A stretch of 63,541 nucleotides of DNA, counting the filler, from Reticulomyxa filosa (taxonomy: Eukaryota > Protista > Foraminifera): NCBI GenBank assembly GCA_000512085.1. It is 15 parts of 15 records of this genome, joined end to end, with 100 filler letters (N's around TTAATTAATTAA, not from the genome) between each part and the next. Parts side by side here need not be neighbours in the genome. Positions count along the whole stretch, not along the records: positions 41,985 to 58,434 come from ASPP01010817.1; 14 more parts are not named here. The stretch is one strand, 5' to 3'. Under the pieces are notes generated by a model. That model worked only from the letters and a program-made list of their open reading frames with translations, was not told where the DNA came from and searched no databases. Made by a program: the position numbers and the translations under genes. Below are positions 1-63,541 of this stretch, one piece after another (positions within the stretch are counted from its first letter, which is position 1; each line of letters opens with the position of its first letter).

Positions 1-458
1 CAGCATGCTATTATCTCTTATAGCCGTTTGCTCCTTGATGACTCTTTTCTTTTAAAAATTTTGAATTAGTTGTAGTCTTATATATGTGTGTACATGTTTC
101 AGATAATTAATGATTTTTTTTTATGAGTACATCTTTTTACATTTTTGTATACGTTGTTTGAACTATGTTAACTTATTGTTCATTCTTTTTTTCACAATAT
201 TTTTCAATCAGTTAGACCACATTAAAAAAATAGCTCATGTTTTGATATCTTTTCACTTTTTTTGTTGTTTTGAAAAAGAAAAGAATACTGTCTTTTTTTT
301 CTCAAGTAACATTATTCATTATAAAAGTTTGGTAAGATAGAAAAATGAATGCATAAACGAACTCTCCAAGAAGGAAACACTTGGAAACAAAAGATATTTT
401 CAATTGCAGGAATAGAGAAGAATGCAAGAAAAGATTATTTCAACCTTATTTGGGTTGC

Positions 459-894
459 TTATCTATTGGTAACACATTTTCCATCACTTGCTATCAATGT
501 ATTTCCATTTTCTCCATATCCACAAATAATCATTATCAATCCATCATATTTATTAGTATTTTTACAAAGCTTGAAATTGAGGACTATTCTATCCATAAAG
601 TTTTGGATATCGTCTTTTGTCATTTTTGGAGATTGATTGCATATAATTTCGTAATTCAATTCTTGTTCGAATAACTGTTTCTTTCACATTTGAAAGATTA
701 TTCCACATTTTATTGTCAATATATTCACTGATAACAATCATTATCACCAATGCATTTTTTATTGTTTTTGTTTTTCCAATTGTTATTAGTTGTTGAAATG
801 AAGTCCAATTAATTTTAAATGTAGGTTCCTTATTTTTAAATTCTTCCATAACATCTTCATTTGATTTAATAATACTATTGTTTGTACCAAGCAA
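459..894 (-). pseudogene. Decayed caspase-like (peptidase C14, p20-type) gene with a short upstream PB1-like segment
   Basis: Frameshifted pieces NALVIMIVISEY...WNNLSNVKE / NYEIICNQSPKMTKDDIQNFMD...KYDGLIMIICGYGENGNTLIASDG follow the caspase beta1-to-His-Gly layout. The His position reads Tyr, and the frame stops before any (D/Q)ACRG motif. Confidence 0.65.
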
Positions 895-912
895 TTCAAG
901 TTTTAAATTTTC

Positions 913-1373
913 TCATTTTTTGCATATCTTTCCATCCACCAAAGAACAAGATAATACCATTGATATACACATATGTATACGCATATAATGATGCAATATC
1001 ATCACAAACAGGTAATTGATGAATTGAAAGGTGTTGTTATCTTCATCATATTCGATTGATAATCCTGTCTTTAAACAAAACAACAACACTTCATTATTGT
1101 TTTTCTTTTTACTATCATTTCTTTCTTCTTTTGTGTTTGATTTTAATGCAAAGCAATGAAATTTTATCCAATTATTAGTTGCAATTGGTGTGATTGTCTG
1201 TGAAAGGGATACGAACAAATAAACTTGTATTTGTTTTTGAGTGTGTGATAAGAATAACAAGCTCTTTGAAAAGCACCTCCACAAAAGAGGATTTCGTGTT
1301 TGTATAGCACACATTGAGAGTAAGAAAGTGGTGTAGGTAAATCCTTCAAAATTTGAAAAGTTTGAATACTCAT
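913..1373 (-). pseudogene. Kelch-repeat protein gene, 5' part, frameshifted
   Basis: MSIQTFQILKDLPTPLSYSQCVLYKHEILFCGG..RACYSYHTLKNKYKFICSYP, then VLLFCLKTGLSIEYDEDNNTFQF in another frame. These carry Kelch GG/Y signatures; same family as 39116-40243. Confidence 0.7.
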
Positions 1374-1926
1374 ATTATTAATGTTGATGAACTATTAAAT
1401 AGCTTAGTTCTTTTTTTAAAGAAAGCTTAATTCGAAAAAAAGCTACCTTTTCGATTGACTTAGAAAAAAAACAATCTTATCGAAGATTGCAAAAGTAGAA
1501 AGTTTCTATTTGAGTATTTTCTATTCAAAGGCAACAAGCTTACAAAAAAATAAGAGTTGAGTTGTTGAATAAGACAAGTTGAAGTAGTCATAAATCTCTT
1601 TAGAAAAACAAATTTTTTAACTAAGGAAATCTCATACAAATTGTTTGCAACTTTTCATTTTTTTTGAGGAGAGCATAGTTATAGTTAATGCTCAGGTATC
1701 TGTGCTATGCGATTATTATTATGCAGACTATTTTTAAATGAAAGGATAAAGCGTTCGGACTTGAAAGAACAAAAACTATTCAAAGTGTCCCGAAAAATCG
1801 TTTATTGCACTTGTTCCTTATATCAAACGTGTGGTTAACAGGACAAATTTCCCCCCAAAAAATTGAATTTTCTATTCTCAAAAGTTCTCCAAAGAAAACA
1901 TTTAAAAGATCCATCATCATATAAGA

Positions 1927-3273
1927 ATGACTTCATTTAAAGCGTATGTTAATGCTAGAGAAAAAATGTATAAAATAATGTTGTCAACATTAACGATGAA
2001 GCACTTGAAGCAACGAGTGATTGAAGTCACTCAGCCAAAAACGGTGGATGAAGTATTGCTAACAATCATTGACACAGATGGTTGTCATATTGAAACTGAC
2101 AAAGATGTGATTCATGCCTTTAAAAAAGAGTCGGTGTATCTAACTGTTCAATTTCAATTAGGTTTCTTTTTTATTCTATAAAATATCTTTTATATCTCAA
2201 TGACTAATTTTGAATTTTGGATACAAGAAAGACAAATAGAAGATAGCTCAAAAATGAAAGAAGGAATCTCAGAGACATTGGATTTTAAGAAGCATTGGAA
2301 CAAATTTTGGAGAAAATCCAATGCGGAAGCATCAAAAATAGTTGAGCAAATGATGCAAAATAATGAACAAGGATTAATTATTATTGCATACAATACATTG
2401 AAATGGAAAAATAGAAAAGATAATTTTGCTTCAATTATCAATTTGATAAACAACAAGGATGACATAAAAGAATTTGGAATATATTGCATGTATATAATTA
2501 AAAAAAAGCTGATTGTATTGGAAGATGTACACATTGATGGAAATATATATGCTGTTGATTGTGAAATTCAACATAAAGGATATGTAAACATTACAACCCA
2601 ATTATTTGTTACAAAGAATGCAAAAACTGATCTACAATCACAACAGTCAATTTCAATCATTCAATGGAATACAAAACTGCATCATGATATTCCAGTACAA
2701 TTTCAAGAGATCGAGGATAAAGGAGAAGAATTTAGAAAGCAATACTCGTTTGATGAATCTGTTGATTGCTGGATACAATATTTGAAAATTGCAATCAATA
2801 CTTTTGGTTTGAGTCATCGTTATGTTGCAATTGCATATAATTCGATTGGAAATACTTATTACGATAGAAGGCAAAATGAACATGCAATTGAATTCTATGA
2901 AAAAGTATTGCAGATTGTAGTGGACATCTTTGGGATTAATTGTAATTTTGTTGCCAATTTGTATGAAAACTTAGGTAATACTTATGGTGAGTGAGCACAA
3001 TATGACAAAGCAATTGAATGCCATATGAAGGCATTAGAAACCAGAGTAGCAATTTTTGGAGCCAAACATGTAGACGTTGCATTATCATATAACAGATTAG
3101 GAGGAATTTATCAATATAAAAAGCACAATAAAGCGATTAAATATTATGAAAAATTATTGGAGATTACGTTAGAAATTTTTGGATTTAATAATGATGATAT
3201 GGCTTATTTGTTTTGGACTTTAGAGCTTGAGTTTGAAAGCTGGGAAACTATAAAAAAGCGGCGGATATTTTGA
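1927..3273 (+). pseudogene. PB1-like N-terminus plus kinesin-light-chain-type TPR protein, interrupted by an in-frame TGA at 2992-2994
   Basis: ORFs 1927-2181 (probable exon 1), 2200-2994 and 3025-3273; the last two are in the same frame. TPR repeats VAIAYNSIGNTYYD..HAIEFYEKVLQI, VANLYENLGNTYGE*AQYDKAIECHMKALE and VALSYNRLGGIY. Confidence 0.75.
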
Positions 3274-4619
3274 AGGAGCATGGAAGACTTATACTACACT
3301 TTTGGAGAATGGCATATCAGGACATTGCAAGCAAAAAGGAAAGTAAACAATATTTGTGTATGAATTTTCAGAGAATTTATTCACATTTATCTTTTTTTTG
3401 TTTGTTTGCCAATTATGGCAATCCAAAGGTGTCAATTGAATTTTTTTGCTTCTATTCTTTGGTCATTTTTATTGTTGTTCTAATATCTTTTCCTTTACTT
3501 TTTCAAAGTTAAAATATGAAAAAAATTAAAAAATTCTATTTTACAATTTATTGATCTTAAAAAAACTTTAAATTTATCTCAAAGAATTTACTTTATGTCT
3601 GAATTTTGTATTTTAATGTGCAATCCATTGCCGAAAATCTTTCACTGTTGTTTCGAAGTCAGTTTAAAGGGTATTTAAATTGTGTACGGGCATTTCCTTA
3701 AATGATAAAGATATTACCAAGGAAAAATAATGTTCATTCCGCAAAAACAATTTTAATTTCAATTTCTGTAATTGTTTTTGGAATCACAATTGTAGAACCA
3801 CAAATGAAATACTATACAAAAATTTTAACAATTCTTTTTTTCAATTTTTTTGTCAAAAATGTCAAAATATTCCAAAAAATTGCAAATTTACATCTTTTTT
3901 TTATAAACATTTATGTGTTTTGCATTTACGTCTTAACAAAAAAAGGTCTTTTTTTTTTTGGTTGTCCAACGTACCAGCTCGTAATTAGGGTGATATACAC
4001 CCTGTCTAACTGGTATATCTTTTTTCTATTTTTTTAAATAATTTTGTAACTTAAAAAGTGGTTTTGTTTTGCAACAGACAGTCCACTTTGAAAAAAAAAT
4101 GTCTTTTTATGTGGATGCTGTGCATCTTTCAACAAAAGAAAAAAAAATGAATGATTATGGGGTAAGGCCCCCCGTCTCCGCAAGGAGAAAGCAAGGTTTG
4201 TTATATAATTTTTTTTTTTTTTGATAAAATTAACTTGATGTGTTTTCAATCACAGCTGCAGCCCGTCTTTCAAAAAAAAAAAAAAAAAAAATCACGTCCC
4301 ACACTCCAAAGAAAAGCCTCGGGGTTGAAGCCACTCCGCATTGAAAAAAAAATAAAAGGTTTATGTTTTATTTATTTTTTATTTTTTTATCAAATGTGTT
4401 TGTGTTTGTGAATAGGCATGCCCCCACAAAAAAAAATTTGTGCCCCCCTCCATGTGACAAGAAAAAAAAATTATAGATAATTGTAATTGGAGCTTCAAGC
4501 TCAACGCTCAAAGTATGTTTTTTGTTTTTTCTTTAAAAAATTAGACATTTTTTTTATTTGTGTATGTTCATAGGAGTCAAGATCAAAAGATTAAAAGTTT
4601 TTTTTTTTTATTTATTTTT

Positions 4620-5100
4620 TTTTTATTTGAGAGGAATTTGTTGGAAAAGAAAGGGGGGGGGGAAAAAATGAGGGAAAAAAGGGATGGAAAAAAGGGAGGG
4701 AAAAAAAATGGAGGGAAAAAACGGGAAAAAAAGGTTGGAAAAAAATGGAAAAAAAAAGTTAAAAAAATTTTATTTAAGAAGAGAAAAAAAAAAGATAAAA
4801 AAATTTTATTTAAGATGAGAAAAAAAAAAGAATGATAATTAAAAAAATGAAAAGAAGATTAGAAAATGAAAAATAAAAAAAATAATAAAAAAATGACAAT
4901 TGGAAAAAAATAAAAAAAAGATTAAAAATAGAAAAAAAGAAAAGAGAAAAAGATAAAAAAAAGAGAAAAAAATAGATAAAAATAAAAAATAAGAAGGAAG
5001 AAAAAAAAAAGAAAGGGATAGAAAGGAGAGGTAGAAGGAGGAGAAGGGAGCTAAAGGAGAAGTAGAAGAAGGAGAAGAAGTAGAAGAAGAACACCAACAG
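4620..5100 (+). repeat. Purine-rich (A/G) low-complexity tract
   Basis: About 480 nt almost entirely A/G. The overlapping Lys-rich and Phe-rich ORFs are compositional artefacts. Confidence 0.8.
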
Positions 5101-5479
5101 CAGCAGTGGCAATCCGATGGGTTTAAAAGACTTGTGGTTGATGGCGAGCAAGTATCTGCGGAGTGGAGAAGTATCAAAGATTGCCGACGAACAATGGAAA
5201 CGAAATTGTGGTGGAAAGTGGCTCTAAGTTTATGGACGCAAAACAATCAAGAAGGAGACCGGTCTCTTATCAAAACTTATCTTGTACGTGCGCGTATGCG
5301 CAACTTTGAATTGTTATGAGTGTGCTGACTTGAAGAATCTTTAGCTCGCGTGCGACATTTAGCATTGGTGAACATAGAAATATACAGAAAGACTAGTGAA
5401 AAGGTCACAAGTGAAACTATAGTAGATGGACTTCGTGGTTGGAAAAATTCGCGATATGGAGTTTGAAAAGTTGGGCAAG

Positions 5480-7870
5480 CTTCTACTAGGCCAATTGAGA
5501 ACAACATAGTCTTGGTGCCGTCAAAATATGAAGCGAGATTGCCAAGAAAAAAAAAGACTGTAACATCGCACAAGTGAAAATAATATCGACATTACGATGT
5601 TGCAATGGTGGCAGAGACTTGGAATCAGAAGAAGTGGAAGGCGAGTGAAGAAAGAACGAGGAAGTTGTTACAAAAGAATCCACATTGTGAACAAGCAAAC
5701 CACTACGCCGGGAGAATCGTTCGAGGTGAGAGTGGTTCAAATCGATTGAGGAGTTGTGCAAAACTCGCACCAAGACACCGCCAAGCAAGAAGGAAAAGAG
5801 AATGACGATGAAAGTAAAGATTCTTCCAAGCATATCGCATTGGACGTGTTTTTAAAAGAAAAAAATCTGTTGGTCGGCTTTTCTGAGTTTGATGATGAAC
5901 TTTCTATTTCTGTCCAGAAACGCGCAAATTCGCCACTCACGGGATGGACTAACTTCTCGTATCGCCCCCTCCAATGGACAAGGCTGGCCAAATGCGGCAA
6001 TGTCTAAGCAATAACAACGCGAAGCATTGGAAAGAACTTGTTTGCCATCAACGGATGCGCACACAAGTCTCTGCGGATAACTCTTAGCAAGGCATATCAC
6101 CAAAGAAAGCGTCAAACTGTGCCAACAAGGGAAACTCGTCGTTATGGAAATAGTATGAGCACAGAACAACAGCCAAAACTTGTCGTGTGTTCGTGCGCAT
6201 ATTCGCAACATTGGATTTTTGGACATTGATGATCGGTGAATAGATAAAAGAACTTGGCTGTATTTTCTGACTTCGAACAAGCGCCGATGATCTTTACTGA
6301 ATTGTCTCCATGATCGACTATGGACGCGCAATACTTTGATTCGTTGCATTGTCCCCCCCCCAGCACTTGGAAAACAATAAAGTGGCCAATTTGTATTCGT
6401 TTGAGTTGGATGTGAATCATCCAGTTTTGAGTTGTGAAGCGGTAGGGATCTTTGGCAGACTCAAAAAAATCACGTTCACAACGATTGCACGCAAGAAGAG
6501 AACAAAGAATACGTCCAATAATGAAAAAAGAAAAGAAAAGGTGATACGCTCATTCATTAGATCGCTACTCCCAAACATTGTCGATGATGCGAACGTTTCC
6601 AATAACGAGCATTTATCCAATATGCCAAAGTGTGTATATCTCATCACAAGATCGGATAAACTTCGTAGTTGGAAGACATCCATTATATGGTGGGACAAGA
6701 CTCTCATAGACCAATCCCAAACAATCTCGATCTTGACGCCGTCTGAATACGAAAAGCAAGCTCGCCAAAAAAAAAAGGAAAAGAAGACGGTGATATCGCA
6801 CATAGTGAAGACGATATCAACATGGCGTTGTCGCAACGGCGTCAGTGACTGAACATACTTAAAAAGTAGAATGCGAAGAATGAAAAGAGCACGAATGTCG
6901 CTAAAAAAGTAATTCACATGGAGATCGAGCAAAGCACTATCGTCCCGTATGATATATTGACTCAATTCGGTGGAAGAGTTATGAGAAACTCGCATCAAGA
7001 ACACACCGGACAAGCAAGAAGACTGAGATGAATAGTAGGGGGTAGGAGTAGGAGGATTGAAGAGAAGAAAAAGGTTTTTGTTGGATTGTTTTTCATCCCA
7101 GGAAACACGCAAAATCGCCACTCGCTGGTGTGTGTGTGTGTGTGTGTGACTAATTTCCACATATCGCGCGCTCCAATGAAAAATGCTAAACGAGTTGACA
7201 ATTTCAAGCAGTGGCAGCATTGGCAAGAACATTTATCATTGACGTATGCGCACAAAAGTCTCTGCGGATTATTGTTGACTCGGAACAGCACCAAAGAGGA
7301 CATTGAGCTGCGACCCACCAGCGCCAGCCAACAAAGAACACTCGGTCGTTATGGAAATGGTGTGCTAATTTTGTAAACGCAGAGACTGAACATTCGTGCA
7401 GAAACTAGTCGTGTGTGTGTGTGCATACGCACATTCGCAACTTTGGATTTTTTAATCCATGAGTTATATGCTGATGGTGGGGGAGGAATCGTGAAGAAGA
7501 ACAAACGGCGAATACGTCCAATAATGGGAAAAAATGGTGTACCCTCTACCTTCATCGGACTGTCACTCCAAACATTGTCGAATGGACGCATGGTGTGTGA
7601 TGGATGCGAGAATTTCCAATAACGAGCATTTATCCAATGCCAAAGTGTGTCCCTTCGTCACAATGGCGATGAAAAAAAAAAGAGAAGAATTTGATATTTA
7701 CAAAACATCAATTATATAATGATGCCATTGGACCCGTTGAAAAAAAATTTTTCCCAGTTCAATCTCGAGCGATTTGGATCTTGGTACTGTACTGTCCCGA
7801 CAACAAAGGCAAGCTTGTCAAGAAAAAAGAAAAATATATATTGTGCAAAATGGAAACGACAGCAGCGACT
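5480..7870 (+). repeat. Diverged tandem duplication, unit ~1.0-1.2 kb, 2-3 copies
   Basis: Matching blocks: AAGTCTCTGCGGAT (~6065/~7256), GTCGTTATGGAAAT (~6138/~7345), GAATACGTCCAATAATG (~6507/~7510) and AATAACGAGCATTTATCCAAT..GCCAAAGTGTGT (6601/~7618). An ATCTTG..GCAAGCT..AAAAAAA block recurs at ~5510, ~6730 and ~7780. Confidence 0.75.
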
Positions 7871-8440
7871 GGCTTTTGGTCGAAGAAATTAAAGACAATG
7901 GAAGAAGAAGAAGAAGAAGAAGAAGACGACGTTGTATGAAATAAATAATCACACTACGGCGATCGAGTGAGCCACTCTCACACATTGAACTATTCTTCAC
8001 GATATCTTGTCTCAAATTGGTGGGATGAGTTTTGCGAAACTCAAGTTGACATCACCTGCAAACAAGAAGATATAAAGATGATGATGATGATGAAGAGAAA
8101 AGAACATTCCGAGGATACTTCGTTGGATTTGTTTTAAAAAGAAAAAAAGACCGCCCGTCGACTCTATTTTCATTATGAAATGGCTATTCACACTCGCGGG
8201 TGGCGACTTTGCGCACTCTAAGACATGGATTAATTTTACATAGTGCGCAATCAATGGAAGCCTCTTGACGGGTGTGACAATGCCAAGCGCTGTGTCAATG
8301 ATACTTATGATGACGACGACAACAACACGCAGTCCGTGTTCTATTCAACTCATTTATCAATTGTTTTACACATTGGACTAATGTTGTGTGTGCGTCAATA
8401 TTTGAGTGGTGCTGATGTATTCCACAATTCGATTTGGTGT

Positions 8441-8540
8441 NNNNNNNNNNNNNNNNNNNNNNNNNNNNNNNNNNNNNNNNNNNNTTAATTAATTAANNNN
8501 NNNNNNNNNNNNNNNNNNNNNNNNNNNNNNNNNNNNNNNN
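8441..8540. other. Artificial contig-joining linker (N44-TTAATTAATTAA-N44, stops in all six frames); first of 14
   Basis: Identical 100-nt linkers at 8441, 10092, 11576, 13889, 15498, 17123, 24838, 27172, 33055, 36933, 40244, 41885, 58435 and 59824. GC content and gene style change abruptly across several of them, so there is no synteny across linkers. Confidence 0.98.
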
Positions 8541-8681
8541 ATTAGTGATAGAAAAACCCCCCCCTTTTTTTTTTTTTTTTTTTTGAAAAAAAAAATTGTT
8601 GTTGTGAGATTTGATTCTAATGGACTTTTTTTTTTTTTTTGGGAAGAGGAGGGAGGAAGGGGGGGAGCATGTAAAATGTAG

Positions 8682-10091
8682 GGACAAACACTACGTAACA
8701 ATACTTACATACCCAACGTACACACTCGGACAAACAATTAGCAATGGCCAATTTGTCATACGTCTCAGTAGACTTGGACAATACGAAATTATACTTTGGA
8801 GAATATGTTAATCATTATCAAATGCACCCACTTACATTTATACAAATATACAATTATATACATATATATATATATATATATATGTTTAAATTCAAATGTA
8901 TAAAATTGTCATGGTTGTTACTGTTGGCACAGCCGAAAGGAGTAAACGACGAAACCAATGTGACAATAAGCACGAAATTGTCCTCGCTGACAAGCGAATG
9001 GAAATTTGACGTGAGTTCGGTAGGACTGCCGACGGCGACGGGCGGCATCAGCAACATTGTGACCGACTGCGTGGGCGTTGTCGATTTCGCCTCTCCCTAC
9101 ATTGGCGTGTCCATGTCGTCAAACCAGTACACTGGCTTCTGGAATTCGCTGTCGAGCAGTAGTTGCAACCAAACCACCTTACAATGCCCAAATGTTGACA
9201 ATGTTGTCTCCTTTATTCAATTCAAAATTCAAAATACCACCTTTCAACTCAATCGAGATAATTTTGTCAAAGACTCGAGTTTTGTTTTTTGTTTATATGT
9301 ACATAATAATATAACATATATTCATAAATAAACATATATGTATATGTTTATTGTTTATTTATGTATATACACATATGCAACCAATCAATTGATATCGGAA
9401 CACAATGCTCAAATCAGAATTGCTATTTAAAAGATTATCTGTCATTAACACTTCCATTCCTGTTTTTTATTTTGGCAAGCCCTTTCTTGAGACTTTGATT
9501 GTCTCATTACATAAAGATCCAATTCATGTTTTGTTTTATTTTGCTTTGCTTTTGTTTTTTGGATTTTCTCACTATGGTGTTGACATGTGTTTTATTTTTA
9601 CCACGAAAAAAGACAAATAATGATTGGATCATGCTTGCCTCCGCAAAGTCTTCAAACTCAAAGAAATGGCTGACAGTGTTGATCGTATTCGTTGCAGTAT
9701 TCGCTTTTTCAATCGTCTTCTTTTTATTATTTTACTACAAATGTAAGATACCACCACCCAATCAAGCACCTCCAGATGCCCGGGTATGTATTGGGCATGT
9801 TGTTTTTTTTTTTCCATTTTTGAGGCTTTTTTTTTTTTTTTTTTTTTTTTTGTTTTTGTAAATTTTTCTTTCCACTCGGAGTTTTTTTCTTTGTAAAAGC
9901 ATATAACCGAGAAAAATAAACAAATACATACCAAAAAACAAAACAAAACATAAACAAAGCGACCCTTATTCTCTGAACAGGTCCCACAGCAAGCGCAGCA
10001 ACAACAAGGTTCAAGTGCACCAAATCCGGTCGATGGCAACGATTTGAGAACAAGACGAGTTAAGTGGGGTCAAACTTCAATCCTTTTTTTT
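8682..10091 (+). CDS. Membrane-anchored pepsin-like (A1) aspartic protease homolog, C-terminal lobe, multi-exon, partial
   Basis: LYFGEY..SEWKFDVSSV..CVGVVDFASPYIG..CPNVDNV..IQFKIQNTTFQLNRDNFV..FYFGKPFLETLIVSL..WIMLAS matches the pepsin C-lobe order, followed by a hydrophobic TM (WLTVLIVFVAVFAFSIVFFLLFYY). TA-rich introns. Boundaries approximate. Confidence 0.6.
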
Positions 10092-10191
10092 NNNNNNNNN
10101 NNNNNNNNNNNNNNNNNNNNNNNNNNNNNNNNNNNTTAATTAATTAANNNNNNNNNNNNNNNNNNNNNNNNNNNNNNNNNNNNNNNNNNNN

Positions 10192-11424
10192 GAAGGTCGG
10201 CGAGCTGGGGGCGCTTGTCCTCGCGCTGCTCGACGGCGCGGGAGAGCTGCGACAGGGCGATCACGGGCACGTCCAGTTCCTTGGCGAGCGTCTTCAGACC
10301 CCGGGTGATTTCCGAAACCTCCTGGACCCGATTCTCCTGCCGGCTCTTGCCCGACGGATTGAGGAGCTGGAGGTAGTCCACGATGATCAGGCCGAGGCCG
10401 TGCGTCCGCTTCAGCCGGCGGGCACGCGTCCGCAGGGCGGCGATGGACAGGGCGGGCGTGTCGTCGATGAAGAAGTTGAGGTGCTCGAGTTCGTGACTGA
10501 CGTTCAGCACCCTGTCGAATTCGGTGCTGTTCATCTCGCCTTTTCGGATCTTCTCGGAGGAGAGTTCGGCCTGCTCCGACAGCATGCGGGTCGCGAGCTG
10601 CTCGGCGGACATTTCGAGCGAGAAGAAACCGACGACGGCGCCGTCCACCGCCTTGGGGTGACCATCGACGATTTCCTCCTGGTAGGCCTTCGCGGCATTG
10701 AAGGCGATGTTGGTCGCCAGCGCCGTCTTTCCCATGGAGGGGCGGCCGGCGAGGATCAGGAGGTCGGATCTGTGCAGACCGCCCAGCAGCTGGTCGAGCT
10801 GGAGCAGGCCGGTGGCCACGCCGGTGAGCTTGCCTTCGCGCCCGTAGGCGGCTTCAGCGGCGGTCATGGCCTCGGTGAGGGCCTGGCGGAACGGCTTGAA
10901 GCCGCCCTCGGTCTGGCCGGTCGTCGCCAGGTCGTAGAGCTTCTTCTCGGCGACCTCGATCTGCTGCAGCGCGGTCTCGTCGACGTCGCCGGAGAAGGCG
11001 CCGTTCACGACGTTCTCGCCGAGATCGATGAGCTGGCGGCGGAGGTAGAGATCGTGGACGGCCCGGCCGAACGCGGCAGCGTCGATCACGTGCACGGAGG
11101 CTGCGGCGAGCCGGGCGAGATAGGCCGCGCCGCCGGCTTCCTTCATGGCCGGATCCTGCTCGACATAGGTCTTGAGCGTGACGGCGCTCACGACCTGGCC
11201 GCGTTCGATCAGGCGCGACAGCGAATCGTAGAGTTTGCTGTGCGACGGGTCGGCGAAATGTTCGGGGCGCAGAAACTCCGCCACGCGCTGGTAGGCGGAT
11301 TGTTCACGAGGATGGAGCCGAGCAGCGCCTGTTCTGCCTCGAAATTGTGCGGCGGCTCGCGCAGGCGCGTATCTTCGGCGCCCGGAAGGCGCGTGACGTT
11401 CGAGGACTCTTTCAGTGGCTCCAT
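10192..11424 (-). CDS. dnaB: Replicative DNA helicase DnaB (alphaproteobacterial), 3'-truncated by contig end, 1-nt frameshift near 11298
   Basis: N-terminus PPHNFEAEQALLGSILVNN (ATG 11424) joins AYQRVAEFLRPEHF. Walker A AGRPSMGKT, FFSLEMSAEQL, IIVDYLQL and LSQLSRAVEQREDKRPQLADL. High GC. Confidence 0.97.
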
Positions 11425-11979
11425 CACAGTGTCTTTGCCCAAGATGGGAGGGGGATCACAGCGCAAAGAACCAAGAGCGACGGTTTATCCAGAGTGTAGC
11501 GAGGATACCTTTCTATTCGGCAGCCATGGAGCCCGCGACGTTCTTAAGACGTTCTTCGGTTGCCATGTAGTCGCGNNNNNNNNNNNNNNNNNNNNNNNNN
11601 NNNNNNNNNNNNNNNNNNNTTAATTAATTAANNNNNNNNNNNNNNNNNNNNNNNNNNNNNNNNNNNNNNNNNNNNGGGGAGACAATATTTTGAAATGACT
11701 CAACTAAATCTCTTTTTCTTTTTTACGTACAAAAACACATGACTGTAACAAAAAGTTGTCTAATGTTCTTTAATAATTTTTTTCATGTAATAAACCTTGC
11801 CATTGGAAAAAAGTTAAACTGGTTCAATTTCCATTGGTGCCCCCCACATTTCAACACATATTATACTCCTTTTTTAAAAAATATGCAAAAAAAATCATAT
11901 CAAGAACACATCATTGTTCGAATTGAAGATAGATGCATTCATACGGCATCACAAAAAAAAACCCCTTGCAGAGAGGGAA

Positions 11980-12405
11980 TTAGTCTCTAGTTAAAACACG
12001 AGCAACCCTCCAGATGAGAGCGGAAGCGAAAACCAAAATGGTTGAAATCAATTGTAAAACGCCATAAGTGGCATCTTTATTTGCCCATTTGGTTGCTAAT
12101 AAAATCCCACTTCCAACTAACGAGCCGAAACTGATCATAATCACAAAAAACAATACAATTCTTGCCCACACGGCGATATTTGTGCATCTCGTATTATACT
12201 CTTCATCCAATGCGTCTAAATATGACCAATGGAATGTTACTAACAAAATGAATCCTATTGTCACGCCTGTCATTGGCAGCGCGTCGATAAATCCGAGTGT
12301 GTACTTATTGCCACTATTTACTTCTACACACGCACTTATAAACATCCACCACCCTATTCCAAATAATATTCCTGCTATCGATGCACCTAAATATCCCAAT
12401 TTCAT
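11980..12405 (-). CDS. TMEM50/Vps68 (UPF0220) family four-TM protein
   Basis: 141 aa with IAGILFGIGWWMFISA, ARIVLFF..ISFGSLVGS and YGVLQLISTILVFASALIWR, the family's characteristic pattern. Confidence 0.8.
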   Translation of the reverse strand: MKLGYLGASIAGILFGIGWWMFISACVEVNSGNKYTLGFIDALPMTGVTIGFILLVTFHWSYLDALDEEYNTRCTNIAVWARIVLFFVIMISFGSLVGSGILLATKWANKDATYGVLQLISTILVFASALIWRVARVLTRD

Positions 12406-13598
12406 TTTTTGTTTTAAACTTTCAGCTAAAGCCTTTATTTATGTTATTCAGTAAAGCGTCTAAGGTTGTATTCTTTTTGAAACAAAATCTTTTTTCAATG
12501 CAAAAGCACTTAAACCTTGAGATTTTCAAAGATAAAGAAAGATGATTATTATTTATATCAATTGCACTTACAGATAAACTTCAATTAGAACTTTACTTTT
12601 TATTGAACCCTTGAAATATTTAAACTCTTTACAATTGTCAATAATATTGCTCTTGTTATCAACTTGATTATTTAGTTATTTATGAAAAAAAATTATTTTC
12701 TAAGTTGTGTTTATAGCGTAAACATAATATGAAGAGCCGATGGAGAATGGAGAGGAAACAACGAATAAGACAACATACTCTGACATGATGATGGTTCCAT
12801 TTCAAACATTACAATCAAACAAGGCCTCAAATAACAACGGCTCATGATGAAATGAGCGAAAGTAGTATAAACAAAGACAAGAGTTTCAGTCATATGTATT
12901 GTTGTTATTGCTTCATGAAACCATTTAATTGCAGGGTGTGAAGCTTCCATGAATGATTATATGATTTTTACAAACGACATTCTATCGAATCGATCCGAAC
13001 TATACAAATTCGAATTGATTTGCGAAAACAAGATTGTCAAAAAGAATGTAAAAATAATCAGGTTATCGTTTCCCACGAAGACAAAAGCAATTGTTTTCTA
13101 ATAACACTGAAAATGCTTGTTTGCATAAATCGATGAAACAAGTGGAAAAGATATCAATAAAGGAGTTGTCGAGTTAAGAACAACACAAATATAACATGTT
13201 ATGATCGCTTACAAGGCCGTTATTTGTATCATTTTCCACAGAGACATTGTTTTAATGCTAATGCTAATGAAAATATAACTGAAATAACAATTGACAATGT
13301 AAATAGTATACCTTCACTGCCCAGTTTGAGAGCAAATAGAGTGGAAACAAACACACAAGCTCCAATTCTATTCAAATTCGCGAATAATATCAAAAGAAGA
13401 GTAAGACAATCATCACGACGAGTTAAAATGATTAATATGCTTTATGTCAATTTCATTCATTTGTTTCCTTTATCTTTATTCTTGGCCATTATTGGTGGAC
13501 ATTCAGAAATATTTAAGGACGAACAGTTTTGTTACATTTTTTTAAATTATTTACATTATCATTTTTGAGGCTGTTATTTTATTTGAAAAAAAAAAAGA

Positions 13599-13888
13599 TT
13601 GAGTGAAGTAAAAGTTATAAATTTATATCATGAAAGAAGAGTAATGGATTTGCCAGATAACATGTATGATGAGATCATGGGGATTAGTGACATTCGAATC
13701 TACCGAATTGTGGAATATGTCAATGTTCTCATTGCAATGAAGTTGATAGTTTACACTGGACTCGATCTCAATGATGAAACTGCATTGAATAATTTTATCA
13801 AGAGTCAATCTCAATTGTGGCAGAATAGAAAAAAGAAAAAACAAGGGCTCAAATTTTCCTTAACACAAACAGATGAAATAAAAAAAAA
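13599..13888 (+). CDS. Hypothetical protein exon (eukaryotic), partial
   Basis: Open frame with protein-like composition running to the contig end; no recognisable motif. Confidence 0.3.
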
Positions 13889-14830
13889 NNNNNNNNNNNN
13901 NNNNNNNNNNNNNNNNNNNNNNNNNNNNNNNNTTAATTAATTAANNNNNNNNNNNNNNNNNNNNNNNNNNNNNNNNNNNNNNNNNNNNATATTAAACTTA
14001 TTTGATTTGATTGAATACAAGCATTGAAAGATGTATTTATCTTATGTTGTTGTTTAAAAATATTCAAAAAATTGTGTTCAATGTTTTTTTAAAGCAATCA
14101 AAAGCGTAATTAATGAAAATTGTATCCAAATATCAAAATAAATTTCAAGATATTTTAGTATCGTGTTTTCTTCACTACTAATTTTTAGATAGTCTTTTTT
14201 TGTATACTAGGGAGCACTCAAAATAGGGTAAAGTTAAAGGGCAACAATGTGCATTATCAAAAGCAACATTTTCTCCTGAAGTAAGACATGAATGATTAGT
14301 AATTCAAAAGATTGCAATTAGATAAAGAGATTTTTTATATTTCTGGAATAGTTTATCTTAAGATACCTCTTTATATTGTTGATGTGTGCAAAGCAAATAT
14401 CCTTCTTGATGTCATATCCTATATGCCGTTACATCACTTGGGCATGTAAAATAACAAAAACATTATTTTGAACAATAATTTGAGAAACAACAAGTTCAAT
14501 CTGGTGAGCAATTAATGTTATTACATTTAATTTAATGATTCGAGTAATGCACAAAAAGGGGAGGTATCAGATAAGTATTACACTATCTTCGTTTAATGAT
14601 TGCTGTTTGGAGAACAAATGAACTGATGAAAATATTAAATTATTCACAGAAATAATAAATTTATTCCAGTAAATGAAATAACATGCACAACGATTATATC
14701 ATAATTTTTAAAGGTAAACAAAGTGCATGAAATTAAGTTCTAAGGCGTCAATGCCCAAGAACAACAAAATTTTTATTCAAAAGAGACACAAATTAAAAAG
14801 AAAAATTGTATTCATTTGTGTGACTTTTAA

Positions 14831-15420
14831 TTATCCCCAAATTCGAATTGTGCAATCTGTAGAACCTGATGTAATTGTATTTCCATTTTGAGATACATCC
14901 TCACATTCACAGCTTGGGAATGTCTTTCCAATATTTGTGTTCTCTTCCCTGATTATACATTCCACAGATTAATTGTTTTATTACTTGGCGATGATACAAC
15001 CATTTTACCATCTGATGAAAATTATGTACTCAATACATCTCTTGAATGTCCTAATAATTGTTTTATCTCTATTCCAGAATGTATATCCCATAATTGTATT
15101 GTATTATCTTGCAAACCTGGAAAAAAGTTTACGTCCCATATTTCATTGGAACCATTTTTTAATTTCATTACTTCATTTTCTGTATTAATGTCCCATAAAC
15201 GAATTGTTCCATCACCTGAACATGAAACAAAAGCTTGTTCATCTAGTGAAAATCTTGCAGCAAATACTTGATCAGTATGTCCTCTGAAAGTTTGAATGTG
15301 TTTTCCTGATGCAACATCCCATATTTTAACAGTGGAATCATATGATGCCGAAACAATCTTGCGACCTTCTGCTGAAAATCTTACACTGTTTACTATATTA
15401 TCATATCCTCATAAAACCAT
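14831..15420 (-). pseudogene. WD40-repeat pseudogene (not in ORF track)
   Basis: Manual translation: MVL*GYDNIVNSVRFSAEGRKIVSASYDSTVKIWDVASGKHIQTFRGHTDQVFAARFS..SCSGDGTIRLWD..LLGHSRDVLST*FSSDGKMVVSS..INLWNV*SG..ITSGSTDCTIRIWG*. Three internal stops plus a frameshift. Confidence 0.9.
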
Positions 15421-16973
15421 TAATAGTTCAAAATCTCTTACCTATTTGAATGTAAATCACATAATTATCGATCATTTATATGTTAAAAAAAAAAAAANNN
15501 NNNNNNNNNNNNNNNNNNNNNNNNNNNNNNNNNNNNNNNNNTTAATTAATTAANNNNNNNNNNNNNNNNNNNNNNNNNNNNNNNNNNNNNNNNNNNNTTT
15601 TTTTTGACAGCAAAAACTAAGAGAGCATTGCACGCATGGCAATTTTTTAATGACTTGGCGAAAGTATATCAGAAATTCCTGGCCTCTCAACACATGCTTA
15701 TATGGGGTATGGGGCCGAGCGAAGAAACCGACGCAAAGCGAAAGAATGGACAAGTGCAAGAGATAAGTTACACCGAGCAAAATGAAGAGCACAAAATGAA
15801 CCAATGAGCATTGGAAGAACCAATGGAAACAACATTTGTGAAGCCAAGAAAAGAGGTGGCAGATAAGATATACTTTGGGTCAATTGCGGTGTTATGCATT
15901 GAAAACGGCGAAACAATTGCAAAAATATAATACAAATGCAAACATAAAAAACGCACCAAACAACAATGATTTGGCAATGAGTGATGGTGACAAATTTTTT
16001 GTCAACTTTTTGAAATGCCCTTATGTTAAATCACTCTATTTCAAAGGCATTCGATTTTTTGAAAAAATCAAAGATGTCATACATTGTCCTTGTACCAACT
16101 TAGAACAACACAAATCTGTTGGAAATTCAATGCAATGATGTTTATTTCAATTATGTGTGCAATCAATCAAAAAAATGTTAACTACGAGCAATTTTGACAG
16201 AAAATGAATATATTTAAGATGTATCTCCTCTTTGATCCTTCTTCTAAAAGTAAAGACGATACAGAGACCTTCAATGAGAATGAGCCAGAGCAAACACCAT
16301 CTGAAGTATATCCAGGAATACTTGCGAATGGCCCGTGAGGTAATGATAGATAAGGAGCATTTGGACTATTTGGATCACCACAAGATGTTTTACATGTGTG
16401 ACATGACGGACAATTTCCAGTATTGGATGATTGTTGAAAAGGAGTCATTTGTTGTGTGTTGCGAAAACGGCGGATTGCCGTCACATAACTTTATCGTCTC
16501 TTCAGTTTTTCAAACTTACATATCACAACATCGCATCAATTTGCTTGGATACTGCCAAGTCAATAATGGTTCATACAACAGCCAACATCGTGGGTTCTGA
16601 TGGGTCATCGAACAAGGGCTCCCATCACAAGTTTTTTTGAACTCAAAAAAAAAAGCAGTGCAACGATATCGGAAGGCACTTTGTGGAGTTTTTTTCATGG
16701 ACACGACTTTTTGAGTACTGATTACAGTAGCAGGTTATTGATGAACGAGGCGCTGTCCCAGCAAATTATGAAGATATTTCAGGGATTGAAAATACAATGG
16801 GAAAAGAGACAACAAGCACAGCAAATTTGCATTTGATTTCGAGGGAAGCATTACGGCAAAGACGTTGGCATTGCGGATGAAAGGAAAAACAGATATTTTG
16901 AAAAAATTTGGAACAGTTTCGTTTTTTCCAAAGAAAAAGGGAAATATTTTTTAGAGATAGTTCGACCATATCA

Positions 16974-17122
16974 TTAATTTTTTTTTTGACAAAAAAAAAG
17001 ATTAATAATCAATTTTTTTTTTGATAAAAAAAAATTAATAACCAATTTTTTTTTTTGATAAAAAAAAAAATGAAAATAAATTTTTTTTTTTGATAAAAAA
17101 AAAAATGATAATAAATTTTTTT
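16974..17122. repeat. Tandem ~30-35-bp self-complementary AT units (T-run-GA(T/C)-A-run), ~4.5 copies
   Basis: AATTTTTTTTTTGATAAAAAAAAA repeated up to the contig end. Confidence 0.8.
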
Positions 17123-17224
17123 NNNNNNNNNNNNNNNNNNNNNNNNNNNNNNNNNNNNNNNNNNNNTTAATTAATTAANNNNNNNNNNNNNNNNNNNNNN
17201 NNNNNNNNNNNNNNNNNNNNNNGG

Positions 17225-17797
17225 GGGCAGTCGCCGCTTGAGGCCGCCGTTGACCGCTATTCGCGGGCCTATCAGTCGATCGACCAGCACCGGCGCGAGG
17301 GCTTGCCGGTCCTCGACATGCAGCGGCAGGAAATAGGCGATGCCGGCCGGCAGCTCGACCAGGTGCAGGGCGGCATGAAAGATTTGCTGCGCTCGACGTT
17401 GCAAAACGACCCGGCGACGGTGCGCGCCATGACCGAGCTTTCCGGCCGGGAGCGTGTCGCGCAGGTTATCGACGGGATGAAGCGCGAAAACGCGGCGCTG
17501 CAAGACCCGAATATCAGGGCCGAGCGGTTCGTTGAACGCTGGCAGGAGCTACAGGGCCAGCGCCGGGAGCTTCGCGGCTGGCAGCACGACGATGCCCGCG
17601 CCAAGGTCGAAAGCCAGATGAACGGCATGACCAAGAGCCTTGAGCGTGACCCGCAGGTAGATTCCATCCTGCGCAATCGCCGTCAGGAACTCGGAATCGG
17701 GCAGCAGCAGCGCCGGGGGCAGAGCATCGCCCACGAGCTGCAAGAGGAAATGTCACGCAGCCGGCAACTTAGCCGGGGCATCGGTTTGGGAAGGTAG
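17225..17797 (+). CDS. traA: Ti-type conjugative relaxase TraA, C-terminal fragment
   Basis: Open from the contig edge: GQSPLEAAVDRYSRAYQSIDQHRREGLPVL...RAERFVERWQEL...MTKSLERDPQVDSILRNRRQELGI...RGIGLGR. This resembles an alphaproteobacterial TraA tail and is followed by the usual DUF6118 neighbour. Confidence 0.75.
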   Translation, partial: GQSPLEAAVDRYSRAYQSIDQHRREGLPVLDMQRQEIGDAGRQLDQVQGGMKDLLRSTLQNDPATVRAMTELSGRERVAQVIDGMKRENAALQDPNIRAERFVERWQELQGQRRELRGWQHDDARAKVESQMNGMTKSLERDPQVDSILRNRRQELGIGQQQRRGQSIAHELQEEMSRSRQLSRGIGLGR

Positions 17798-17808
17798 GCA
17801 CGGAGAAT

Positions 17809-18567
17809 ATGGCGGAGCTGGACGACGACAGGGAAGGAATCGAGCCGGAAGCACTGGACGAGGACGCCGGCGACCCGGCCGCCGCGTTCGACGCGCTCCG
17901 GCGCACGATCGAGACGCAGGGCGCGCAGATCGGCGCGGAAATGACCGTGATGCGGCGCGGGCTGGAAGCGGCTTTCGACCAGCTCGAAAAGATCGAGCCG
18001 GCGCAGGACTACAAGCCCCAGCTCGCCCAGCTCGTGCAGGCGCTCGACAATGTTGCGGAGCGGCTGCACGGCGTAGAGCAATCGCCTATTCTCCGGCAGG
18101 GTGCGACACACTATGCGGCGCTCCTCGAGCGCAGCGGCGAGGCCCTGATACGCACCGCCGCGCAGCAGCTCGAGCGGCAGGCGTCCGACCTCGAGCGCGC
18201 CGGCCGGAACCTCGCCGCTCATACGAAAAGCGCCTACGACCGGAAAAGTCAGGATTTCCGCATATGGATGGCCGGCCTTGTCGGGCTGTTCGTCGGCATA
18301 TTCCTGATTTTGCTGTTGCCGCGTTTCCTGCCCTTCTCGGCCGACACCCATGTTGCGGCGACCGTCATAGGTCAGGACCGATGGAACGCCGGCGTCACCA
18401 TGATGCGGGTGGCCGATCCCCGAAGCTGGCGCGGCGTGGCCGATTCCTCGCAGCTCGTGCGCGACAATGCCGAGGCGATCGGGCAATGCGCCGAGGCCGC
18501 GCGCACGGCCGGTTCAGATCAGCAATGCACCATCACCGTGAAAGCGCCGGCAGCACCGGCGCAGTAG
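17809..18567 (+). CDS. DUF6118-like plasmid membrane protein
   Basis: GGAG RBS; coiled coil, single TM, DRWNAG motif and C-terminal C..A....C-TITV. Typically found downstream of traA. Confidence 0.7.
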   Translation: MAELDDDREGIEPEALDEDAGDPAAAFDALRRTIETQGAQIGAEMTVMRRGLEAAFDQLEKIEPAQDYKPQLAQLVQALDNVAERLHGVEQSPILRQGATHYAALLERSGEALIRTAAQQLERQASDLERAGRNLAAHTKSAYDRKSQDFRIWMAGLVGLFVGIFLILLLPRFLPFSADTHVAATVIGQDRWNAGVTMMRVADPRSWRGVADSSQLVRDNAEAIGQCAEAARTAGSDQQCTITVKAPAAPAQ

Positions 18568-19151
18568 GGTTGTGGGGGGACACCAGTTATTTCGGGAGGT
18601 TTCTTCCGCCTCACAGGTCCGGCGGCCATCGCGACGAGGCGCGCCGCGATACGCTTGCGCAGTTGCTCGGGGAGCGGGCGCGACGACAGCGCCTCGTGAA
18701 TCCACAGCCCATCGGCGGCAAGGCGCGAAATGAACCTGTCCAACTCGGCAGCGTCGTTTCCAATCGGCGCAGGAGGTGCCCAGCGGTCGATGACCTGTTG
18801 CCACAGATCGCCAAGCTGCCGATTGTCGGAGCTTTCCAGCATGAGCAGCAGTTCGACCCGCCGGGCAGCTCTTGCGCAGGTGTTGATGTAGGCGGCGTGT
18901 CGTTCGGCGTCTGTCGCCCTGTCCGAGGTGTTGCCGGCGCTCGCTTCCAGCTCCTGTTCCCATGAGCGAGTCAGATGCTCATGGGTGGCGAGGATCAGGG
19001 CTTCGCGCGACGGGAAATGATACAGAAGGCCGGCGCGTGTCATGCCGGTTTCGAGCGCTACGGCGTCGAGGGTGACGGCGGTGAGGCCGTCACGCTCGAT
19101 GATGCTCACAATGGCTTCAAGCACTTCGAGGCGCTTGCTGGCTCTCGCCAT
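18519..19151 (-). CDS. TetR/AcrR family transcriptional regulator
   Basis: HTH VTLDAVALETGMTRAGLLYHFPSREAL and C-terminal RLAADGLW. Starts 10 nt after the MFS stop; 3' end overlaps DUF6118 convergently. Confidence 0.93.
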   Translation of the reverse strand: MARASKRLEVLEAIVSIIERDGLTAVTLDAVALETGMTRAGLLYHFPSREALILATHEHLTRSWEQELEASAGNTSDRATDAERHAAYINTCARAARRVELLLMLESSDNRQLGDLWQQVIDRWAPPAPIGNDAAELDRFISRLAADGLWIHEALSSRPLPEQLRKRIAARLVAMAAGPVRRKKPPEITGVPPQPYCAGAAGAFTVMVHC

Positions 19152-19161
19152 GTCGGCTTCC

Positions 19162-20673
19162 TTAGTGTTGTGTGGGATAGGCTGACGATTGCGAGCCGGG
19201 ACCGTAGCGCCGCAACAGGATGCCGGTGATCAGGGCACCCACGGCCAGAACACCCGCCGCCACGTACATGACGACCGTATAGGCGTGGTCGAATGCGATT
19301 CCTGCCGCTTGACGCACGACAACACCATCGGCCCCCGCCTCGTTGGCAAAGACCAGCGCCGACGCCATGCTGTCGCGGGCCGCTTCCGAGGTTCCGGCGG
19401 GGAACACGACGTTGACCGTATAGAGGTAGGCCAAAAGACTTCCGAGAATTGTGACAGCGAACAGACTGCCAAACTCGTAGGACACTTCCTCGACCGACGA
19501 CGCCATGCCGGCGCGATGCACAGGCACATTGCCCACAATAGCCGTTGATGCCACCGACATTGTTGCACCTACGCCGGCACCGGTCAGCGCCAGACCGGCG
19601 ATCAGCCAGCCAAGGCCATGAGTGATGCCCCATGTCGCAAGCAGGACCGCCAGCGATCCCGCCGCAAGCCCGCCAGCTATAAGGATACGTAGGCCAATAC
19701 GATGCAGGAATGCACCACCGAGCAGCGCAGTCGGCAATGATCCGAGCGCCGCCGCCGAAACCAGCATCCCGGCTTCCAGCGGCGTGAAGCCCGCAACGAG
19801 CTGGAAGCGTTGCGTCGTAGCAAGCTCAACACCGCCGATGGCGAACAGGGAGAACGCGGCCGCTAGAACGCCCGATGTGAACGCGGCATTGCGGAAGATC
19901 GAGAAGTCGAGCAGCGGGAACGGCAGGCGCAGTTGCCGGCGGACGAACAGCGCTCCGGCGAGGATGGCAACCAGCAGCGAAATAGCGGGGACGGCCCACG
20001 ACTGCCCGGCATGGGCAGATTCCTTGATCGCGATCACAAAAGCCGACAGCGCCACCAATGCCTGAAACGACGACACCACGTCCCAAGGCTTGGTCGCATC
20101 GCCGGCCACCTTCGGCGCAACGATCAGCGCCGAAATGAAGGCAGCGACCACTACCGGCACATTGATGAGGAACACCGACCCCCACCAGAAATGGCCGAGC
20201 AGAAAACCGCCGATGATCGGTCCGAGCGCAGCGCCGACGACCGACAACGACCCCCAGATCGCAATGGCGATGTTGCGTTCCCGGTCATCCTCGAAGGTGA
20301 CGCGGATGAGGGCGAGTGTCGCGGGCATCATCGCCGCCGCGCCGACCGCCAGAAAGGCCCGCGCCCCGATCAGGATTTCCGCTGTAGGCGAATAGGCCGC
20401 CACAATCGACGCGACACCGAACAGCACGAGGCCGATGAGGAACATGCGCCGGTGACCGATCCTGTCACCCAGCGTCCCGGTGCCGAGCAGCAGGCCGGCC
20501 ATGACGAGGGGGTATGCGTTGATGATCCACAACCCTTGCGTTGCCGTCGCGCCAAGCTCGCGCGTCAGGGTAGGCAGGGCCGTGTAGAGGACCGAATTGT
20601 CCAGAACGATAAGCAGGAGACCGGCGGCGACGGTCACCAGAAGAACCCAGCGGTTCGAGTGGGCGGCAGGCAT
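19162..20673 (-). CDS. MFS DHA2-family (QacA/SmvA/LfrA-like) drug:H+ antiporter
   Basis: 503 aa with LDNSVLYTALP (motif D1), WIINAY, GTLGDRIGHRR (motif A), GAALGPIIGG, WGSVFLINVP and EEVSYEFG. Confidence 0.93.
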   Translation of the reverse strand: MPAAHSNRWVLLVTVAAGLLLIVLDNSVLYTALPTLTRELGATATQGLWIINAYPLVMAGLLLGTGTLGDRIGHRRMFLIGLVLFGVASIVAAYSPTAEILIGARAFLAVGAAAMMPATLALIRVTFEDDRERNIAIAIWGSLSVVGAALGPIIGGFLLGHFWWGSVFLINVPVVVAAFISALIVAPKVAGDATKPWDVVSSFQALVALSAFVIAIKESAHAGQSWAVPAISLLVAILAGALFVRRQLRLPFPLLDFSIFRNAAFTSGVLAAAFSLFAIGGVELATTQRFQLVAGFTPLEAGMLVSAAALGSLPTALLGGAFLHRIGLRILIAGGLAAGSLAVLLATWGITHGLGWLIAGLALTGAGVGATMSVASTAIVGNVPVHRAGMASSVEEVSYEFGSLFAVTILGSLLAYLYTVNVVFPAGTSEAARDSMASALVFANEAGADGVVVRQAAGIAFDHAYTVVMYVAAGVLAVGALITGILLRRYGPGSQSSAYPTQH

Positions 20674-20701
20674 GATAGCACCATTCAGTGAGAGTAGCCA
20701 A

Positions 20702-20730
20702 ACTTTACAGACAAGTTAGTAAAGTATCAA
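20702..20730 (-). promoter_or_regulatory. sigma70 promoter of the MFS-tetR operon with overlapping TetR operator
   Basis: Minus strand TTGATA-N17-TAAAGT. The inverted repeat ACTTTAC-N10-GTAAAGT (20702-20725) covers the -10 and spacer. Confidence 0.75.
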
Positions 20731-20799
20731 GCGCCTGCCCGTGAGGAACTTCAGACAATGGCCGACAGCGGGGCTTCGCATTCCGGGGCGCGATCAATT

Positions 20800-20827
20800 T
20801 GTCGCGAAATTCCTGAAACCTGCACCA
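20800..20827. repeat. Putative serine-recombinase site A (28 bp)
   Basis: TGTCGCGAAATTCCTGAAACCTGCACCA; related to sites C, F, D and E. Confidence 0.6.
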
Positions 20828-20860
20828 CGTCCGCAGCGGCCCGGATTCCGGGCCGCGACG

Positions 20861-20913
20861 TGTCGCGAAAGTCAGTCGCACAAGCCTGACTTTCGCACCT
20901 GACTTTTGCGACA
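20861..20913. repeat. Compound inverted repeat B (putative accessory recombinase-binding site)
   Basis: TGTCGCGAAAGTCAG-TCGCACAAGC-CTGACTTTCGCAC-CTGACTTTTGCGACA, preceded by the perfect hairpin GCGGCCCGGATTCCGGGCCGC (20836-20856). Confidence 0.7.
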
Positions 20914-20946
20914 GATATTTCCCTGAAAATTCAGCGGTGGCGATTT

Positions 20947-20974
20947 TGTCGCGAAAATCAGGATTTCCGCGACA
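20947..20974. repeat. Putative serine-recombinase site C (28 bp), abutting the aph stop codon
   Basis: TGTCGCGAAAATCAGGATTTCCGCGACA; the aph TGA occupies 20975-20977. Confidence 0.75.
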
Positions 20975-21775
20975 TCAGCCCCACGTCAGCGGGTCGAGGC
21001 GCAGATAGAAGGCAAGGCGCTCCCGATCTGGCGCGCTGATGCCCAATATGTCGAACAGGATGGTGAAACCGCGCTCCGCTTCATGCGGGGTTGTCCAGCT
21101 CTCCCCGGCGTTGGCAACCATAAGTGCCAAATCAGCGTAGCGGTCTGCGGTTCCGAGCCGCCCCAAGTCGATCACCCCGGCACATTGCAGGCTACGAGGG
21201 TCCACTATAAAATTGGGCATACAAGGATCGCCGTGACAGACGACCATATCGGCGCGCTCTTGGTCGAGCCGAACCGGCAGCTCTCGCTCCACCCGTGCCA
21301 AGAGTTCCTGCTGTGGTCTGTTCTTGTCCTCGTCAGGCAAGAAGTCGGGATTGACGGCGTTGCGGGACACTACATCCACGGCGCTAGCGAACATCCGCGA
21401 CAAACTGCGCTCGAACGGGCATTGGACAACCGGCAGGCTGTGCAGAACACCAAGCTGCTGCGCCATTGAAGGCCACGCTTTGAGTAGGTCGGCCCCCGAC
21501 AGATCGACCGCCGCCACTCCGGGGATTGCCGTCATCGTCAGGCAAGCCCCTTTCTCCGTCGCTCGCCAGTCGATGACCTCGGGGCAGGCGACACCTCGGC
21601 CGTGCAGCCAAGTGAGACGGTCCCGTTCGTCGGCAAGATCAGCCACTCGCGCGGGCGATGCAATCTTTGCATAGGCAAGCCCATCGTCGCGGTGATAGAT
21701 GAAATCGCCAGACTCCCCGCTTCGGACGGGAACCCACGCGCGCGAATCTTCAAGTAACTCGTATGCCAAATTCAA
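20975..21775 (-). CDS. strA: Streptomycin 3''-phosphotransferase, APH(3'')-I / StrA-like divergent variant (266 aa)
   Basis: TTG start at 21775 with GAAGGAG RBS; the longer track ORF overlaps the upstream gene. GESGDF, ERDRL.WL.GRGVACPEV, VVCHGDPCMPNF, IDLGRLGTADRYADLAL and RLAFYLRLDPLTWG match StrA. Confidence 0.93.
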   Translation of the reverse strand: MNLAYELLEDSRAWVPVRSGESGDFIYHRDDGLAYAKIASPARVADLADERDRLTWLHGRGVACPEVIDWRATEKGACLTMTAIPGVAAVDLSGADLLKAWPSMAQQLGVLHSLPVVQCPFERSLSRMFASAVDVVSRNAVNPDFLPDEDKNRPQQELLARVERELPVRLDQERADMVVCHGDPCMPNFIVDPRSLQCAGVIDLGRLGTADRYADLALMVANAGESWTTPHEAERGFTILFDILGISAPDRERLAFYLRLDPLTWG

Positions 21776-21786
21776 ATACGCTCCTT

Positions 21787-21814
21787 CGTCGCAGAAATCC
21801 CGAAACACGCGACA
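21787..21814. repeat. Putative serine-recombinase site F (28 bp) between aph and oxidoreductase
   Basis: CGTCGCAGAAATCCCGAAACACGCGACA; 22/28 identical to site D by manual alignment; abuts the aph RBS. Confidence 0.72.
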
Positions 21815-21833
21815 GCAAGCTGGGGGCCGCCGT

Positions 21834-22451
21834 CTACGATCCGCTACGGAATACACGCCGGCTAAGCCCTTCGGCTTCTTCCGGCCAAGATTTTCGTTGT
21901 TTATCTGAGCTTCCCACCACCGGCCTGAACACATGCCGATGGTAGGTTTCAACACCGCAGTATGGCAGGACGCATCGGCCCCAGATCAGTTCTAGCGGGT
22001 CGCCGAGTTCTGTTCTTTCGCGCTCTGCGTGAGTATCCGAAGTGTTGAAGATCAGGGCGCTTTTTATCGAAAGAAGGCCCTCCGGCAATCCATCGGCCGA
22101 TGCCAGCCGATAAGCGACACCCGGAACAAGTATCCGGTCGAGCCACCCCGCCAGTACGGCCGGTGGCTTCCCCCACCAGTTTGGATGCACTACCAGCAAG
22201 CCATCGGCCGAGGCGATCTCGGAACGATGTTGCCTTGTCACCGGGTCCGCTGCGCGGGAAAGGGCAACCTCTAGCGTATCACCTATGCTGTAGGCTTCTT
22301 CCGCCATCAGGCAGGGGTCAAATCCTTCGGCGTAAAGATCGTGGTGAAGGACTTCATGGCCGAGGGCGCTTAGCTCCTCGCGAGCGCGCGCGGAAACGGC
22401 ATGACAGAAGCTCGACGGTCGGGGATGGGCGACAAGGGACAAGATACGCAT
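21834..22451 (-). CDS. Flavodoxin-fold NAD(P)H dehydrogenase (quinone) family protein
   Basis: MRILSLVAHPRPSSFCHA, HDLYAEGFDP, ADGLLVVHPNWWGKPPAVLAGWLDRILVPGVAY (Flavodoxin_2 pattern); ATG at 22451. Confidence 0.9.
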   Translation of the reverse strand: MRILSLVAHPRPSSFCHAVSARAREELSALGHEVLHHDLYAEGFDPCLMAEEAYSIGDTLEVALSRAADPVTRQHRSEIASADGLLVVHPNWWGKPPAVLAGWLDRILVPGVAYRLASADGLPEGLLSIKSALIFNTSDTHAERERTELGDPLELIWGRCVLPYCGVETYHRHVFRPVVGSSDKQRKSWPEEAEGLSRRVFRSGS

Positions 22452-22502
22452 GGGCACAGCATAGAGGTTCGGCGTGATGGGCCGCAATGCGATCAAGGTG
22501 AC

Positions 22503-22564
22503 TGTCCCGAAAATCCCAAAACCCGCGACAGCTTTCTTGTCGCATAATAGGGATTTCCGCGACG
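22503..22564. repeat. Paired putative recombinase sites D (22503-22530) and E (22538-22564) upstream of the recombinase
   Basis: TGTCCCGAAAATCCCAAAACCCGCGACA and TGTCGCATAATAGGGATTTCCGCGACG, in the usual position of res/inversion sites. Confidence 0.75.
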
Positions 22565-22572
22565 GTTTGCAC
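22544..22572 (-). promoter_or_regulatory. Candidate promoter firing into the cargo genes (Pc-like)
   Basis: Minus strand GTGCAA-N17-TATTAT, overlapping site E; the -35 is only a 3/6 match. Confidence 0.4.
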
Positions 22573-22588
22573 GAGGTAGATTCCGGGC

Positions 22589-23182
22589 ATGTCGCCCACG
22601 AGGAAGCCCCTGCCCTTGCTTATCGGATATGCCCGCGTCTCGACCGACGGCCAGACTCTCGACCAGCAGCGCGCGGCGCTGAAAGCGGCCGGCTGCAAGC
22701 GCGTGTTCGAGGAAAAGGCATCCGGCGCGCAGCGCGGCCGCCGCGAGCTGGCGAAGATGCTGGACCATTTGCAGCCCGGGAACGTGGTGACGGTGACGCG
22801 GCTTGATCGCCTCGCCCGATCGACGCGCGATCTTCTCGACATTGCTGAGCGGATCGGCCACGCCGAGGCCGGCTTGCGTTCGCTGGCCGAGCCGTGGGCC
22901 GACACGACGACGCCGGCCGGGCGCATGGTGCTGACTTTCTTCGCCGGCGTTGCCGAGTTCGAGCGCAGCTTGATCCATGAGCGCACGAGCGCCGGCCGCG
23001 CGGCGGCGAAGGCGAAGGGCGTTCGGTTCGGCCGCCCCCCTGCCCTGTCGGCCGAGCAGATCGCACACGCCCGCCAGCTCATCAGCGAGGACAAGAAGCC
23101 GGCCGAGGTTGCCCGGCTCTTGGGTGTGCATCGCTCTACCCTCTACCGGGCCATAGAACGCATTGACGTGGATACGCATTGA
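22589..23182 (+). CDS. Small serine recombinase (resolvase/Pin-Hin invertase family)
   Basis: IGYARVSTDGQ (catalytic Ser), VTRLDRLARS, DTTTPAGRMV..FFAGVAEFER..I.ERT..G...A...GVRFGRPP and a C-terminal HTH LGVHRSTLYR. Confidence 0.96.
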   Translation: MSPTRKPLPLLIGYARVSTDGQTLDQQRAALKAAGCKRVFEEKASGAQRGRRELAKMLDHLQPGNVVTVTRLDRLARSTRDLLDIAERIGHAEAGLRSLAEPWADTTTPAGRMVLTFFAGVAEFERSLIHERTSAGRAAAKAKGVRFGRPPALSAEQIAHARQLISEDKKPAEVARLLGVHRSTLYRAIERIDVDTH

Positions 23183-23281
23183 CGCAACTACGTTTAGTCG
23201 CCCGGCCCTAGAAGTAGTGCCTTTCTCGCCCCCTTACGCAAAGGGTTGCAGAATCGGGCGATTTCGTCTCTTCATGTAGAC

Positions 23282-23497
23282 ATGGCGAGTCGCACCCGAG
23301 AACAAGTTAAGCTGGAAAGTGTCCGAAACCTGCGCGCCCGTTGGCGCGCGGAGGGCCGGATTCTTGTGCAGGCCGATCTGCCCGGCGAGCTGGTCGCGGC
23401 GATTGACCGCCTGAAGGACGACGCGGGCTTGCGAGGGCGCGCGCCGATCATCGAGGAAGCGTTGAGGTTCTATATCGAAGCGAAGCAAGGGACATAA
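23282..23497 (+). CDS. Ribbon-helix-helix (CopG-like) protein
   Basis: 71 aa; LVQADLPGELVAAIDRLK...RAPIIEEALRFYIE fits the RHH pattern; lies upstream of rep. Confidence 0.75.
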   Translation: MASRTREQVKLESVRNLRARWRAEGRILVQADLPGELVAAIDRLKDDAGLRGRAPIIEEALRFYIEAKQGT

Positions 23498-23501
23498 CGG
23501 C

Positions 23502-23535
23502 AAAACGCCCGACCGTTGGCGCGGTCGAGCGTTTT
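23502..23535. terminator. Bidirectional intrinsic terminator/attenuator hairpin between RHH gene and rep
   Basis: AAAACGCCCGACCG-TTGGCG-CGGTCGAGCGTTTT. Confidence 0.7.
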
Positions 23536-23691
23536 ATAGGCCGTCAGACACACCGTAGAGCCGGGGCCATCAAAGTCTCCCCTTATCTACGCTAGAGCAC
23601 TCCAATTCGCAAGATTGATTCTTGCGGAAACGGGGAAAGCTGTGCCTGCCGTCCGCGCTGTCATGTCCTTCAAAAGGAAGGACGAGGGCAT

Positions 23692-24570
23692 ATGTTGAGG
23701 ACGCACTACGCGGCCGCGATCGGCTGCGCGCGCGGGAACGCGCTTGATGAAATCATGCGGGAGGTTTGGACTCGATACGGCGCGGGCCAGCTCACCGACG
23801 ACGAGGCCGGCGAGCTTACGACGCTCGCCCATGAGCGCCGGGCCGCCCTGCGGGGATCGGGACAGACCGCGCTAGGGTTGATCTTTCCGCCCCCTGCCCC
23901 ACGCTGCCCGACACCAGTTCGCCGGCATAGCCATATCCGGGGACGATCGGAGGGCCGCATATGGCGGCCGACGACGCGCAAGGACGTGCAGGCGATCTTG
24001 AAGGCGGCCGAAATCTACAACGAGGCCGGCTTGCACGAGAAGGGCGAGCGCAGCGGGCCGCTAGGATCGGTGGCGCTGGACGTGCTGCGGCTGTTCGTCA
24101 ATCTCATCGACTTCCGCACCGGCCGGCTTGAGCCGTCAATCACCACGATCATGGATCGGCTAGGCCGGTCGCGCGATACGATCGTGCGGGCGCTGAAGAA
24201 TCTGCGGGCGCATGGCTTCATTGACTGGCTGCGGCGCTATGAGCCGACCGGGAACGAAGGGCGCGGCCCACAGGTGCAGCAGGCCAGCAACGCCTATCGC
24301 CTGTCCCTGCCGGAGAAGGCCCGGCAGTTCCTTGGACGGTTCGGCAAGGCTCCACCCCCGCCCGCCGATCATGGACAGGATCAGCGGGCTTGGAGCGAGG
24401 CAATCGACGCCTACAAGACCACCCTGCCCCTCGATGAGCGAACGCAGATCGACGCCGGCGATAGCCCGCTAGGACAGGCCCTTGTGCGCATGGCGAAAAA
24501 CTTCATGAAACGTGAGTCCGATAACCAGACTGAATCCCCATCTGATCTTTATCTAAGAGGCAAAACATAA
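23692..24570 (+). CDS. repA: Plasmid replication initiator, HTH-type RepA
   Basis: GPLGSVALDVLRLFVNLIDFRTGRLEPSITTIMDRLGRSRDTIVRALKNLRAHGFIDWLRR..QVQQASNAY resembles sphingomonad/alphaproteobacterial plasmid Rep proteins. Start codon uncertain. Confidence 0.8.
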   Translation: MLRTHYAAAIGCARGNALDEIMREVWTRYGAGQLTDDEAGELTTLAHERRAALRGSGQTALGLIFPPPAPRCPTPVRRHSHIRGRSEGRIWRPTTRKDVQAILKAAEIYNEAGLHEKGERSGPLGSVALDVLRLFVNLIDFRTGRLEPSITTIMDRLGRSRDTIVRALKNLRAHGFIDWLRRYEPTGNEGRGPQVQQASNAYRLSLPEKARQFLGRFGKAPPPPADHGQDQRAWSEAIDAYKTTLPLDERTQIDAGDSPLGQALVRMAKNFMKRESDNQTESPSDLYLRGKT

Positions 24571-24937
24571 GCGGTCGCCGCTGTTCGGGCTGCTTACGCA
24601 GCCCTGCGGCGGTTCCGGCCCGCGTATAGGCGGGCCGGGAAACGGCACCCCCACTACCTAATCCGCACCGCTCGCGCCTGCGACCAGCGTCCTATGGCTT
24701 TCGAGAGGGAGTGAAGGGCAAGGTCGGCGCTTAATTATTTACGTTAATACGTATTGACGTGTAAACGTATTACCTTGATAGAAGGCGATGGCGGCGGCCG
24801 GGAAAACGTGCTAGAGTGTACACAATTCAACACACGGNNNNNNNNNNNNNNNNNNNNNNNNNNNNNNNNNNNNNNNNNNNNTTAATTAATTAANNNNNNN
24901 NNNNNNNNNNNNNNNNNNNNNNNNNNNNNNNNNNNNN

Positions 24938-25831
24938 AACATTCATTGCGGTCAATGAAACAAATTTACCGAATTTGTGACTGGCCAGCATTTTGTCATT
25001 GGTGACATCATACAAATCCACATGTCCACTTTCACTTGCAAGCCAAAGAATCATTTGACTTTTGTCTGCGCTTACGTCGCCCCTGACAATGCTATAGGCT
25101 TGGATTGACATTATCATTCCTCTTTTCTCCTCACTTATTTTTGCAATATTTATGGCACGTAGTTTTTGAAAACTGCGAATGTCCCAAACATCCACATTTG
25201 ACTTATCCTCATTCACACAACACAAAATCAAATTGTGTCCTATCTCCTTCGACTTGTCATTCTTTTCCGTCAATATGCAAGGCTCCATTACACTACATTT
25301 GCAAAACGTTGTACACTTTGAGTCAAATTCTCTTACGGTTCCTGTTCCCTTCTCTGTTCCGGACTGATTCCCCAATTTATTCAAATCCCATATTTTTATC
25401 ATTCCGCTCATTGGAGATCGACTTTGCCTTTTATGTTGTGGTATGTCACATCAAAGTTGCTACACAAAAATTGCAATTGTGACATAAACTTACTTACTCA
25501 CGTGATCATGTAGTCATGGGATACTGTATTTGTTACGTTCAATATTGCCCCTTTTTTTGCTTCGCATGGATTAAACGAGTGCAATGGACGACGTGTTTCC
25601 AAGTCCCACAGCTTTACACATCCACCAACATCGCTATTTAATTTTCATATGTGTATGTGGCCTTTTTTTTTCTTTTTGGTTTTTTCAACAAGTGGCACGA
25701 ATGTAATTGGTTATTGAGACAAACCCTGAAACAAGGATAGGCTCTTTCTTAAATTTTGGAAGTCCGATCAAAAAATTTACAACCGAAATTTCATCTGTGT
25801 GATGTCTCAAGATAAATAATGGTTCTGGCAT
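24938..25831 (-). CDS. GNB1L/ASA1-like WD40 protein (ASTRA/TTT-associated), multi-exon, 3'-truncated
   Basis: MPEPLFILRHHTDEISVVNF..ILVSG|DVGGCVKLWDLETRRPLHSF..IKIWDL..TTFCKCSV..RGMIMSI..LWLASESGHVDLYD follows the ASA1/GNB1L layout. Confidence 0.7.
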
Positions 25832-26541
25832 GTTTTCCAAAAAATCTTCTCGCAAGAGTAGGCCCTTTTGTTGGTGTTGAACTTTCGTAAACAAACAAAA
25901 CGGTTGTGACAAAATACACTCTTACATAAATGGTATTTCAGCGTGTTAATAAAATCAATTGAATGTTTAAGATTGTCTTCGGTGAAGTGATTTTTTTTAT
26001 TACAATATGTAATAGTAATAAAAGCAAACAAGATTGAATGTAATGAATAAAGGATATATTAGCTAGCAACGATTAAACAATCCTTTTCGAAATTAGTCAA
26101 AAACTTAAAACACAAAACCTGACTTTTAACAATATCAGAAATAACACCGAAAAATCATCCGAACAAATGGATTAAAAAACAAATAAATGGATAAGTATGA
26201 AAATTAGTTGTGTTTATTTCTCTGTAATTAAAAAAAAATTGTTCTGTTTTATGATATGCTGTCCACAGTTGAAGGAATTTTTATCAAACAGTTAATTTAA
26301 ATATTTTATATTCATTATCAATCACTCAATCTACATTGGGCAAGTCTTCTACTTCTATAAACTTTTGCAAAATATTTCATTGTTTGTAGCTTGTGAAGCA
26401 TTTTGCTTTATTTATATGGACTGTGTTTGCGTTTGCAGTGTTAAAAACTCTGACGATTAAACAAAACAAATTGTAAGTGTCAAACAGCTCTCAGGTACTG
26501 TACCCATTTTTAAGTTTGACTCCAAATAAGAATAGAAGTAA

Positions 26542-27088
26542 ATGGCGCAGTCAAAAAACTCAATCCTTAATCTGGATAGTATCGTGGAAGAGTCGATTAT
26601 CCGTCGGGGTCTTCAGGCTTGGATATCAGTGTCTCAAGTGACGGTGAGTGTGAGTTCGCTTGGCACCAGAAAGGGGATATTTGAGTTGAGAGGGAGAAAA
26701 GAAACAGCAACAAAAAGAAAAACAAAGCCATTGAAAATGCATAAAAATGTTTGGAACATGATAGTTTCTTGAGAACAATGAGCAATTGTTGTTAATTGCA
26801 ACCCCACCAGGGAACCATGAGTCTACGTTGTGTTACATGAATTTCCAAGAAGAGCATGTGGGACAATTGAATGAGTCTTCGCCATTAGCACAGCAATTGG
26901 GAATCGTTCCAACATCGGACAATAAAACAGAATCGAAACCAAAGTGGTTCGAAGCGTGTGACTTTTCATTTTTAAGTGACTTGGACACCAAACTGAGCAA
27001 AGAGCAGATATTATTGAAAGAAAGAAAGAGAGAAGCGGGACATGGGATAACGGAATACACTTATCATGAAAAGTTTCATTTTATTTGA
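26542..27088 (+). CDS. Hypothetical protein (broken frame), eukaryotic
   Basis: Two consecutive ORFs with coding-like composition, divergent from the WD40 gene; no motif. Confidence 0.3.
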
Positions 27089-27138
27089 ATAATAACAACA
27101 GTAGCAATAATAATTAATAATAATAAAAGCTATTCAAA

Positions 27139-27170
<32 letters not shown>

Positions 27171-27271
27171 TNNNNNNNNNNNNNNNNNNNNNNNNNNNNN
27201 NNNNNNNNNNNNNNNTTAATTAATTAANNNNNNNNNNNNNNNNNNNNNNNNNNNNNNNNNNNNNNNNNNNN

Positions 27272-29339
27272 AATAACAATGCTTCTGTTCGAATGCATCC
27301 AGTGTTGTACCGAGATCACATATCCCAGGGCGTAGATATTGAAGCGACAGAGGCACAAGAAAAAGAGCGCTGGCGTGAGCTGCAGAAGGCCAAAGCGAAT
27401 GTAGATATGGAAACAATGATAGCGTTGCACAGCAGCGACAAACATCCCTTGCCCATTCAAGCCTATTTGAAATACATGTATGATCATCGACTGCTATATG
27501 AATCGGGAGGATTGACATTGAGATATGAAGAGTTTGAAGGCGTGCAAGGCGAAATCAGCAAAAAAGCTACAGACACAGCAACTCCTGTCCCGACGATCCC
27601 TGTTCCAGCGACTCCCGTCCCAGCACAACAAAAGAGCAAGAAAAAAGACGGCGATGACTTATATCGTCTGGACGACATGTTTTTCGGACCTGGACAAGAT
27701 GACGATGATGACGACGATCGCGACGATGAAGACGATGAAGACGACGATGACGACGACCATCATGATGACAACATAAAGAAACGTCCAGATAGTGACGTGC
27801 AAAGTGTTGGTACTGGAGGAGATAACATGAAGGAACACCACCCCGTGCAAGAAAGTGCGAGCGATCACATGACCACGGCCGACACACTAGCGCAAACCCC
27901 ACGCGGACATAGCGTGATGGATTCCGAAGATGCCCGTAGTATGACAGAAGCATCAGTGCGGACCCCTCGCACCGGTATCAGCGTCGGCGTCAGCGTCGGA
28001 GCTGGAGTCGGGGACCAAGGTCAGCAGTCAGCTCTTGGCGCGGAGCTGATACACTCGGACATACCTATGAACAAGTGGACGGTGGAGCAAATGGCACAAG
28101 TGCTGCAGAACGGAGGCTGCAGCGACGCAGTCGTCCGTCAGTTTGTATATTTCGGTATCAATGGCCACACCTTGTGCGCCATGTACGAGGGCACGTGGGA
28201 CGCCTGGATGGACGAGCTGCACGTGACAGAAGAACTGGAGCGCAAAGAGATGTGGAACTACCTGGAGCAATTTGAGGCGTACTACAAGAAGCGCTTTGAC
28301 CGAAACCCGAAAGTGTTACACGATACTTCGGAGTTTGTTAAATTCCTGTTATTGGAAAATCTGGAGGCTAAGGGCTTGGCCAAAGTAGTATGGCTGTGTC
28401 TGTACCATGGAGTCGATGGCTATCGCGTTATGTCAGTGCCTGTAGATCGTCGAAGCATGGAAGACTGTTTGCAACGCGAGGCCGGACTCGAATCCGCGCC
28501 CGACCGCGCCAAGTGTCTGAAAATACTCGAGCAATACCCTTACTTTAGCGAGCGCAAGCACAAGCCCAAAGTGGAGGATGAAACTCCACTCACGGCCACC
28601 GTCACGCATCAAAGGAGACGAAGAAGCGCACGCGCAAAGAGGCTAAAAAGGAAAGGTACGAGCGTCGCAAAAAACTTCGTGAACTGCGTAACAGTCAAAA
28701 GCTCGAAGGCGACGTGGAGGCGTACGAAGAAGAAGAGGACGATGATGACGACGAGGACGAAGATGCAGAAGACGATGTTGACGATGAAAGCAGTTCCGGA
28801 GAAATGGCAGGGGATGGTGACGATGATGACGATGAATTGACAACGACACAAATGTATGAATACATCCGCGGCAAAGACCCCGAACTCGCATTGGCGATGC
28901 TGGGCAATGGTGTAGATGGCCACGTGTGGCATCTCATGCACGACGAGACGGTCATGACTCGACCTCTGCGTCAGCAGTATTTAGACAGTGTCGGCGTGAA
29001 GCGCTCGGACGCGCAACTGCAAGAGGCCATGCCGGAACAGACTCACGTGGACAAGTCCAGTCCAGAGTGGATTGACACGTTCAAAGCTGTGCTAGCCAAT
29101 GGTCTCGACGCGTACACCCTGGACGTTCAAGCGGGACCAACAGCTGTCGCAAAGAAGGACATTGTCAAGTCGTTGGGTCTATCCAATCTCAAAATCGTGG
29201 AAAAGGCGGTTCGAACCAAGGAAAAACACGCTGTTCGTGGCTCCAAAGCGAAACGTATGGGACCATCTGCAGCTTCACTGTCCTCTGCAGTCACAGTCAT
29301 ACCGGGAGGGATTACCCCCTCTTCCGCTGCAGTAGCATC

Positions 29340-29381
<42 letters not shown>

Positions 29382-32219
29382 AGGAGCTACGACCACGACG
29401 GCCTCGGACACGACTATTGCTACCAACACGGCCGTCGGCAGCAGCGGCAGCAAAAGCAGATACACGCAATGGACCACTTTGGAGTTATACAATTGGATGC
29501 AAGAGAAAAACGAAGTGATGGCCAAGGCCGTACTGGCGAATGGATTGGATGGCTATACGTGGTTCACGGCACTGCGAGAGACTGAAAGTGCAAGTGCGAG
29601 TGCAAGTGGAGACGATCCAAAGAAAAAGAAAAAAAAAAAAAAAAGGACGATACGGCGGCCATTGCCATCTTGCAAATGTACGGCATTAGCGATCCGAAAC
29701 AACAAGAGGCTTGCTTGGTGGCTCCGACTCGACGACGCAAACAAGGTCAGGATCGGAAGAGCAGGGACCCGTCCAAGTCGAAAAGCAGAAAAAGGAAGGA
29801 ACACAAGGCGTGGTGGTCGTGTGTACAGGTATATGAGCACTTGGAAAACAAGGCCGACGCACAAATGCAAGACATTGCAAAGGCCATTCTTGCCAATGGG
29901 CTGAATGGACAAGTATGGAGACTGTTGGAGAACGGCACGGTATCGATGCAGGACTACTTGGCGAGTTGCGGATTAGGACAGCAGCAGCAGACATTTGAAA
30001 CGCAACTGAAAAAGACAATGAAAGAGCCAAAGAAGGGACATGGAGACGACGGACAAGGCAAAGAGGACGATGCCGATGGTGACGACGCTACAGCCAAACA
30101 ACAGCAGCAAGGCGACGAACATGACATGGAGAAGATCAAACAACAAAAGGAACAGTGGACAACCGTGGAGCTGTTTGAATTCTTGGCACAAGCCATTGGC
30201 AAGGACGACGATGATGATAACAAACGAGCGAGACATTGGGCAAGGCTTTGCTATGTCAAGGCATGGATGGCTACACCATCTTTTGTCTATCCAAGACCTT
30301 TCCCAATCTCATCACGGTCAATGGACTGCTGGAGTCGTGCGGATTGGGACATGAACAGGAATTGTGGGAGCTGTTCAATAGCAGTCGCATGGACCAGTAC
30401 AGTTTATCGATCAAAACCAGAATGAGCATGATCAATGCCGATGACACCGGATTGCTTGACTCGGACGGACTTGCCACAAGAAAGTCGCAACAGGAGACTG
30501 GACGTGTCATTCGCATTACTGGCATGGTCGAAATGACCACACAAAAGGAAAACATCTTGGAAATCCGCAAAGACCGCGAAAATGCCGTCAAGAGCAAAAA
30601 CGAACGTGCGTTGGATAAGACTGCTGAGGAAACCGAAGAAGAGTTTCTCGGAGGCAACAAAAAGCTTTCGTCCAAGGAACAGGAACAACCTTTCGACATG
30701 CATCGCACGTGGGAGGGTGAAGACATGGAGACTCTGGATGAGGATCGCTATGTTCCTTTAGACGAGGAATCTATGACGGCCATGTATGCCAAAGGCTTGC
30801 ATAATATGGATATTGTCGCGCTGAAGGGCTTGGAGGTGGTGGTCAAACAGCACGCCATCGAGGTTAAGTCGAAGAAAGAGGAATTCAAAAAGCGCGCGAA
30901 AAGTGGCAATCACAGTGACACTCGCGTGAACGAAGCCAAGTGGAAGTACTTCAATCCTACGCATATGACTGAAGAGCAAATTGAGTTGCTAGCCGAGAGG
31001 GCCATGCGAGGCGCGCCTGTGTCCGGTATCATGGTCAAGGAGCAAGATCATGTGAGAGCCAAATTGGAACCTCTGTTCATTCAGTTTGAAGTCGATTATC
31101 GAACTTTGAAGGCACTTCATGAACATGCCGTTGTCACCTATGAAGAAATTAAAAAAAGAAATGAAAAGAAACGATCGCAATGGGAAAAACTCGACTTGGC
31201 TACTTTTAAAAAACAAAGAAATTGAACTCGAACTAGGTTAAACTCTTTATACAATCAATAAATGTCAAATATCACATACACATACTACACTCATATAAAA
31301 AAAAAATATTTGTTTGTATTAAAAAAAAAAAAAAAAATTAGGAGAAACACAAGTATATATTGACCTGGCATACAAGCATTTAGAAAGACTGTTTCCTGAA
31401 GTGAAAGAACAAGAGTTACGCGTTGCACATACGAAAAAAGTGTTTGATGATATGTGTCGCATGATCAAAGAAAAATTAAACGACAACCGATGCTATTTAA
31501 TGGTCGCTTTGAGCGAAAAAAAAAAAATGGAAGAGCAATTGACACAATTGAAATTATATTACAATCGATTACGAGCAGATATCGCACGTATGGAAACTGA
31601 AATTCGAGGCTTATATCGTCAATGTTGTAAAAAGAATTTTGAAATAATCTATCGTGAAAAGTTTTTAAACAAAATGACCGACACGTTACACACTTTCAGT
31701 ATGGAACTGCAACGTGTTCAACAAAGAGCACACGAAGTATTAACTACTCTAAAAACATCCAATAATTATTATAAACATCAAATTGAATCTTCTTTGAATC
31801 AACGATTGGCCTATTTCGAAGATGTAGTTGATCTGCGACTGGAATTGAGCGAATTAAAAAATGTTGAATATCAATTATCGAAACAACCCAAGTCAAATAC
31901 TATCCTCTCCACTATGCATGCCTTTGTTAAGGAAACCTTACATTTTAGTGAAGGAATGAAATCGGCCCAAGGCCAAGGCGCTGACCCAAGCGTAATACCC
32001 AGAGCGAATAAAGCAAAAGCCACATTTAATGGAGTTCCAATGACAGAGGTTCAAGCAAAACAAATGAAGCGATTGAAAAAACAGTGTAATGCAATTCAAG
32101 ATAAATACTTGAAAAAAAGAGAAGAATTAATTCGAAAATTAAAAGAACTACGTTTATCTCCTCAAACACTTGCACGTTGGCACGAAATTCAGTCTGTTGC
32201 ACCAGATATTTTCACTTGA
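27272..32219 (+). CDS. Large protein with ~7 tandem SAM-like repeats, acidic/Thr linkers and a C-terminal coiled coil; 5'-partial, several frameshifts
   Basis: ORFs 27293-28840, 28714-29904, 29670-30425, 30236-31225 and 31401-32219 chain by frameshifts (some at A-homopolymers) and an intron near 31237-31341. Recurrent WT..E/Q..(W/F)L...(L)ANG(L/V/I)(D/N)G..L...GL/GI pattern. Confidence 0.7.
29341..29400 (+). repeat. (ACG)n microsatellite encoding poly-Thr
   Basis: ACGACAACGACGACG... in frame within the SAM-repeat gene. Confidence 0.9.
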
Positions 32220-32846
32220 ATATTCCATTTTTTGTTTGTTTGCATAACAAGGAATTACAGTTATTGTAAAGGATTGCGAGTTTATTTCTTTGTTTGATTT
32301 TTGACAAAAAAAAATTGAAATATTGTTTTGATTGAAAATGGGCAAAATTAAAATTCAACAAAAATTCACTAATAAGGAAGAAATTAAACAAGTAAGGTTT
32401 GAACAAAAACAATTCCTAAGTTATTTAGAAAAAGATATAATCTCATTATAAGTATTTGATTGTCTTAATCGTTGATTGGTGTTTTATCATCAAAATTTTT
32501 AGTTGGTGATATTTCTCTGTAAAAATTTGAATACATTGTTTCGAAGTATTTGATTGATTACTGGAAAGATTTGAGTAATTTTTTTTGGGATAATTACAAT
32601 TTAGAACACGTATACGTTTTTTGTTGCGAAAATAAAAAAAATAGTGCACACTCCTCCCCTTTTTCAAACTTTCCGAAACTCGTTGAGAAATAGTTTTTGG
32701 CCACAAACTTTGAAATAAAAAACGCTCAAGAGTTGTTTGTTCCTGTGGTATTTGTTAGAACCAGGTTTAAATGATCTTTTTCTCCTCCTTCTGTCACCAT
32801 CAAAAAAAAAAAAAACTAGAGCGACGAAAATTCGAAATTCTCAAAA

Positions 32847-33054
32847 GTGAAAGAATCGAAGAAACTGTTAGGAGGAATGCAACAAGAAGATGAAAAAAGG
32901 AAATCAACAAAAGAAATAAAAGCATTAACACGATTATTTGATGGAATTGAAGAAGAAGAATTGAAAAAACAACTTCAACAAACAAGTGGAGATGTTTTAA
33001 CTGTAATTGAAGGAATAGTTTCAATGTCAATTGATGAAACTGTATGTATGTATG
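32847..33054 (+). CDS. Partial gene with CUE/UBA-like helical motif
   Basis: EIKALTRLFDGIEEEELKKQLQQTSGDVLTVIEGIV resembles a CUE domain; truncated by the linker. Confidence 0.4.
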
Positions 33055-36000
33055 NNNNNNNNNNNNNNNNNNNNNNNNNNNNNNNNNNNNNNNNNNNNTT
33101 AATTAATTAANNNNNNNNNNNNNNNNNNNNNNNNNNNNNNNNNNNNNNNNNNNNATATATTTACCTTTTCATGTGCACAACCTTGTGATGCAAGGTTCGT
33201 TATCTGCTCCTCCAATTCAACAATTTGGCCGCATTGTTTCTATATTAATGTTTCATACGTATTCCTATGCCCAAGTCACAACAACCGAAAAATTTATCAT
33301 TGCAACAACAATAAAAAAAATAAAGTTAACTTTGTAATGCCACATGATATCGCCGACGTTTTGAACTGTATAGTAACTTGGAATCATTCACATAATGATA
33401 GATTTGGCAATGTGTTGATTAGCAGCAATGTTTGGATAAATAGTAGTAATTCTTGGAGGAGCAATGGCACCGTGTGTAGATAGTGGTCGCATTTGTAATG
33501 ATAGCGTGTATGTCCATGAGTATATATATTGCATTGTAAGTGTAATTGAAGGTCAACACCTTTGCTGAAGGAGCACTTATTTGCACAAAAGGTGGTGGGC
33601 ATCACGACTGACTTGTCCGTCAGATGCGTTATGCTCCAACCATCCCATTTGCGCCAATAGCGCTTCAATCATTCAAAGGCATGAGCCTAGTAATTGAGCA
33701 ATAACGACGCTTTCAATCACACTTTGTGCCAGCAATTGCAGCCGGTTGGCAATGTGTTAAAGCCAGCATCGTCGTTTGCACTGCCCCACTTACAAATTGC
33801 GTCGCATAATCGAACAACTTTTTTCCGCGCTATCGTCAGATCTATAATTTTTTGTTTTGTTGTTTGTTTGTTTTTTAAAAAAAAAGAAAAAAAACTTAAC
33901 ATTGCAGAATTGCCGGCAAAGTTGTTGATATGACGTTGGACTGTACACTCATTTGAAATTGAATAGCATTTGAATTGGATATCGAAATGCCGGAAAGGTA
34001 AATTTGCCATTGGTGTTGATGCGGGTCGGCATTACGTATAGAATAACTGATCGCACATGACGTATTCAATACTATACTTGATTCCAATTGTTGACGCAAC
34101 ATGTACCCATCATTTGATAGTGGCATTCTTGTCATTACTTCGATTCTGCCATCTGACAATGTAATTCTGTTTTTTTAAAAAAATTTCCAGAAATTAAATC
34201 TATCATATATGCAATCCTTTCTCCACCTTGATATCTTTGCTACAAGTAAACCTCCCCTTTTTTTTCATGGACATTATTTTTTTTTTTTGATCTTTATATC
34301 ACTATTATTTACCTGTATGACACGGATTTGAATGTTAATTTGTAAAAAGTCGACGAGATAACCAAAGTTGATTGTGGGATATCCATGGACTGCGTTTTGA
34401 TACATAAGTTCTTGGACATTTTTATATTGGTCAGCAGCGTGCTAGGGGGAAAACGTATACTTTCGTTTTCTAATACCATCGACCCCTTGTTGAAAATGTG
34501 CACATCTGATAAAATTGTCAATTTGTAGACTTGTGCACAGTGCAAATATTTCCACGTCTTCGATGCCCACAAGTTTTTGATACAGTAATTTGATAATGTG
34601 TTCCATATTGTTGCAAATATGATCATATTGTTGTGATAATTCGAGTGTGTTTGTACGTTCGTCAAGTCCTTGCTTAAATTGAATATCACATTAGTTGCAC
34701 TTGACACCACTAAGAATGCATTTAATACATGCAATGCCATCAACACCAACGTCGCTTTCATGCTGCCACAAAATACTAAAGTTCTTCACTCAATATTTTC
34801 TCCTCCGTTTGCCCCCTCTCCACTACTACTGGATACAATCAAACGAAATGACATCAAATAAGCAATAAAGCCACTTTAAGAGGAAAACAAAAAAAATTTT
34901 GTGGCAAATGATTTACAGAAATGCCGAGTCAATTAGGAAAATGAAATTTGTTGTATTTTGTTTCATGTACATTTCACCTTAGCTCAATACAGAAAAAGAG
35001 TTGGTGTTTTCCTCATTTCAAATTTCTTTTCAAATTAGTCACAGCCTGCTCACATAAAAGGCTAGCAGATAAAAAAAATCTCCCAATCAAAAAAACAACA
35101 AAAAAAAATGTTATAAAAAAAATAGGACCATAATAATTTTAAACAAAAGCAAGAACAAGTGTTTCGTAGCCACTGAATACGCGAAAAATACTCCATATTT
35201 CATACCTCTAAGTACTTGTAAATGCACTTGTTCTCTTTATATGTGTTCCAGAAGGACTGCCATTTGAGATTGCTGTTTTGTAAAGGCAGAGAGATTAATC
35301 GACGAAGTGAATGTAATGTGCAGCTGAGTCACAATGAGTGGGTCCATATGTGCGCAGCAAGGAAACGAGGAGGTTGTTTGCCAAATGAATCGATTCATTC
35401 GAATACACTCACGTCTCAGTCCGCCCTGTATGTTAAAAAAAAAAAAACATTTGTGGATACATCGAGTTGTTTGTTAAGTGACAATATTGCGTATGCATTA
35501 AAGAGAAAGTTATTCCAAGGACGGACTTGATACAAACTCTTCAACAATGGACATGGTGTGTATGCTACCATGGAGTCGCCGATATTCATTTCCGTTAATG
35601 CCAAATTGTTCCATTCGCTCAGAATCGCTCATGGTGATGTCTGCTTGCTTGTTGATAGCTTTAATGATTTGGAAAGAAAGGTGTTTCCATTGTCATTTGC
35701 GCGAGAAGATCCAACGTTCATGAATTGACAGTATAGACAATGTCCTTAAAACGTGCTTGCATCCATGTATTGTATGAATGAATAGAAAGTATTCAATGAT
35801 CTAGTTTTTTTTTAATTTTAGTACGCATTGAAATTTAGCACTTATTTAAATTGTGTAAAAACTTCAAACAATTTTTTTTATTATAAAATAACGCCTTAAA
35901 AAAAGGATTATAAAATTTACTTTAGAAATAGTGTATTTACTTTATTCTGAAAATATCAACAAAAATGTTTCTAAAAAGGACCTAGTTCCTTTTATTTTAT

Positions 36001-37032
36001 GTTCTTACTTAGAAGAGAGGCTATAATTTTTAATATGAAAGTGAAATAATCGAATTTACATGTATACTGTCTAATAAGGCATCAAGAAGACTTTTTTAAA
36101 AAACAAGCTAAGAAAATACGCAGTCTTTTGTAATCCTCTGCGAAGAGATAATTAAATGCAGAAATTGTTATTTATGTCGGTCATTATCACAATCTCCTGG
36201 TGTCCAGCACGGTCTTTGTAATGTATCTTCTGTCCAGTTCAGACCTTCTACCGTTGTATCTAATAAAAATCTCCCTTTTTTTGGTCTACTTATCGTTACA
36301 TATGCACATACATGAAATGAGTGAAGAATTTAACAATGTGCTGGTCATCAAGTGTTCGAAAAAGTAAACAAGCATAAAACGAGTATCTTATTCTCTATTA
36401 TTTCAAATATGCTTTCCAATAGTAAATATATGAATAGCGTGATCTGTATACAAAATGAACAAATATAATCCATAAACTCAGTTGGTAGTTTTTTCCATTG
36501 AATTCATCATATTATTTTGTTTAATATGATCTGTCTTTGCATGGTGAACCATATTTGAAAAATTGTACTTTTATGAGCATTCATTATACTTTGATTGTTA
36601 CTCTTTTCTTTATTAATGAGAGTATTGTAATTAGTTTTATTAAATATAAAACTTTTGCATGACAAGAGAACGTGTGAGATAAAGTCCCAGTGAACCACAA
36701 TCATTTTTCTTGACTTGTGGTCCAATGTTGGTTGTCACCTTTCAGTTGTTTTTTTTTTCCAAAATCTTTGAGCTCCAAGTCTATGCTGTGTTTGATGCCA
36801 TTGTCATTATTCTCATATGGAAGTGGTTCATTCTTATGCACGCTTTTATACTTTTTTTTCATATGCGTGCATGTTTTCTTCTTTTTTTACAACTTTTGTT
36901 TTTCAAATAGATACATCCATGCAAAATCGCATNNNNNNNNNNNNNNNNNNNNNNNNNNNNNNNNNNNNNNNNNNNNTTAATTAATTAANNNNNNNNNNNN
37001 NNNNNNNNNNNNNNNNNNNNNNNNNNNNNNNN

Positions 37033-37764
37033 CCACCAATCACACCAATATTATTCACTTTATTATCATTGTTATTGTGGCCTTGTAATGTTGAAATATC
37101 AACACACCAAACACCATATTGATGTCCATTGAAAACATGTAATGATTTTGATGTTTCAACATCCCATAAACGAATTGTTTTGTCAAGTGATCCAGAACAC
37201 AAATATCTACCACCATTAAATGGTGAAAATCCAATACCACAAATGCCCTGTGTGTCCATTGAATATTTGTAATTGTTTATTATGTTTGAAATCCCAAAAA
37301 CGAATGGTTTCGTCACTTGATGAAGAACAAATGCTATTTTGACGATGATTACGATAATGATATTGTGAAAATTTCACACAACTTACATAACCTGAATGTC
37401 CATCGAATGATTGAATTTGTTTGTTGTTATCAACATCATATACACGAACTGTTTGATCATATGATCCAGAACAAATGAGTTGACAATCATCAAATGTTAA
37501 ATAATCAATGCTATACACTGTACTAGTATGTCCAATGAATGTATTGATTAATTTGGATGATGAACGAAATGTGTCAAACATGAAGACAGTAGATGCCTAT
37601 GTTAAATAAATATTGGAATATGTTGATTTGTATTTAAAAAAAAGAAGAAAAAATGAACTAACATAATTGACAACAAGTTTGTCCAAATCCTGGATCCATC
37701 CTAATCGAACGTTTAATGTTCTAGTCCAATATTTAATAATTACTTTGATTTCGTCTTCTAACAT
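37033..37764 (-). CDS. WD40-repeat protein with N-terminal LGWI module; frameshifted near 37250, 3'-truncated
   Basis: Exon EDEIKVIIKYWTRTLNVRLGWIQDLDKLVVNY, intron 37597-37662, then ASTVFMFDTFRSSSKLINTFIGHTSTVYSIDY..SGSYDQTVRVYD..SSSSDETIRFWD..SGSLDKTIRLWD. Confidence 0.88.
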
Positions 37765-38879
37765 ATTTATCTGAAATTATAATCAGTCAAGTCTTAAAAG
37801 TAACTCTTTCTGAAGGATAGGTTAAAATGAAATGTACCGGTGATTGTTGTGTTATAGTACTTTTTTACTGATAGAATTTCTCATTTGCTTTGTCTTAGAT
37901 GATGTTAGATGTAACATTTAAACTTGGAACTTTTTTCTATCCTAAAGGGGCTTGTCAAACTGCTTTGATGATAGCAGATAAAATTTTTTTCTACGCCGTA
38001 TAAATTTTTTTTAGTGTTAAAATGAAGAAACAAGCCACCGAAAACTGAAGTCAATTTTTTGGAATGAGAATAAACATATTTCTATTTTTTGTATTGTATA
38101 GAAAACATCATTTTACACAACTAGTGTAGTAAATTATAAATTTAGAAAGCCAAAGAAAGTACTTTGTTTATCACATTACACATTTTTTCTGTACTTTGTT
38201 GACTTTCTCATTCTTTTTTTTGTTTTGTTTACCTATTAATGCACTACTTCTCCAAAATAGCTACGTGTTGATAGATGTTTTAGGTCATCGAAAGAACGAT
38301 TATTCTCAAATAAATTACAGTATAATTTTAAGACAGCCAAAAATTAGAATTGAATTGCTATTTTCTCTAAACGCAGTCAAACAAAAGATCGAAAGTCACT
38401 AATTATTAAACATTCAGTGCTCGTCAGGCAAATTAGTGCTTCATCCATTAATGTTTTATCTTAACTTTTAAATATTTTTGCAATCTCTGAAGAAAATATT
38501 TTATTTAAATTTTTAATTTTTTTATTAAGTTGTCAATTATGTTATCAATTACAATCAAAAAATTTAAATATTTTCATGCTTGATTTGTTTTTTTCACAAT
38601 CCAAATTATCCAATGTACTTGATTTGTAATAAAGTGTAGAACATTAAATGTATTTTTGAATTCTCTAGAATGCATGTTATTTAAAAAAGAATTTATCTTG
38701 GCAATTTGCTATGTCATTTCTAAGTATATGACTTGATCAATCAAACCTCTTTGTGATTGGGTTTGTGATTTGTTTAATGACGTAAAATAATTCTTTCTAA
38801 AGTATTCTATAATTTACTTCGCACGTAAAGTATGCAAATTTTCTTTGTTCAAACACACTTTTTTAGATTTTTATGAATT

Positions 38880-39334
38880 TTTGTAAATATATCAGTGCTT
38901 CCAATATATTCATCAATAGTTTTGTCAGCCAATCTATTTATTACTATGTTTTCCGTATTAAATCTCAATTGAATATCCCCAATGAAATTTTGCAATTATA
39001 TTTCATTTTTTTTAACATTTTGCTTTGAATCAACTATCAATTTACTCCATTTTTGTATTTAATTTATTAATTTCATTTTCATTATTATCATTACAACTAC
39101 TTTTACATGTCATAATCAATGTGTAATAGTTAATTTTACTATCACCACCAAAGATAATGAAATTTTTTTTCCAAATTTTACTACGCAATGTCCAAATAAT
39201 TTAATAAACTTATATTTATTTTTGCGTGTATGACATAAACAATAACGCCCTTCAAGAGAACATCCACAAATGATCAATTCGTCTTGATAAGGCACTGTCT
39301 GTGACTGGAACAGTGTCAAAGGTAAATCTTTCAA
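38880..39334 (-). pseudogene. Heavily decayed Kelch-repeat gene
   Basis: LKDLPLTLFQSQTVPYQDELIICG..YCLCHTRKNKYKFIKLFGHCVVKF is a degenerate copy of the Kelch N-terminus at 1373. Confidence 0.65.
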
Positions 39335-39776
39335 TGAATATCAGTTGATTATAAACAAATGACTTAAACATTTTTTTCTTTTTCTGTTATTTCCAACAAA
39401 AGCACACTTTTTATTGCTTGAATATAGTCCTGTTTTTGGCTGTTTTTACTATTAACGAGGACTCTTTTCTTAGAAGAGGAAGATATTAATTGAATCTTTA
39501 GACAAAAAAGTTTATTGTAAAAATTTTTTAACTGCTGCTTGCAAATGCAAACATGTTGCAAGCGGTAATGATGATTGACTTTTATGAGTTTGGATTTGTC
39601 TTTGAACAGAAAAATCTTCTATTTTTGCATAAAAAAAAAGGGAATTATTCTCCATTTAATTATCCATTCAATAAAAACAAAGTCTGTTCAAAAAAAACAA
39701 ACAAATGAAAAAACTCAAAAAATGAATTAAAAAATTTATTTGTTATTTCATATAATTTGAAAATAATTATAATCAT

Positions 39777-40243
39777 TCAAAATTTAATGTATTTAAAAAC
39801 GATTTGATCAAAATCTTTGATCCATCCTAATTTTATCTTTAAAATTCGAACCCAATGTTCAATAATAAATCTTATTTCTTTTTTTGGCTATTCATCAACA
39901 TAATTTATTTGTGTTTCATCAAAATAAATCATAAATCAACAAACCATTACCAACTCCCATACACGCACTTTCGTTTTCATATGGGTTGATAAAACTGTAT
40001 TGTTATCATCTCTTCCTCCAATAATGTGTATATCATTTTCTTCTTTATTCAATATTGCAACACAATCATATAATGGACTGGGTAAAGTGTTTTGAAATGT
40101 CATCCATTTGTTTTCTCGAATTGAATACTTGTGCACTGATTTTGAAACTCCATTACCATTTCCACCAAAGAACAAGATAACATCATCGATACATACATAT
40201 GCATATGATTGGAATGGTTTGATATCATGACAAACAGGTAGTT
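39777..40243 (-). CDS. Kelch-repeat protein, 3' part, with C-terminal LGWI module
   Basis: YAYVCIDDVILFFGG..SKSVHKYSIRENKWMTFQNTLPSPLYDCVAIL..IHIIGG..STHMKTKV, intron, last exon 39777-39887 PKKEIRFIIEHWVRILKIKLGWIKDFDQIVFKYIKF*. Confidence 0.88.
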
Positions 40244-41539
40244 NNNNNNNNNNNNNNNNNNNNNNNNNNNNNNNNNNNNNNNNNNNNTTAATTAATTAAN
40301 NNNNNNNNNNNNNNNNNNNNNNNNNNNNNNNNNNNNNNNNNNNTTTTGCTGGAACCAAGAGAATGTTATGCTTATTCGTTTTTTCATTTTTTTTTGATTG
40401 ATACATATAGAAACGAAATGAACTTACATATCATATGCCATCATCTTGTGTACATATCACCATCCACATGTTAATCTTTTCACTGTAATGGTTTTATCAT
40501 GCAAAAACTTAGATTGAAATTTGATAATTGGAATACTACAACTTCTTTTAAACTTATTAACGCACTTAAACGTTTTCAGACCAAGGAACGATAATATTTT
40601 TGCTGTTACAAAGCAAAAAATGTTAATTCAATTGCTTCACGTCTCACAAACAACATTTGCTGCAACCCAGAGCACATTTGAACATTTTTTTTCAAAAATA
40701 TTTTAAAATGTCAACAACTTTCTTTCATTTTTATTCGCATTTAGAAGAAACAAAACGTGTTGCGCGAAGTAAGACAGTAAAAAAGTCGAAAAATCGCCAC
40801 TTTTTAAAAAGCATCTTATGTAAAAAAACCTCGGTCAGCAACGTGATTTTTAAAGATAGGTAGCTCTTTACACCTTCTTTGTTGAAGAAGTAGTGAAGAA
40901 CGAAGTTTCAAATTGTGCTCTTATTCAATACTGAGATATTTACAAATATTTGTTCATAGTTCGATTATTTTCAATATATTTTCAAAACAAATTACTGTCT
41001 TCATTAACCAGCTGATTTGCTAAGCTCATACAAAAAGTGTGTTCATGTAATGCCAAATGAAAACTTATCACTTTGTTGTCATGATTCAAACGCATTCTTC
41101 CATTATGTAATTGAAATATTTATATAGAGTTTTGATTCCTTTAAATACTTTGGATTAAGTTGAATATTATATTGTTAAATAACTTAACATTTTTAGAAAT
41201 CATTTCATCAAAGTCATAAATTCGTCATTTTTAATAATATTCTTACGTTGTTGATGTCCCATCTGCAATGATTTAATATTAATTTGAATAAAGTTTTATA
41301 AGACCACAAAAATATAATTTAATTCTTTTCAAAGTGCAATTTTCATTTATGCTTTTCAGTTCTTTAAAAAACATTGAATGAAGCTTTTTCAATTTTTTTT
41401 GAACAACAAAGTAAGATAGAACACATCCTTCAATGCTTGCATTCAATTAAATTAAACAAGTTTAATATCAACTTAATATTCTTTTAATCAAACTTTTCAA
41501 ACAAAAACACTTTCATTTCTTGTTCAGCAAAAAAGTAAA

Positions 41540-41884
41540 TTATCCCCAAATATGAATGGGACCATTGTGTGAACCATAACACAAATTCAAATCATATGTC
41601 TTATTTTTCTTTTTCAATCCAATAAATTTAAGACAATATATTCCATAATCTTCGATCTTGTCTCCTTTGATCATATATAATTGACTCTTATTTGATCGAA
41701 TATCCCAAAATCGAATTGTATTATCAACTGATCCAGAACATATCACATTTGAATTGCCGATACTGTCATTTATTGCAAATGGTGAATATTCAACAGACCA
41801 TACATAATTTGTATGTCCATTGAACACTTGGATTTGTTGGCCAGATCGAATATCCCACAAACGAACACTGAAATCATCTGATCC
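41540..41884 (-). CDS. WD40-repeat protein, 3' part
   Basis: SDDFSVRLWDIRSGQQIQVFNGHTNYVWSVEYSP..CSGSVDNTIRFWDIRS..LCYGSHNGPIHIWG*. Confidence 0.92.
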   Translation of the reverse strand, partial: GSDDFSVRLWDIRSGQQIQVFNGHTNYVWSVEYSPFAINDSIGNSNVICSGSVDNTIRFWDIRSNKSQLYMIKGDKIEDYGIYCLKFIGLKKKNKTYDLNLCYGSHNGPIHIWG

Positions 41885-41985
41885 NNNNNNNNNNNNNNNN
41901 NNNNNNNNNNNNNNNNNNNNNNNNNNNNTTAATTAATTAANNNNNNNNNNNNNNNNNNNNNNNNNNNNNNNNNNNNNNNNNNNNC

Positions 41986-42018
<33 letters not shown>

Positions 42019-42029
42019 GATTGAATAGC

Positions 42030-44159
42030 CCTGGCATTCGGAGAACCATTTCTTCCAACGTCCATAACTGTTTGCGGCAATTGCGCCGCTATTGATCGCA
42101 AGACGTGCAACACCACTCTTGGCCTATGCGTGGGTTGTCCAAGTCCCAATTGGGAGGCTTGCAATGTTTCGTTTCTTTGTCCGCCTTTGCAACACAACAA
42201 AAACAATATAATAATAAATATATATATAAACATATATGTATATACATATATACATATATTTATTTATTTATTATTGTTGTTGTTATAAACAGTATGCCAA
42301 AGAGCCCAGTTGCATGACCAAAGCACCCTTGGCCACTTGTACAAACGGCCTAACCCCAACTTGGGCTCCGACATCTCTGCCGACAAAAATGCCTACGACC
42401 AAAGTGCCGACCAAAGTACCGACCAAACGTCCGACCAAGCGTCCCACCAAGCGTCCTACCAAACGACCGACCACCAAACAGCCATCGAAATCGCCGACGC
42501 GAATACCCACAAAGGTTCCAACGAAGCCACCAACTGCAATGCCAACCAAATTGCCAACTAAAATTCCGAGCGTGTCTCCCACGCTATGGCCGACCAAAAT
42601 TCCGACCGTGCCTCCCACGCTGCGGCCGACCAAAATTCCGACCGTACCTCCAACGCTGCGGCCGACCAAAATTCCGACGTTGAACCCCACCCTGTTTGTC
42701 ATCAACTTTCCAACAGCTCATCCCGTTGCCAGCACTACTAAAGGCCCCACGCAATCTCCCTCGACAAGCCAAGCCGGTGCTGTTGGCTGCATCCCGTCGA
42801 CGAGACAAAGCCCAGCGACTTGGTTGCCTCTCTCCATCACCACACCGGGAACCATTGTTGGCATCGAACTCCATCGGACTTCGGGTTCTTTCGACGTGGA
42901 CCAACAGCCGGCTTTTTGGGGCACCAAACGAACAGACCAAGATTTGTTTGGCATTTTTGTTACGGATAGTAATGACAATGTTTTATATCCAACGAAGTTT
43001 GTCAATTGTTTCATTTATACATATATATACATATATGTATATGTACATATATGTATATATATACATATACACATATATATTTGTCTAAGATTTGATAAAA
43101 CAAAAATAAAATCTGCAATGCATGTGAATGCCCTCCTTTAGCAATACATTGCATTATTATCCTTTTTCACAAGAGTGGTACAGATTGTACCAACAAGACA
43201 CCAACGAATCTGTGTTGCAATTGGAGCAGCCTGCAATCAGCGTTTCTCAAGTACCAACGTTTTGGAAGCTTTATTTAGGGGAAGTGTTGTTCAACATCAA
43301 TGTAACTGGAAACAAAGGATCCACTTGTGTGAAGGCGTATCTCATGTACCAACAACAACAAGGACAAGTATCACTGATCGGACCACGCAGTATCAGTTAT
43401 TGTGTACTTTTTTTTTTTTTTTTCCATTACATATCACTCAAAAAAAATGGAGAAGGTAGGAGAAATGTAAAGTGAAATGCAAATGAACGTATATCTATTT
43501 ACACTGTGCGTCTTACAGCACGAAAAGAAGGACCGAAATGGAGTCCTTTGAGTCAGATATGTATACCCGGCAAGAAGGGAATGGATTCAAGCATATTTCC
43601 GCATGGCTTCAACGTGTCGTCCATCGGAGGATTTGCAGAAATTATCATGCCCGTCAATGAATGGATTTATGGATTGCGTTTTGTCTATCATTCAGGACCC
43701 GGCATCAGCGAGCATAATGTGTCTTGCAATTGGGGCTCGAGTATCAGTCATTCCTTTGGAATTGATGTCATCGATCCTTTTGAAAATATCATTGTCTTTC
43801 CAAATCCGTTAATTTATACATACGTATACACATATACACATACATACGTGTATATACGTATGTGTGTAGTAATATAAAAATTCAAAGCTTATATTTCAAA
43901 TATAACACACATATAAAGACGTACAATTGGATATTCTCCTTGCGATAAACAAACATTTGCCAATTATTGTATAAAGGATGCAGATCCGTGCGCAAGTCAG
44001 CTCACCCTCACACAACTTGTGAGTCCAATCTACTTTGACAAAGAGCATCTATTGCAAGTTTATTTCAGTAGCGTATTTAACGAAGACCTCACATCCACAC
44101 GTAACGTATTCGGATACACTTGTGCACGAGTTGAGGTTTTGTCATCCTCCAAGCAATGA
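42030..44159 (+). CDS. Mucin-like (PT-repeat) extracellular protein with Cys-rich segment and two tandem C-terminal beta-rich domains; multi-exon, 5'-partial
   Basis: PTKR/PTKI/PTVP tetrapeptide repeats at 42355-42700, TA-rich introns, and two related domains ending GSTCVKAYLMY and GYTCARVEVLSSSKQ* (TGA 44157-44159). Confidence 0.75.
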
Positions 44160-44202
44160 TATACTTTTCGTTCCCTTCTTCAAGCGGTGCAGGTTTTCCA
44201 CA

Positions 44203-44235
<33 letters not shown>

Positions 44236-47200
44236 GCTTTGTTTTCTTTTATTTATTTTTTTTTTTTTGGTTCAAAAAATGTCGTTTGGGTGATTACAAA
44301 AAAAAAAAAACCAAAAAATAATTTTAGGTGTTTTGTGTTTATTATCTCTTTTATCGTGTTGAACATGCGTGTTTTCTGTGTTTTTTTTGCCAAAAGGAAA
44401 AAAAAAGAAAGAAAGAAAAACAACAAAAGAAAATGTTTCATTCCGGTCGTTTTTTTGTTGCTTTTTTGACCTGTGTATTTTTTTCCTTTTTTTCCTTCAG
44501 CATTTGGCGGCTGTCTTTGTTTGTGTCATCTTTTTTCTCCCCAAAATAAGATTTATGCTGTGTCAAAGAGTCCTTTCATTTTGATGCTCCAGTTGAAATA
44601 CAGTTTTAAGGCAAACTTTTTTGCTATGACTTATGGTAATGTGAGTTCGGTTGTTGTATTTCAATTGGCACTCAAAAAAAAACTGTTTGCTTTCTTTTAG
44701 ATTCTCCGCTCTTGCTTTCTTTTGTTAAAGATATGCTTTTGTTTTAATAAAGAAAGTGGCCACATATACTTCTTCCATGATGACTGATGTAACAAAAAAT
44801 GTTTTGAAATTATATTCACAATAAATATATCGATTGAACAATGAAAGGCAAAAGTATCAAAATAATACAAATTTTCCCAATGTTTCAATTGAAGACAATA
44901 AATGTCAACATACAAAAGTGAATGCCTTCTGATCTCCGGAAAAGGAGGAACAAACAGAAACCAAAAAAGGATCACCAACCAGAGAAACAATTTTCTGTAG
45001 AACAAACAAAAAGCATCGAATAAATTATGAAACGATTTGTCTTTACTGGAAGCAATATGCTGGAAAGAAATGGAATTAAAGCTGTGAGTATGCGCGAAAT
45101 ACCGGTGTCGCTTAGTGAAACAGGCAAGCCCAAAAGTATATTTCGCGTCTTTTGTAAGCTTAGATATCGGATGTCAGTTCTGGCGAATTTTAGAGGATTT
45201 GGCAAGTTTTATGCGCTATTGCCAACAAAAGTACGATTCTTTCATCTATTGAGACACATGTTTTTTGTAAGGAAGTTGACCAAATATTGCTTTTTTGACA
45301 TTTCATACATCATTGGAGTAGATTGGGCCAATATAAATTGAGCTGCAGCTATTGTCGTTCGATTATTGCAAAAATGGCATGCTTTGTGCAAATGGTAAGA
45401 AAATGTTGCGAATGGCCGGATGTCAGCGAAAGAGAATTCTCTTGTTTGTTCGAGGCCATACTTGTTATAGACTATATCAATAATGAAGTTTTGTTTGCAT
45501 TCTTTTGCATTTGGTCTTTGCATTTCAATGATGTGTAAATCGTTTGATGTTCCAAAACTTCGGTTTCTGAAGACAACATCTTTATACTGATTTTGTTTAA
45601 ATTTGTTGTTTTTCCTTGTAAGTTGATTATTTCTTGAACAAGAAAATGTGATGACTTGCACTTACGAATAGGCTTAGCAAATGCAAATGGCAAGTGATGA
45701 GTGATTGCAGAAACGAAGATATTTCCATTTGCTTGACATCAAGCGTAACAATGCTGTGTTGTGAATCAAGTGTTGTGAGCTTGATTGAAAATTTCATTGA
45801 CTGACTAGTTTTGAGGATTTCAAAATCCGAACAGCAAAATTTCGCGGTTGTGTTTAATGCGAAGTATTACTAGTTGCGAATATCTATTGTAAAGTAAAAT
45901 TTAAAAAAATACTGGAAGTAATAATGCCGAAATCAAGTGATGTTGGAAATGTAACCAAACAGCGATTAGGCTTGTATTGTCAGTTTTTACCAAATAACTA
46001 CAAGAAGCAAAATTCGGTATTTGCTCTTAATAACCAGTTATTGGAGCTTTCATTTCCAATGATATCCAACGAAATGCTTGTTTTAATAGTGTTGGTATTT
46101 CTCGTTCAAAAATTTATTGTTATAAGATTTTGACTAATTTGAATAAATTATTTGACTAAAAAAGCATCGGTTGGAACAAATTAGTCAATTATTTAGAAAA
46201 AGTGAATTTACATATCTAATGTAAATGCTTTGATATTGTCGTATCGATTTACAAACAACATTGTAAATTTGTTAACGATAAAACCATAATATATAAAATA
46301 TTCATTTATAATTACTGCTATATAATAAAAAAATTCAAATTATACAATTAAATGTAAGAAATAACTAGGAAAAAAATAAGTTATAAATAAACAAATGCAA
46401 ATACTCATTTAAAACCAAAATGAAATATCAACAAATACACAACGAAAATATTAAAAATGAAAATTAAAGTTAATATTTACTATTGAAAGTAATACTAAAT
46501 TAAAAAAATATTAATACAAATATATTTAAAGTAAATTACAAATTTGTTGATATTATTCAAATAAATATTATAATTAACAGTATTTATTTTATATATAGTA
46601 AATACTATAGTTTGCAAAAAAACATTACACAAAAAAAATTATGCTTTTTTAGTATTTGATTTGTATATCTTTATTGAAAGTAGCTAAAGTAAAAATAATT
46701 TTGTAGATAATAGAATAAATTAGATAATATCTTTAATCTATGTTGTAATATCTTATCTCTTGTACTTATTTGAAAAATTCAACGTTAAAAAAAAAACTAC
46801 CTTACTAACAAAAAAAGTTTAAAATTAATTATACTGACAATATTAAAGTATTTAACGCAAAATAAACACAAGAAAGTAAAAATCATTGTGATGAAGTAGA
46901 TTGATTAGCTTACAAAGTGGATAGCTTTTGCAAATGCTTTTGTAGGGAAAGTATATGCAAAAAGTGTAAAAACACTTCAATGTTGGAGTGATAATTGTCC
47001 AAAATTGGAAAAAAGCATTCACACAAATGTAGGACGTCAGCTGGAAGAGGTGTACTAAATGTAATACGAAAATGGTTTTGCTCAAGAAACCAATGTTCGA
47101 TAAAACAAAAGTAAATTAAATAAAAGAAAGATGAATAACGCAACCAAAGAAGAAAACAAAGCAAAAGAGTAAGTGAAGTTGGTTGAGGAGTTTTAGCCCA

Positions 47201-47622
47201 CTGGGGACTCCCAGGTTCCTTCAACGTTCAGATATTTATAGGGCCTTGCCCTACAAAATTGTAGAAAAATGGAATAAAATTGTTCTTTTCATTACTTCTA
47301 AAGATCAAAATTTGTATTTAAAATATGTAAATTTTGAGATCTTATTTAAAAACCGTTGCTGTTGTTTTTTTTGTGCAATAAAACTGCATTATGGTTGGAA
47401 TACATTTTAATACATTCGTTGTATTTCAAAATGAAAATACGAATGATCTTTGTTTGATACACATAACATATGTATTAGCTTGTAGCATTAACATTTTAAA
47501 AAAAATTGTCTTTTTCCCTTCATGAGTTGAAACCATAACAAAGTTTCTCAAGCGTGCACTGATTAAACACACCAAAGTAATCTAAAAAAACTTGCAATTC
47601 ACAAAGTTGTTTTGTTTATGTA

Positions 47623-48943
47623 TTAAATCCTTGACAAGACGTTAGTCCGATTTGGCAACTTGTAAAATCCACCAACGGACATAGCAATTCCAACCAAACT
47701 TAAAGGAATCATTTTCCATTTTAAATCCCACTTTTTCAACTGCATGGGATCACTATGAACAGCAACCGACTGTTTCGCGATTACCACCTTACTTGCATAT
47801 TCTTTCAAAGGCGTATTTGTTTCAGTCTTTTCACGTTGCGTTTGGCTGTGTGATGAATGTGTAGAGTTTTGTCCAGTTGTTTTATCACGTGACGCATTAT
47901 TCGATTCACTATTGCCGTTACCATTTCCACTATCGGTTTCATCTTTTACATCAGAACTATCCAAGTGATCCATCTCTTTGCGAGTCGTATCGTCTTTGCG
48001 CAAATGTTGTGTTATATGTGTCAAACTTGCGCTGAATGGGCTGTTGAATAAAAACCGAATGCTAAATTCACTGTGAAAATACAACACCCACGCACACCAC
48101 AACACACAATTTTTTTGATTTTTTAGTTTTTAGTTTTTAGTTTTTTTAATTTGCGTATGTGTGCAAAAAAAAAAAAAAAGATTTCTTAGAAATACCTGTA
48201 AACACCACCATTGACATGTTGGGAAATAAACAAACTGCATCGAATGCAACCAATGTTGATGTCCTCATGAATAGAGCGACTGACAAATGAAACAAAAGGA
48301 TATTTGGTTGAAGCATTTTTGAACACTTCGGGGTTTGGAAATCCCAAAGTATTATACAATAACTCCACACTGCTCCAGCTTTTGTAAAATATCAATGCAA
48401 AACCCATTTGTGTGCCTAAATTCACAAACAAGTCATTTATTTTTTGCCGTACCTTTCTTTTTTTTTTTGATATTTATGTTTTTTTTTTCAAAAATGATGG
48501 CAAAAAATGTTCTTTTTCTCTCCCCTCTTTTACTCTTCTTTACCTTCAATGTGAGGTCTTAAGAATACGTTGGCCCCTAAAACGGGCAATACCCCTTGAA
48601 AACCGGGCATAAATTGGTTGGCGATGTTTTGAATTAACGTTGCTACGTCCGGGTGAAGTAGCGAATGCGTGGCGATGCTTTGACGAATCGTGCGGATCAC
48701 ATCTTCAACTCGAAGATCAATTACGCCTTTTTGACCCACATATGTCGTCCAATAGACACGCAACTGCCCATTGGAATATCCCAACGACAAATCCCCAACT
48801 TGCAAAGGGTCTTTCACTCCTGGCACATACCGAACTTGGGTAAAACTATTTCCATCAGCTACAGCGAATAATCTAGAGCTCATATCTTGAATTCTTTTCA
48901 TCTTGTCACAAAGGTGATTTCTTTTTAGGTTAATTACCAACAA
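47623..48943 (-). CDS. Hypothetical three-exon protein with C-terminal hydrophobic anchor
   Basis: ORFs 48530-48943, 48186-48431 and 47623-48105 are separated by GT..AG T/A-rich segments; C-terminal MIPLSLVGIAMSVGGFY. Confidence 0.5.
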
Positions 48944-51364
48944 AGTTGCAAACTAAAAAAAGAAACCCTTTACCTACGGTCAGAAAAACAGTTGGAGGTT
49001 CCCAAGCTTTCGGGATTATTGTAATGTATCCAATGACAAGAAGTAGACAGCGTTTTTTTATTGAAGAAGATAGTGTGAATGTGCACTACAAAGATTTTAT
49101 ATTATCCATATATAAATTATCTCTGTTAACCTAATTAAAAAAGAGTTTATATCAAACACAATAATTAAGTATATCTGTGATTATTGTGAAACAATGGAGC
49201 GAATAAAAACTAAAACATGATTAAAAATATGTAAATAAAAAAAGTTGGAGCATATACAATCATCAACGATTTTAGTTTCATAAAAAATATGCTTACATTA
49301 TTTTGTAAAAATGAAATATTGGCACTGTAAAAGAGCAATTTGAAACACACTAAAAAATTATTTATTAATATTAATTCGCGTAAAATGTGTTCAATTCACC
49401 AGATGGATAAAGATTTCAACAGATCTGAATTTTTTAAATTATCAAATGATAAAATGATCGATTTAAATAAACTTTTTTTGCTTGTAGTTGTTAAGAGCCT
49501 ATAGTCACAAAATAAAATCGATCAAATTGTTTGTTTCCAGTTTTTTTTCTGATGAAATAATTATTTGATCAAATGTAATTTATTTGTATCCATTTCTTTT
49601 TTAATCAATACAGGAAATGCCAAATTTTTTCTTTGTCCGATGTCGTTATTGCATTTTTTAAAAAATTTAGTTAAACAATGCGGTTAAATTGAGCAAATGA
49701 ATTAATTTTTTGTGCCGCCTCAATTGATATAACTTTTTAAACCTAAAACCTTTTTTTAGTTTTTCTCACAGCTCTCGCTTTCAAAAAGGGTCACCCGTTC
49801 TTAAATAGATTTTCTGCGTTACTCGTTGTACTTTTGAAAACTGTTTTGTGTAAACATTATTATGACGGATCAACTACAATCTTGTCATATTTGCAATTTC
49901 AGTCTTGCGCTATTGCGCGTCTGTGCAAAGAAAAGGCGCTCAAGCCTGTTTTTGCGTAAACTGTTTTTTAATTACTAAGTTAACTTCTTTTTTTGTTAAT
50001 GACATCACGTTCTTTCCCTTATTGTTGATCATAGTGCAATAAGAGGCTTGTAAGTGATGTTAAATAAAAGTAATTTTCCATGGCGAGGTACCGACTTTGC
50101 ATGATCTGTACCTCAAAACATAAAATTACACATTTTTTAAAACCATAAAAGAGGTAATAGTCAATTTATGTATAACAAAAAAATAGAAATGACGGCAAAA
50201 GGGGTAAAACTAATTTCCAAGTCGTTTGTTCCATGGATAACGCATAAAAGGTTTGTTGAATGTACAAGATCTCTTTTTTGTGATGACTTATAATGTCATA
50301 GTTAATCTTACTGTAAACTCCTTTTCGCAACATCAAAACGTTTGAATTTGCGAACGTGTTGTTCAATAATTTGAATTTTTTTTTGTTCTTGTTGTATGCT
50401 CTTTGCATAAAGAATCTACAACAAAAGAAGGGTTTTGAGTGATCGAGACTAAAAAAGAGCTGAAATGTAAATTTTTTAATCTTTTCTAATCAAGTGAAGA
50501 TAAAAAAAGACTAAACATTGTGATTTGTTTGAATTTTAATAGGGCGTTTGCAGATGAAATAATACTATTTTGGCTGAAGATGCAATTTCTACAAAAATAG
50601 TTAAACGTGTTGTCATTATTTTATTTTAGGATATCTTTTTTTTGGGTCCAAAAAAATGAATCGACTGTTTTTCTGAAAAAATAATGGAAAAAAAAGAGTT
50701 AGAACAGTAGTGTACAAATTCACTTAATAGTTGTTTGTTTTTTTAAAGAAAAGCCGAATATCACGTTGTCGTAGTGGGCTTTGAAAAGCACAAACAAAAA
50801 GCGTTTTGTAGTGGGAGGGTTTTTGTAATAACAATGCAAACAAAGTTAGTGTGTTGCACTTTTCAATCGTATTATCAATAAATTAATTTAAAAATATTTT
50901 CATTTACTGAAGCAACTAAAATTTCTCAAACTATCACGTACACAATGCATTCTTGTGCAAAATTAAGGAAGCGAGCATTAATATCGTTTAATAAGAAGTT
51001 TCTAAACTAGGAGCATTTCTAAAAATATTTTGGAAAAACATTTTTGTACAATTTTTTATACTTGAAAACGCTTCTAAGCTTATTGTTTTAAAAAGTTAAC
51101 CCAACAGTTTCCTTGCGAACTAACATGTTCCTCTGTTTTTCATTTTTCGGCTGTAGACATATAAAATTTTGTTGATTGTTTGCTTGTTGAAAATACAAAT
51201 TGTGTGAACAAAGCATTTGCAACATTTCCGAGTTGTACAGTTCACACTCCAAACAAGATAACAAAAATTGTTAGTTTCCCTGCCAAAAAAAGAAAAAGAA
51301 AGGCCGGACAAAAACATAACCAAACCGAAGCAAACAACACACAACATCAGGATATAACATCGCA

Positions 51365-54300
51365 ATGAATTCCTTATCATCAAAACAATTTACTCTCACA
51401 AACCCATCAGACACAACAGAAAGGATTAACACCAAAGCAAGACAAAGAAGCAGTACCAAGTTACGAGCTGGAAAGTGTCACATTGAGCAAAGTTCAACCG
51501 ACGTGGCCCAAATGATAATTACCGAACGAGATTCTTTATCAGAGTACATGGACACCCCACAAGGCAATTCCTTAAAAAAGTTTCAGCAACAACAAAGGTG
51601 TGAAGTATACGTATTTTTCTTTAATAAAAAAAAGGAAATTACTTTTCTGAAAGTATTTTGTGCCGATCATTTTTTTTTTTCTTTCCTCTTTCTCGCACCC
51701 ACCTAAAAAAAAAAGTGAGGAAACCCAAAACCTGCAAGATACGAACACTGAACCGAGTCAAAACGTCAATACTAACAAAACACGTGTAGTGGCAATAAAT
51801 CCAAACAATCGTTTAAAACTCAAAAATCAGGAAAGTGATGATGGATTATTTGACGTAACAGACAGTGAGGATGATATCCAAAGCAACAACAAGAGCACGA
51901 ATAAAAACAAAAACAAAAGCACAAACAATGGTCACAACAAAGAGTATAGTAACTTTAGTAAAAAACTGATAAATCAGAATGTACCAAGCAATAAAAACAA
52001 TGGGAGAAAATTAACGATAGGAAGAGGTGAAATGAGTCTGAGCATAAGAAAAGGAGCGAATGGCAAGCAAATGAAGAATGACGTGAGCAACAGTGCTAGC
52101 GTGGACAGTGCATCTCCGCATTTGTCCAACCTAGTGTTAAGTGATCAATCTTCGTACGAGTTGGAGACAAACAGCAAAGTTAAAAGCGATGGCTATGGGA
52201 GCAGTGAAAGCGCCGTCGTTAATGACAGCTACCATAAAAAATTGAAAAAAGGTCAAAGCAATGAAAGTCAAGCCAGCATAACATTTGACTCCTTCACTCA
52301 CAAAGATCTCAGACCAGGACAAAGCAATAACATTATTTTCGCACCTATTACCAGAGAAGAGCACAAACGGCAGTCATGGATTCATGCCCCTCAAAATGGT
52401 TCTTTTTGTATCCTTTTTTCAATAATTTAAAAAAAAAAAAAAAGGGGAAAATAAAAAAAAAAAAGAAATTGACAGTGAAGAAGATTTGACAATGTCAGAA
52501 AAAGAAGAGCAATCAGGCAGACAAATTACATCGAAAGAAGAGAAGAAAGTAACAGAAGCACGTGAAGAGTCGTGGAATTTTGCAGACGATTACGACACCG
52601 TGTATGGCGAAAATACCGGAGAGAATCTGACAAGTAAGAAGAGTGGCAGTGGATTGAGTAGTAGTCAATTGAAAAAAGCAAACAAAGACAAAACCGCAGT
52701 GATCGACTCTTCGACAAATGAGTCGAAGGTCGGTCTCCAGCCAATGACAGGCGAGAAACAGAATGTGGGCATCACACAAGGCAAAGACGAATTTCTGGAC
52801 GTTGACGAGGACGTAGAACGTAGTTCGTTTGCGACACTTGGCAACGAAGGGAGAACGGTGAAGTATGACTTGGTCTATTTAACGTCCTCGCCATTGGTAA
52901 CCAAGTCATTGACGGGGTTTACTCCGTTGGTTCAGTTGAACATCAAAGAGGAGTGCGAGCGCTTGTTCGACACACTGCAAAGCTGCGGCGTGAAGTTGAG
53001 CGTGAAGCATGAGGTGGCCACGTCCACCTCTTTGGTTACCTCTTTCATCAGCGGCTGTCGTGTCATGCACTACAGTGGACATGGGTTGCCGCAGTCCCTC
53101 ATCTTCGAAGACCGCAAAGTTATTGGTACCGATCACTTGATGAGCTGCGAATTAATCGGACGCACTTGCAAAGGTGTTAAACATGCTCCTCAGCTCGTTT
53201 TCGCGAGTGCCTGTCACAGCGAAGTTGTAGGTAAGACAGACAGAAATAAGAACATGTATCACACTTTTTCCCCAAAACATTTGTATGCGTATACATATAC
53301 ATGTATATGTATATGTTATGTACATGCATATTAAATATATTATTAATATCCAACAATAACCTAAAAAAAAAAAAAATATTAACAGGAAAGGCTTTTGTTG
53401 AAGCAGGCATAAAACACGTGATCGCAGTGAAGACAGAATTTGAATTGAATGATGACGCAGCCAGCGAATTTACCAACCATTTTTATCACGGCTTGCTGAA
53501 TGGGTACACCATCCTTGACGCGTTCAAGCAAGCCAAGAACGCCGTGAATGGAATGGCGGGCGTCGGAAAGCAAGATGAAGACAAGTTTGTATTGCTGCCC
53601 GTGGACCCGAGCGGCACCCTGCACAAGGTGACATTATTTCCCCATGGCAAGTTGGTCCAAGGAGAGCTGATAAATGACAGCGTCGCCTTGCCACCAAATA
53701 ATTTACCTCCACCTATTCCACACTTTCTTGGACGAAGTGTGGACATGGTAAAAGTGATCCAACCCATAGTCGAGAGCGGGGTCAAAATCGTGAACTTGAT
53801 GGGGTCGCAAGGGGTGGGGAAATCGGCTCTGGCGTTGATGACCGCCCGATATCTGTGCCATCGACATGTGTTCAAAGGAGGAGTGTTTTATATTGACGTG
53901 GCGAAATTAATGCCCACCCACTCGACACTGGAGTCGATGCTGATTCACACGATGAGATCGACGGAAAAATATCACGTCCTCCCCGAATCCGAGTTCTTTG
54001 CCAAAATGCATAACTTTGAGCGCTTGCTGCTCGTGTTTGACCACTTGGACAAGTTTATTCTCAAATCGACGGACGACGAGCACACGACGAATGGCGGCAG
54101 TGGGGAGGAGGATAACAACAATGGCAATGGCAACGGTAATGGCTACGATTATGACGTTGGAAATGACGGTGACGACAACGATGATGGGGACAGTGCAAAT
54201 GTCGATTACGACGACGATGAGGACAACAAGAATGATAGCAGCATCGAAAGTGATGATGCATTGGATCATGATGGAATCGAACGAAGGAAAGGAAGAGTCA

Positions 54301-55974
54301 ACGCAATGGGAAAAGGAAAAGGAACAGGAAAGGGAAGAACAAAGGGATCTCCTCAACGAGGTCGAATTGGCGGTGGACGATCTGGCCGTCGTTGCCAACA
54401 ACAACAGCAACGAACTAAACATCAAAATAACCGCGTTATATCCAAAAAAACCATCCAACGGACCAGCGAAGCTATCAAGTCTTTTTTCAGTACTGTGTTC
54501 GACTTGACCCGAACGGAAATCAAAGTGCTGGTCGTGTCGACGGACAAACGACACGAACTTAGTGATATTCGCGGGGGTATGATTCGCTATCAAGCTTTGC
54601 AAGAGCTTTCGTCGGAAGATTCCGCCAAACTTTTTTCACGCTTGGCCAATCAATTTCGATGGAAGGATGTCTATTCTCATGAAGAATTAATGACGTTGCT
54701 GCAAAATAACCCTTCCAAAATCCATAAAATCGCCCAATTGAAACATGCCTTTGAATGCCAAGATTTGAGGACGGTTGTTGAATCTTACAGCATTAAACAC
54801 AACTTGGAACATCGATTTCGTAAGAATGGCGCATTTTCACGTGATGGCGCTAGGCACAAATCTCGAGGCCATCGCCATCCCACCAATACTAACCTCAATG
54901 CCAAACCCAATGCCAATGTCAATGTTAATAATATTACTATCAATAACAATGGCAATATCAATAACAATGGCAATATCAATGCCAATACCAATATCAATGT
55001 CAATGACGGTGCTAACACAAATCTAAACCGACGTGAAAGTAAAATGGAAATCCAAAAATTCCGTGAAAAACAACGTCTTTTGGTGGAAAAACATATCAAT
55101 GATTTAAACGCACGCAAAATGTGGATCAATGCGAACGGTTCGAATACTGTTCCATTCAAGGCGATATTTGAACAATTGCGGAACAATTTAAAACTTATTT
55201 CGTCTGCACGTCCATTGAAAGAAGTCGACATAATTGAACTTTTTCAACCAAAATTGGATCGATATGATAATTTGAGCATTGAGAATTTTGAAAATTTATA
55301 TTCTTGGTTTGAAGGCATCTGTCTTTTAATTGCCACTCTAAAAGAGTTATGGGTAGATACCAATCCTGTCAGAATCCAAGGTTTTATTGGTCGCGTCAAT
55401 GCGGAGAAGAAATTGCAAGTTTGTGTTTTTTACATTTATTCATCATCACTATTTATTTAATTTTTGTTTGTTAAAAAAAAAATAGTCAGCCAAACCTGGT
55501 ACCTTTTTGATACGTTTTAGCACCACCCAGCTACGTTCTATTGTAATTTCCTACAAGGAAGATGCATCTTCCCCACAATCAGTGCAACACATCAGTGGAT
55601 TATTGGTTCAAGACAACAAATTTTTATTCAAAGGGCACGATTATTTGTTCCCGTTGTGCAGTTTCATCATCAGTTATGCTAAATTTCTCATTTGTACTGC
55701 GAAACCCAAGTCATTCCAAAAACAGAGGTATTTTGGAGTGACGCAATTTAAAGTTTTTTTATTGTTTGTCTGTTCGTTTAATTTGTTTATTTTTTCTCCA
55801 ACTCTCGTTATCACACTTTCTTTTGGTGTTATTGTTTTTTTAAATTTTTTTTTGTTTGATGGTCCCGAAAGAAAGTGTGGCAAAAGTTTTGGAAGAAAAG
55901 CTTTTTCTTTTGAATTGTTTTCTTTTGTTCATTCTTTATTACTTTTTTTTTTGTCCCTCTGTCCGTTGTCTTAG
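51365..55974 (+). CDS. CHAT (caspase-like) protease - STAND NTPase - STAT-type linker/SH2 fusion protein, at least 5 exons
   Basis: CHAT motifs VMHYSGHG (His 53080) and LVFASACHS (Cys 53212). Intron 53231-53385 joins EVVG|KAFVEAGIKHVIAV..DDAASEFTNHFYHGLLNG. Then HFLGRSVD, Walker A GSQGVGKS (53802) and Walker B LLLVFDHLD. Intron 55419-55485 joins LKELW..IQGFIGRVNAEKKLQ|SAKPGTFLIRFS (SH2). First exons and 3' end approximate. Confidence 0.85.
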
Positions 55975-56555
55975 ATAAACTGCCCCAGCCCACACTTTTT
56001 GTAGCAACAAACTTTTGCAGGATTTGCCTCGCACTTTTTTGACTTGCCTCAATTTATCTTATCAAAGTAGTGTGTTTTTTTTTTAAAGAATAAACTGTTA
56101 ATGCTTATATTCTAATTTTCGTACATACACAAAATTTTGCCATTAACTTTGTTTTTCTTATCAAAGAAGAAGGAATTTGATCACAAAAGGATACTTGGGA
56201 AAAAAAGTTTACGCACCAAAATCACTGAAGACACAACGAGCAAAAAACGATCTTATAAAAGTTAATGCCACACCCACAAACTATTCAAAAGTGAAAGAAA
56301 AGAGACAATATTGCTAAAATCAATCTCACAAAAATTTATTTGTTGTGGAAAAAAACAGAGCTGTCTTCAAAAATGGACGACAACTAATACCATGCAAAAA
56401 AACAAACAATACAAATAATGTGCCTTGTCTCATTTTGAAAAGAAAGGAATAAAAAGTAATGAAATCAGATATTTCTCAAAAAATGAGTCTTGGCACTTAA
56501 CAAAAAAATAAAGCAAAATAAAATAAAAAAAAAGAGTAAGTACGACAAATGTATG

Positions 56556-58373
56556 TTATGTTGTTGTGCTATCATTTTTGTTTTGTTGGTTATCATTTGG
56601 TTCATCCTTGCCACCACTCACACTTGGATCAGTGCCAATTGAATCATCCATGCTTTCAGTATACCGAAGTGGGGGTAGCGGCAGTGATTGTAGCCGTGGT
56701 TGGACATTGCCTTGGAATCGAGACATTTTTGCAACGTTTTGGGCAAGTTCTTCATCAGTCATCTCATCATTGCCGTCAGTTTCCCTCAACGTCATTAACT
56801 CAATGCTGTGATGATAAGCGTGTCCAGAGGCAGGAGGCAAAGGAAAAGCGTCATTTTCTTGGGTATGTGAAACTTTTTGTGAGAGCAAAGGCTGTGTTTT
56901 GCCATAGGTTCCCCGAATGATTGTGTCTAACGTTGACTGGCACGAGTACGTCTCAGCATACCAACGTTCAATTCTCATATTCTCTGCTGTAACAACATCG
57001 TTGTCCCGATGTAATTCAGGCCCAACCACTGCCGCACATAAGCAAACCAAGGCTTCTTCATATTTCACGTACCATTCACAGTCTGGCGGCAAATCGGCAT
57101 CAGCATTGGTATTTCGATGAACTAGCAATTTCAGGCGTCGAAGCAGTAAAAGCATATCTTTATGAGATACTTCGCGTTGTACTTTCAGCATACGATTCTG
57201 TCGGTCTTTGTGTACAGACATTGCAAAAACTAAGCCGGAAACAATGAAAGAAAGAGGAGAAGAGGGAAAAAAAGAGTCAAACCTGACATTGGAATCATAG
57301 CAGACAATTGTCTGGACAACAGAAAGGAATTACGTTTTTGAGAACCAGATTGCTGATTTGAAGGCTTGGAAGTGGTTCGTGGCGAGGAAGCAGTGAAAGG
57401 ATACATCGACGCATGATCTTCAAACGGGGTCACTGTTATCTGTCCCGATTTGCTTTGCCTTTTTTTCTTTCGTTTCATTTTTTTAAGTTGCAACGTAAAA
57501 AGCATGAGTTTTTCAAACGGGTCTTGTGAACTGAAGCCGGTAGGTTTGGGAGTGAGTCGCAACAATGATAAAAAAATGGACGCATTAAGTTTGCCCTTGC
57601 CTTGCGGTTCAAACCATAGCCAAAGGTCTCTCCAAACTTTGATCGTTTCAAGTTTTTCTTCTCGTGCAAACGAATCTTTGTTTTCTTGAAATGAGTCCAA
57701 TACCACTGCAATGAACAAATTGATTAGCACCGCCGTTCCAAATATAAAAAAGGATATGAAAAACAGGTACACACTATATAATTGTTTGGTCCCATAATAC
57801 GCCTCCAAATAACACGCATACAAATCCGTCCAGTTATCTTGCGTTGCGACTTGATACAATAAATTAAAGCTACTTAGGAACGTATCAAAATTCGTCTACA
57901 TTTTTTTTTTTTGAGTTTTATTTATTTGTTTATTTTTTTATCCAAATTTTTTTTCAAACATTATCAAAATGAATGTTACATACGCACACAAGACAGAAAC
58001 AGCAAGTACGTATACTTATACGTATATAACATAAAAAAAAAGTATATACATATATGTACATAAATATTTAACTTCACGACGTATCGAAGGATCGATATTG
58101 GCCCCTCCAAATAAATTCATTCCAATGATGGCATAAATGAAAAAAATGACGAGCAACAATAGACCGACGTTCCAAAGTGAAGGAGCGGACTCGATTAAAG
58201 TCCAAAAGAGTATTTTCAGAGTTTGTGCTTTATTGATTAATCGCAGCAAGCGAGCAATGCGAAACAGCCGAAACACATTCAATCGAAGAGTGCTTCCACT
58301 CGCCAATCCAACGACACCAACCACAGAAATTACAAAATCGAACTTGTTCCAATGATCACTGATATAGCCCTTG
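56556..58373 (-). CDS. Voltage-gated Ca2+/Na+ channel alpha subunit, last repeat and C-terminal tail; 5'-truncated, multi-exon
   Basis: WNKFDFVI (S3), NVFRLFRIARLLRLI (S4), LWNVGLLLLVIFFIYAIIGMNLFG (S5), NFDTF..LYQVATQDNWTDL (pore), LINLFIAVVLDSF (S6) and an EF-hand-like WLWFEPQGKGKL..LLRLTPKPTGF. Confidence 0.92.
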
Positions 58374-58589
58374 GTTTATGTGTGTATGTGTGGAGATGGA
58401 TAAAAGGGAGATAACAAACAAATAAACAAACAAANNNNNNNNNNNNNNNNNNNNNNNNNNNNNNNNNNNNNNNNNNNNTTAATTAATTAANNNNNNNNNN
58501 NNNNNNNNNNNNNNNNNNNNNNNNNNNNNNNNNNATGTGTAGGCAAAATGGATGGTCCTTCAATCAACCACGCTCAAGACGGATGAACA

Positions 58590-58840
58590 AGGAACAATTA
58601 CCCCTTGATGTCACTGTTCGTTTTTATCCAACGAACACAACTGGCAAAGCATTTTTTATTGAAATGTATCACAAAACAGTCGACAAAGCCGAAGCTGGTG
58701 ACAATGTAGGTGTGAACTTGGAAAAAGAAAATATGCAACTCACTGGTGTGTATTGATCACCCTGCTGTAGATCCTAACCCACCAAAACAGCAACTAAATT
58801 GACTGCTTTGGTATTTGTTCAAGATTATCCAGGACAACAC
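58590..58840 (+). pseudogene. Decayed fragment of elongation factor-like (EFL) gene, domains II-III
   Basis: VRFYPTNTTGKAFFIEMYHKTVDKAEAGDNVGVNL..KENM, then DPNPPK..TALVFVQDYPGQ in shifted frames. The VFVQD(H)PGQ motif suggests EFL rather than EF-1alpha. Deletions and frameshifts. Confidence 0.7.
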
Positions 58841-59043
58841 GACAAAAAAGACTGGAATGGCGTGATAGGCAGCAACCTTAGTAGAATACAAATGATAGAA
58901 CAAGATCATTATAATATTGCGTGGCATTCAAGCTTTTAATAATGAATGATCGTTTTATTTTAATAAAAACATTTTTTTTTTTTTGAGTTATCAACACAAT
59001 TTTTTTTGGAATGGAAAAGAAGAAATTAAAAAAGTACTAAATA

Positions 59044-59800
59044 CTAATTCGATAACATAATATGAGTTTTAGAATCCAAAAACTCTCTGCTTTCAGGTGT
59101 GACCAAGAAAAAAGAACTATTAAACAAAGGCCAGCGATGTTTACTGTGCGTGCTATAAAAAGCGAGTTGAATCATTTTCGTTGCTTGGTAGTAGTTTTCT
59201 TTTTCTAGCTCTTTCCAAGCATCTTTATAAGTTGGGTCTTTAGGATCATTGCTTCTGACCCGCACTGAGTCCTTTAAGGCGTTGGCAACAGTTTTTTCAC
59301 TCTTTAAATTTAGAAAAGTTTGCAAGACGTTGGCATAGCTAACAGGTCTACTAACCAAGTCATTGAAATCTAACAAAATCCAAAATTCGGGGTCAATCTG
59401 AAGAAGCTCAGTTTGCAGCTCACTCAAAAGTCTCGGCAAAAACAGTGCCCTTTTATCACAATCGCCAAATCGATGCAAACAAGCACTAACAATGGCTTCC
59501 ACCCACTTTCTCCTCATCACCACTACTTTGACGTCATAAATCCATGGGAGTTTATCTGCGTCTTGTGCCAGCTGAATTAGCTTCACTAAATCAGGAGTCC
59601 GATAGATACGTACATCTTGAAAGGGGTAGCTGTAGCTGCGCAACACCAACAAAGAGCCATCTGGTAATGTTTTGCTTATGTTTGCCAATTGCTTACTTAC
59701 ACAGTCGCAAAAGCTACTATTGTCACCAATTTCGTCTTTTATTCGTGGCATCAATTCTGGCTTGTCAATCTCTTGATCCCATAGTTCCCACGTAAAACAT
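59044..59800 (-). CDS. Hypothetical protein, possibly sulfotransferase-fold C-terminal part; 5'-truncated
   Basis: 236-aa ORF. VKVVVMRRKWVEAIVS resembles the 3'-PB R..S motif, and ILLDFNDLVSRP resembles YEDL..P. Confidence 0.45.
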
Positions 59801-59937
59801 CTTTCGTAAAAAAAAAAAAAAAANNNNNNNNNNNNNNNNNNNNNNNNNNNNNNNNNNNNNNNNNNNNTTAATTAATTAANNNNNNNNNNNNNNNNNNNNN
59901 NNNNNNNNNNNNNNNNNNNNNNNTTTTTTTTTTTTTT

Positions 59938-60381
59938 TTAAAAAAAAAGGGGGGGGGGGGGTATTAACCTGTATACATCTTTGATGTGTAGCTTTGATGC
60001 CTTTTGAATATGTGTTACCCATGCAGTGCATTCCGTACTGTTCGCAGCGCGGAATGCATATCGCTTTTTTTTGGATAACAGCTCAAATGTCAGCTTCGAT
60101 GTCTTCATCGAATTCTTAATGGTTGTCCCTTCTAATGGTATCACACGCTCTAACGCTTTTGCGTATTGTGTCTCTGCCATTAACAAAAAGTTATTCGATA
60201 ATACAAAATAGCGTCGCTTCCAAGACTTTGTCGATCTCGTTCGCATGTCCAAAAAACCACTGTGTTCCATTTGCTGAGGAAAGGGCGACTTTCCTCGCTC
60301 TTTCAATACGTCTTCCACTGGATCTGTTGGAGCTGATTCATAACGGCCATGTTTTAGAGACTTGATCTCTGCGAGAGTCAT
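59938..60381 (-). CDS. PH-domain protein, 5' part (possibly followed by a kinase domain)
   Basis: EHSGFLDMRTRSTKSWKRRYFVLSNNFLL..VIPLEG..FELLSKKKRYAFRAANSTECTAWVTHIQKA is a canonical PH domain; truncated. Confidence 0.88.
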   Translation of the reverse strand: MTLAEIKSLKHGRYESAPTDPVEDVLKERGKSPFPQQMEHSGFLDMRTRSTKSWKRRYFVLSNNFLLMAETQYAKALERVIPLEGTTIKNSMKTSKLTFELLSKKKRYAFRAANSTECTAWVTHIQKASKLHIKDVYRLIPPPPLFF

Positions 60382-61372
60382 GATGAAATCCTCTTCCTTT
60401 TTTCCCCCTTATCCCTTTTCTGCCCCCCTCCCCTCTTTTAGCTAATTTACTTCAGAACGTCTTTTGCTTTTGTTTTCCTTTTTCAGCTTTTTGTTGCAAT
60501 AGTTCGGGCTTGCTTTGGGCTGCTGTTGTTAATGCTTTTTTGTCATATCATTTGTAATGTGGTAATCAATCTGTAGATATTGGGGTATATTCCTTGACAG
60601 CTGCTCAACTGTAAAACATCTTTTTTCTAAAGATATGAAGGTTTATATGTAATGCTGCCTATTGTTGCTATTAGAAGGTTTTGTGATGCATTTGAGTTGA
60701 AAATTTAATATATCTGTCAAAAAAATATATTTATTTGTTTTCTTTGTTGCATGTGCTATTTCTCATTTAATTTATTGGAGTCGTTATTGTCCATTCGGAA
60801 AAACGATATGTTTTCATTCACAAAGTATTTATCTAATTGGCAACAAAGCGTTTTAAAGTATTACGGTCGCTATACGATCAAAGAGTGTTAAACATTAGCT
60901 TTTCAATTTGAACTAACGCTATTGTGTTCGTGTTTCACCTTTTTTTTTTGTTGCTGTACATTGCAACTTTTTAAACTATCCCAACAGAAAAAAACAAAAA
61001 CTTGGAAAAGATAAGCAAAAAGTTTACAGAAATGATCTTCACATGCCGCAAACATGGGATATCAAACAAAACACTGCAAGAGGTTCTCTTTGTTGGAAGG
61101 ACACTAACTTTATTTTGTGGAATAGGCTCTTCAAAGAAAATTACAAAAAAAAATTTGAAAAAGAAAAGGGGGAGAAAAAAAAAAACTGCCCAAAAAAAAA
61201 AAAAAAATTAGCAACAACAAAAGTTTCTCCTTTTTTTTTTTTTTTTTTTAGATTTTGTTTGATGAACTTTGACACAAAGAAGAAAATTTCAAAAATAAGT
61301 GTTTGAGAAAACCGGTGCACAAGCGAACAGACAAGTAAATTTCAGGGTCCAACACACAACAAATTCCCTCAT

Positions 61373-62245
61373 TCAAAGTATGATACATTTGCAACAGTGT
61401 TTTGTCGGCTGGGTCTGGACGACCTCCACTTTGTTGTCACCTTGGGCTTCGTTTGTACTAGTTTGAGTGGTGCTGTTTTAAAAATATGTATGTATGTATA
61501 TGTACACGTATTAATAAAAAAAAAAAAAAACTATATAAAATGAAATAAACCTGTTTGCCACTAATTGTTTGGCAATAGTTAAAAAAGCTTTGTCAACATT
61601 TGCAGCAGTTTTTGCAGATGTTTCAATGAAAGAGCTTGATACACGTTCGGCATATGATTGAGCAGATGTTTCTTCAACTTCTCTGTGTTCGACCAAATCA
61701 GCTTTATTTCCCACCACCAATTTGGTTACATTGGAACCAGCGCATCTGTGTACTTCATCCAACCAATCTTGTACATGTTCAAATGTTGATTTTTGTGTTA
61801 TGTCATACACCAATATCACTCCATGAGCACCTCGATAATATGCTGATGTTATTTGTCGAAATCTTTCTTGTCCCTTTTATATATATATATATATATATGT
61901 GTATATGTATACATTTATAAATGTATAAACATATACATTTATACATTTATAAATTTATAACTGCTGTGTCCCATATTTGTAATTTCACTAATTTTTTGTC
62001 TAAAGTGACTGTTCGAAATCTAAAATCCACACCTACAGTTGATATGTAGTTGTCATCAAAGCTGTCATCTGCAAAACGATGCAATAATGCTGTTTTTCCT
62101 ACGGATGCATCTCCTATTAATACCAGCTTAAATAGGTAATCGCTGTTTGTGTTTTTGTTTTTTTTAAAAAAAGTTTAATCTTAAGAGAAAACTACAAAAT
62201 AATTTTTTAGAAATATTTTACTCACAATTCTCGGTTTTTGGTCAT
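61373..62245 (-). CDS. RAB1A: Rab1-family GTPase (SAR-specific Rab1A type), 4 exons
   Basis: Exons 62245-62226, 62142-61962, 61873-61551 and 61472-61373: [72 protein letters not shown]. Confidence 0.9.
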
Positions 62246-62481
62246 CAGTCTATTTTTTTTTCACTAACAGAATTATGAAAGACTAGAGTTTTTTTTTTGA
62301 GTATTCCCCAAGACTTTTTTTTTTATAATAAAAAAAAACTTGATAATTTTTAATGTAATAAATATTTATAAATTATTTTAATGAAAAATTGATAAAGATT
62401 ATTTCTAATATTATATTAGAGACAGAGGGGATTATTATTATTTTTTAAAAAAACTTTCTACAAAAAAAACTAAAAAAAAAA

Positions 62482-62714
62482 ATGACATCTGAATCAACAA
62501 CTACAGAAGGCTTTTCGCTTACCTTAGAAGAATGGTTAAAAGAACATGATTTATCCTTCTTAAAAACTCGCTTTGATGACTATTCAGTTAAATTAACTTT
62601 GGACGATTTTATATGTTTTAGTGAAAATGATTTAAGAGATTTTTGTAAAGAATTAGGTTTAAATGCAGGAGAACGAGTATTATTTTTAAAAGCAGTAAAT
62701 TCATTACAAAAAAC

Positions 62715-62758
<44 letters not shown>

Positions 62759-63541
62759 TGAATAATTATAATGATAATGATAATGATATTATGGGACAAA
62801 ATGTAGGTGAACCTGGAAGTTATACAAAAAAAGAAATAGTACATATATTTTTAGGTCCAGAAGAACGTAGAATACAAGATACATTACATGAATATTATAA
62901 TAATTGTTATACAAATTTACATTATTGGATTACATATTTAAAATTATTTAATCAACAATGTAATAATTGTTCTAAAGATATTGAAAATATATTTGATAAA
63001 ATTAGTAAACAATTATCTAATTATTGTTATAATTTAATACAAGAATTAAATGATATTAAACATCAACAATTATTAAATATTGAAAGTGATTTAACAAAAT
63101 TGCGATGTTACGTTTTATATTTTTAAAAAAAAAAAAAAAAAAAATAATTTATATATCACATATATCACATATATAGTAATTCGATCCAATATGAATCAAT
63201 GTAAAATTGAATTCAAAACAATAGCATCTAATTCAAATTATACATCACAACAACGATTAATTGCATTAAATAAATTATTACAAGTAATTCCAGATGATTT
63301 TGATTCATTAAAAGTAATAGATAATAAAGAAATGGAACCAACTATTGAATTTTATAGTGATCTAGAAAAAATTATGCAAATAATAACAAAACAATGTATA
63401 AAAATTGAAATTTATGATGAAGATATATTAAAATTAATTAATATAAAAAATGATAATAAAGATATTAATAATAATAATAATAATAATAATATAGATAATT
63501 CTATAATTGCATTAATATTACAATATAATAATAATAATAAT
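62482..63541 (+). CDS. SAM-domain protein with poly-Asn tract and coiled coil; runs off the window
   Basis: LEEWLKEHDLSFLKTRF..LTLDDFICFSENDLRDFCKELGLNAGERVLFLKAVNSL is a SAM domain; (AAT)n at 62716-62760; intron near 63112-63176. Confidence 0.75.

Follow-up and report, generated by a model that had tools for sequence, protein, structure and literature searches.

The window, by which we mean the whole stretch of 63,541 nucleotides that was analysed, contains the cargo region of an alphaproteobacterial plasmid that is small and either conjugative or mobilisable. The plasmid backbone runs in the order TraA relaxase, DUF6118, cargo, small serine recombinase, CopG and HTH_36 Rep protein, and was typed by PLSDB as rep_cluster_1420 with a MOBQ relaxase (Table 1). 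The product of the aph gene scored 418 bits against the NCBIfam APH_3pp model (cut-off 325), which is under the exception cut-off for APH(3'')-Ib, and its most likely start is a TTG at 21775 or 21769 rather than an ATG. The neighbouring gene, of 618 bp, encodes an NAD(P)H dehydrogenase (quinone) with the Flavodoxin_2 fold (PF02525, E 4.4e-30). The initial annotation, which was made from the sequence alone, had read this region as an integron-like array of gene cassettes run by the recombinase, and the close spacing of genes and sites that it had reported was borne out: the aph stop codon (20975-20977) touches site C, the AAGGAG ribosome binding site of the gene (21781-21786) touches site F, and the oxidoreductase stop codon (21834) is 19 nt from F. 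As had been stated, the MFS, aph and oxidoreductase genes share one orientation, that of the minus strand, and diverge from the recombinase. The sequence GTGCAA-N17-TATTAT, which had been proposed as a promoter in site E pointing into the array, is present, yet it fell under the threshold of the consensus promoter scan; the promoter and terminator scan found promoters for the MFS gene only, and none in the D/E region or within A-B-C. A cargo promoter in site E is still an unproven candidate, and the route by which the cargo is expressed is a putative one.

Table 1. Genes and recombination sites of the cargo region, with positions counted from the first nucleotide of the window
Feature	Position	Strand	Details
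TetR regulator and DHA2-family MFS efflux pump	18519..20673	-	cargo left of site A
Site A, dyad, 28 bp	20800..20827	+	core CT 20813-14; 29.9 bits; outer dyad of res-like unit
Inner res segment, A centre to C centre	20814..20960		both orientations on near-identical plasmids
Site B, 53-bp palindromic accessory element	20861..20913		four half-site-like repeats; arms 24 nt, 79% complementary; further repeat 11/11
Site C, near-perfect dyad, 28 bp	20947..20974	-	core AG (CT on minus strand) 20960-61; 42.8 bits; second crossover dyad of res-like unit
APH(3'')-family aminoglycoside phosphotransferase gene (aph)	20975..21775	-	PF01636 E 4e-31
Site F, solitary dyad, 28 bp	21787..21814	+	core CC 21800-01; 30.5 bits; no accessory sites nearby
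Oxidoreductase cassette, F centre to D centre, 716 bp	21801..22516	-	gene 21834-22451
Site D, dyad, 28 bp, adjoining recombinase gene	22503..22530	+	core CC 22516-17; 36.6 bits; putative crossover site
Site E, 27-bp dyad, between D and recombinase gene	22538..22564		D-E pair kept in relatives
Small serine recombinase, resolvase/invertase family	22589..23182	+	PF00239 E 6.8e-42 and HTH_7

The dyads form one family of the type TGTCGCGAAAATC-NN-GATTTYCGCGACA, with a layout of 13 + 2 + 13 bp and outer ends TGTCGCG. All five reported sites, A, C, F, D and E, were confirmed at their positions, and the half-site TGTCGCGAAAATC, when up to three mismatches were allowed, matched 10 times compared to 2.33 ± 1.37 expected by chance, a number that was reached in 0 of 100 shuffles. 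A weight matrix that was derived from the family sites, with a hit threshold of at least 16 bits, matched 221 times in related loci totalling 1.2 Mb and never in shuffled sequence. The list of sites was, however, incomplete: site B had been overlooked, which lies at equal distances from A and C (73.5 bp between centres in either direction) and is kept in L001, L002, L004, L005, L009 and L011. Two core classes can be distinguished. Sites A and C carry CT and are mutually inverted, the right half of A (GAAACCTGCACCA) being degenerate, and sites F and D share a CC core in direct orientation, as had been reported. The D-E pair is kept in L004, L017, L018, L020, L021 and L022, and site E is probably an accessory or operator site that overlaps the recombinase promoter region, a function that is putative.

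The recombinase probably starts at TTG 22616, which gives a protein of 188 aa reading MLIGYARVSTDGQ. Its catalytic domain covers residues 12-145 and is followed by a C-terminal HTH_7 domain (PF02796, E 7.1e-07, residues 148-187); the catalytic-serine motif GYxRVST is present near the N-terminus as GYARVST, and the protein aligned from residue 1 with Gin and gamma-delta resolvase. The nearest solved structures in the PDB were Gin invertase (3e-34), gamma-delta resolvase (2e-28) and Bin3/Sin (3e-13). At 64 of the 73 homologous loci, a dyad is found no more than 260 bp upstream of the recombinase gene, and 85 of the 128 dyads fall in 1.9% of the bases. Moreover, the small serine enzyme is the sole recombinase on the relatives of ~13.9 kb. 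We infer from sequence that the recombinase adjoining the dyads is the enzyme acting on them, and the same applies to how frequently it acts and how it is controlled.

The initial annotation had placed sites A and C at cassette borders, and this part of it was not supported. Together with B they make up a single mirror-symmetric res-like unit of ~175 bp, which is uninterrupted in L004, and the reading of A, B and C as three separate borders was discarded because one conserved 175-bp unit is found in L004, L009 and pAMI2. A number of distinct Tn402-like or IS insertions are located within or next to this unit (L001 + L002, L097, L096 and L008/X19), including tniABQR Tn402-like elements with class 1 or class 3 integrons in or adjoining A-B-C in L001, L002, L097 and L008. 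The Tn402 inverted repeats were located between C and B in L001 and L002, also in L097, and beside A in L008/X19; the insertions of L001 and L002 are at adjacent positions between C and B and possibly go back to one shared event. Res sites bound by resolvase are known targets of the Tn5053/Tn402-family elements (PMC7765201), so Tn402-like elements at A-B-C are as expected of a res site that is occupied by resolvase. This likeness to the targets of res hunters, e.g., parA-res of IncP plasmids (PMC7765201), covers the res status of A-B-C alone and is silent on cassette behaviour.

The breakpoints, the inversion and the empty site that are described here are evident from the comparison of related plasmids. 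The proposed role of the dyads as crossover points was supported by the position of 40 of the 285 breakpoints, which lie at most 16 bp from a dyad centre compared to 1.9 expected, a ~20-fold enrichment. In public assemblies (Logan contigs), breaks were also found at dyads, and alternative joints coexist in the same run. The 99.9% identity of the window to L001, L002, L009, L010 and L013 ends at 20816, in site A; homology of the aph block to L003, L093, L095, L103 and L104 begins at 20960, in site C; and identity of 99.6-99.9% to L001, L008-L016 and L088-L092 resumes at 22503-22516, in site D. In L094, site A has another left half and another left context, with NmrA and HxlR genes in place of the TetR/MFS cargo. 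Different cargo between the sites on an otherwise identical backbone, which the initial annotation had suggested as a check, was found on backbones that were 99.9% identical, on one of which the A-to-D block was swapped whole. The stretch between the dyads is 657 bp in L011 compared to 1527 bp in the window, with flanks that are 99.6-99.9% identical.

Rearrangement within the res-like unit was equally precise. In L009 and L011, the inner segment was identical at 149/149 positions once reverse-complemented, with flanks identical at 1092/1094 and 1357/1357 positions. This 149-bp inversion ends exactly at, and is centred on, the CT cores of the two CT-core dyads, where the inverted identity amounts to only ~6 bp. 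Additionally, the A-to-F block is inverted in L020, and the inner segment of the window is ~92% identical to that of L011 between flanks that are 99.9% identical. RecA-dependent or illegitimate recombination at short repeats, with no site-specific enzyme involved, could have produced some mosaicism of this kind, as the dyads are repeats of 13-28 bp that homologous recombination might occasionally use. Homologous recombination was, however, rejected because an exact centre-to-centre inversion shares only ~6 bp at its ends, and with hybrid sites that are clean half-site swaps and breakpoints that are strongly enriched at dyad centres, we regard this explanation as extremely improbable.

Both orientations of the 149-bp segment on near-identical plasmids, as well as the best match of the recombinase to the Gin invertase, could also be read as signs of a programmed invertible switch, in which A-B-C would serve phase variation of the flanking genes and the other dyads would be incidental. 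The same flanking genes were, however, found with either orientation, the scan found no promoter-like site inside the segment, and in the public runs, which were examined as Logan contigs, the orientations belong to distinct plasmid variants whose inner segments are ~8% apart. Such a switch would also leave the behaviour of F and D unexplained, and we consider it quite improbable.

Classical resolvases act on full res sites in direct repeat only. At this locus, crossover footprints were found at A, C, D and the solitary F, together with an inversion between two dyads of one unit, all of which is evolutionary and not kinetic evidence, and because of them the restriction of classical resolvases to crossover at a single site does not hold here. 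Activity at the solitary F and the inversions would need an enzyme that is less regulated than the classical resolvases.

The oxidoreductase unit behaved as a cassette. L095 and L003 share 99.93% identity over a stretch of 5941 bp and 99.92% over one of 1306 bp, and they differ by one 716-bp dyad-to-dyad unit, i.e., the oxidoreductase unit, which is present in L095 and absent from L003. In its place, L003 retains a single hybrid dyad, in which the left half of D' is fused to the right half of F'. A single hybrid dyad in a plasmid that lacks the unit signifies an empty-site allele; the empty-site allele, of the kind that the initial annotation had proposed to look for, is that of the Roseomonas plasmid NZ_CP024589. 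The suggested recombination between F and D was thereby substantiated, the oxidoreductase gene having been inserted or excised as a unit of 716 bp. The left half of D always travels with the oxidoreductase gene, and its right half differs between the window, L095 and L093. Judged as an integron cassette, the unit is of 716 bp, would have one dyad when circular and has an empty-site allele; the site that it carries is a double-stranded dyad of the ordinary kind, and no second unit of this sort was found. Other contexts of the module were found in metagenome contigs only, and outside this arrangement it had no megablast match in PLSDB. Among backbones that are at least 98.5% identical, this was the only clean insertion or deletion of a single cassette. 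The other events among these backbones were block replacements or inversions.

The two-cassette array of the initial annotation was overstated because the oxidoreductase unit is the only module to have direct dyads of one and the same core on both sides. The aph gene as a simple cassette was ruled out because a CT core borders it at one end and a CC core at the other, and no insertion or deletion of aph alone was found on an otherwise identical backbone; in the relatives that were compared, aph was never seen to move by itself through one crossover. Of site C, the half linked to aph remains with the gene and its partner half varies, and the left half of F accompanies aph in every context. The initial caveat that the unequal cores of C and F would prevent simple excision of aph is answered by double crossovers of matching cores, which explain the contexts of aph.

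In eight relatives, the slot that adjoins D is filled by differing modules of one or two genes, all of them on the minus strand and with stop codons 0-19 nt from a dyad. The modules in this slot encode P-loop kinase-like, alpha/beta hydrolase, MarR, ArsR with AHSA1, MBL-fold, AAA_28 and LOG proteins. Most of them are flanked by inverted dyads with unlike cores (CT and CC), so a single crossover would be unable to excise them. For some cargo, i.e., LysE in L093 and the cargo in L012 and L018, no dyad could be recognised at the far end, and the P-loop kinase-like module of L009, when sought elsewhere, was found in no other context. These modules, with the compact oxidoreductase cassette (a 618-bp gene in 716 bp) and its empty site, and with window cargo that is co-oriented and divergent from the recombinase, would suit a dedicated integron-like platform, in which circular cassettes of one gene each would regularly be taken up by the recombinase at the site beside its gene and a promoter in site E would express the co-oriented array. 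We consider such a platform possible but doubtful: direct dyads with the same core frame one module only, the unlike inverted cores of most others preclude excision by a single crossover, and the candidate promoter is under the scan threshold. Moreover, the gene adjoining D in L004 is on the plus strand, and on the L003-type plasmids the same two genes are at the far end of the cargo region and point toward the recombinase.

The locus could also be an ordinary multimer-resolution system. The dyads would then be res subsites and operators and the mosaic a rare by-product of cointegration, without any cassette behaviour. Most homologues of the recombinase have a plain two-dyad res at 155 and 82 bp upstream of the gene, the res hunters treat A-B-C as a res site, and the exchange of modules at res site I has already been documented in Tn3-family transposons (PMC7157771). 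However, ordinary res biology does not predict a solitary site F between two genes, crossover at each of the two outer dyads of a single res unit, a precise difference by insertion or deletion of one gene, two core classes or the repeated tight framing of single genes by dyads, and we find this explanation unlikely.

We favour the reading, and hold it to be likely, that the resolvase/invertase-type recombinase encoded by the plasmid itself binds the 28-bp dyads and makes its crossovers there, and that modules are exchanged at them. In this model, A-B-C would be a mirror-symmetric res-like unit, D and E a site pair by the gene and F a solitary crossover site, and strand exchange at the central dinucleotide would have made all of the arrangements that were seen among the relatives, with CT and CC as core classes that would not be interchangeable. 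Crossover of CC with CC between the direct repeats F and D would bring the 716-bp oxidoreductase cassette in or out, and its excision would leave the hybrid dyad CGTCGCAGAAATC-CC-AAAACCCGCGACA. Paired crossovers, CT with CT and CC with CC, between co-resident plasmids would exchange blocks such as A-to-D, or C-to-D with aph plus the oxidoreductase gene, in a manner akin to recombinase-mediated cassette exchange, and crossover between inverted dyads with the same core would flip a segment. A far broader proposal is that the locus is the serine-recombinase counterpart of the integron, in which cassettes of one gene would, as a matter of routine, be integrated, excised, inverted and exchanged between co-resident plasmids via solitary 28-bp dyads with two orthogonal cores, a natural form of recombinase-mediated cassette exchange, with res-hunting integrons that land in its res site seeding enterobacterial resistance plasmids; we put this forward only tentatively.

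Compared to integrons (IntI, attI and attC), the locus has in common a recombinase gene by its primary site, compact single-gene units that have one site when circular and are inserted by the recombinase gene, and resistance or detoxification cargo that is mostly co-oriented. In contrast, the enzyme is a serine recombinase, the only one here being the PF00239 protein and none of the IntI-type tyrosine integrases, and its sites are double-stranded 28-bp dyads like the primary site and not the folded single-stranded attC; one bona fide cassette was seen, and the equivalent of Pc is a candidate only. The serine recombinases that both resolve and invert include the beta recombinase of pSM19035, Sin and Bin3/Tn552 as well as Gin, Hin and Min. 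The protein described here has the same size and fold, and inversion between inverted sites was seen here as well. Of the traits of the DNA invertases, inverted CT dyads, a real inversion and a best PDB match to Gin were observed; neither a Fis-type enhancer nor a site for an HU-like bending protein was identified. The mirror-symmetric layout of A-B-C, in which a four-repeat accessory element lies between two crossover dyads, is unlike that of any of these systems.

In Tn3-family transposons, resolvase-mediated exchange of modules takes place at res site I, e.g., of the toxin-antitoxin modules of Tn5501, TnTsp1 and Tn4662a (PMC7157771). The common features are a small serine resolvase, a break in homology at the central dinucleotide of a 28-bp site I by the resolvase gene and cargo that abuts the res site. 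The locus differs in having extra dyads away from the gene that appear competent for crossover (A, C and the solitary F), in its two asymmetric cores (CT and CC) compared to their AT core, and in showing precise single-gene presence or absence as well as inversions, on a plasmid and not a transposon. The pdif modules of Acinetobacter plasmids are bounded by 28-bp sites and are shuffled via cointegrates (PMC13141974, PMC5790767). Here too, small accessory modules with 28-bp sites that are often inverted are moved between plasmids by the formation and resolution of cointegrates. The pdif sites are, however, acted on by the host tyrosine recombinases XerC/XerD and have a 6-bp spacer, whereas the sites described here are of 13 + 2 + 13 bp, with a 2-bp core, and track a plasmid-encoded serine recombinase. 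In the full-text literature, we found no prior description of cassettes or modules that are bounded by serine-recombinase sites in these plasmids. What has been described is res exchange in the Tn3 family, the pdif modules and the res hunters, and the locus appears to be a previously undescribed variant of module exchange at resolvase sites.

To our knowledge, the mobility of gene cassettes has so far been tied to tyrosine recombinases, i.e., the integron integrases and XerCD at pdif sites. The locus provides comparative evidence at the nucleotide level that a small serine recombinase did cassette-type work on natural plasmids: one gene was inserted or excised, blocks were swapped via two incompatible cores and segments were flipped. 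Being small and self-contained, with one enzyme of 188 aa and sites of 28 bp, the system could easily be tested, and if the two cores are orthogonal, it may become a tool. The plasmids come from clinical Brucella (Ochrobactrum) and Roseomonas isolates and from many environmental samples, and their res site is a landing pad for Tn402-type integrons with IMP carbapenemases. Pieces of the backbone are now found in enterobacterial resistance plasmids, so the locus links the environmental and clinical gene pools.

Comparison with related loci makes it likely that the dyads of the window (28-bp sites with two 13-bp halves and a 2-bp core) are the crossover sites of the adjacent small serine recombinase and have shaped the cargo region as described here. 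The positions of five dyads (A, C, F, D and E) in the initial annotation were confirmed on the sequence, and the distances it gave from the sites to the stop codon and ribosome-binding site of aph, and to the stop codon of the oxidoreductase gene, hold. Its inventory missed site B, a palindromic element with four half-site-like repeats that lies exactly halfway between A and C, as well as the existence of two kinds of core and the 27-bp nature of E. The half-site TGTCGCGAAAATC occurs 10 times with at most three mismatches (2.3 expected). A scan with a weight matrix built from the family sites (consensus TGTCGCGAAAATC CT AAGTTTCGCGACA) yielded 221 hits of at least 16 bits across 1.2 Mb of related loci, whereas shuffled sequence gave none. 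The homologous recombinases were surveyed by scanning one genome per species, which gave 80 loci with 66-100% identity. Of the 73 loci whose upstream sequence was long enough, 64 have a dyad within 260 bp of the recombinase gene, typically near -155 and -82, and 85 of 128 dyads were concentrated in 1.9% of the bases. The dyads belong to this recombinase family.

The recombinase has Resolvase and HTH_7 domains and carries the MLIGYARVSTDGQ motif at its N-terminus. It scored highest against the Gin invertase (3e-34), followed by the gamma-delta and Tn3 resolvases (about 1e-28 to 1e-27); some resolvase-type enzymes, such as beta and Sin/Bin3, can invert as well as resolve. The longest ORF opens at the ATG at 22589 and the canonical N-terminus MLIGYARVST at the TTG at 22616, which GAGGAAG precedes; the latter is probably the true start, and the RefSeq annotation of the recombinase of plasmid L001 is the 188-aa form. 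In contigs of the public runs X19 and X20, the 3' end of the gene lacks 267 bp (window 22934-23202) and has 29 other letters instead, which probably reflects a related plasmid whose recombinase C-terminus or downstream junction is different. A sister subgroup (loci L003, L006, L007 and L024-L027), whose recombinase is about 80% identical, has a distinct accessory layout about 150 bp upstream of the gene: a CT-core site I, a 46-bp spacer, the 28-bp palindrome TGTCGCAAGTGCTACGCCACTTGCGACA and one extra half-site. Because a solitary inverted CC dyad also lies a few bp past the DUF6118 stop codon (L003, L034, L095), the cargo slot of this subgroup is bracketed by unlike, inverted cores.

BLAST against PLSDB assigned window 17223-24837 to a family of small conjugative or mobilisable alphaproteobacterial plasmids (rep_cluster_1420, MOBQ), which includes pAMI2 (Paracoccus aminophilus), pT210003-IMP (Brucella anthropi) and pSUW6_IMP-1 (Brucella intermedia). 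Every family member examined carries variable cargo between the DUF6118 and recombinase genes.

Genes and probable recombination sites of the plasmid-like region in the window
Feature	Position	Strand	Core
TraA-type relaxase gene, 3' end	up to 17797	+	
DUF6118 protein	17809-18567	+	
TetR regulator	18519-19151	-	
DHA2-family MFS efflux pump	19162-20673	-	
Dyad A	20800-20827	+	CT
Site B (53 bp)	20861-20913		
Dyad C	20947-20974	-	CT
APH(3'')-family phosphotransferase (aph)	20975-21775	-	
Dyad F	21787-21814	+	CC
Flavodoxin_2-fold NAD(P)H:quinone oxidoreductase	21834-22451	-	
Dyad D	22503-22530	+	CC
Dyad variant E	22538-22564		
Small serine recombinase	22589 or 22616 to 23182	+	
CopG-type protein	23246-23497	+	
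HTH_36 replication protein	23692-24570	+	

Five observations from sequence comparison show that crossovers have occurred at the dyad centres. The 13.9-kb plasmids L009 (also L010, L013 and L016) and L011, whose recombinases are 100% identical, differ by a perfect inversion of the 149 bp between the two CT cores (149/149 after reverse complementation), with flanks identical at 1092/1094 and 1357/1357 positions and inverted identity of only about 6 bp at the junctions; the window has the orientation of L011. Window and L011 are also 99.6-99.9% identical as far as C and again from D, and enclose different cargo: 1527 bp with aph and the oxidoreductase gene in the window compared to 657 bp with a P-loop kinase-like gene in L011. 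Since identity falls to about 92% in the inner res segment, the entire block from the centre of A to that of D was probably exchanged. Locus L094 matches the window from the right half of A onward and has NmrA and HxlR genes and another A left half on the opposite side. Locus L095 and the Roseomonas plasmid L003 (NZ_CP024589) share 99.93% identity across 5941 bp and 99.92% across 1306 bp, and differ by one 716-bp dyad-to-dyad insertion that carries the oxidoreductase gene, flanked by TGTCGCGGGTTTC-GG-GATTTTCGGGACA and TGTCGCGTGTTTC-GG-GATTTCTGCGACG in L095. L003 has a lone hybrid dyad, TGTCGCGGGTTTC-GG-GATTTCTGCGACG, and thus represents the empty-site allele that had been sought; the pattern is the footprint that conservative recombination leaves at the CC/GG core. 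In agreement with this insertion or excision, the oxidoreductase always has the unusual D left half TGTCCCGAAAATC with it, whatever its context, but the D right half is not the same in the window, L095 and L093; likewise, the aph-linked half of C is constant and its partner variable. Finally, 40 of 285 merged breakpoints (homology of at least 95%) fell within 16 bp of a dyad centre, compared to 1.9 expected, although many are inherited copies and do not count separate events.

Religation by serine recombinases requires a matching central 2 bp. All of the arrangements seen follow if CT and CC are two incompatible core classes. F x D recombination (direct, CC) would excise or insert the oxidoreductase unit (L095 and L003), A x C (inverted, CT) would invert the inner res segment (L009 and L011), and the outer inverted CC pair would invert the whole A-to-F block (L020 relative to the window). 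Between two co-resident plasmids, CT x CT recombination and then CC x CC recombination could move the C-to-D block, with aph and the oxidoreductase gene, between backbones, e.g., from a window-type to an L003-type backbone in opposite orientation, as in L093, L095 and run X19. As this rule needs no C x F excision of aph, the earlier caveat about the unequal cores around that gene falls away; no evidence of such excision was found among the related loci compared.

A, B and C form a single res-like unit, in which the 53-bp B is separated by 33 bp from a 28-bp dyad on either side; this layout is intact in L004 and L009-L013 and partial in pAMI2. In the Brucella (Ochrobactrum) plasmids L001 (NZ_CP088967) and L002 (LC778123), of clinical and sewage origin and with a backbone 99.9% identical to the window, a Tn402-like tniABQR element lies between C and B (L001 2375-9910, L002 6657-15366), with either blaIMP-8 in a class 1 integron or blaIMP-1 in a class 3 integron, and the typical Tn402-like inverted repeat TGTCGTTTTCAGAAGACGGCTGCAC is visible at both insertions. 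Another Tn402-like element occupies a different position between B and C in L097, an IS likewise lies between B and C in L096, and a Tn402 end adjoins 20755-20766 in L008 and run X19. Because Tn5053/Tn402-family elements prefer resolvase-occupied res sites (PMC7765201), their insertion at several distinct positions provides good indirect evidence that the recombinase binds the A-B-C unit in vivo. Window 17223-20816, from the TraA 3' end through the DUF6118, TetR and MFS genes to the centre of A, is also present at 99.8-99.9% identity in many Citrobacter, Enterobacter, E. coli, Klebsiella, Pantoea, Pseudomonas and Burkholderia plasmids, sometimes adjoining sul1; these copies look like backbone DNA of the present alphaproteobacterial plasmid family, brought along by Tn402-like class 1 integrons inserted in its res site.

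The initial annotation had proposed an integron-like cassette array run by the recombinase. Its observation is confirmed and its interpretation partly supported, as regards the crossover dyads and one oxidoreductase cassette; a dedicated capture platform is rather unlikely. In favour of such a platform, the oxidoreductase unit matches integron cassettes in compactness, and eight relatives each have a different module of one or two genes in the slot from the last CT dyad to D (P-loop kinase-like, alpha/beta hydrolase, MarR, ArsR with AHSA1, MBL-fold hydrolase, AAA_28, LOG and AHSA1). Each of these modules lies on the minus strand, and the distance from stop codon to dyad is 0-19 nt. However, these modules are only swappable and not excisable because the flanking dyads are inverted with unlike cores, and when backbones with identity of 98.5% or more were scanned systematically, just one clean dyad-to-dyad insertion or deletion emerged, the remainder being transposon or IS insertions. 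Moreover, some cargo has no dyad at its far end, a plus-strand gene adjoins D in L004 and the promoter proposed in E did not pass a consensus scan. On these points, module exchange mediated by resolvase sites, including one true cassette, ranks higher than a dedicated integron-like platform. Module exchange at res site I is known from Tn3-family transposons (PMC7157771), res-hunting is documented for Tn402 relatives (PMC7765201), and cassette-like modules are known for tyrosine recombinases, in integrons and pdif modules (PMC13141974, PMC5790767). In the literature searched, whose incomplete coverage makes absence weak evidence, there was no description of single genes bounded by small-serine-recombinase crossover sites, of a mirror-symmetric res in which two dyads are crossover-competent, or of core classes that act as two heterospecific kinds of site.

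The exact 2.5-kb arrangement (window 20700-23200) was found in about 20 public runs from about 10 unrelated studies of leaf, soil, invertebrate, aquatic and aquaculture metagenomes, which indicates either a very widespread host or a laboratory or reagent contaminant. The run evidence consists of assembled contigs, which end at dyads and show the coexistence of variants as distinct from ongoing recombination. In run X16, a backbone contig (depth 30.6) stops at 20816 and continues in two ways, at depth 12 in the window form and at depth 21.4 in an L009-type form; one contig of run X19 links the D-oxidoreductase-F-aph block to an L003-type recombinase. The 259-kb metagenome contig Ga0209368_1000037 (L090 and L092) contains the window arrangement, at 99.94% identity across 6.2 kb, plus another copy of the D/recombinase region, whose D left half is of the L009 type; it could be a large two-copy replicon or an assembly chimera. 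L020 (JAEZXR010000135), which was filed as a Bacillota MAG, carries DUF6118, res, aph and the recombinase at 92% and is a plasmid of this alphaproteobacterial type, so the bin to which it was assigned is probably wrong.

Follow-up and report, generated by a model that had tools for sequence, protein, structure and literature searches.

A CHAT protease–STAND-type NTPase–STAT linker/SH2 fusion in Reticulomyxa filosa and other SAR protists

Can a single protist gene join a caspase-like protease to a STAND-type NTPase and a phosphotyrosine-binding module, and, if so, what would that module do in the place of a STAND sensor? The question is raised by a locus within a 63,541-nucleotide stretch of Reticulomyxa filosa DNA (hereafter the window), for which a preliminary description had proposed a CHAT–STAND–SH2 fusion, NLR-like in character and possibly gated by phosphotyrosine (pTyr). 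The motifs quoted in that description were all found at the positions given, on the + strand, and the SH2 module does lie where a STAND sensor would be expected.

Gene structure and reality of the fusion

At the level of sequence, the fusion of a CHAT protease, a STAND-type NTPase and a STAT linker/SH2 module in a single R. filosa gene is confirmed as real. Its exons, introns and domains, in window positions, are as follows.

51365..51610, + strand: probable exon 1, encoding a disordered N-terminus; its donor is either 51597, 51604 or 51610
51716..52407, + strand: probable exon 2, low-complexity; both ends uncertain by a few bases
52466..53230, + strand: exon 3, an acidic spacer followed by the N-terminal half of CHAT from 52855; acceptor 52466 or 52481
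52573..52605, + strand: Trp/Tyr island (W-N-x-x-D-D-Y-x-x-x-Y) in an acidic context, common to paralogue RFI_03936
53231..53385, + strand: phase-1 GT-AG intron directly after the Cys motif; position kept in both paralogues, with a GC donor in L002
53386..53640, + strand: start of exon 4, C-terminal half of CHAT
53697..54560, + strand: STAND-type NTPase (NBD) with pre-P-loop GR, Walker A, Walker B and a sensor-1 strand at about 54522
54063..54438, + strand: unconserved Asp/Asn/Gly-rich insert in the NBD
54561..54800, + strand: helical domain 1 (HD1), GxP-equivalent NNP at 54705; no winged-helix domain after it
54801..55060, + strand: Asn-rich variable spacer
55100..55418, + strand: STAT-type linker (EF-hand-like) and SH2 helix alphaA, to the end of exon 4
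55419..55485, + strand: phase-0 GT-AG intron within the SH2; position kept in both paralogues
55486..55751, + strand: exon 5, remaining SH2 and C-terminal tail; paralogue-matching stop TAA at 55749-55751

Both proposed junctions, 53230/53386 and 55418/55486, held up: they are GT-AG and phase-compatible, and two R. filosa paralogues have their introns at identical codons. The NCBI models of these paralogues run into the SH2 intron and stop, missing the SH2 exon, and the intron within the SH2 hides the architecture in Reticulomyxa annotations. At the 3′ end, position 55974, originally given as the end of the gene, was rejected: it came from a frame-shifted ORF read into T-rich 3′ sequence, and the gene ends near 55751. 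The stop there is reached only across a one-base gap at 55686/55687 relative to both paralogues, which is either an assembly error or a recent lesion. Upstream, the N-terminal layout of L002 likewise comprises three exons, and exon 2 has two short islands in common with paralogue RFI_09060 (pairwise E 3e-5 and 2e-4). The Trp/Tyr island of exon 3, with 7 of 12 residues identical to RFI_03936 (pairwise E 0.003), is a candidate phosphosite, which we regard as a weak lead.

Searches were run with single exons of the gene or with database proteins. With Pfam, Peptidase_C14 was found above cut-off in exon 3 (E 5e-5) and SH2 above cut-off in exon 5 (3.2e-5), and exon 4 gave CHAT (5.6e-5), NACHT (1.6e-4) and NB-ARC (5.6e-3), all three below cut-off. 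When placed on a profile built from single-chain homologues, Reticulomyxa excluded, exons 3, 4 and 5 covered positions 1-123, 125-619 and 621-684 of 704, without gap or overlap. This tiling, together with single-chain homologues that carry the full domain order, speaks for one gene and rules out CHAT, NTPase and SH2 as three separate genes. Nothing informative came from an NCBIfam search with the gene, from single-exon PDB searches, or from word searches with the stretch preceding the SH2 and the exon 5 alignment; a metagenome scan yielded a single, partial CHAT-NTPase locus.

Distribution and conservation of the family

The C-terminal module was present in 40 of the 150 best database clusters, and most of these 40 have the complete architecture within a single chain; carriers with a name are Nonionella, Bolivina, Norrisiella, Partenskyella, Mataza and Saprolegnia. 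The preliminary description had left it undecided whether the architecture was already described in other SAR lineages. It recurs in foraminifera, other rhizarians and a water mould, and literature searches found no paper describing a CHAT-NTPase-STAT linker/SH2 architecture. Every domain, including the SH2 exon, was found to be under purifying selection, with pN of 0.13-0.29 against a near-saturated pS of 0.68-0.83, and the family seems to be conserved and of low copy number. In sister proteins, the CHAT-NTPase core is joined to TPR, PAS, receiver, kinase-LRR, SPRY, SAM or PB1 domains, and may therefore be regarded as a reusable signalling output. Structural comparisons were made with a confident model of the single-chain homologue P0007 in place of the window product (pLDDT 91, pTM 0.69); because of the pTM value, the packing of its domains is only loosely defined.

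The CHAT protease

The catalytic His and Cys codons lie at 53080 and 53212 of the window, on the + strand, in agreement with the intact dyad first proposed. In the family alignment (A8), the His is kept in 35 of 37 sequences and the Cys in 34 of 38; some foraminiferan copies (P0005, P0008 and P0009) are without the catalytic Cys. CHAT scored above the Pfam cut-off in paralogues and homologues. A caspase-like fold is indicated both by the Pfam matches of exons 3 and 4 and by the P0007 model, whose CHAT domain has its nearest structural match in 8TL0, an activated SAVED-CHAT filament (Z 21.1, rmsd 2.3). On this evidence, the CHAT part is a caspase-like protease of predicted activity.

An NTPase without a winged helix

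The Walker A Lys (53820) and Walker B Asp (54039) of the window copy, both on the + strand, are accompanied by the other P-loop NBD features and by the NACHT and NB-ARC matches, as expected of the STAND-type NTPase originally described. Across alignment A8, the Walker A Lys was invariant (41/41), with the Walker B Asp in 40 of 42 sequences and the pre-P-loop GR at 98-100%; the sensor-1 Arg was poorly kept (29%). Taken together with the dyad above and the pTyr-pocket residues below, the alignment indicates that the whole family has kept its catalytic, P-loop and pTyr-pocket residues.

The P0007 NTPase and HD1 match Apaf-1 residues 112-356 (Z 16.4). HD1 is thus present in the model, and the Pro of its GxP motif is kept in 98% of the family and the Gly in 63%, foraminifera having NNP. 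The Apaf-1 alignment ends at HD1, and no winged-helix domain (WHD) or MHD motif could be found in the model, which has no strands between residues 404 and 522. In the family alignment, 43-243 residues separate the Pro of GxP from the Trp of the linker. No C-terminal LRR, WD40, TPR or ankyrin repeat was matched; the linker-SH2 stands there instead. By alignment and model, the STAND unit ends after HD1, without a WHD/MHD lock, and for this reason the protein is not a canonical NLR. Of the NLR-like character first proposed, the STAND-type NTPase and the effector-NTPase-sensor order stand, but there is neither a winged-helix/MHD lock nor a repeat sensor. With no WHD, the protein is without the known ADP lock and without one of the two interfaces of the ring (PMC8813719), which means that the activation scheme of NLRs is not directly transferable.

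The STAT linker-SH2 module

A profile of the module (A7, 33 sequences) matched Dictyostelium STATa (1UUR) with an E value of 3.6e-29 over linker and SH2, and STAT5B/6 with about 5e-25. The tail of window exon 4 scored 65.7 bits on this profile (its single-sequence fold, with a pLDDT of 54, was set aside), and Pfam STAT_linker was found in 4 of the 33 members, at best with 2.4e-6. The C-terminus of P0007 likewise matches STATa (Z 16.3, rmsd 3.1). Profile searches thus back both SH2/STAT and CHAT. A purely Src-type module proved to be an artefact of a three-sequence profile, overturned by the 33-sequence one, and a Cbl-type module was rejected, Cbl_N3 being weak (best 0.0012) and no Cbl occurring among the 60 best PDB matches.

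The pTyr-binding Arg noted earlier is retained in the window at 55513 (betaB5), as is the alphaA2 Arg at 55392, both on the + strand. In alignment A8, the betaB5 Arg is kept in 37 of 38 sequences and an alphaA2 Arg or Lys in 38 of 41; in PMC6895964, the betaB5 Arg and alphaA2 residues count as critical to the pTyr pocket. STAT-type SH2 domains are defined by an alphaB' helix in place of betaE/betaF (PMC6895964). This helix is absent from the P0007 model, where two short strands (663-666 and 669-672) form a Src-like betaE/betaF hairpin between betaD and alphaB, and the alignment between the exon 5 profile and Src SH2 runs through the same hairpin. The STAT-type assignment therefore stands for the linker and the pTyr-pocket residues, but not for alphaB'. 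The STAT match is limited to linker-SH2; neither a STAT DNA-binding domain nor a conserved phospho-Tyr tail was found. Of the 33 complete members, 21 lack any Tyr beyond the SH2, and for this reason a reciprocal pTyr-tail dimer of STAT type was rejected as a general mechanism.

Proposed mechanism and rival readings

The domain order, the single-chain fusion and the conserved key residues are established by sequence and model. What they may form, at about an even chance in our judgement, is a signalling protease of SAR protists that is recruited by pTyr, assisted by ATP and activated by proximity. The SH2 would dock on a tyrosine-phosphorylated partner, such as a receptor-like kinase or a scaffold, and docking would cluster or unlock protomers. 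ATP-bound NTPases would then associate, probably via an NBD-NBD surface, there being no HD1-WHD surface to use, and proximity would activate the CHAT protease to cleave a downstream target. The linker-SH2 module would thereby do the work of two NLR parts, the ADP lock and the repeat sensor. Oomycetes have tyrosine kinases, TKL kinases and a few SH2 proteins (PMC3019232). Such a scheme suggests that tyrosine phosphorylation can directly switch a protease on in these protist cells. A bolder form is possible, though doubtful: ancient, SAR-wide receptors in which pTyr binding by the STAT linker-SH2 replaces winged-helix lock and repeat sensor and directly causes a caspase-like protease in cis to assemble and become active, a 'phosphotyrosine apoptosome' in one protein, outside animals and amoebozoans.

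The SH2 could instead be a targeting arm and not a gate, bringing the protease to tyrosine-phosphorylated substrates and terminating signals by cleavage, with the NTPase a constitutive scaffold or responsive to another cue. The missing WHD/MHD lock, the poorly conserved sensor-1 Arg, the loose domain packing of the P0007 model and a long, variable spacer that fits a tether all agree with this; the shortest spacers, however, are of about 45 residues, and the invariant P-loop suggests coupled nucleotide use, and we consider a pure targeting role fairly unlikely. The earlier reading, in the strict sense an NLR-like immune or cell-death receptor that would respond to tyrosine phosphorylation linked to infection by forming an apoptosome-like ring and setting off death, draws on the effector-NTPase-sensor order, on structural kinship with Apaf-1, CED-4 and resistosomes, and on bacterial CHAT-STAND clusters as nearest folds. 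It is made distinctly unlikely by the lack of a WHD or repeat sensor, by strong purifying selection in place of rapid diversification, by the lack of any PADLOC defence-system match for the gene, and by the neighbourhoods of the window gene and seven homologous loci, which hold housekeeping or unannotated genes and no defence genes; no observation points specifically to immunity or death.

That the SH2 reads phospho-Ser/Thr, a lipid phosphate or an unmodified partner seems very improbable given the conserved pTyr-pocket residues and the Ser/Thr that the window copy keeps after its betaB5 Arg, even though dedicated tyrosine kinases are rare outside animals, with two in Phytophthora infestans (PMC3019232), and the four closest foraminiferan homologues with an FRY motif have no Ser after betaB5. 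Finally, within a real family, the window copy itself may be a recent pseudogene, or encode a protein with a damaged SH2 end, since the one-base gap is present in the assembled sequence and absent from both paralogues. We think this unlikely: the gap adjoins a T run, typical of homopolymer errors, the other exons are stop-free with catalytic residues intact, and the 20 codons past the gap match paralogue L001 at 85% identity, with a pN of 0.06 against a pS of 0.48, which places them under selection until very recently.

Under the preferred reading of a pTyr-recruited protease, the family offers a concrete, assayable predicted output in the form of a protease, and its conservation extends over foraminifera, chlorarachniophytes and an oomycete. 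The family would also be a natural experiment on STAND switches, as one working without the winged-helix lock.

Comparison with known systems

Apaf-1, CED-4 and plant and animal NLRs share with the protist protein the effector-NTPase-sensor order and a caspase-fold output. Unlike them, it has no winged helix, MHD lock, HD2 or repeats, and its protease is in cis, whereas Apaf-1-type proteins recruit theirs via a death-fold adaptor. With STATs (STATa 1UUR, STAT5 and STAT6) it has in common the linker, the SH2 and a C-terminal LYP..PK..F-like tail; it differs in having no coiled-coil or DNA-binding domain and, in the model, a betaE/betaF hairpin for alphaB'. The linker-SH2 also occurs on unrelated catalytic or scaffold domains in Dictyostelium SHK kinases, LrrB and plant STAT-like proteins; no such fusion outside STATs is known to carry a protease or a STAND NTPase. 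SAVED-CHAT of type III CRISPR (8TL0), the closest solved CHAT fold (sequence profile E 8e-15), is likewise a sensor-fused CHAT, solved as an activated filament, without NTPase or SH2; its sensor, SAVED, is a cyclic-oligonucleotide reader.

Prokaryotic CHAT-STAND(NB-ARC/NACHT/nSTAND)-TPR proteins (P0003, P0025, P0034 and bacterial Atlas clusters) have the same beginning, an N-terminal CHAT protease with a STAND NTPase directly behind it. The CHAT-NTPase stretch is 35% identical to P0003, and the best whole-core fold match is a cyanobacterial cluster (TM 0.57 over 437 residues). Unlike these, the protist gene is spliced and eukaryotic, and where the prokaryotic proteins continue into TPR, WD40 or FGE-sulfatase sensors, the protist chain passes through HD1 into a eukaryotic STAT linker-SH2, which appears to have moved as one unit into a bacterial-type CHAT-STAND scaffold.

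Gene structure of the window copy

The CHAT–STAND–SH2 architecture encoded in the window is real and conserved, and it is apparently undescribed. The gene, its two inner junctions and the SH2 exons at the two paralogous loci are as follows.

51365-55751, + strand: five-exon gene, exons 1 and 2 being less certain than exons 3-5
53230/53386, + strand: junction, phase 1, GT-AG, in frame
55418/55486, + strand: junction, phase 0, GT-AG, in frame
L001 3260-3520: SH2 exon of the RFI_03936 locus, 3' of the SH2 intron
L002 9305-9586: SH2 exon of the RFI_09060 locus, 3' of the SH2 intron

Pfam was run separately on each exon of the predicted window gene. Exon 3 matched Peptidase_C14 (E 5e-5) and exon 5 matched SH2 (E 3.2e-5), both above cut-off, while exon 4 gave matches below cut-off to CHAT (5.6e-5), NACHT (1.6e-4) and NB-ARC (5.6e-3). 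CHAT, an NTPase family and SH2 were all found by Pfam in each of the ten homologues tested. The nearest database relatives are R. filosa RFI_03936 and RFI_09060, 75% and 73% identical, respectively, over the CHAT-NTPase stretch, and their introns resemble those of the window gene in style. The positions of the introns at 53230/53386 and 55418/55486 are matched to the codon in both paralogues, and substitutions are mostly synonymous in all domains (pN 0.13-0.29 versus pS 0.68-0.83).

Single-chain homologues, several from transcriptome-type sources, lend independent support to one gene, as does coverage of a 704-position profile built from sequences other than Reticulomyxa, on which exons 3, 4 and 5 occupy positions 1-123, 125-619 and 621-684. 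On Nonionella P0005, the exon 4 match stops at residue 720 and the exon 5 match starts in register at 721. The proposal that CHAT, NTPase and SH2 share one gene was borne out at the level of sequence.

The NCBI models of RFI_03936 and RFI_09060 enter the intron inside SH2 (L001 3148-3259 and L002 9199-9304) and terminate there, missing the last exon, so the SH2 is hidden in both R. filosa annotations. In addition, some of the CHAT intron is read as coding sequence in the RFI_03936 model, and the RFI_09060 model leaves out the Cys motif at a GC-AG intron near L002 7416.

Exons 1 and 2 are less secure, having been placed by a layout and two short islands shared with L002; the N-terminal extension is missing altogether from many homologues. 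An acidic-context Tyr pair at 52573-52605, common to RFI_03936 and absent from RFI_09060 (pairwise E 0.003), is at best a possible phosphosite and self-ligand.

At the 3' end, the window copy is one base shorter than both paralogues; the missing base falls between 55686 and 55687, next to a run of T. Read in the paralogue frame, the 20 codons 3' of the gap are 85% identical to L001 (pN 0.06, pS 0.48) and close at the stop TAA 55749-55751. The gene end at 55974 in the preliminary description is accordingly replaced; that ORF passes through 55% T sequence. Either the assembly is in error at this homopolymer or the lesion arose very recently, and we consider it unlikely that the window copy is damaged.

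The convergent neighbour (56556-58434, - strand) is the 3' portion of a gene for an Ion_trans channel of the voltage-gated type, with Pfam E values of 3e-16 and 2e-9 on two exons. About 2.4 kb upstream lies a divergent multi-exon gene (47623-48943, - strand); no Pfam family scored above cut-off on it, and the database look-up gave no exact counterpart. The gene at 42236-43900 (+ strand) encodes a stalk of PT repeats rich in Pro, Thr and Lys (Pfam PT, E 6e-12) and its product is probably a surface protein.

Domain anatomy

An AlphaFold model of the single-chain homologue P0007 was built from 43 sequences (pLDDT 91, pTM 0.69). Its CHAT domain aligned with SAVED-CHAT 8TL0 (Z 21.1), the NTPase and helical domain 1 with Apaf-1 residues 112-356 (Z 16.4), and the C-terminus with Dictyostelium STATa residues 490-692 (Z 16.3). 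By sequence profile, the C-terminal module, spanning linker, SH2 and tail, matched STATa (E 3.6e-29) and STAT5B/6 (near 5e-25). In the family alignment, the CHAT dyad is retained as His in 35/37 and Cys in 34/38 sequences, Walker A Lys in 41/41, Walker B Asp in 40/42, and the phosphotyrosine-pocket residues betaB5 Arg in 37/38 and alphaA2 Arg/Lys in 38/41.

The STAND unit of the model terminates after helical domain 1: no strands were found between residues 404 and 522, and in some members only 43-48 residues separate the GxP Pro from the linker. Some NLR structure alignments reach into the linker without gain in aligned residues. The NLR-like STAND reading holds for the nucleotide-binding domain and helical domain 1 and fails for the winged helix and repeats, which are absent. 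The winged helix of NLRs holds ADP through its MHD motif and supplies one of the two interfaces of the ring (PMC8813719); given its absence, the switch here is not of the canonical NLR type.

STAT-type SH2 domains are defined by helix alphaB' (PMC6895964). Here, the model and the exon 5 profile place a betaE/betaF hairpin at that position, so of the suggested STAT-type SH2 the linker-SH2 match to STATa and the betaB5 Arg stand and the strict fold does not; as modelled, the domain is STAT-linked but hybrid. No Tyr follows SH2 in 21/33 complete members, nor in the window copy, and STAT-style tail dimerisation was therefore rejected as a general mechanism.

Family and distribution

A profile search over 1.84 billion representatives gave 4007 matches at E 0.001. 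The C-terminal module was present in 40 of the best 150 among these, and in most of the 40 a single chain also carries CHAT and NTPase. Named sources, a minority of members, are all Rhizaria or Stramenopiles: the foraminifera Nonionella stella and Bolivina argentea, Norrisiella sphaerica, Partenskyella glossopodia, Mataza sp. and Saprolegnia diclina (SDRG_08366). Members without a named source adjoin eukaryotic genes (PCI, V-ATPase, clathrin light chain, UBR1). The loci of homologues P0053 and P0081 (L003, L004) are high-GC and intron-less, and show local synteny, both with a convergent PCI-domain gene adjoining.

A FastTree phylogeny built on the CHAT-NTPase core (midpoint root, no formal clade test) places all 36 SH2-bearing members in one 57-leaf clade (support 0.85); several of its SH2-less leaves are fragments. 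Foraminiferan proteins cluster together (support 0.98). The topology fits a single origin of the SH2 architecture with later losses. Sister cores are joined to TPR, PAS, receiver, kinase-LRR, SPRY, SAM and PB1 domains. The cores of P0021, P0030, P0075, P0090, P0104 and P0122 sit in other signalling architectures (receiver; SPRY; PB1, second NB-ARC and TPR; SAM, TPR and KH; PAS; LRR-kinase), pointing to a wider protist CHAT-STAND radiation. The catalytic Cys is lost in foraminiferan P0005, P0008 and P0009, and His also in P0008, with the NTPase retained, which hints at candidate regulatory pseudo-proteases.

A full-text literature search, with most subscription journals outside its coverage, found no description of CHAT + STAND + SH2. 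The combination is visible in automatic annotation: the Saprolegnia protein is named 'SH2 domain-containing protein' in UniRef, and Pfam lists CHAT, NACHT and SH2 together on two contigs; mention elsewhere is therefore possible.

Proposed mechanism and alternatives

Proximity activation is well established for caspase-fold proteases. We put at roughly even chances a mechanism in which phosphotyrosine-triggered clustering or unlocking activates the CHAT protease by proximity: SH2 would dock on a tyrosine-phosphorylated partner, docking would cluster or unlock protomers, ATP-bound NTPases would then associate, and the CHAT domains, so activated, would cleave a target. Oomycetes have kinases able to supply the signal (two tyrosine kinases and 139 TKLs), and four SH2 proteins are documented there (PMC3019232).

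There is a smaller but real chance that SH2 is a targeting arm only, bringing the protease to phosphorylated substrates. The strict immune or death receptor of the preliminary description is improbable: PADLOC defence profiles gave no match, the adjoining genes are ordinary, and purifying selection acts in all domains. An SH2 ligand other than phosphotyrosine is very improbable.

Comparison with known systems

An ESM Atlas search returned only bacterial CHAT-STAND clusters and one oomycete FHA cluster, with SH2 listed in none. The latter, a match for P0076, is a 60-member cluster named FHA domain-containing protein (scoring 0.85 by features) and, as a lead only, would be a second phospho-reader fusion if the CHAT-NTPase core is present.

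The family belongs with the CHAT proteases, the closest solved of which, SAVED-CHAT 8TL0, was deposited as an activated filament, and with the STANDs by its nucleotide-binding domain and helical domain 1. It falls outside the NLRs, with neither winged helix nor repeats, and outside the STATs and the strict STAT-type SH2 fold, although its SH2 is STAT-linked. CHAT-STAND switches are of the same working type, from which this family differs by its unusual input.
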